A DNA stretch of 32,000 nucleotides, taken from NCBI GenBank assembly GCA_000331975.1, contig CP003263.1, positions 60,001 through 92,000 of the forward strand, read 5' to 3'. Both the position numbers and the translations under genes were made by a program. Positions 1 through 32,000 of the stretch are shown here, piece by piece. Numbering within the stretch: the stretch's first letter is position 1; every line of letters starts with the position of its first letter. Below the pieces are notes generated by a model. It saw only the letters and a program-made list of their open reading frames with translations. It was not told where the DNA came from and did not search any database. The DNA is from Candidatus Uzinura diaspidicola str. ASNER. GTDB lineage: Bacteria; Bacteroidota; Bacteroidia; Flavobacteriales; Blattabacteriaceae.

Positions 1-229
1 TTTTCAAATCATCAGATTGTAAAATAGGCAATGCATGAAGTCTAGAATATTTTTTTATAGCTGATTCTACAAAAAGCTTTTTGTTCCTGACAGAAAATCT
101 GTCAGTAGTAGTTACTACACCTAATACGTTATATTTATATTTCAATAAATTTTCAATACTTAAAACAGAAAAATATGAAGTTCCCATAAATATTATTCTT
201 CCATCATTAATATTATTAACATTTAACAT
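1..229 (-). CDS. fmt: Methionyl-tRNA formyltransferase, N-terminal part (gene runs off the window start)
   Basis: Minus-strand frame from the ATG (complement of 227-229) reads MLNVNNINDGRIIFMGTSYFSVLSIENLLKYKYNVLGVVTTTDRFSVRNKKLFVESAIKKYSRLHALPILQSDDLK. This fits the formyltransferase N-terminal pattern (iiFmGT ... vvTxxD ... pv ... A ... lpvlqp). It is absent from the ORF track because no stop lies within the window. Confidence 0.75.
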   Translation of the reverse strand, partial: MLNVNNINDGRIIFMGTSYFSVLSIENLLKYKYNVLGVVTTTDRFSVRNKKLFVESAIKKYSRLHALPILQSDDLK

Positions 230-282
230 ATGTATTTCATATATGAAATTAGCATTTTTAAATATATATTTTTATCATTTAT

Positions 283-2556
283 ATGATAACACATAATTTA
301 GGTTATCCTAGAATAGGAATAAATCGTGAACTTAAAAAAGTTACAGAACAATATTTGTCTGGACAAATAACTATAGACCTTCTATCTCAAGAAACACGAA
401 AACTTCGTGAGAACCATTGGAAATTACAATCATTCCTTGATCTGATCCCGTGTAATGATTTTAGTTATTATGATCAAGTACTTGATATGTCTTTTTTACT
501 TGGTGCTATTCCTAAAAGATATAGTCCATTAGTTTCTTCTGTTAATCCTATTGACTTATATTTTGCAATGGCACGAGGTTATCAGTACGAAAATATTGAC
601 ATTCCAGCTATGGAGATGACTAAATGGTTTGATACAAATTATCATTATATTGTTCCAGAATTCTCATATGATCAAACTTTTTATTTATATTCACAAAAAA
701 TATTTGAAGATTTTGAAGAAGCGAAAAAAGTCTTAAACAAAATCCCTAAACCTGTACTTATTGGGCCAGTTTCTTATCTTCTTCTAGGAAAAGAAAAAGA
801 TAAGGGTTTTCACCGTATCAATCTACTTGACCGTCTATTACCAGTATACACAGAAATTATAAATAATTTATTGCAGAAAGGTGCTGAATGGATCCAACTA
901 GATGAACCTTTTCTTGTGCTTAAACTTAAAGAAGAAGAAAAAAAAGCATTTTTAAATGCTTATTCATATATAGAAAAATATTGTCCTAATATTAAAATTT
1001 TAATTGCTACTTATTTTGAAGGACTTGATGAAAATTATTCTATGGCTCTTTCTTTGCCAGTTTCTGCATTGCATATTGATTTAGTAAAAAGACCTGATCA
1101 ACTTAATAATATTTTAATAAACTTTCCTAAAGGACGTATACTATCTTTAGGTTTGATTGATGGAAGGAATATTTGGAAAAATGATTTTAAAAATTCTTTG
1201 AATCTTATTAAGAAGGCAATTACTTTTTTAGGAGAAAGGAATTTAATGATAGCTCCAAGCTGTTCACTTTTACATGTTCCTTTTGATAAAAATATTGAAG
1301 AAAATATTGCTACCTATCTAAAAGATAGATTGGCTTTTGCCAATCAAAAACTTCAAGAAATTCAATATTTAAAGAATATCTTGGAAGGAAATAAAATGTT
1401 ATTTATAAATAATCTTCGTTCACAAGAATTTTTCTCTACTTCAAAACTCATTCATAATCTTAACGTAAAGAACCGTATTTTTTCTACTAAAGAAAAAGAT
1501 ATACATAGAACTTCTACATTTGTAGTTCGTAAAGAACTTCAAAATAAACATTTTCAATGGCCTTTATTTCCTACTACAACTATAGGTTCTTTTCCACAAA
1601 CAAAAAAAATTCGTAAATTACGATCAAATTTAAAAAAAGGAAAAATAACTTTAGAAGAGTATGAAAAAGAAATTAAAAATAACATTATAAAAATTATAAA
1701 TTTTCAAGAAGAAATAGGTATAGATGTTTTGGTACATGGAGAACTAGAGAGAAATGATATGGTAGAATTTTTTGGTGAACAACTTAATGGTTTTTTTCAT
1801 ACTAAAAATGCTTGGGTCCAAAGTTATGGCTACCGCTGTGTTAAGCCTCCTATCATTTATGGAGATGTTAGTAGGGCTAAAGCTATGACAGTAAATTGGA
1901 GTTCTTTTGCTCAAGAAAAAACAATAAAACCAATGAAAGGTATGCTAACTGGACCTTTAACTATTTTACAGTGGTCCTTTGTCAGAGATGATCAAGATAG
2001 AGATAAAACAGCAGAGCAAATTGCTTGGGTTATTAGAGATGAACTTTTGGATTTAGAGAAGGCTGGTATAAGGATTATACAAATAGATGAACCAGCATTA
2101 CGAGAAGGCTTACCTTTAAAAGATAAAAATTGGGATGAATACTTTAAATGGGCGATAAGATCGTTTAGAATAGCTTCAAGTGCAGTTAGAAATGATACAC
2201 AAATTCACACACATATGTGCTATAGTGAATTTAATGAAATTATGGAGTTCATAGCTTGCATGGATGCAGATGTCATAACAATAGAAACTTCACGATCACA
2301 AATGGATCTTCTTGAAGACTTTGCACGATTTAAATATCCAAACGATATAGGTCCAGGAATATACGATATTCACTCTCCTAGAGAACCTAGTATAGAAGAA
2401 ATGTTAAAATTTTTGGTAAAAGCAACTAAATTATTAAATACTAAAAGATTGTGGGTAAATCCTGACTGTGGATTAAAAACAAGAACTTGGTATGAAACTA
2501 AACCTGCACTTAAAAATATGGTAGCAGCTGTTAAAAAAGCTAGAAACTTATTTTAG
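283..2556 (+). CDS. metE: Cobalamin-independent methionine synthase (5-methyltetrahydropteroyltriglutamate-homocysteine methyltransferase)
   Basis: 757-aa ORF. N-terminus is MITHNLGYPRIG. The C-terminal catalytic half contains IQIDEPALREGLP, THMCYSEF and WVNPDCGLKTR, the MetE zinc/homocysteine site pattern. Confidence 0.95.
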   Translation: MITHNLGYPRIGINRELKKVTEQYLSGQITIDLLSQETRKLRENHWKLQSFLDLIPCNDFSYYDQVLDMSFLLGAIPKRYSPLVSSVNPIDLYFAMARGYQYENIDIPAMEMTKWFDTNYHYIVPEFSYDQTFYLYSQKIFEDFEEAKKVLNKIPKPVLIGPVSYLLLGKEKDKGFHRINLLDRLLPVYTEIINNLLQKGAEWIQLDEPFLVLKLKEEEKKAFLNAYSYIEKYCPNIKILIATYFEGLDENYSMALSLPVSALHIDLVKRPDQLNNILINFPKGRILSLGLIDGRNIWKNDFKNSLNLIKKAITFLGERNLMIAPSCSLLHVPFDKNIEENIATYLKDRLAFANQKLQEIQYLKNILEGNKMLFINNLRSQEFFSTSKLIHNLNVKNRIFSTKEKDIHRTSTFVVRKELQNKHFQWPLFPTTTIGSFPQTKKIRKLRSNLKKGKITLEEYEKEIKNNIIKIINFQEEIGIDVLVHGELERNDMVEFFGEQLNGFFHTKNAWVQSYGYRCVKPPIIYGDVSRAKAMTVNWSSFAQEKTIKPMKGMLTGPLTILQWSFVRDDQDRDKTAEQIAWVIRDELLDLEKAGIRIIQIDEPALREGLPLKDKNWDEYFKWAIRSFRIASSAVRNDTQIHTHMCYSEFNEIMEFIACMDADVITIETSRSQMDLLEDFARFKYPNDIGPGIYDIHSPREPSIEEMLKFLVKATKLLNTKRLWVNPDCGLKTRTWYETKPALKNMVAAVKKARNLF

Positions 2557-5500
2557 CTTGTGAATAAAGATACTTAGTTTTTCTTCTTCAATTTCTATTT
2601 CTTTCTCTTCTTTGAACTTTAAGTTCGAACTAGAACCTAAATATAAATAAATGGATAGTGTATTATAGCAGATATAATCTTTATTTAAAATAATAGCTTT
2701 TTTTATGAACGAAGAAGCAGCAACATATAGAATAATTTTATCAGTAACTTTTAATTTACTTTTTTTTCTTATTTGTTGAATCTTACTTACAAAGTCGCGA
2801 GTTATTCCTTCAAGACGTAAAGTTTCGTCTACTTGAATATCAAGTGCTATAATAAAATCTTCTTCAAAAGCTACTGACCATCCTTTTATTTTTTTAGTTA
2901 ATATATCTACTTCTTCTATTCCTATTTTTTGTTTTCTTCCTTCTATCTCTATAGTACAATATTTATTTTCTTCCAACTTATTAATTTGATTTATAGAAAG
3001 TTTAATCAGTAATTCTGATATCTTATAGATATTCTTACCAAAACGAGGTCCCAAAAGTCTATAATTTGGTTTTATTTCTTTAATATAAAAATTCTCTGCT
3101 TCCTCTTTTGACAGAGGAAGAATTTTCTTTACATTAACTTCCTGTTTTATTAGTTCAGTAAGATAATTAACTTTATTATAGTTTTCATAAGAAAACGATA
3201 AAATTCTCAATTGTTTAAGAGGTTGACGAACTTTTATATTTTCTTTTTTTCTTAGAGACAAAACTATAGAAGCAATACGTTGAGAAACGTGCATTTGTTC
3301 TTGTAATTTAATATCTATAAGATTTTTTTGTCCTTTTGGAAAATAAGAGAGATGAACGCTTCTATATATTTCTTTTCTGCTTGCATCTACTAGATCTTTA
3401 TATAAAATATCAGAAAAAAAAGGTGCTATTGGCGCAAGCAACTTAGCAATTACTAATAATATTTCATATAAAGTTTGGAATGCTGCTATTTTATCTTGAG
3501 AATAGATACATTTCCAAAACCTTTTTCTAGATAAACGAATGTACCATTTACTTAGTTGAGTTATAACAAAATAAGAAATATTTCGTATAGAACGGGTAGG
3601 GTCATAATTATCATAAAAATTTTCTACATTCTTAATAAGAAGATGTAATTCTGATAGAATCCATCTATCAAGTTCAGGACGTCTACATAACTTAATAGGA
3701 TCTTCCTTATAACAGAATAGATCTATATTTGCATATAAAGCAAAAAAAGCATAGGTATTATAAAGCGTACCAAAAAATTTTCTACGTACTTCATCTATAC
3801 ACGATAAATTAAATTTTATATTTTCCCAAGGAAGACTATTTGAAATAATATAGCAACGTACTGCGTCAGGACCATATCTTTCAAGAATTTCAAAAGGATT
3901 AATAATATTACCTTTACTTTTAGACATTTTTTGTCCATTTTTATCTAAGACTAAGCCATTAGATACTACATTTTTATAAGCTACAGATCGAAAAAGCATA
4001 GATGAAATAGCATGTAAAGTATAAAACCATCCTCTAGTTTGATCTACTCCTTCAGAAATAAAATCTGCTGGATAGAATTTACCATGCTGTATTTTATCTT
4101 TATTTTCAAACGGATAATGTAATTGAGCAAAAGGCATCGCTCCAGAATCAAACCATACATCAACTAAATCTTCTTCGCGTTGCATAGGTTTTCCTCTAGA
4201 CGATACAAGGATAATATCGTCTATCATAGGTTTATGAATATCAATTTGTTTATAATTTTCCGTACTCATTTCACCTATAATAAAACTGAACGAAGGATTT
4301 CTTTTCATAAAATTTGCTTCAATAGATTTTTTAATTTCTATTATTAACTCTTCTATTGAACCTATAATTTTTTCTTCTGTTTGATTTTTAGTACGCCATA
4401 TTGGAATTGGAATTCCCCAATATCTAGAACGAGAAAGATTCCAATCATTAAGCTTTCTAAGCCAATATCCAAAACGATTTTTTCCTGTGGAAAAAGGAAT
4501 CCATTTAATTGTATTATTCAGAAAGATCATCTCTTCAATAAGAAAAGAAGTCTTTATACACCAAGAATATAAGGGATAATATAATATAGGAGTCTCTGTA
4601 CGCCAACAATGTGGATAAGTATGTCTGTATTTTGCTATCTTAAATGCTTTTCCTTTCTTTTTTAAATATAATGCTAATTCTACATCTACAGAATTCTTAT
4701 TTTCTTTATCATATTCTTTTTTAACATATCTTCCTCTGAATGGAAAAGGTAGACTTTTGATAAATCTACCTTGTAGATCTACAAGCGGTAGCTCTATGTT
4801 TTTCTTCTTATCCCAAACTAACATTGATGTAATTCCATGTCTCTTAGCTATTAACGCATCTTCATAACCAAAAGTAGGAGCTATATGTACAATTCCTGTA
4901 CCTTCTTTATTAGAAACAAAATCAGAAGATATCACTTCAAAAGCATTTTCAGTCTTTTTATAAGGAAGTAGCCAAGGTAAAAGCTGTTCGTAACTAGCAC
5001 CTATAATATATTTCCCCAAAAAAGAATAAATAATACGATAAGGTGTAATCTTATTTGATAGAATTGAATTAAGTAATTGTTTTGAAACAATTATATATAT
5101 TTTGTCAAAAATATAAGTATTAAAAGTTTCTACCAATACATATTCTATAGAATTACCTACAGCAATTGCTGTATTAGATGGAAGTGTCCATGGAGTAGAT
5201 GTCCATGCTAAAAAATAGATATCTCCTTCGATAGAAGATAAAGATATAGGTAATTTTTTTTTACTAGCTTTAAATTGAGCTATTATAGTAGTATCTGTTA
5301 TTTCTTTATATACCCCAGGTATATTAAGTTCAAGATTACTTAAACCTGTACCAGCAATAGGAGAATATGGTTGAACGGTATATCCTTTATATATAAATTT
5401 CCTTTCAAATAAGTTTTTTAACATATTCCATATAGTTTCTATATATTTGGAGTTATATGTGATATATGCATCTTCCTGGTCTATCCAATATCCAATTTCA

Positions 5501-5910
5501 TCCGTTAGTTGTTTCCAAATATCAATATAACGAATCACTGAAGTATAGCATATTTTATTATATTCATAGATACTTATTTTTTCACCTATATCTTCTTTTT
5601 TTATATTTAGAAAATTTTCTACGCCTAATTCTATAGGAAGACCATGAGTATCCCATCCAGCTTTTCTATGAACCTGTTTTCCTTTGATAGTTTTATATCT
5701 ACAGAAAATATCTTTTATAGTACATCCAAGAAGATGATGTATACCTGGTATTCCGTTAGAAGATGGAGGACCTTCATAAAAAACCCATTTTTTTTTTCCT
5801 TTCTTAGAAGAAATACTCCTTTTAAATATTTTGTCTTTTCTCCAATACTTTTGGGCTATTTTAGCCGAAATATTAAGATCAAGCTTAATCTTTTCTTTGA
5901 AAAATCTCAT
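2548..5910 (-). CDS. ileS: Isoleucyl-tRNA synthetase (long, type-2 form)
   Basis: 1120-aa ORF. HIGH-type motif PGIHHLLG and KMSKS motif GQKMSKSKGN are present. The length is typical of the bacteroidete-type IleRS. Its 3' end overlaps the metE 3' end by 9 nt (convergent). Confidence 0.95.
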   Translation of the reverse strand: MRFFKEKIKLDLNISAKIAQKYWRKDKIFKRSISSKKGKKKWVFYEGPPSSNGIPGIHHLLGCTIKDIFCRYKTIKGKQVHRKAGWDTHGLPIELGVENFLNIKKEDIGEKISIYEYNKICYTSVIRYIDIWKQLTDEIGYWIDQEDAYITYNSKYIETIWNMLKNLFERKFIYKGYTVQPYSPIAGTGLSNLELNIPGVYKEITDTTIIAQFKASKKKLPISLSSIEGDIYFLAWTSTPWTLPSNTAIAVGNSIEYVLVETFNTYIFDKIYIIVSKQLLNSILSNKITPYRIIYSFLGKYIIGASYEQLLPWLLPYKKTENAFEVISSDFVSNKEGTGIVHIAPTFGYEDALIAKRHGITSMLVWDKKKNIELPLVDLQGRFIKSLPFPFRGRYVKKEYDKENKNSVDVELALYLKKKGKAFKIAKYRHTYPHCWRTETPILYYPLYSWCIKTSFLIEEMIFLNNTIKWIPFSTGKNRFGYWLRKLNDWNLSRSRYWGIPIPIWRTKNQTEEKIIGSIEELIIEIKKSIEANFMKRNPSFSFIIGEMSTENYKQIDIHKPMIDDIILVSSRGKPMQREEDLVDVWFDSGAMPFAQLHYPFENKDKIQHGKFYPADFISEGVDQTRGWFYTLHAISSMLFRSVAYKNVVSNGLVLDKNGQKMSKSKGNIINPFEILERYGPDAVRCYIISNSLPWENIKFNLSCIDEVRRKFFGTLYNTYAFFALYANIDLFCYKEDPIKLCRRPELDRWILSELHLLIKNVENFYDNYDPTRSIRNISYFVITQLSKWYIRLSRKRFWKCIYSQDKIAAFQTLYEILLVIAKLLAPIAPFFSDILYKDLVDASRKEIYRSVHLSYFPKGQKNLIDIKLQEQMHVSQRIASIVLSLRKKENIKVRQPLKQLRILSFSYENYNKVNYLTELIKQEVNVKKILPLSKEEAENFYIKEIKPNYRLLGPRFGKNIYKISELLIKLSINQINKLEENKYCTIEIEGRKQKIGIEEVDILTKKIKGWSVAFEEDFIIALDIQVDETLRLEGITRDFVSKIQQIRKKSKLKVTDKIILYVAASSFIKKAIILNKDYICYNTLSIYLYLGSSSNLKFKEEKEIEIEEEKLSIFIHKLK

Positions 5911-5929
5911 TATTATTTATTATCTGAGG

Positions 5930-6175
5930 CTACTTGTTCGATCTTGCGTAAAAAGAAATATCAGCTCTTATTTCACAATACTTATTAACTACTCCATTTC
6001 TACATAAGACACCTGCAAATTCTACTTGTTCAGGATAATTTATAATAGTTTTTGCTCTTTGTGAATAAAAATCTATTATTGTATAGCCATAAAAGTAAAG
6101 ATTTTTATTTATATATTCCTTGGTTAGCCAAATTGCACACTCATAACCTATAGTAATTCTCATATTATTTCTCAT
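5930..6175 (-). CDS. Small ORF (81 aa), possibly a decayed MsrB/SelR-domain (methionine-R-sulfoxide reductase) remnant
   Basis: An 81-aa open frame in a very AT-rich (stop-rich) intergenic gap is unlikely by chance. IGYECAIW...YGYTIIDF resembles GxYxCxxCxxxLFxSxxKFxSGCGWPSF, and VNKYCEIRADISF resembles GLRYCINSAALKF. The N-terminal ~45 aa, the HLGHVF block and most Zn cysteines are missing. Comparison is by eye only. Confidence 0.4.
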   Translation of the reverse strand: MRNNMRITIGYECAIWLTKEYINKNLYFYGYTIIDFYSQRAKTIINYPEQVEFAGVLCRNGVVNKYCEIRADISFYARSNK

Positions 6176-6222
6176 CTTATTAGAAAGATAATATTTTCAT
6201 ACGGTATATTTAAAAAGTACTC

Positions 6223-7233
6223 ATGAAAACTATAGCTAATTTTTATTTTCTAAATAAAATTCCTATTATCCGTGTTGATTTTAATGTCCCACATAATAAC
6301 CTCTTCAGTAGGTTATATAAAATAATAATTTCTGATAGAGTACAAAAAACTATCCTAATTTCACATTTAGGTCTTTCACATGGAGAAATTTCTAATAAGT
6401 TTTCTCTTATAAATATTATCCCGTATCTGCAGAAAGCATTAAAAATTCAAGTACAGAAGTGTAAAGAAATTATAGGCAATATAATACATAGAATAATATT
6501 AAAGAATATTAGATTTTTTAAAGAAGAAGATGGAAATGAAGTTTTTGCAAAGCAATTATCTCATATTTATGTTAATGATGCTTTTGGTGTTTCTCATCGC
6601 TCTCAAACTCCTATTACAAAAATAACTAAGTTTTTTCCATCTTTAAAATATTTTGTTATATATGGAAAAAAACCTATTACTGCAATAATAGGAGGAGCAA
6701 AGGTCTCATCTAAAATATTTCTTCTCGTAAATATTCTTCCATTAAGAGATCATCTTTTAATAGCGGGTGGAATGGCTTATAATTTTATTAAAATATTAGA
6801 AGGTAGAGTAGGAAACTCTATAATTGACTATTATAAAAATAAATCTCTTAGAAAGAAAAATCATGTAGATTTACCAATCGATGTAATAATATCTGATGCT
6901 ATGAATAAAGATGCAAATATTAAAGAACAATTTGCAAAAAAAATATCTAAAGGATGGATGGGGCTAGATATAGGAAGAAAGTCTATACATGAGTTTACAA
7001 AAGTAATCAATCGTTCTCTTTCAATTTTTTGGAATGGCCCTTTAAGAGTTTTTTACATTACTAATTTTTCAAATGGAACTTCCAAAGGAGCTTTTTCTAT
7101 GGTAGGTGGTGGAGAGTCTATCTTATCAAGAAAAAAATATAAATATAAAATAAGTTATATATCTACTGGAGGTGTTGCAATGTTAGCAATTTTAAAGGGT
7201 AAGAATCTTCCAGGTGTATCTGTTAATAACTAA
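6223..7233 (+). CDS. pgk: Phosphoglycerate kinase, shortened and divergent (possibly non-functional)
   Basis: 336-aa ORF with PGK blocks in order: IIRVDFNVP, SHLG, NIRF, YVNDAFGVSHR, GGAKVSSKI, AGGMAYNF, GLDIG, WNGP, GGGES, YISTGGVAMLAILKGKNLPG. It is about 50 aa shorter than typical PGK (~390 aa), and signature residues are changed (see findings). Confidence 0.8.
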   Translation: MKTIANFYFLNKIPIIRVDFNVPHNNLFSRLYKIIISDRVQKTILISHLGLSHGEISNKFSLINIIPYLQKALKIQVQKCKEIIGNIIHRIILKNIRFFKEEDGNEVFAKQLSHIYVNDAFGVSHRSQTPITKITKFFPSLKYFVIYGKKPITAIIGGAKVSSKIFLLVNILPLRDHLLIAGGMAYNFIKILEGRVGNSIIDYYKNKSLRKKNHVDLPIDVIISDAMNKDANIKEQFAKKISKGWMGLDIGRKSIHEFTKVINRSLSIFWNGPLRVFYITNFSNGTSKGAFSMVGGGESILSRKKYKYKISYISTGGVAMLAILKGKNLPGVSVNN

Positions 7234-7245
7234 TTGCATAAAATT

Positions 7246-7863
7246 ATGTCTTTTTCATTACCAAGACTTTCTTATACTTATAAATCACTAGAACCTATGA
7301 TAGATGCTCATACTATGGAAATTCATTATACTAAGCATCATGCTACATATACAGAAAATCTTAATAAATCTATTGAAAATACAAAATTTAAAAATCTTTC
7401 TATAGAAGAAATATTAAAATCAGGAATTGATAACCCTCTTATTCGTAACAATGCTGGTGGATTTTATAATCATTCTTTATTTTGGCGAATTCTTACTTCG
7501 CCTAAAATTAGCCGCCTATCTGAATCTTTTATTTTTTATATTGAGGATAGCTTTAAATCTGTTGATAGCTTTAAAGAAGAATTTACAGATTCTGCTATAA
7601 GCTTTTGTGGCTCTGGGTGGACTTGGCTTTCTATTTGTCCGAAAAGAGGGAAACTATTTATATCGTCAACTCCTAATCAAGATAACCCAATCATGCCAGT
7701 AGTTGATAAGATTGGGATCCCAATTTTAGGATTAGATATATGGGAACATGCTTATTATCTAAAATATAAAAATAAACGGGTTCAATATATAAAATCTTTT
7801 TGGAAAATAGTTAACTGGGCAGAAGTTTTTAACCTGTTTAAAACCCATATAATTCTATCTTGA
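7246..7863 (+). CDS. sodA: Fe/Mn-family superoxide dismutase
   Basis: MSFSLPRLSYTYKSLEPMIDAHTMEIHYTKHH, NAGGFYNHSLFW and GLDIWEHAYYLKY carry all four metal-ligand positions (H, H, D, H). I moved the start from the track's TTG (7234) to the ATG at 7246, which gives the canonical N-terminus. Whether the metal is Fe or Mn cannot be told from sequence. Confidence 0.9.
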   Translation: MSFSLPRLSYTYKSLEPMIDAHTMEIHYTKHHATYTENLNKSIENTKFKNLSIEEILKSGIDNPLIRNNAGGFYNHSLFWRILTSPKISRLSESFIFYIEDSFKSVDSFKEEFTDSAISFCGSGWTWLSICPKRGKLFISSTPNQDNPIMPVVDKIGIPILGLDIWEHAYYLKYKNKRVQYIKSFWKIVNWAEVFNLFKTHIILS

Positions 7864-7880
7864 ATATTTATGAATTATAT

Positions 7881-8522
7881 ATGGGAATTATTCTTAATAT
7901 AGAAACTTCAACTAAAAATTGTTCAATTTCTCTTGCTAAAAATGGACTACCTTTTCTAGTTGTAGAAGAAAATTCTGAATATTATTCGCATGCTGAAAAA
8001 ATTCACTGTTTTATCTCTTCTGCTATTGAAGCTAGTTTATTAAAAGTTTCTGAACTAAATGCCATTAGTGTAAGTAAAGGACCTGGGTCTTATACTGGAT
8101 TAAAAATAGGGCTAGCTGTAGCTAAAGGACTATGTTATAGTCTAAATATCCCTTTACTATCTATAGATACTTTAAGTATTATGATAGAAGGAATACATAT
8201 TGAAAAAGGTCTCATTATTCCTATGATAGATGCTCGTTTTAAAGAAGTATATATATCAATATACAATGAAAATAAAGTTAGACTAACTCCTATCCAAGCA
8301 ATTAATATTAAAAATAATAGTTTTCAAGAGTATGCAAAACATAAAATTTATCTTTTAGGAAATGTAGCAAAAAAAGCTAAAAATATTATAAAAACACAAG
8401 TTGATTTTTATTCAGAGATTTATCCATCATCTCAATTAATGGCATTTCTTTCTGAGAAGTATTATAAAAATAAAATATATGAAAATATGGAAACTTTTGA
8501 ACCTTTATATACTCTGAATTAG
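7881..8522 (+). CDS. tsaB: tRNA t6A37 threonylcarbamoyltransferase complex dimerisation subunit TsaB (YeaZ)
   Basis: MGIILNIETSTKNCSISL and VSKGPGSYTGLKIGLAVAKG match the TsaB/YeaZ N-terminal pattern. The ATG at 7881 is preferred over the in-frame TTG at 7860. Confidence 0.8.
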   Translation: MGIILNIETSTKNCSISLAKNGLPFLVVEENSEYYSHAEKIHCFISSAIEASLLKVSELNAISVSKGPGSYTGLKIGLAVAKGLCYSLNIPLLSIDTLSIMIEGIHIEKGLIIPMIDARFKEVYISIYNENKVRLTPIQAINIKNNSFQEYAKHKIYLLGNVAKKAKNIIKTQVDFYSEIYPSSQLMAFLSEKYYKNKIYENMETFEPLYTLN

Positions 8523-8526
8523 TCTT

Positions 8527-9576
8527 ATGTTTCAAGAAAGAAAAACTTCTACTCCATTGGAAAAGTTAGGAGAATTTGGTATAATAAAATATCTCACACA
8601 AGATATTAATTATCATCAATTTTCTAGTATTATAGGTATAGGAGATGATGCAGCTGTTTTAGATTTTAAAGAAAATAAAATATTAGTTTCAACAGACTTA
8701 TTAATTGAAGGAATACATTTTAATTTAGCATATACACCATTAAAACATTTAGGATATAAAGCAGTAGTAGTGAATATTAGTGATATCTATGCAATGAATG
8801 CTAAACCTACTCAAATTACTATCTCTATTGCAGTTTCTAATAAGTTTAGTTTAGAGTCTCTTAATGAATTTTATGTAGGTATTAAGATGGCTTGTAAACA
8901 TTACAAAATAGATTTAATAGGAGGAGATACCTCTTCTTCTAATTTTGGAATGATTATATCTATGACTGCTATAGGTAGTGCATATCAAAAAGATATTGTT
9001 TTACGTAAAGGAGCTGCTCCTAATGATCTTTTAGTAGTTTCGGGGGATTTGGGAGCCGCCTATTTAGGATTACAAATCCTTAAACGTGAATATGAAGTAT
9101 TCAAAACTAATCCACATATTCAACCAGAATATGGTGGATATGAATATGTTATACAACGTCAATTAAAACCAGAAGCTCCAAATAAAATACTTTCTATTTT
9201 TAATACTGTTGATGTAAAACCTTCATCTATGATTGATATATCTGATGGGTTAGCCTCTGAAGTTCTTCAGATTTGTGATATGAATAACTTAGGATGTCGT
9301 CTTTTTGAAGGTAAACTACCTATAGATCCTCAAACTCAACTTGCCTGTGAAGATCTTCAATTAAATCCATCAATAGCAGTATTAAGTGGAGGGGAAGATT
9401 ACGAATTACTTTTTTCCATATCACTGAAAGATTATGAAAAAATAAAATATCAAGACTATTTTTCAGTCATTGGCTATATGACTTATCTAGAAGAAGGGGC
9501 AAAAATTATTACAAAAGAAGGTCAATTAGTTTCTATTACAGCCCAAGGTTGGGATGCTTTTCTTAAGCATGCTTAA
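8527..9576 (+). CDS. thiL: Thiamine-monophosphate kinase
   Basis: 349-aa ORF of the AIR-synthase-related family. It contains GIGDDAAVL, DLLIEGIHF, GGDTSSS and SGGEDYELLF. Confidence 0.85.
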   Translation: MFQERKTSTPLEKLGEFGIIKYLTQDINYHQFSSIIGIGDDAAVLDFKENKILVSTDLLIEGIHFNLAYTPLKHLGYKAVVVNISDIYAMNAKPTQITISIAVSNKFSLESLNEFYVGIKMACKHYKIDLIGGDTSSSNFGMIISMTAIGSAYQKDIVLRKGAAPNDLLVVSGDLGAAYLGLQILKREYEVFKTNPHIQPEYGGYEYVIQRQLKPEAPNKILSIFNTVDVKPSSMIDISDGLASEVLQICDMNNLGCRLFEGKLPIDPQTQLACEDLQLNPSIAVLSGGEDYELLFSISLKDYEKIKYQDYFSVIGYMTYLEEGAKIITKEGQLVSITAQGWDAFLKHA

Positions 9577-10291
9577 GATTTATATAATATTCAATTTCTG
9601 AATGAACATATTTGTCTTCTTTGATAATAAGATCAGAGTTATCGATAGCTAATTTTATCAGATTTCTTAAATAAGGTTTTTCAATATGTTTAAGAGATTT
9701 ATTTTTTATTCCATCAAGTTTAATTTTTTTTATTAGATCAATACTAATTTGTTTTTCAAAATTTTCGTTATAGATAGAACTTACAATTTTAGTCTTTTTA
9801 AATAGAGGGTCTCCTTTGTAATAAGTTTTTATATAGAGAGGAATACAAGCTCCTAACCATCCATGAATATGAAGAATATCAGGCGACCAACTTAGTTTTT
9901 TTATTGCGTAAATTACACTTTTGGTAAAAAACAACATTCGTTCATCTTCAAAAGAAGATCCTAAACTATCAGAATAAATACCTTTTCTTTTAAAAAATTC
10001 TTCATTTTCAATAAAATATACTTGTAATCTTATCTCTGGTATAGAAGCGACTTTAATCATCATAGGTTTATCTATATTTTTAATAATTACTTTCATGCCT
10101 GAAAGTCTTATTACTTCATGTAATTGATGTTTTCTTTCATTAATTATGCCATAACGGGGCATAAAAATACGAACATCGTTTCCTTTAAAATGCATTTTTT
10201 TGGCAATAATAGAAGTCTTTAAAGAAATAGAAGATTTAGAAGTATATGGAAATAATTCTGAAGAAATATACAAAATACGTTTTTTTGTCAT
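9563..10291 (-). CDS. Short glycogen/starch-synthase-like protein (GT5 N-terminal domain only)
   Basis: MTKKRILYISSELFPYTSKS...VRIFMPRYG...LHIHGW matches the N-terminal half of GlgA-type GT5 synthases. The short (~250-270 aa) form is the one I recall from Flavobacteriia. Its 3' end overlaps the thiL 3' end by 14 nt. Confidence 0.65.
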   Translation of the reverse strand: MTKKRILYISSELFPYTSKSSISLKTSIIAKKMHFKGNDVRIFMPRYGIINERKHQLHEVIRLSGMKVIIKNIDKPMMIKVASIPEIRLQVYFIENEEFFKRKGIYSDSLGSSFEDERMLFFTKSVIYAIKKLSWSPDILHIHGWLGACIPLYIKTYYKGDPLFKKTKIVSSIYNENFEKQISIDLIKKIKLDGIKNKSLKHIEKPYLRNLIKLAIDNSDLIIKEDKYVHSEIEYYINLKHA

Positions 10292-10350
10292 ATATATATT
10301 ATAGTGGAATATTTGATAATATCAATAGTACCAGCACAACACTTAAAATA

Positions 10351-11283
10351 ATGTCACATATTCTATTTTCTACTAGAAGTAGCCTAATTTTAGCTGAAAA
10401 AATTGCTTCATCATACGATGAAGCATTAGGAACCATTTGCTTTCTTGAATTTAAAGACGGAGAATATGAACCTTATTTTGATGAATCAATACGTGGTGCA
10501 AATGTATTTATCATTGGAGGAACTTTTCCTCCGTCTGATAATTTGATGGAGTTGCTATTAATATGTGATGCGGCAAAACGTTCGTCAGCTTATAATATTA
10601 CTTTATTAATGCCTTATTATGGCTGGGGTCGTCAGGATAGAAAAGAAAAATTACGAGGATCAATAGGTGCTAAATTAGTTGCGAATCTTATTGTTGCAGC
10701 AGGAGCCTCTAGAGTGATCGTAATGGATTTACACACAAATCAAATACAAGGTTTTTTTGATATTCCTGTTGATCATATATATGCTTCCAATATTTTTATT
10801 GGATACCTTCAACTTATGAAAAGTAAAAGAAAAAATTTAACAATAGCTTCTACAGATTTAGGAGGAGCAAAAAGGGCAAAAAGTTATGCTAGCTATCTGG
10901 AAACAGATGTAATTATTTGTTATAAAGAACGAAAGAAGGCAAACGAAATTGAAAATATGAATTGTATTGGAGAAGTAAAAAATAAAAATGTTATATTTAT
11001 CGATGATATGGTAGATACTGCAGGAACTCTAGTTATTGCAGCTAATTTTATAAAAAAAGGAGCCTGTAGTGTTCGTGCTTTATCTACTCATCCTGTTCTT
11101 TCAGAGAATGCTAATGAAAAAATAGAAACATCTTTTTTAGACGAACTTGTAGTAACTGATAGTATTCCTTTTAAAAACAAATTATCGTCTAAAATAAAAG
11201 TATTATCTTGCGCTACTATTTTTTCAGATGTTATTCATTTAGTGCATAATAAAGAGTCTTTAAGCAAATATTTTTTTATATGA
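10351..11283 (+). CDS. prs: Ribose-phosphate pyrophosphokinase (PRPP synthetase)
   Basis: MSHILFSTRSSLILAEKIA..., PYYGWGRQDRK, DLHTNQIQGFFDIPVDH and DDMVDTAGT (PRPP-binding loop). Start moved to the ATG at 10351. The track's 10246 start would overlap the divergent upstream gene and add 35 non-homologous residues. Confidence 0.92.
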   Translation: MSHILFSTRSSLILAEKIASSYDEALGTICFLEFKDGEYEPYFDESIRGANVFIIGGTFPPSDNLMELLLICDAAKRSSAYNITLLMPYYGWGRQDRKEKLRGSIGAKLVANLIVAAGASRVIVMDLHTNQIQGFFDIPVDHIYASNIFIGYLQLMKSKRKNLTIASTDLGGAKRAKSYASYLETDVIICYKERKKANEIENMNCIGEVKNKNVIFIDDMVDTAGTLVIAANFIKKGACSVRALSTHPVLSENANEKIETSFLDELVVTDSIPFKNKLSSKIKVLSCATIFSDVIHLVHNKESLSKYFFI

Positions 11284-11822
11284 AATCTATCATAATTAAT
11301 GGAAGGAAAAGAGAAAACTTAGGAAAATCATCTACTAGTCGATTACGATATTCTGAAGAAGTACCTTGCGTACTCTATTATAGAAAAGGGGAAAATATTC
11401 ATTTTTCTACATATCTTTCAAGCTTTCGGAAGCTTGTTTATACGCCTAACTCATATACAGTGATTATTGAATGGGAGGAAGGAGAGAAAAGTGAAGCACT
11501 TTTAAAACAAATACAGTTTCATCCAGTATCAAATAAGATTTTGCATGCAGATTTTTGCAAATTAGATATTAATAAAATAATAGTTATGCCGGTCCCAATA
11601 AAAACTATTGGACGTTCGATAGGAGTATCTCAAGGAGGAAATTTACGTTTAATACTTAGAAAACTTCTAGTTAAAGCTTTCCCTAAAAATATTCCTGATT
11701 ATTTTGAAATAGATATTACTTTTTTAGCGATAGGAGATAGAGTATATATCAAAGATATTTTAAATGATAATTATATTTTTATGCATTCTAATGATACTGT
11801 AATCCTTACTATTAAGTCATAG
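11280..11822 (+). CDS. rplY: 50S ribosomal protein L25 / general stress protein Ctc
   Basis: 180-aa ORF. NGRKRENLGKSSTSRLRYSEEVPCVLY and IQFHPVSNKILHADF are typical of L25/Ctc. ATGA start/stop overlap with prs. Confidence 0.85.
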   Translation: MKSIIINGRKRENLGKSSTSRLRYSEEVPCVLYYRKGENIHFSTYLSSFRKLVYTPNSYTVIIEWEEGEKSEALLKQIQFHPVSNKILHADFCKLDINKIIVMPVPIKTIGRSIGVSQGGNLRLILRKLLVKAFPKNIPDYFEIDITFLAIGDRVYIKDILNDNYIFMHSNDTVILTIKS

Positions 11823-11824
11823 TA

Positions 11825-12229
11825 ATGAAATTTTTAGATGAATACTTTATGAGACAAGCTTTAAAAGAGGCTATTTATGCTTTCGAAAAAAACGAAATCC
11901 CTGTAGGAGCAATAATAGGATTTAAGAATAATATTATTGCACAAGCTCATAATCTTACAAAAAAACTAAAAGATGTTTCCGCTCATGCGGAACTCCAAGT
12001 AATTGGAGCAGCAGAATTATATTTAAAAGGGAAATATAAATCTTTAAAAGAATGTAGTCTATATGTTACTTTAGAACCTTGTATTATGTGTTCTGGAGCA
12101 ATTTTATTGGCTAAATTAGGTAGTTTGGTTTTCGGAGCTTCAAATATTTCTTTTAATAAAGTAATTCATAATATAGAATCTAGTCTATTGTTAGAAAGTT
12201 TCTTTAAAAAGAGGAGAAAATATCTATAA
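11825..12229 (+). CDS. tadA: tRNA-specific adenosine deaminase (CMP/dCMP deaminase fold)
   Basis: Zinc-site motifs HAE (SAHAELQVI) and PCxxC (EPCIMCSGAI) at the right spacing. N-terminus is YFMRQALKEAIYAFEKNEIPVGAII. The C-terminus is somewhat short. Confidence 0.85.
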   Translation: MKFLDEYFMRQALKEAIYAFEKNEIPVGAIIGFKNNIIAQAHNLTKKLKDVSAHAELQVIGAAELYLKGKYKSLKECSLYVTLEPCIMCSGAILLAKLGSLVFGASNISFNKVIHNIESSLLLESFFKKRRKYL

Positions 12230-12349
12230 TAGAATTCTTTTTTTTATAGGAGACTTTTTAAAAGTGTAGGAGCTATACCTAATATAATTTTTATTGTAAT
12301 TTCTTTTATTTTTCCTAAAGAAGGACAAGATGATAAAAAAATATAAATA

Positions 12350-13654
12350 ATGCAGCAAGCAATTGTAGCAATAGTAGGGAGACCAAATGTAGGAAAATCA
12401 ACCTTTTTTAATCGTTTAGTTGGTAGAACTGAAGCAATTGTTGATTCAGTAAGTGGTATTACTAGAGATAGGCATTATGGCCTTTCTGAGTGGAATTCCC
12501 ATATATTTACAGTAATCGATACAGGAGGTTATGTAGTAGGTAATGATAGTTTTTTTTATCAAAGTATTCGTAATCAAATAGAATCAGCAATAATTGCTGC
12601 TGATATAATTTTTTTTATGGTAGATGCTTTTATAGGTCCTATAAAAGAAGATTATCAAGTAGGTGAATTTCTACGTAAATTTCAAAAACCAATAATGCTA
12701 ATTACTAATAAAGTAGACAATACTAAAATATTATTAAATAGTGTAGATTTTTATAGATTAGGATTTAATAAATATTATTGTCTTTCTGCTAACAATGGAA
12801 GTGGAAGTGGGGAAATATTAGATGATTTAGTAAAATTATTACCAACAATTTCAAAAAAAGAATACACTAAAAATATTCCTACTATAGCAATAGTAGGAAG
12901 ACCAAATGCAGGAAAATCAACACTTTTAAATACTTTTTTGAGGGAAGAAAGGCATATAGTAACGGATATGCCTTGTACTACAAGAGACGCTCTAAAGGTT
13001 TATTATTCTTTATTTGGTTTAGAATTTATATTAGTGGATACTGCTGGTATTAGAAAAATTTCTAAGATAAATGAAAATATAGAGTATTACTCGGTAATGC
13101 GAACAATTAGTTCGATAAAATATGCTGATGTTTGTTTACTCATAGTAGACGCAGAAATAGGTTGGCAATCTCAAGATATGAACATATATCACTTGATTTA
13201 TAAGAATAGCAAGGGTGTTGTTATTGTTATAAATAAATGGGATAAAATAGAAAAAAATCATAGTTCTCTAAAAGAATATGAGAAAAAAATTCTAGCAAAT
13301 ATTGCATATTTAAATGATGTTCCTATTATTTTTATTTCTGCGCTTATGAAGAAACGTATATTAAAGATATTAGAAATATCTTTAAAGGTTTTTAGAAATC
13401 GTAGAAAAAAAATAAAAACAAGCCATTTAAATAATATAATGTTACCGATTCTTAAGTCTAATCCACCATCAGCAGTAAAAGGCAGATATATTACAATAAA
13501 ATACTGTACTCAGTTACCTTCTTCCACTCCACAATTTGCTTTTTTTTCTAACATGCCTAAATATATAAAGTCTTCTTATAAAAAATATATTGAGAGTCAA
13601 TTGCGTAGAAACTTTGATTTTAAGGGTGTTCCAATAAGGATTTTTTTTAAATAA
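12350..13654 (+). CDS. der: Ribosome-biogenesis GTPase Der (EngA), double GTPase domain
   Basis: Two tandem G domains with P-loops GRPNVGKST and GRPNAGKST, DTGG/DTAG and NKVD/NKWD motifs, and a KH-like C-terminus. Confidence 0.95.
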   Translation: MQQAIVAIVGRPNVGKSTFFNRLVGRTEAIVDSVSGITRDRHYGLSEWNSHIFTVIDTGGYVVGNDSFFYQSIRNQIESAIIAADIIFFMVDAFIGPIKEDYQVGEFLRKFQKPIMLITNKVDNTKILLNSVDFYRLGFNKYYCLSANNGSGSGEILDDLVKLLPTISKKEYTKNIPTIAIVGRPNAGKSTLLNTFLREERHIVTDMPCTTRDALKVYYSLFGLEFILVDTAGIRKISKINENIEYYSVMRTISSIKYADVCLLIVDAEIGWQSQDMNIYHLIYKNSKGVVIVINKWDKIEKNHSSLKEYEKKILANIAYLNDVPIIFISALMKKRILKILEISLKVFRNRRKKIKTSHLNNIMLPILKSNPPSAVKGRYITIKYCTQLPSSTPQFAFFSNMPKYIKSSYKKYIESQLRRNFDFKGVPIRIFFK

Positions 13655-13719
13655 AATACATGTCAATACTACATAAAAAATAATGTTTCTAAATTTTACA
13701 TAAACATAGCTTAGAAAGA

Positions 13720-14915
13720 TATTATGAACTGAAAAAAATATTTACCAGTTTTATAAATAAATGGGCTGATTTTGATAATGAGCCTATTATTTCTGCTGTT
13801 ATTTATTCATCTGTTGATCGAACGTACAAGTGATTTTGCTAGTATTGGGAAAAATTACTAATGATCTGTAGCCTTTTTTTGTTTTTCCTGATTCTTTTAG
13901 AGAACGATGGTTAAAAGAAAATAAATGGGGATATTCGGGAATAGATTTTTTTTCTTCAGTTATTTATAAGAATTATCTACATATGAAGTGTTTCTAGAGA
14001 AACAGGACCAAGGTATTTTGATAGTTTAGCTGTATTGATTTTTTTTATATTACTTGGTCGTTCTTTTTCCTTTTATAGAGATTACAAATATTTTTTACCT
14101 ATCGGTATTACAGTTTAAATGATATGTAAAGGTGATTGTCTTTTGATTTGTAATGAGGAAATTATTACTACAGATTGTGAAGCTTTGATAAGAGATTATG
14201 CTGGAGGACGTCAAAAAGGTGTTATTATTGAAATAGAAGGAATTAAAGAGTAAAAAAGTGTTAATAAATGTAGTTATTATTTCACTATATGTGTCCTTAC
14301 TATTGCTTTCCAAAACTCTATACTATTGGTAGTTTTGCTATTCTTATTGTCGCATGGTTTTGCTTGAGAATGTGAACGTATAAGCAAAAATTGATGTCTT
14401 GGTATTCGATAAAACAGGTACCTTAACTAAAAGCGAAAGTAGCAGAATACATTTTTTAAGGGGAGAAAGATGAAAAACAACCATTTAAATGCACTTAAAG
14501 ATATACAGGATTTAGTTTACAAGCTTTTATAAACGGTTCATTTTATAACCATCTATATAAATTTACCAAACCTTCCTATTTCTAATAGAACACAAATTTC
14601 TAGGTTTTTTTGCATTTAAACATCGTTATCGTCAAGCTTTTTAATAAGGTTACAACAAAAAGGTAAAAAAGTAATGATGTATTATTATTTTCCTATAAAT
14701 TCTATCATGCTTTTTGCTCTATATTGGGAGGAATGCTTAATGGATTCGCTTCGTTGATCTAAAGTTAAAAAAGACCCTATCGTTAGCTACTAAAACTTTA
14801 AATTCTATAGGGCATTTTACAGATTGGATTATGGCATTTGGCTGATTTTCTGGTTCGTTTGGTATTATATTTTACGTAGTTCCGCTTTATTGTAGTGCTG
14901 GTATTCAATAAGAAA
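13720..14915 (+). pseudogene. ccoI: Relic of a heavy-metal P-type ATPase (CcoI/FixI-like), frameshifted and internally deleted; boundaries approximate
   Basis: Fragments found in shifting + frames, in colinear order. YFDSLAVLIFFILLGR at 14014-14061. KGDCLLICNEEIITTDCEALI at 14128 onward (actuator-domain GD...E..P.DG pattern). IDVLVFDKTGTLTK at 14390-14431 (phosphorylation motif DKTGT at 14408-14422). FAFKHRYRQ / LIRLQQKGKKVMM at 14609-14679. ILGGMLNGFASL (decayed GDGxNDxxAL). LSLATKTLNSI at 14777 onward. Stops occur in every frame. About 1.2 kb remains where roughly 2.4 kb is expected. Confidence 0.75.
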
Positions 14916-14949
14916 TGTGGAAAGAATTTTAACAGGATTGGAACCCTAA

Positions 14950-15365
14950 AAAATAAAATATTTATTGATACGGTCACTACTATTATGGAAGGAGGGCTTT
15001 ATTTACTTTTCTTTCTTAGCTATATTCCCCTCCTTTATTACTGTCAAACCATAGTACGTCCTTTAAGATATGAGGTAGTTCGAAGCAGGAGAATTTATAT
15101 ACGATCATCCATTTTTATGGGGATCTAAACGAACAGGGCCAGATTTGGGTAGTGAAGGCGGGAACATCTATATAATCCACGATCACTACTTCATTTTTCT
15201 AATGCCATTAGAATCCTTGCTTCGATAAAGAAGCATCTAAATACAGATACTATTCTATCTAAAATGCGTGCAATGGTAAAATTAGGTCTCCCTTCAAATA
15301 GCTAATGAAAGATATGGAAGAACAGAGAAGAAAGAAATAGGACGCTTTGATTGCTTATTTACAGA
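14950..15365 (+). pseudogene. ccoO: Relic of the cbb3 oxidase CcoO (FixO) moiety of ccoNO; the CcoN moiety is essentially absent
   Basis: [16 protein letters not shown], then after a frameshift [23 protein letters not shown] (15082-15150, the FixO signature). LNTDTILSKMRAMVKLGLP follows, and after another shift DALIAYLQ (15341-15364, the CcoO C-terminal signature). The heme CxxCH that should precede SQMIRP is reduced to YYC-QT. Confidence 0.75.
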
Positions 15366-15466
15366 TTATGATTGATTTCTCTCATATTCCTAATGCAAGT
15401 TTTTTACAATCTAACGATTGATATTATTTTTTTTTAGAATACCGTATTTGAAGACGAAAAAGACTA

Positions 15467-15857
15467 ATGATGAAAACTAGAAGCTCCTTCATATATAACT
15501 ATTTTCTTTATAATAATTGTAATATTTTTACTAAAGAAAATAGAAATCTCCTTATCAAACAAAACCATTCTTTATATCGTTTATATGACATTGTATTATT
15601 AGAGCTTGATAATGACTTACCTTCTTTAGGTTTATTATTATATTCAATCAGGCAACACTTGAGACAGCCCATTTTGATGATAGTTCTTGTAGAAGAAGGT
15701 AAAATTTGAAGAGAGTTGCGCTATTTGTCATGAATCTAATGGAAGAGGTAATATCGGTCCTCATCTAACCGATGAATTTTGGATAAATAAAGAAGAAAAA
15801 AGTTTGTTTAAAAATATTTTTCATGCCGGTAAAGGAGGAATTCCTTACATTATCTAG
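15467..15857 (+). pseudogene. ccoP: Relic of cbb3 oxidase subunit CcoP (FixP), internally deleted and frameshifted
   Basis: The 80-aa ORF 15467-15709 contains YDIVLLELDNDLPSLG (15584 onward), matching the CcoP YDGIxELDNxLPxWW block. After a frame change at the A4T3 run (15701-15707) comes ESCAICHESNGRGNIGPHLTDEFW (15711-15782, a cytochrome c CxxCH domain). It ends at the TAG at 15855-15857. The total is far shorter than an intact CcoP. Confidence 0.7.
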
Positions 15858-15893
15858 GATAATAGAAATCCTATAGACATAGAAAAAAGAAAG

Positions 15894-17135
15894 ATGAAAA
15901 ATAAAATAAATAAAGAAGCTCTTGACTATCATAGTAGATTTCCAGCTGGTAAAATTAAAATTTCTCCTACTAAAAATTATCGTTCTCAAAAAGATCTTTC
16001 TTTAGCATATTCTCCAGGAGTGGCTCTACCTTGTATAGCTATTACTCAATATCCTCAAAAAGCCTATGAATTTACATCTAAAGGCAATTTAGTAGCAATA
16101 GTATCTAATGGGACTGCTGTCCTTGGACTTGGTGATATTGGTGAATTAGCATCTAAGCCAGTAATGGAAGGAAAAGGTCTATTATTTAAAGTATTTGCAG
16201 GAGTAGATGTCTTTGATATTGAACTAGCTGAAAAAGAACCTGAAAATTTTATTCAGGTAATAAAAGCAATTTCTTCTTCTTTTGGTGGAATAAATCTTGA
16301 AGATATTAAAGCACCAGAAGCTTTCGAAATTGAACGACGGCTAAAAAAAGAACTTAATATTCCTGTTATACATGACGATCAACATGGCACTGCCATTATA
16401 TCAGGTGCAGCACTTATTAATTCTTTAGAATTTGTAGGTAAAAAAATTGAAAAAATAAAAGTAGTAGTAAATGGAGCTGGAGCTGCTGCTATTTCTTGTA
16501 CAAGGCTCTATAAGAAACTAGGAGTTAGAGCAGATAATATTTTAATGTTTGATAGAAAAGGTATTATTTATATAGAAAGAAATGATCTTACTAAAGAAAA
16601 AAAGGAATTTGCCGTTAAAACCCATATTAATTTAGAGGAAGCATTAAAAGGAGCCGATGTTTTTATTGGCCTTTCTATTGGAAATATTTTAACTACAGAA
16701 ATGTTATTAACGATGGCTAATAATCCTATTATTTTTTCTTTGGCAAATCCAAATCCAGAAATTAGATATAATCTTGCTATTAAAACTCGCCCAGATGCTA
16801 TCGTTGCTTCTGGCAGAAGTGATTTGCCTAATCAAGTGAATAACGTTTTAGGATTTCCATATCTCTTTAGAGGATCTCTTGATGTGCAATCAATAACTCT
16901 CAATGAAGAGATGAAATTAGCTGCAGTATTTGCTATAGCTAGATTAGCTAAGGAAAAATCTTTTGGAAAAGAATCTATTATTCCTCATCCATTAGATGAA
17001 AATCTAATTACGCGTGTATCATCTGCAGTAGCTAGGGCAGCTATTAAATCAGGTGTAGCTAGAAAAAAAATTACTGATTGGAATGCGTATGAAGAATATC
17101 TTTTTGATAGAAGAGTAATTAAAACCTTATACTAA
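15894..17135 (+). CDS. maeB: NAD(P)-dependent malic enzyme, catalytic portion only (no PTA-like C-terminal domain)
   Basis: 413-aa ORF with [41 protein letters not shown] and VVNGAGAAA. It ends ...[21 protein letters not shown], which aligns by eye with the E. coli MaeB linker just before its PTA-like domain. Confidence 0.9.
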
Positions 17136-17165
17136 AAATAGTAAATTTTGAATTTACTTAACTCA

Positions 17166-17271
17166 TATTTAACTTTCTATTTAACTTTCTATTTAACTTT
17201 CTATTTAACTTTCTATTTAACTTTCTATTTAACTTTCTATTTAACTTTCTATTTAACTTTCTATTTAACTT
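17166..17271. repeat. Perfect tandem repeat: 12-bp unit TATTTAACTTTC, 8 complete copies plus a 10-nt partial copy
   Basis: Counted directly. Copies start at 17166, 17178, 17190, 17202, 17214, 17226, 17238 and 17250, and a partial copy runs 17262-17271. There are no substitutions among the complete copies. A degenerate copy may lie at 17150-17165 (aatttacttaactca). Confidence 0.97.
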
Positions 17272-17272
17272 A

Positions 17273-17700
17273 TACCCCAATCCCTACTATTTTTAATATT
17301 CCGGAAGTGATTGAATTATAATTATATGTAGTTCGTATTGTCTTAAAAAGATATCCGTATAAGCAATAAAAAAATCAATTACATGGAGATAAGAAAAAGC
17401 ATCACGTTTATAGTAGGAATATTTATAAGTATGATACTTTTTCTCCAAGTAACAGACCGTTGAAATCTATAAGAAGGGTATACAGACGGAGTTTTTGGCT
17501 ACTAGGTGGAGAACTGATAATAATAAAGGAAATAATAATGAATAAGTAGGTTTAAGTACTAAAATTATAACATTAGGGTTTTAATGTACTACTTCTATTC
17601 AGAATAGTTCAGGAGGAACTGCTGCTCTTTAATTTGCAACTAATAGAGCTAGAAATAGGTAAAAAAATTTAGTATGCATTTGCAAGAAACAAATCTTTAA
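17273..17700 (+). pseudogene. Possible eroded remnant of the MaeB PTA-like (phosphate acetyltransferase-like) domain
   Basis: No ORF longer than 26 aa. Fragments are GYTDGVFGY (17476-17502; compare E. coli MaeB FGYRDGVHTAG), TLGF (17570-17581), and, after an in-frame TAA stop (17582-17584), CTTSIQNSSGGTAAL (17585-17629; compare FGIEPRVALLSHSNFGSS). They lie in the expected order downstream of maeB. Similarity is weak, judged by eye from a remembered sequence. Confidence 0.35.
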
Positions 17701-17735
17701 TTTAATTAAAAATATAGGGACTTAAAATTTATATT

Positions 17736-18797
17736 ATGTCAGGTAATAGCTTTGGAAAAATTTTCACACTTAAAACTTATGGAGAAAGTCATGGGAGAAT
17801 GATAGGGGGTATTATAGATGGGTGTCCGTCAGGATTAAAGTTAAATCTTAAAAAGATCCAGAAAGAATTAAATAGAAGAAAACCAGGTCAATCTAATATA
17901 GTAACTCAACGAAAAGAGGATGATAAAGTTTCTTTGTTATCAGGTATTTTAGATGGAGTTACTACAGGTACGCCAATAGGCTTTTCTATTGAAAATCTAA
18001 ACTATAAAGAGAATGATTATCATCATATTCATAAAGTTTATAGGCCTTCTCATGCAGACTTTGTATATGAAAAAAAATATGGTATTAGAGATTATAGAGG
18101 AGGAGGTAGGTCATCAGCGAGAGAGACAGCGACTCGTGTAGTAGCTGGGGCAATTGCGAAACAATTGATTAAAGGTATTAAGATTACTGCTTTTGTGTCT
18201 TCTGTAGGTTCCATTCACCTTAATAAGCCTTATCATAAACTTAATTTATATTGTCTGGAGGATACGCCAGTTCGTTGTCCAGATCCGCTAGTAGCAGGAA
18301 AAATGATTGAACAAATTAAAATTATTCGTAAAGCAGGGGATACTTTAGGTGGAGTAATAAGCTGTATAATACAGGGAGTACCTGTTGGACTAGGAAGACC
18401 TATTTTTAATAAGCTCCATGCTGATCTAGGGGAAGCTATGTTGTCTATAAATGCGGTAAAAGGGTTTGAATATGGTAGTGGGTTTTCTAGTGTGCAGATG
18501 CGTGGATCTGCACATAATGATATTTTTAATGCTAACGAAACTACTAAAACAAATTTTTCAGGGGGTATCCAAGGTGGATTATCTAATGGAATGGATATCT
18601 ATTTTAGAGTGGCTTTCAAACCTATCGCTACTATTATGCGAAAGCAAAATAGTATTGATATCAAAGGTAAAATTTCTTATCTAGAAGGTAGAGGGAGGCA
18701 TGATCCTTGTGTAGTGCCAAGAGCAGTTCCAATCGTAGAAGCAATGACAGCCCTTGTAATTGCTGATCATTGGTTATTGAATAAGATAATTTTTTAA
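17736..18797 (+). CDS. aroC: Chorismate synthase
   Basis: 353-aa ORF containing [31 protein letters not shown] and [13 protein letters not shown], which are all chorismate synthase signatures. Confidence 0.96.
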
Positions 18798-18799
18798 AA

Positions 18800-19633
18800 A
18801 TACCTATCCTTTTACCTATTTTAGGTCCTACAAATGTAGGAAAAACTAGAGTTTCTTTGTTATTAGCTGAAATATTTAATACAGAGATATTATCATGTGA
18901 TGCACGCCAATTTTATAGAGAGATTAGTATAGGAACTGCTGCTCCTAATAGACAAATATTAGATAATATACAGCATCATTTTATAGGACATTTAACAATT
19001 TGGAGTCGTTATAGTGTAGGTGATTATCAAAAAGATGCTTTTAAAAAACTTAATGAACTTTTTACCCGTCTTCCTATAGTTTTAATAGTAGGTGGGTCTG
19101 GGTTATATGGAAAAGTAATTACATCTGGGATAGATTATCTACCATTTATTTCTAAAGAAGAAAGTAGAGATTTACATATCAAAATTTCATTTCAGGAAGA
19201 CCTAAAAAAAAAATTCTTTGAGCCTAGCAATTATCATAGATTTCTTCGTTCACTTGAGGTTCTAAAATATTCTAATAGATATTTTTCTTCCTATCATAAC
19301 ATCACAAAAAATCATTACTTTTATTTAATGAAAATTGGTCTTAATTTTTCTAGAGATGATTTATATGATCGTATAAATCATCGTATAGAATCGATGCTGA
19401 AATTTGGCTTTCTAGAAGAAGCACAAGAGTGTTATTATTATAGAAATTTAAACGCACTACAAACTATAGCTTATAATGATATTTTTAATTACTTTGATGG
19501 TAAAATAAGTATTGAGAAAGCTATAGAAGAAATAAAAAAAAATACAAGACGTTATGCTAAAAGACAAGTTACATGGTATAAAAAGAAAAAAAATTGCAAT
19601 GGTTCCTTTCTTATAAGGAAAATGAAATTATAG
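18800..19633 (+). CDS. miaA: tRNA dimethylallyltransferase; 5' end uncertain (no ATG/GTG/TTG upstream of the P-loop)
   Basis: The track ORF (TTG at 18857) begins LLAEIFNTEILSCDARQFYREISIGTAAP. The same frame is open back to 18785 and encodes [24 protein letters not shown], which includes the MiaA P-loop GPTxxGKT. The only start-like codons before the P-loop are ATA (18800), ATC (18806) and ATT (18818). Confidence 0.8.
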   Translation: MPILLPILGPTNVGKTRVSLLLAEIFNTEILSCDARQFYREISIGTAAPNRQILDNIQHHFIGHLTIWSRYSVGDYQKDAFKKLNELFTRLPIVLIVGGSGLYGKVITSGIDYLPFISKEESRDLHIKISFQEDLKKKFFEPSNYHRFLRSLEVLKYSNRYFSSYHNITKNHYFYLMKIGLNFSRDDLYDRINHRIESMLKFGFLEEAQECYYYRNLNALQTIAYNDIFNYFDGKISIEKAIEEIKKNTRRYAKRQVTWYKKKKNCNGSFLIRKMKL

Positions 19634-19731
19634 AAAATGTTAAAAAAAAACTAGCTTCCATAAGCTACAAAATGTCTTAAATTTTTGTGGTATTTACTTT
19701 TATGTTTTTTTATTTTTATATTCATTATTTT

Positions 19732-21588
19732 ATGGCTAAAGGCACAATACATGTAACGGCAGAGAATATTTTTCCAATAATAAAAAAGTTTTTATATTCT
19801 GATAAAGAAATCTTTTTAAGAGAAATCATTTCTAATGCTATTGATGCCACCTTAAAATTTAAAAAGCTTTTTCAATTAGGTGAAGCAGGTGAAGCAAAAG
19901 AAGAAATTACAGAGACAAAAATAGAGATAAAAATAAATAAAAAAGAAAAAACTCTTCATATTATTGATGAAGGGATTGGAATGAGTATTAAAGAGATAGA
20001 TAAGTATATTAATAAAATTGCTTTTTCAGGTGCTGAAGAGTTCATTTCTAAATATAAAGATCAAGAAATCATCGGGCATTTTGGGTTAGGGTTTTATTCA
20101 GCTTTCATGGTATCAGATAAAGTAGAAATTTTTAGTAAATCTTATATAAAAGATATTCCTCCTGCTTATTGGTGTTCTAGCGGAACGCCAATATTTATTT
20201 TAGAAGAAGGAAACAAAAAAGAACGTGGAACAGAAATTGTTCTTCATATAAATAAAGATTCCAAGGAATTTCTTGATGCCTCTAGAATTCATATGCTACT
20301 TAAGAAATATTGTAAATATATGCCCGTACCTATTAAATTTGGAGATAGTGAAGAAAAAGAGACAAAGATTAAGGATGATAATATCATCAATGATCCAACT
20401 CCTGTTTGGACGAAAAACCCACTCTTTCTTAAAGAAAAAGATTATAAGGATTTCTACTCAAAGATTTTTCCTACTGAATTAGATGGTCCATTATTTTGGA
20501 TTCATCTAAATATTGAACATCCTTTTCACTTAACTGGTATTCTTTATTTTCCTAAACTAAAAAATCAGATAGAAATTCATAAAAAAAAAATACACCTTTA
20601 TAAAAATCAAGTCTTTGTTACTGACAATGTAGAGGGTATTGTTCCAGAATTTTTACATTTATTGCGAGGTATTATTGATTCACCAGATATTCCTCTTAAT
20701 GTTTCTCGTTCAAATTTACAGGCTGATGAAGCTGTAAAAAAAATATCTGGCTATATTATTAGAAAAGTAGCAGAGAAATTCTCTAGTATTATTAATAATA
20801 ATAGAGCCCTTTTTGAAAAGAAATGGGAAGATATTAAAATAATTATTGAGCATGGAATGCTTAGTGAAGAAAAATTCTTTCGAAAGGCCAATGATTTCTT
20901 TCTATATTCTACTGTTGATGGTAGATATTTTACGTTTGATGAGTTTACTGAGAAAATAAGAGTAACACATAAAAATAAAGAAAATAATAAACTCATCTAC
21001 TTATATTCTTCAAATAAAGAAACGCAACATAGTTATATAAAGATAGCTAAAGATAAATCTTATGAAGTATTATTACTAGATAGTCCTTTATCACCTCATT
21101 TGATTCAGAAACTAGAAGTTAATCATAAAGATATTTTTTTTACTCGTGTAGATTCAGATACGATAGAAAACCTATTTAAAAGAGAAGAGATAACTATTTC
21201 AAAACTATCTGAAAATGAAAAAGAAATTCTTAAAAAGATATTATCGAAAACTTTAGATACGCATAAATTTAGGCTTTTTTTGGAAAATCTAGAAAGTAGA
21301 TCATTTCCTTTTATTATTACTAATCCTGAATTTATGCGTAGGATGAAAGATATGAGTAAAACTGGAGTATCTAAGAATACAGAAACTTTACCAGATGTTT
21401 ACCATTTAAAGGTAAATATAAATAATGAATTTATAAGAAAAATATTAAAAGAATCTAATCCTTATTTGCAAAATCAAATGATAGAAAAATCACTTTATTT
21501 AGCTATGCTTTCAAAGAATATTTTAGCTGGAGAAGCTCTTAGTAAGTTTGTAGCTAGATCATTTAATGAATTACTTTATCATCAGTAA
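19732..21588 (+). CDS. htpG: Molecular chaperone HtpG (Hsp90 family)
   Basis: MAKGTIHVTAENIFPIIKKFLYSDKEIFLREIISNAIDA, IGHFGLGFYSAFMV and LLRGIIDSPDIPLNVSR. Start moved to the ATG at 19732. The track's GTG at 19687 adds a non-homologous 15-aa F/Y-rich leader. Confidence 0.95.
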   Translation: MAKGTIHVTAENIFPIIKKFLYSDKEIFLREIISNAIDATLKFKKLFQLGEAGEAKEEITETKIEIKINKKEKTLHIIDEGIGMSIKEIDKYINKIAFSGAEEFISKYKDQEIIGHFGLGFYSAFMVSDKVEIFSKSYIKDIPPAYWCSSGTPIFILEEGNKKERGTEIVLHINKDSKEFLDASRIHMLLKKYCKYMPVPIKFGDSEEKETKIKDDNIINDPTPVWTKNPLFLKEKDYKDFYSKIFPTELDGPLFWIHLNIEHPFHLTGILYFPKLKNQIEIHKKKIHLYKNQVFVTDNVEGIVPEFLHLLRGIIDSPDIPLNVSRSNLQADEAVKKISGYIIRKVAEKFSSIINNNRALFEKKWEDIKIIIEHGMLSEEKFFRKANDFFLYSTVDGRYFTFDEFTEKIRVTHKNKENNKLIYLYSSNKETQHSYIKIAKDKSYEVLLLDSPLSPHLIQKLEVNHKDIFFTRVDSDTIENLFKREEITISKLSENEKEILKKILSKTLDTHKFRLFLENLESRSFPFIITNPEFMRRMKDMSKTGVSKNTETLPDVYHLKVNINNEFIRKILKESNPYLQNQMIEKSLYLAMLSKNILAGEALSKFVARSFNELLYHQ

Positions 21589-21598
21589 AAAACTTTTT

Positions 21599-21687
21599 GG
21601 AGAGATGGCAGAGTTTGGATTAACGCGGTGGTCTTGAAAACCAATGAAGGAGAAATTCTTCCGGGGGTTCGAATCCCTCTCTCTCCG
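21599..21687 (+). tRNA. tRNA-Ser (anticodon UGA), class II with a long variable arm
   Basis: Acceptor GGAGAGA/TCTCTCC with discriminator G. U8, A14 and GG are in the D loop. Anticodon loop is CTTGAAA. The long variable arm is TGAAGGAGAAATTCTTCC. T arm is GGGGG-TTCGAAT-CCCTC. CCA is not encoded. Confidence 0.88.
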
Positions 21688-21867
21688 CATTATACTTTTA
21701 TCTATATGTTTTTTTATAATTATCATAAGTAAAATACCAGAATATACCCTTCAATAGAAGATGGAATAAGATATTTGAAAAATAATAGGGGAAGTATGTG
21801 ATCAAATAGGGGATTTAAAAGATATAAGCATAGTAAGAAATAGAGGAAGGATTAAAGGTGATATATA

Positions 21868-23241
21868 TTATATTCTCAGTCCAAGATGTATTCTTTGATG
21901 TTCTACATCCATTTCTAATACTATTGTTTCTATAATATCTCCTACTCCTAACTTGAAATTAGTATATGACAAATCTGAATTATGAATCATTCCATCGATT
22001 CCTTCTTCGAGTTCTACAAAAACCCCATATTCAGTGACATGCCTAATAGTGCCTGTATGAATTGAACCTTTCTTATATTTCTCCTGAATTTCAAGCCAAG
22101 GATTCTTTGTTAGTTCTTTTACTCCCAAAGACATTTTTTTTTCTTTACGATCTAGTGTAAGAATAACGCCTTCTACTACATCGTCTATTTTAATAAAGTC
22201 TTTGGCCAGCCTTAATTGGTTAGACCATGATATTTCAGAAACATGAAGAAGAGCTTCAACACCTGGATGATTTTCAATTTCTACAAAAGCCCCATATTCA
22301 GTGATAGCTATTACCTTACCTTTTATTTTATTTCCTATTTTTAGATTTTTATCTAGTGATATCCATGGATTAGGTAAAAGATGTTTTATTCCTAGTTGAA
22401 TACGGTTTTTATCCTCATTAAAATCAAGAATAACTACCTTTACCTTTTCGTTAATTTTAAGTACATCTGAAGGATGATTTATCCTTTTCCAAGAAATATC
22501 ACTATTATGTACTAATCCATCTATACCTCCCAGATCGCAGAAAGCACCATAAGAAGTTATATTTTTTACTTTTGCTATGATTATTTGTCCTGGTTGAAGT
22601 TCAGAAATAAACTTTTTCTTTTGTTTTTCTATCTCATCTTCTATTAAAGCTTTGTGAGAAACAACAATATTTTTATATTCATTATTTATTTTTAATATTT
22701 TAAATTCCATATACTTATTATAAACTTCACTATAAAAATTATCAAAGTTATAAAGGGGTTTTGGATCAATTTGAGATCCAGGCATGAAAGCTTCTATATG
22801 CTCAAGTATTCTTACTATCATTCCACCTTTTGTACGACCAATTACTTTTCCAGTAATAATTTCTCTATTTTTATAAGCTTCTTTAGCACGTTCCCATGAA
22901 CGTCTTATCTTTGCTTTACGATTAGAAAGTAAAAGTTGACCTTTATATATTTTTTCTACCATTACATCGATAGTATCTCCTACTTTTATGTTTTTTTTAT
23001 TTCTAAATTCATTAATAGAAATAATTCCTTCATATTTAAAATGAATATCAACAATAATTTCTTTATCTAGAATTTTTGTTATTACTCCTCTCAATATTTC
23101 ATATTGATTAATAGTATTAATACTTACCTCTTTATAAAAATCTTTTATATGATCTTCTTTTTGATGATCTTCATATGCATTCCAATTAAATATATCTGTG
23201 GAAACATTTGCATTAATAAATTGGTTTGTTTTTTCAAACAT
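21868..23241 (-). CDS. rpsA: 30S ribosomal protein S1 (five S1 domains)
   Basis: 457-aa ORF with five recognisable S1/OB repeats, for example AKVKNITSYGAFCDLGGIDGLVHNSDISW, GKVIAITEYGAFVEIENHPGVEALLHVSEISW and GTIRHVTEYGVFVELEEGIDGMIHNSDLS. Confidence 0.93.
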   Translation of the reverse strand: MFEKTNQFINANVSTDIFNWNAYEDHQKEDHIKDFYKEVSINTINQYEILRGVITKILDKEIIVDIHFKYEGIISINEFRNKKNIKVGDTIDVMVEKIYKGQLLLSNRKAKIRRSWERAKEAYKNREIITGKVIGRTKGGMIVRILEHIEAFMPGSQIDPKPLYNFDNFYSEVYNKYMEFKILKINNEYKNIVVSHKALIEDEIEKQKKKFISELQPGQIIIAKVKNITSYGAFCDLGGIDGLVHNSDISWKRINHPSDVLKINEKVKVVILDFNEDKNRIQLGIKHLLPNPWISLDKNLKIGNKIKGKVIAITEYGAFVEIENHPGVEALLHVSEISWSNQLRLAKDFIKIDDVVEGVILTLDRKEKKMSLGVKELTKNPWLEIQEKYKKGSIHTGTIRHVTEYGVFVELEEGIDGMIHNSDLSYTNFKLGVGDIIETIVLEMDVEHQRIHLGLRI

Positions 23242-23280
23242 GACTATGAGAAAGTTTTGTATATAGAAAACAGTTAATAG

Positions 23281-23346
23281 GGAGTCGGGGTACAGTATTT
23301 GAAGCTACTACACACGATTCCCAGTCACTTAGCGGTAAGCGGCTCC
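23281..23346. other. G+C-rich (about half G+C by hand count) structured segment of unknown identity, abutting tRNA-Asn
   Basis: Sequence is GGAGTCGGGGTACAGTATTTGAAGCTACTACACACGATTCCCAGTCACTTAGCGGTAAGCGGCTCC. The terminal 7-nt arms GGAGTCG/CGGCTCC can pair. An internal hairpin CTTA-GCGG-TAAG is present, and the minus strand carries a TTCAAAT T-loop-like motif. It fits no tRNA cloverleaf and no SRP, tmRNA, RNase P or 5S motif I know. Confidence 0.3.
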
Positions 23347-23417
23347 CCAAACAGGATTCGGACCTGTGACACTTTGATTAACAGTCAAATGCTCTAACCA
23401 AACTGAGCTATTAGGGA
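23343..23417 (-). tRNA. tRNA-Asn (anticodon GUU)
   Basis: The reverse complement reads TCCCTAA-TA-GCTC-AGTTTGGTTA-GAGC-A-TTTGA-CTGTTAA-TCAAA-GTGTC-ACAGG-TCCGAAT-CCTGT-TTGGGGA-G. This is a canonical 75-nt cloverleaf. Confidence 0.9.
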
Positions 23418-23496
23418 TGACTATCAAATATAATTCTTTATTTTAATTTCAACTAAGTATAGTCACCTATATAAAAAAAATCATATTTTTAATATT

Positions 23497-24480
23497 ATGT
23501 TTAAAAAAAATACTCTTTCTTCCAATAAAGAAATTAAATGGTGCCCAAGTTGTGGCAACTACTCTATTTTAAAACAGGTTCAAGTGATTTTACCTGAAAT
23601 AGGTATATTAAAAGAGAATATTGTTTTTGTATCTGGTATTGGGTGTTCTTCACGATTTCCTTACTATATAAATAATTTCGGGTTACATGGGATTCATGGA
23701 AGAGCACCATCAATTGGGACTGGTATTAAATTGGCAAACCCAAAATTAAGTGTTTGGATTATTACAGGAGATGGTGATTCTTTTTCTATCGGTGGAAATC
23801 ACATTATACATTTATTTAGAAGAAATATTAATATGAACGTATTACTATTTAATAATGAGATTTATGGATTGACCAAGGGTCAATATTCTCCTACTTCTAG
23901 ATTAGGATTGATTACAAAATCTTCCAATATAGGAACTATTGATCCTCCCTTCAATACTTTAAGTCTTGCATTGGGAGCAGGAGCTAGCTTTGTAGCACGT
24001 TCGATGGATAAATACCCTAAGCATCTTCGTGAAATACTATTAAAGGCTTCTCTCCATAATGGAACATCTTTTATAGAGATATATCAAAATTGCAATATTT
24101 TTAATGATAAAGCATTTAATATTTTCAAAGAAAAGAAAGATCATACTATTTTTCTTCATCATAAAAAGCCATTGATTTTTGGAGATAAAAATCAATGGGG
24201 TATTCGGCTTGATGGGTTACAACCGGAGATTGTCTCTCTAGATTCTTCAATGGATTTATGGATTCACGACGAAAAAGATCGTACAAAAGCAGGTCTTTTA
24301 GCAAGATTTTTTGATGATTATTTTGTTCACAATAAATTTCCTCGTCCCTTTGGGATTCTTTATCGAAAAGATTTACCAACTTATGATTCACTTTTTCATG
24401 AACATATATCTTTTAAAGAAAATATCTTTAAAAGATTAGAACTGATTCTTAAAGGTAATGATACGTGGGAAATAAAATAA
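23497..24480 (+). CDS. korB: 2-oxoglutarate:ferredoxin oxidoreductase, beta (TPP-binding) subunit
   Basis: 327-aa ORF containing WCPSCGNYSIL, SGIGCSSRFPYY, HGIHGRAPS, ITGDGDSFSIGGNH and IYGLTKGQYSPTS. Confidence 0.9.
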   Translation: MFKKNTLSSNKEIKWCPSCGNYSILKQVQVILPEIGILKENIVFVSGIGCSSRFPYYINNFGLHGIHGRAPSIGTGIKLANPKLSVWIITGDGDSFSIGGNHIIHLFRRNINMNVLLFNNEIYGLTKGQYSPTSRLGLITKSSNIGTIDPPFNTLSLALGAGASFVARSMDKYPKHLREILLKASLHNGTSFIEIYQNCNIFNDKAFNIFKEKKDHTIFLHHKKPLIFGDKNQWGIRLDGLQPEIVSLDSSMDLWIHDEKDRTKAGLLARFFDDYFVHNKFPRPFGILYRKDLPTYDSLFHEHISFKENIFKRLELILKGNDTWEIK

Positions 24481-24485
24481 TATAA

Positions 24486-24561
24486 GACGCCGTGCCCGAG
24501 TTGGTAAAGGGGGAAGTCTGCAAAACTTTTAATAATGGTTCAAATCCGTTCGGCGTCTCCA
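24486..24561 (+). tRNA. tRNA-Cys (anticodon GCA), CCA encoded
   Basis: Acceptor GACGCCG/CGGCGTC. Anticodon arm is GAAGT-CTGCAAA-ACTTT. T arm is AATGG-TTCAAAT-CCGTT. The discriminator U is as expected for Cys and is followed by CCA. Confidence 0.88.
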
Positions 24562-24635
24562 TATAAATTTTTATCTCCTTAGTTGTTTTTTAGATATTTT
24601 CTCACTGTTTTAAATAGTACGCCATCATAAGATGT

Positions 24636-25052
24636 ATGATCTTTTATTTTTGGGAAACCTATTTTAAATTAGACTACGAAAAATTATTAAATAATTGGAT
24701 TATTTCTATCATAGAACATGAAAATGGAATTTTAGGAGAAATAAATTATATTTATTGTAATGATGATCATTTATTAATGATAAATAAAAAATATCTTAAT
24801 CATGATTTTTATACTGATGTAATTACATTTAACTATGTTAGATACACAAAAATTTCTGGTGATATTTTTATAAGTATAGATAGAGTAAAAGAAAATGCTT
24901 TAAAGTGGGGGGTTTCGTTTGAAAAAGAACTTTATCGCATAATGATTCATGGAGTCTTACATTTATTGTCCTATAATGATAAATTTATTATGCAAGATAA
25001 AGAGAACTTTTATTTAGATTTACTTTTTTTTAAATTTAAAAATGTTTTATGA
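24636..25052 (+). CDS. ybeY: rRNA maturation endoribonuclease YbeY
   Basis: 138-aa ORF. The metal-site motif IHGVLHLLSYND is the bacteroidete-style HGxLHLxxYxD variant. Confidence 0.85.
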   Translation: MIFYFWETYFKLDYEKLLNNWIISIIEHENGILGEINYIYCNDDHLLMINKKYLNHDFYTDVITFNYVRYTKISGDIFISIDRVKENALKWGVSFEKELYRIMIHGVLHLLSYNDKFIMQDKENFYLDLLFFKFKNVL

Positions 25053-26875
25053 TGTTTTATGATGTTATTGTAGTAGGTGGGGGGCATGCAGGGGCTGAAG
25101 CAGCTGCTGCATCAGCTAGAATGGGATCTAGCGTATTACTTATAACTATGAATCTCCACACTATTGGAGAAATGTCTTGTAACCCATCAATAGGAGGAAT
25201 TGCTACTGGACAAATTGTTAGAGAAATTGATGCTTTAGGCGGATTCTCTGGAATTATTGCTGATCACACAATGATTCAGTTTCGCATGTTGAATCGCTCA
25301 AAAGGTCCAGCAATGTGGAGTCCGCGAGCGCAATTAGACCGTTTACGGTTTTCTGATAATTGGCGTATGGTCTTAGAAAGTATTCCAAATATCTCTTTTT
25401 GTCAAGACTCTGTCGTTGAACTTTTGATTCTAAATGAAAAAGTATACGGGGTAAAAACAATGCTTGGCGTAGAAATTAAAAGTAAAGCTGTAATATTAAC
25501 TAATGGAACTTTTCTGAATGGCTTTATTCATATTGGAGAAAAAAAAATTAGTGGGGGGCGTATTTCTGAAAAATCTACTACAGGACTTTCATCACAGCTA
25601 AAAAGTTTAGGGTTTGATGTTGGTAGGATGAAAACAGGAACTTCACCTAGAGTTGATGGTAGGTCATTAAATTATTCTGAAATGGTCGAACAACCTGGTG
25701 ATGATTATCCTAAAAAATTTTCTTACCTAGATACTCCTCCTTTAGTAAATCAATATAGTTGTTATATTACTTATACTTCTGAAAAAGTACACGAAATATT
25801 AAGATCTGGGTTTGATCGTTCTCCGAACTTCAATGGTTCTATCAATAGTAAAGGTCCACGTTATTGTCCTTCTATTGAAGATAAGATTTATAGATTCTCT
25901 GACCGTGCTCGTCATCAAATTTTCGCTGAACCAGAGGGGTTAAATACAACGGAGGTATATGTAAATGGTTTTTCTACTTCTCTTCCTCAAGAATTTCAAT
26001 TTGATGCTTTGCATCAAATTCCTGGGTTTGAACAAGCTAAAATATTAAAACCAGGATATGCTATAGAATATGATTATTTTTCTCCTCTTCAGTTAAATCA
26101 CTCCTTAGAAACAAAAAAAATAAAAAATTTGTTTTTTTCAGGGCAAATAAATGGCACTACCGGATATGAAGTGGCAGCGGCACAAGGACTAATTGCTGGC
26201 ATAAATGCGCATTTAAAAATTCATGGAAAAGCTCCTTTTGTTCTTCTACGCAATGAAGCTTATATTGGAGTATTAATTGATGATCTAGTCACTAAAGGTA
26301 CTGATGAACCATATCGCATGTTTACTGCTAGAGCAGAATATAGAATTTTGCTTCGCCAGGATAATGCAGATGAACGTCTTACTCCATCTGCTATTGATTT
26401 AGGATTAGTAGAAAATAACAGATTAAAAAAGCTTGAAGAAAAACTAAATAAAGTAGAGAAATGTGTAAGTTATTTAAATAGAGAAATAAGAACACTAAAT
26501 AAAATTACTCAACCAACTAGAATAGCAACATTACTTTCTAGACCAGAAATTTCCTACGAAGATTTATTTTTTCTACCAGAAATAAAAGAATATGGTAAAT
26601 ATAATAAACTAAAGGAAGAAGAATGGCAGCAAGTTTCTATACTAATTAAATATAAAGCTTATATAGAGCGTGAAAGAGAAATGGCTATTAATCTAATACG
26701 TCTTGAAAAGATTCGTCTTCCTAAGTTTTTTGATTATAAAAAAATACAGGCTCTATCTGTAGAAGCACAAGAAAAACTTAATACACATTTTCCCAGTTCT
26801 ATTGGACAAGCTTCTAGGATAAGTGGAATATCTCCTTCTGACATTAATACACTTCTTATTTACATGAAGAGATAG
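25049..26875 (+). CDS. mnmG: tRNA uridine 5-carboxymethylaminomethyl modification enzyme MnmG (GidA)
   Basis: 608-aa ORF. FAD-binding N-terminus is YDVIVVGGGHAGAEAA. Also contains SCNPSIGG, GPRYCPSIEDK and GQINGTTGYEVAAAQG. ATGA overlap with ybeY. Confidence 0.96.
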   Translation: MMFYDVIVVGGGHAGAEAAAASARMGSSVLLITMNLHTIGEMSCNPSIGGIATGQIVREIDALGGFSGIIADHTMIQFRMLNRSKGPAMWSPRAQLDRLRFSDNWRMVLESIPNISFCQDSVVELLILNEKVYGVKTMLGVEIKSKAVILTNGTFLNGFIHIGEKKISGGRISEKSTTGLSSQLKSLGFDVGRMKTGTSPRVDGRSLNYSEMVEQPGDDYPKKFSYLDTPPLVNQYSCYITYTSEKVHEILRSGFDRSPNFNGSINSKGPRYCPSIEDKIYRFSDRARHQIFAEPEGLNTTEVYVNGFSTSLPQEFQFDALHQIPGFEQAKILKPGYAIEYDYFSPLQLNHSLETKKIKNLFFSGQINGTTGYEVAAAQGLIAGINAHLKIHGKAPFVLLRNEAYIGVLIDDLVTKGTDEPYRMFTARAEYRILLRQDNADERLTPSAIDLGLVENNRLKKLEEKLNKVEKCVSYLNREIRTLNKITQPTRIATLLSRPEISYEDLFFLPEIKEYGKYNKLKEEEWQQVSILIKYKAYIEREREMAINLIRLEKIRLPKFFDYKKIQALSVEAQEKLNTHFPSSIGQASRISGISPSDINTLLIYMKR

Positions 26876-26897
26876 CAGCATTAGCTGCTTTCTTTAT
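26874..26897. terminator. Candidate bidirectional terminator hairpin between convergent mnmG and leuS
   Basis: AGCAGC-ATTA-GCTGCT, a perfect 6-bp G+C-rich stem (26874-26889). It starts inside the mnmG stop codon and is followed by TTCTTTAT. It lies in the 18-nt gap before the leuS stop (26894-26896). Confidence 0.4.
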
Positions 26898-29617
26898 CTG
26901 CTGACAATAAAATTTACTCCTAAATAAGGAATAAAGATTACTTTAAAAAAGGTATTAATTTTGGAAAATTGGATCATTTTTGGATGATTTAGAACTCTAT
27001 CTATAATTGACTTTTCTTTTACTTCAGAAGAAAAGTGCATTTGAAAAGAAAATTTACCATCAAACATAATGGAAACTTGTATAGTTTTTTCTGAAATGTA
27101 TTTTCCATCATAAATAGGAATAGGATTAAAGCTAACGGAATTTTTATATCCCATGCAATGCCAAAGTTCTTCAGCAATATGTGGGGCAAAAGGTGCAATT
27201 AATATAACAATAGGCTCTAAAATAGATATTTTTCTACATTTGATTGCACTTAACTCATTTATTGTAATCATAAATGCACTTATTGCTGTGTTGAAAGAAA
27301 AAAAATACATATCTTCTCTTATTTTTCTAGTTATAGAATGTAATATTTTATATTCTTTTAATGATGGAGAGAAATCGGAATCTTCTATAACAAAGTTTCC
27401 TTTGTTATGAAACAACATCCATAGTTTATTTATGAAATGATGTACGCCATTGATGCCTTGGTCAATCCAAGGCTTATCTTGTTTAACTGGACCAAGAAAC
27501 ATTTCATATATTCTAAGAGTATCCGCTCCGAATTGAGCGCAGATTTTATCTGGATTAATAACATTAAACTTGGATTTTGACATTTTTTCTACTACTCTTT
27601 GACAGAAAAATTGTCCATTTTCTGTAATTAAATCTGCTTTATAAAATTCTTTACGCCAATTTTTAAATTTTTCTATATCAAGTATGTTATCGTTTTTTAG
27701 TAGATGGATGTCAATGGGTACTTTTTGTACTTTTTGGATATTTTTTATGAGACCAGAAGATAAAAATTGCTGTGTATCATTAATTTTTGAGATAAAAGCA
27801 GAGTTTCCTAGAATCATTCCTTGGGATATGAGTTTTTTGAAAGGTTCATCTGTATTTATCCATTGATGATCTTTAAGAAAGAGATGCCAAAAACGGGCAT
27901 AAATTAAATGTCCTGTTGCATGTTCTGACCCACCAATATACAAATCAACATTTGTCCAATAAGCTTCAGCTTCAGCTTCAAGAAAAGATTCGTTAATTTT
28001 TTGCTTCATATATCTAAGCATATACCAGCTTGAACCTGCCCAAGCGGGCATTGTGCTTGTTTCAATAAGGTATCTATTTTTTTTATTTATTAGATTGTTA
28101 GATACAACTTCTTTTTTTATTTCATCCCAAGACCAATGCTTAGCTTTTTTTAAAGGTGTGGATCCTATCTTCGTAGGAAAATATCTGTCTATTTCAGGTA
28201 ATAATAAAGGCAATTTATTTTCAGTTATTCCATTTTTTTTTAAATAGATAGGGATTGGCTCTCCCCAATATCGTTGTCTTGAGAAAACTACATCACGCAA
28301 ACGATAGTTTATCATCCCATATCCTACACCTTTTTCTATTATTTTTTTTATAGAACTCTTAATATAATGTGGAAGAATACATTTTCCCTCCGAATTTAGT
28401 ACAACCAAAACTGCTCCTGTGCCATAACTTGACAATACAGAATCACTCAAATATATAGGAATCTCTTTTTTTGAGAAAGGGTTTCTTGCATAAAGACCTA
28501 TAAATATTCCAGAAAAAATATGGGATTTAGATCTTCTAAGACGTTCATTTCTGTTTTTAATTTTCTGCATATATTCTTCCACTTCTTTTTTATATCTATC
28601 TGTAACTATAAATTTTATTACAGGACTAGCAGTAGCTAATACTATAAAACTAACTTCAAATATTGTATATGGTTGTTTAGTAAAGACTTCTAAACAGAAA
28701 GAATGAGTAATAATAGAGAAAAATAGTTTTGCTCCATAGGATTTTCCTATCCAATGATGCTGAATTTCTTTCAGTGCATTTGGCCATTCTATTTTATTTA
28801 AACCAGACAATAGTCTTTCAGTAAATGCGCTAATACGCATATTCCATTGGATCATTTTTTTCTGATAGACTAGATATCCTCCTCGTTCACTTCTTCCATC
28901 TTTTACCTCATCATTAGCTAATACTGTTCCTAAGTCTTTACACCAGTTTACAAAAGCTATTGAACGATAAGCAAGACGAAAATTTTGTAATATTTCTTCT
29001 TTTTTATTAATAGAGAATCTTTTCCATGCTTTATTGGAAAATTTTTTTATTTTACTTACAGTAAAAGCTTTTACTTTCCAATTGCCTTCTCTTTCAAAGA
29101 TTTTTGTTAATTCAACTATATAACGACTTTTTTTAAGTTTTTTGTCATACCAAGAATTTAAAAATTGTAAAAAAATCCATTGCGTCCATCGATAATAATA
29201 TGAATCACTTGTTCTTATTTCTCTTGTCCAATCTAAAGAGAAACCTAATTCTTCAAGTTGTTTTTTATATCTTTTTATATTAGTTTCAGTGGTTATGATA
29301 GGATGCTTTCCTGTTTGAATGGCAAATTGTTCGGTTGGAAGTCCAAAAGAATCAAATCCTATTGGATGTAGTACGTTATATCCTTCTGATCGTTTAAATC
29401 TAGCATAAATATCGGATACTATATATCCTAGTGTATGTCCTACGTGAAGGCCTGACCCAGAGGGATAAGGGAACATATCAAGGACATAACACTTTTCCTT
29501 GATGTAAATATTATTTGCTTCATATATTTTTGATATTCTCCAGTAATCTTGCCAAATTTGTTCTATTTTTTTAAAAGTATATGTCATAGAAATATCTAAA
29601 ATACTATTTCTCTCCAT
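26894..29617 (-). CDS. leuS: Leucyl-tRNA synthetase
   Basis: 907-aa ORF. HIGH motif SGLHVGHTLGY, KMSKS motif VEKMSKSKFNV, and the class Ia block DSFGLPTEQ. Confidence 0.96.
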   Translation of the reverse strand: MERNSILDISMTYTFKKIEQIWQDYWRISKIYEANNIYIKEKCYVLDMFPYPSGSGLHVGHTLGYIVSDIYARFKRSEGYNVLHPIGFDSFGLPTEQFAIQTGKHPIITTETNIKRYKKQLEELGFSLDWTREIRTSDSYYYRWTQWIFLQFLNSWYDKKLKKSRYIVELTKIFEREGNWKVKAFTVSKIKKFSNKAWKRFSINKKEEILQNFRLAYRSIAFVNWCKDLGTVLANDEVKDGRSERGGYLVYQKKMIQWNMRISAFTERLLSGLNKIEWPNALKEIQHHWIGKSYGAKLFFSIITHSFCLEVFTKQPYTIFEVSFIVLATASPVIKFIVTDRYKKEVEEYMQKIKNRNERLRRSKSHIFSGIFIGLYARNPFSKKEIPIYLSDSVLSSYGTGAVLVVLNSEGKCILPHYIKSSIKKIIEKGVGYGMINYRLRDVVFSRQRYWGEPIPIYLKKNGITENKLPLLLPEIDRYFPTKIGSTPLKKAKHWSWDEIKKEVVSNNLINKKNRYLIETSTMPAWAGSSWYMLRYMKQKINESFLEAEAEAYWTNVDLYIGGSEHATGHLIYARFWHLFLKDHQWINTDEPFKKLISQGMILGNSAFISKINDTQQFLSSGLIKNIQKVQKVPIDIHLLKNDNILDIEKFKNWRKEFYKADLITENGQFFCQRVVEKMSKSKFNVINPDKICAQFGADTLRIYEMFLGPVKQDKPWIDQGINGVHHFINKLWMLFHNKGNFVIEDSDFSPSLKEYKILHSITRKIREDMYFFSFNTAISAFMITINELSAIKCRKISILEPIVILIAPFAPHIAEELWHCMGYKNSVSFNPIPIYDGKYISEKTIQVSIMFDGKFSFQMHFSSEVKEKSIIDRVLNHPKMIQFSKINTFFKVIFIPYLGVNFIVSR

Positions 29618-29840
29618 TTTTTTTATTTTCAGTAATTCTTTCTACTAATATCAAAAACACATTAAGTTAAATATGTATTATTTAGTTTTCTTATCCACAA
29701 GATTTTTTGCATGTGTAAAAGTAAGTCTTAGCTTTTTTTGTAATAGATACTACCAACCTAGAAAAAAAAAGACCAAAGGATCATAACTCTCTTAATAAAC
29801 ATTATCTTAGCTATACTGCTAAACTCTAAGTTTCATTATC

Positions 29841-30776
29841 GTGAATAATAAGCACTATTCTTTTATAGTAGACAAAAATCAAAAACCTTTACGCATTGAT
29901 AAATTTTTACTGAATAGTATATCTAATACAACACGTAACAAAATAAAAAATACTTTTTATACAGAAAAAATTTTTGTGAACAATTTTTTAGTTAAGAAAA
30001 ATTATCGTGTAAAACCTTTAGATGTAATCAGTGTAATGATGGACTCTCCTAAAGAAATTCTTCTTGAAGACATTTCTTTAAATATTATATATGAAGATGA
30101 TGTTTTAGTGGTAATTAACAAGCCCAGTGGGCTTGCTGTCCATCCTGGATACGGAAATTATAAAGCAACATTATTGCATGCAATTAAATATTATTTAAAT
30201 AAAATCGGGATTGTTAAAATTCCTGAACGGATTGGACTTGTGCATCGGTTGGATAAGGAAACAAGTGGATTGCTTCTTATTGCTAAAAATGATTTTTCTC
30301 TACAACATTTAACTTATCAATTTTTTACACGAAGTGTATATAGGCGTTATTTAGCTCTTGTTTGGGGGAATTTGGAAGGATATGGAACTATTAAAGGTAA
30401 TATTGGGAGAAGTTTAATAGATAGAAAACGTATGGAAATTTTTTCTGATGCAACTTCTGGAAAGCATTCAGTCACTCATTATAAAGTTTTAGAAAAACTT
30501 AATATAGTTACTCTGGTATCTTGTCGTATAGACACAGGAAGAACTCATCAAATAAGAACACATTTTACTAATTTAGGAAATCCAATTTTTAATGATCCAA
30601 TGTATGGAGGAAGGAATAAAAATTGTTTATCTATTTTGCAGGGACAGTTTTTACACGCTCAATCTTTCATTTTTATTCACCCTATCACTGGAAAACCGAT
30701 GCATTTTGAGGTTCCTTTATCTAAAGATATGTATGAAGTATTAGAAATATTGCGTAATTCTATTATACAAAGATAA
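29841..30776 (+). CDS. rluD: 23S rRNA pseudouridine synthase, RluA/RluD family
   Basis: 311-aa ORF with a GTG start. S4-like N-terminus (LRIDKFL...NTTRNKIKN). Catalytic motif HRLDKETSGLLLIAKN, and TGRTHQIRTH. Confidence 0.85.
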   Translation: MNNKHYSFIVDKNQKPLRIDKFLLNSISNTTRNKIKNTFYTEKIFVNNFLVKKNYRVKPLDVISVMMDSPKEILLEDISLNIIYEDDVLVVINKPSGLAVHPGYGNYKATLLHAIKYYLNKIGIVKIPERIGLVHRLDKETSGLLLIAKNDFSLQHLTYQFFTRSVYRRYLALVWGNLEGYGTIKGNIGRSLIDRKRMEIFSDATSGKHSVTHYKVLEKLNIVTLVSCRIDTGRTHQIRTHFTNLGNPIFNDPMYGGRNKNCLSILQGQFLHAQSFIFIHPITGKPMHFEVPLSKDMYEVLEILRNSIIQR

Positions 30777-30889
30777 AGATAAATGATAGATGATAAAAAA
30801 ATATTGTATCTTTGTGGATCATCTTTTAAAAATAAAGGAGTACAGAAAGGTTGAAAAATAGAATAAAAATGCCTCTAATAATAGAAAAA

Positions 30890-30962
30890 GGCTTCTTAAT
30901 TTAATAGGACAGAATGTGGGAATCCGGGTTCCAAAGTGGAGGTTCGATCCCTTCAGGAGTCA
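30890..30962 (+). tRNA. tRNA-Arg (anticodon CCG)
   Basis: 73 nt. Acceptor GGCTTCT/AGGAGTC has two G-U pairs. U8. D arm is ATTT-AATAGGACA-GAAT with G18, G19 and A20. Anticodon arm is TGGGA-ATCCGGG-TTCCA. There is a 4-nt variable loop. T arm is GGAGG-TTCGATC-CCTTC. Discriminator is A. The A32 and G38 loop positions are slightly atypical. Confidence 0.7.
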
Positions 30963-30974
30963 CAAGAAGCTAAA

Positions 30975-31047
30975 GGGACTTTAGCTCAGTTGGTAGAGCA
31001 GTGGATTGAAAATCCATGTGTCCCCAGTTCAATTCTGGGAAGTCCCA
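30975..31047 (+). tRNA. tRNA-Phe (anticodon GAA)
   Basis: GGGACTT-TA-GCTC-AGTTGGTA-GAGC-A-GTGGA-TTGAAAA-TCCAT-GTGTC-CCCAG-TTCAATT-CTGGG-AAGTCCC-A. This is a canonical cloverleaf. Confidence 0.92.
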
Positions 31048-31048
31048 C

Positions 31049-31744
31049 ATGCGACTTAATCGTTATTTATCTAACTCTGGTGTCTCTTCAAGAAGGAAGG
31101 CAAATTCTTTGATACAAGAAGGTCTTGTAAAAGTTAATGACAATATAATTACAGATATTGGATATAGAGTACTTTCTATAGATTCTGTAAAATTGTATGA
31201 ACGGTTTTTATATATAGAAAAAAAAGTTTATATACTTTTAAATAAACCAAAAGGTTTTCTTACTACAACTAATGATGAACTAAACAGAAAAACCGTTATA
31301 AATATAGTTGCTATGCCTTATAGATTATATCCAATAGGACGTCTTGATAGTAAAACTACAGGCGTCCTTTTGCTGACAAATGACGGTGATTTATGTAAAA
31401 AAATAACCCATCCCTCTTATAAAGTAAAGAAGATTTATCATGTTATTCTAAATAGAAAATTTAGAGATTTTAAAAAAATTATAGAAGGGATTTCTTTGGA
31501 TGAAGGAACAGCAAAAATAAGTTCAATTTATTATTTAAAAAATAGGAGAAAAAATGAGCTAAGTTTAGAGCTTTATATAGGATGGAATAGAGTTGTACGA
31601 CGTATTTTTAGAGCTTTGGGTTATGAAGTAATTCAGCTTGATAGAATATCTTTTGCTGGTCTTTCGAAAGAAAATCTAAAAATAGGTAAATGGAGAAAAC
31701 TTTCCGATTCAGAAGTAAACAAGCTGAAAACTAACTTCAAATAA
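31049..31744 (+). CDS. rluB: rRNA pseudouridine synthase, RsuA/RluB/RluE/RluF family
   Basis: S4 domain is MRLNRYLSNSGVSSRRKANSLIQEGLVKVN. Catalytic motif is GRLDSKTTGVLLLTNDG. Start moved from the track's 31016, which lies inside tRNA-Phe, to the ATG at 31049. Confidence 0.85.
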   Translation: MRLNRYLSNSGVSSRRKANSLIQEGLVKVNDNIITDIGYRVLSIDSVKLYERFLYIEKKVYILLNKPKGFLTTTNDELNRKTVINIVAMPYRLYPIGRLDSKTTGVLLLTNDGDLCKKITHPSYKVKKIYHVILNRKFRDFKKIIEGISLDEGTAKISSIYYLKNRRKNELSLELYIGWNRVVRRIFRALGYEVIQLDRISFAGLSKENLKIGKWRKLSDSEVNKLKTNFK

Positions 31745-31766
31745 TAAAAATTATATCTTTATATAT

Positions 31767-32000
31767 ATGTTAAAAAACGAAATTGCTATCATAAATGGTC
31801 CTAATTTAAACCTTATTGGTAAACGTGAACCAACTTTTTACGGAGACTTATCTATGAATAAGTACTTTCTGAAACTTATAGAAAAACCATACTTAAAAAA
31901 TATTACTCTGAGCTACACTCAGAGTAATCATGAAGGGGAAATTATTGAGTCTTTACATGAAAAAGAAGGCTCTGTTTTAGGAATTGTTTTGAATGCTGGT
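31767..32000 (+). CDS. aroQ: 3-dehydroquinate dehydratase, type II (5' part; runs off the window end)
   Basis: From the ATG at 31767 the frame reads MLKNEIAIINGPNLNLIGKREPTFYGD...QSNHEGEIIESLH, the type II DHQase N-terminal signature. Confidence 0.85.
   Translation, partial: MLKNEIAIINGPNLNLIGKREPTFYGDLSMNKYFLKLIEKPYLKNITLSYTQSNHEGEIIESLHEKEGSVLGIVLNAG

Follow-up and report, generated by a model that had tools for sequence, protein, structure and literature searches.

The der-maeB interval

The 32,000-nucleotide stretch of DNA analysed here (the window) belongs to Candidatus Uzinura diaspidicola ASNER, an endosymbiont harboured by armoured scale insects, and contains a gap of ~2.2 kb on the + strand (positions 13655-15893) between two intact genes. 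Upstream lies der (engA; 12350-13654, +), whose product has two Pfam MMR_HSR1 domains and a KH_dom-like domain and is 100% identical to Uzinura ASNER Der (P0121), and downstream a malic enzyme gene (maeB-like, hereafter maeB; 15894-17135, +; Pfam malic and Malic_M) that encodes the putative NADP-dependent malic enzyme AGC66850.1. The accession numbers of the two products are consecutive and there is therefore no annotated protein between them. The gap has no ORF of more than 80 aa, the longest open stretch is 85 codons, each of the + frames carries 46-58 stops, and Rfam and tRNA scans returned no match inside it. A sequence-only reading had taken this gap for a whole cbb3-type cytochrome oxidase locus reduced to frameshifted, non-functional relics, and the six peptides that it quoted were all recovered where it had placed them.

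An unbiased scan of the six frames with Pfam profiles gave a FixO match above the gathering score (E = 3.1e-10), on the + strand only, and alignment with the corresponding region of a related symbiont lineage, L081, placed the gap collinear with an intact der-ccoI-ccoS-ccoNO-ccoQ-ccoP-fixH-maeB cluster of 6.7 kb, in ~45 blocks of 67-100% identity. The gene identities, order, strand and loss of function proposed from the sequence are thus borne out, an intact cluster lying between the same flanks in L081. "Whole locus" goes too far: no trace is left of ccoS, of fixH or of the ~285 codons with which CcoN begins, and 31-53% is left of the other four genes. We also searched a database of 5.8 billion proteins with the stitched CcoO relic and obtained CcoO matches at 1e-16, almost all of them proteobacterial stand-alone CcoO proteins, which confirms homology without reaching the flavobacterial relatives; these were gathered through der homologues and their contigs. 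A scan of genome contigs yielded one close relative (L001), and its remaining matches, distant and non-syntenic, were left out.

Bacteroidota-type cbb3 clusters, which comprise ccoI/fixI, ccoS/fixS, a fused ccoNO, ccoQ, ccoP and a gene with a FixH domain, are intact in contigs of related symbionts of scale insects and have been reported in Blattabacterium, Sulcia and Walczuchella. The relic shares the genes of such a cluster, their order, their strand and the position between der and maeB with the clusters of four related lineages (L081, L087, L088 and L089), and it differs from them in that all its genes are broken and ccoS and fixH are absent. The relic is therefore homologous and syntenic with the operons of these lineages, by significant similarity as well as by conserved position and order, the match to ccoQ being weak (see below), and the ancestral cluster is that of a cbb3-type cytochrome c oxidase together with its copper-delivery and assembly genes.

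Remains of the individual genes

The first and longest relic is that of ccoI (fixI; 13678-14680, +), which encodes the P1B-type copper-transporting ATPase for cbb3 assembly (tblastn with L081 CcoI, E = 5e-34). It consists of ~24 fragments that together retain 999 of 2,385 nt (42%) at 85% identity to L081. Among the motifs of a functional P1B-type ATPase (TGES, CPC, DKTGT, GDGxND and the N-terminal metal-binding CxxC), DKTGT alone is left, with its codons at 14408-14422; TGES, GDGxND (GDGLND) and the three N-terminal CxxC motifs have been deleted and CPC is mutated.

In intact relatives CcoN and CcoO form one reading frame (COX1 plus FixO, a product of 726-745 aa), and in the window the relics of the two parts are contiguous, with 31% of ccoNO left. 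The CcoN part (14681-14997, +; alignment blocks, and tblastn with ccoNO residues 337-463, E = 1.4e-17) comprises pieces of residues ~285-460 only, the first ~285 codons having been deleted. The AHVHVG haem-ligand stretch is absent (HFTDWIMAFG in the window vs a 24-residue stretch in L081), and the haem-copper core with its histidine ligands is thus not preserved. The CcoO part (14998-15371, +), which gave the FixO match, aligns by tblastn to ccoNO residues 579-657 (E = 9.5e-21), with 93% identity to L081 over 27 aa (15082-15162), and has lost the codons of its CxxCH haem motif (CNACH).

The ccoQ-like small-subunit relic (15368-15457, +) retains 90 of 171 nt (53%) and is recognised by blastn (15380-15435 vs L081 13243-13299, 88% identity) and weakly by tblastn (E = 0.001). 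It is followed by a ccoP relic (15470-15825, +; 354 of 864 nt, or 41%) in which an N-terminal piece with the membrane anchor and a single haem c motif are left (tblastn with ccoP residues 186-228, E = 2.3e-23, 84% identity). A CxxCH motif of CcoP (CAICH) survives at 15717-15731, and the C-terminal ~60 codons, from residue 229 on, have been deleted. The mono-haem motif of CcoO and the haem c motifs of CcoP are no longer present as a set. Nothing remains of ccoS, and of fixH practically nothing, 11 nt being all that aligns to it. The last segment (15826-15893, +) is leftover intergenic DNA and the maeB 5' region, in which the ~16 nt closest to the maeB start can be aligned to the L081 maeB leader. 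None of the CcoN, CcoO and CcoP reading frames of a functional ccoNOQP operon is uninterrupted. Because the catalytic and cofactor-binding parts are gone and every gene is broken, the relic is unable to encode an oxidase.

Deletion-biased, neutral decay

Relative to L081 the window has lost 4,141 nt and gained 8 nt, through ~60 deletions that are mostly small (median ~25-30 nt), with a few large ones, and 57 of the 81 gap runs are not a multiple of three. Microhomology at the deletion junctions (0.78-0.91 nt) did not exceed that for random placement (~0.9 +/- 0.16), although the true junctions may be blurred because the reference has diverged.

Substitutions were scored at columns that do not vary among the four intact operons. 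At these columns the window has changed at 9.5/9.5/12.0% of codon positions 1/2/3 (56/59/52 changes on 589/623/432 sites; chi-square p = 0.36), a flat profile that persists when only ungapped blocks of 50 nt or longer are counted, whereas the intact operons change at 3.4-5.4/1.9-2.7/7.5-10.1%, the pattern of purifying selection. Equal rates over the codon positions are those of a neutral pseudogene, and this evenness therefore indicates neutral decay. Change specific to the window amounts to 6.4/6.3/7.3% at positions 1/2/3 vs 2.0/1.7/3.1% in the flanking functional genes, a 3.6-fold excess at positions 1 and 2 (Fisher p = 2e-10). Given the broken genes, the conserved order and this substitution pattern, we conclude that the der-maeB gap is very probably a non-functional, neutrally decaying remnant of an ancestral ccoI-ccoS-ccoNO-ccoQ-ccoP-fixH cluster.

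Graded decay in related lineages

We compared the der-maeB interval in 12 related lineages (at least twelve are represented in the public metagenome and read-archive assemblies from which they were drawn). Four have an interval of 6.9-6.4 kb: the syntenic operon is intact in L081, L088 and L089, and L087 departs from this by a 5' frameshift in ccoI alone. In the eight decayed lineages the interval measures 4.9, 2.2 (the window), 1.0, 1.0, 0.48, 0.37, 0.19 and 0.13 kb. The amount of DNA lost is 67% in the window at 6% neutral divergence and 26% in L082 at ~12%. Taken by itself the 2.2-kb relic is ordinary symbiont gene decay, and it is the full range of the related lineages, from intact to purged, that adds interest.

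When, and how often, was the operon lost? The tree and the substitution patterns together suggest at least two independent losses. Substitutions common to the window and L082 at positions 1 and 2 number 12 of 805, vs 55 of 3522 in the functional-gene baseline (Fisher p = 1.0), whereas a neutral stem would predict ~30-50 shared substitutions (Poisson p = 6e-11 when 51 are expected). From this we infer that the stem of the window's clade (clade A, which includes L082) still had a working operon, which became neutral at about the time that this clade diversified. The proposal that it had been "recently inactivated" therefore stands in a relative sense, although the excess of window-specific change over the flanking genes indicates that it has been neutral for essentially the whole terminal branch. 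Judging from the tree and the substitution patterns, at least one further lineage, and probably two, would have lost the operon in separate events. The timing is based on neighbour-joining trees from query-anchored alignments; the 16-gene concatenated trees are unrooted, and outgroups are represented by a single gene, der. The rooted der-only tree and the unrooted concatenated trees disagree on whether clade C lies nearer to clade A or to the intact group.

The alternative that we take most seriously, while regarding it as unlikely, is a single ancient inactivation in an ancestor common to all decayed lineages, which would since have differed only in how much they deleted. With L081 as the root, its position in the der-only outgroup tree (94% support), the first concatenated tree unites clades A and C; the grouping is carried by the branch between the four intact lineages and the rest, which has 93% support there and 62% once L091 and L092 are added. 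L092 has a 187-bp interval without any relic, yet groups with the intact L088 and L089 in the concatenated tree (80% bootstrap), and its der groups with that of L088 (88%); a single loss therefore misfits that tree. The baseline level of substitutions shared by the window and L082 speaks against a neutral stem in the same way. The deletions bear on both sides: no deletion inside the genes has identical boundaries in the window and L082, but two deletion boundaries coincide between them, and a deletion of 10-12 nt at the same spot in ccoI, near position 14623, is found in the window and L082 (clade A) as well as in L086 and L091 (clade C). This coincident deletion in four decayed lineages of two clades could mean that the lesion is older than the substitution data suggest. 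On balance we favour, with moderate confidence, repeated and independent loss of respiration across Uzinura lineages, at least two and probably at least three times, with sisters keeping an intact cbb3 oxidase under selection, over one loss at the origin of the armoured-scale symbionts.

It is very improbable that the relic retains some function, be it as a small membrane peptide (the 80-aa ORF of the CcoP N-terminus, 15467-15709), as a regulatory or promoter region of maeB, or through programmed frameshifting. At 2.2 kb it is unusually large for a genome given as 263 kb and reported as 89% coding (PMC3971599), the 80-aa ORF has an ATG start, and one CxxCH motif and the DKTGT codons survive. 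Against this, the interval is down to 129-484 bp in sister lineages, and therefore nothing in it is required apart from the final few tens of nucleotides before maeB. The flat substitution profile likewise speaks against retained function, and the load of stops, deletions and frameshifting gaps is beyond any recoding mechanism. The ORFs in the gap, including that of 80 aa, had no Pfam match and were absent from the protein collection, promoter-like sites in the gap were not enriched (19 vs 14.1 +/- 3.4), and a scan for promoters and terminators found no terminator there. A sequencing or assembly artefact, with frameshifts introduced into the deposited sequence and an intact operon in the organism itself, has next to no probability: homopolymers in AT-rich DNA are prone to errors, and the one 5' ccoI frameshift of L087 could be such an error in its separate assembly, but nothing specific points to one here, indel errors cannot account for the 4.1 kb, or two thirds of the operon, that is missing when four intact orthologues are taken as reference, and similar decay is seen in seven other lineages from independent assemblies.

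Energy metabolism and significance

Uzinura is listed as lacking the cbb3 oxidase, cytochrome c, NADH dehydrogenase, ATP synthase and menaquinone synthesis in a published comparison of symbiont gene content (PMC3971599, Table 3), which summarises the ASNER gene inventory of Sabree et al. (2013). The absence of cbb3 from ASNER is thus already published, and the relic is therefore an added detail and not a new biological fact. That ASNER has lost respiration would follow if one combines the relic in our 32-kb window with this literature, from which we take the absence of a second oxidase and of other respiratory genes. In the accessible literature, the original genome paper and the pseudogene marks in GenBank aside, we found no mention of the 2.2-kb relic, of intact relatives, of graded decay or of comparative Uzinura genomes.

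A parallel is offered by Walczuchella monophlebidarum, another flavobacterial symbiont of scale insects, which keeps the cbb3 oxidase and NADH dehydrogenase while its ATP synthase decays, atpABG being pseudogenes (PMC3971599), and in which pseudogenisation is ongoing (PMC12188211). As in the window, selection on complexes that conserve energy has relaxed in a tiny genome and recognisable remains are left; the decaying complex is the ATP synthase, whereas in Uzinura ASNER it is the oxidase that is a relic, all other respiratory complexes being reported as absent. A likely course for the window is that the lineage stopped respiring, with substrate-level phosphorylation, the host, or both supplying energy, that selection on the oxidase then relaxed, and that strongly deletion-biased mutation is now erasing its DNA.

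The relic marks the former place of the operon, and its loss would postdate the divergence of the Uzinura lineages. Four lineages with an intact operon under purifying selection and eight graded stages of what appear to be independent losses make a ready-made comparative system. If respiration was indeed lost repeatedly, the interval would be a natural time series, from 6.9 to 0.13 kb over 12 lineages, from which one could measure how fast, and at what lineage-specific rate, DNA is deleted, and also the order in which energy metabolism is given up. This raises the questions of how fast dead genes vanish from tiny genomes, whether respiration, ATP synthase and NADH dehydrogenase are lost jointly or sequentially, and what the host supplies to symbionts that do not respire.

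Other genes of the window

The next "empty" gap, downstream of maeB, holds a relic of a MatE efflux transporter (17347-17445, +; tblastn with L081 MatE residues 293-332, 65% identity, E = 5.8e-5). The gene is intact directly after maeB in L081, L087 and L088, and its relic reflects the same decay process beyond positions 13655-15893. The superoxide dismutase gene of the window is intact, as the sequence-only reading had noted. The pgk gene, described there as degrading, is indeed shortened and divergent but is still a single ORF annotated as PGK. An MsrB-like ORF, also described as degrading, had no counterpart among the ORFs scanned; what was meant may be the small ORF at 5930-6175 (-), a relic of rpiB.

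A decayed cbb3 oxidase operon between der and maeB

Uzinura is a flavobacterial obligate symbiont of armoured scale insects, and the window (G+C 26-35%) consists of tightly packed genes on both sides of the interval 13655-15893, with prs, rplY, tadA and der (GTPase Der, 12350-13654, + strand) upstream and maeB, aroC, miaA and htpG downstream. The Der product shows 100% identity to that of Candidatus Uzinura diaspidicola str. ASNER, whose gene lies on a 263,431-bp contig. The sequence-only reading had described the interval as free of ORFs above 80 aa and as carrying six short peptides from a broken cbb3 oxidase locus. Both descriptions were borne out: the six peptides were all found in + frames at the coordinates claimed, and each + frame of the interval contains 46-58 stop codons. 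When the six-frame translation of 13600-15950 was scanned against Pfam with stops masked, the + frames matched FixO (E 3.1e-10, 40.4 bits against a gathering score of 29.6 bits), Cytochrome_CBB3 (E 0.009) and the DKTGT start of HAD (E 0.22), and the sole match in the minus frames was to DUF496, below threshold (E 0.056). Stitched over four frame changes, the CcoO relic retrieved thousands of CcoO proteins at ~1e-16 from a database of 5.8 billion sequences; Rfam and ARAGORN scans of the interval gave no match. The cco signatures are real and far beyond chance, and the core interpretation of the earlier reading is correct.

Der homologues with 79-88% identity were found on many contigs from public metagenomes and read archives, and we compared the interval with those of related symbionts (contigs or lineages designated L001, L081, L082, L084-L089, L091 and L092). 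The reference is L081, whose Der is 85% identical to that of the window and whose der-maeB space holds a cco cluster over 6,713 nt: ccoI (794 aa; ATPase-cat_bd, E1-E2_ATPase and Hydrolase domains), ccoS (45 aa; FixS), a fused ccoNO (730 aa; COX1 and FixO), a ccoQ-like ORF (56 aa), ccoP (287 aa; FixP_N and two cytochrome c domains) and, last before maeB, a FixH-domain gene. The arrangement in L088 and L089 is the same. L087 shares it save for one ccoI frameshift near codon 20 (11331-11396 / 11387-13705), with residues 1-22 and residues 20-794 read in different frames; either decay has just taken its first step there, or the contig contains an assembly error. The order ccoI-ccoS-ccoNO-ccoQ-ccoP given in the sequence-only reading is exactly that of these relatives. 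The four intact operons are under purifying selection: measured against columns invariant in the other three, each has changed by 3.4-5.4, 1.9-2.7 and 7.5-10.1% at codon positions 1, 2 and 3. In L088 the gap between fixH and maeB (17435-18111) contains a 41-aa ORF with a weak DsbD_2 match and a 73-aa ORF, which suggest that a ccdA/dsbD-like gene, related to cytochrome c maturation, once ended the ancestral cluster.

Against L081, the window shows ~20 collinear blastn matches across the interval (67-97% identity) and ~45 retained blocks in a MAFFT E-INS-i alignment. L081 proteins matched the window significantly in tblastn for ccoI (5e-34), ccoNO (1.4e-17 and 9.5e-21) and ccoP (2.3e-23), and at 0.001 only for ccoQ. 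The relic retains 42% of ccoI (13678-14680), 31% of ccoNO (14681-15371; CcoN pieces to ~14997, CcoO pieces after), 53% of ccoQ (15368-15457) and 41% of ccoP (15470-15825), none of ccoS and essentially none of fixH. Deletion bias is strong, with 4,141 nt missing in ~60 deletions and only 8 nt inserted; most deletions span 5-150 nt (median ~25-30), and the largest are 1,227, 614 and 367 nt. Junction microhomology was not supported as a deletion mechanism. What remains of the functional motifs is the DKTGT codons and a single CcoP CxxCH. The CcoI motifs TGES, CPC, GDGxND and N-terminal CxxC, the CcoO CxxCH and the AHVHVG ligand stretch of CcoN are deleted or mutated, and all of CcoP beyond residue 228 is gone. 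The interval can encode neither an oxidase nor the assembly ATPase.

From intact operon to full erasure in twelve lineages

Between the stop of der and the start of maeB, the interval spans 6,868 nt in L088, 6,713 nt in L081, 6,665 nt in L089 and 6,445 nt in L087, the lineages with intact operons. L082 (4,945 nt, 11306-16250) keeps relics of nearly all genes but lacks the CcoO part of ccoNO, ccoQ and the leading two thirds of ccoP; relics also occupy the interval in the window (2,239 nt), L086 (975 nt) and L091 (966 nt). Traces are left in L001 (484 nt) and L084 (373 nt), and nothing recognisable in L092 (187 nt, 7232-7418; 16.6% G+C) or L085 (129 nt). The retained parts differ: ccoS and fixH are kept in L082 but not in the window, and CcoO, ccoQ and the front of ccoP in the window but not in L082; the deletions are thus lineage-specific. 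Of the DNA, 67% is gone from the window at ~6.4% lineage-specific substitutions, whereas its sister relic L082 has lost 26% at ~12%, a roughly seven-fold gap in DNA lost per neutral substitution. DNA loss therefore does not track neutral divergence, and deletion tempo varies strongly between close lineages.

Evolution without constraint

At alignment columns invariant in the four intact operons, the window differs at 56, 59 and 52 of 589, 623 and 432 sites in codon positions 1, 2 and 3, a flat profile (chi-square p 0.36). It persists when only ungapped blocks of at least 30, 50 or 75 nt are counted and is therefore not due to small fragments having been misaligned. Polarised with L082, window-specific changes number 25, 26 and 21 (6.4, 6.3 and 7.3%), compared with 2.0, 1.7 and 3.1% in eight flanking functional genes analysed likewise, a 3.6-fold excess at positions 1+2 (Fisher p 2e-10) against a control slightly blurred by prs, one of the eight, having been entered out of frame. 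The excess and the flat profile together indicate that the relic has been unconstrained for essentially all of the time since ASNER parted from its nearest sampled relatives.

The loss had been called recent, which holds only relatively. It does postdate the diversification of the Uzinura lineages, and a third of the DNA can still be recognised; on the other hand, the relic has accumulated ~6% neutral substitutions besides its many deletions. For other insect endosymbionts, reported neutral rates lie at about 1e-8 to 1e-7 per site per year, at which the relic would be ~0.6-6 million years old.

Number and timing of losses

In a query-anchored neighbour-joining (NJ) tree of 16 proteins, the window, L001, L082 and L085, all decayed, form clade A (100% bootstrap), and L084, L086 and L091, also all decayed, form clade C (90%). 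The third group comprises the four intact lineages and L092, which joins L088 and L089 (80%); in a Der-only tree with outgroups, L092 groups with L088 (88%) and the root adjoins L081 (94%). L092, its operon wholly purged yet placed among intact lineages, is the strongest single indication of independent loss, and on these trees a single loss cannot explain the distribution.

The window and L082 share substitutions at 12 of 805 sites in positions 1+2, compared with a functional-gene baseline of 55 of 3522 (Fisher p 1.0); a neutral clade A stem would predict ~30-50 shared substitutions (Poisson p 6e-11 for an expectation of 51). Sharing at the functional baseline argues that the operon was still selected on that stem. 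It would have become neutral about when clade A diversified, or in each of its members on its own, in which case the loss in clade C would be independent too. Pulling the other way, 10-12 nt are absent from one ~20-nt variable ccoI stretch, after AAACATCGTTATCGTC (alignment A1), in relics from both clades (window ~14615-14630, L082 ~12960, L086 ~11945, L091 ~4115). This gap may stem from an in-frame indel in an ancestor, obscured by subsequent changes of 1-2 nt, from a frameshift that the four relics share or from a hot spot of deletion. On balance at least two independent losses are probable and at least three plausible, counts that depend on NJ with anchored alignments, long branches for L086 and L092, and an outgroup for one gene only.

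According to Table 3 of Rosas-Pérez et al. (2014; PMC3971599), Uzinura diaspidicola lacks the cbb3-type oxidase, cytochrome c, NADH dehydrogenase, ATP synthase and menaquinone synthesis; the table lists the oxidase as present in Walczuchella, Sulcia and Blattabacterium. We infer that selection on the operon was relaxed because the lineage no longer respires, in which case ATP would have to come from the remaining glycolytic genes and the host. A cco lesion need not have been the trigger: if any other link in the chain was lost, all cco genes would become neutral at once, which would also explain why no first lesion is clearly shared. From pgk (AGC66841) to maeB (AGC66850) the protein accession numbers follow one another without a break and match the succession of ORFs, which leaves no annotated protein in the der-maeB interval. 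The relic itself is an ordinary, non-functional pseudogene remnant, and the lack of the oxidase is on record for the published genome. In the accessible literature we found no paper describing the relic, intact operons in relatives or a decay series; perhaps new are the intact operons of some Uzinura-like lineages, the graded erasure in others and the probable parallel loss.

Other degrading genes nearby

Between ileS and pgk, an 81-aa ORF without a Pfam match (5930-6175, - strand; relic 5993-6163) matches L081 rpiB over 69 of 112 residues (54% identity, E 2.7e-17) and is a truncated ribose-5-phosphate isomerase B relic. It may be the ORF that the sequence-only reading took for a degrading MsrB-like gene. 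The same reading listed pgk (6223-7233, + strand) as degrading. The gene is short (336 aa against 392-393 aa in L081, L088 and L089) and only 63% identical to L081 PGK, its neighbours being ~85% identical; it is nonetheless a single ORF. It is down to 280 aa in L082 and to 53 aa in L087, and L001, L084 and L086 lack it. Its evolution looks like relaxed selection, though it is annotated as PGK (AGC66841.1).

The next gene-free gap, the 600 nt after maeB (17136-17735), contains the relic of a MatE transporter (17347-17445, E 5.8e-5), and blastn picks up a trace of a DEAD-box helicase there (17544-17604). L081 has intact copies of the two genes at this position; L087 and L088 likewise have an intact MatE. 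On the minus strand, a 242-aa "glycogen synthase-related" ORF (9563-10291) has an N-terminal Glyco_transf_5 domain only and overlaps the 3' end of thiL; it occurs in the window, L082 and L087, was not called in L081, L084, L086, L088 or L089, and is possibly on its way out. The window products of this ORF, malic enzyme and PGK match Uzinura ASNER proteins exactly.
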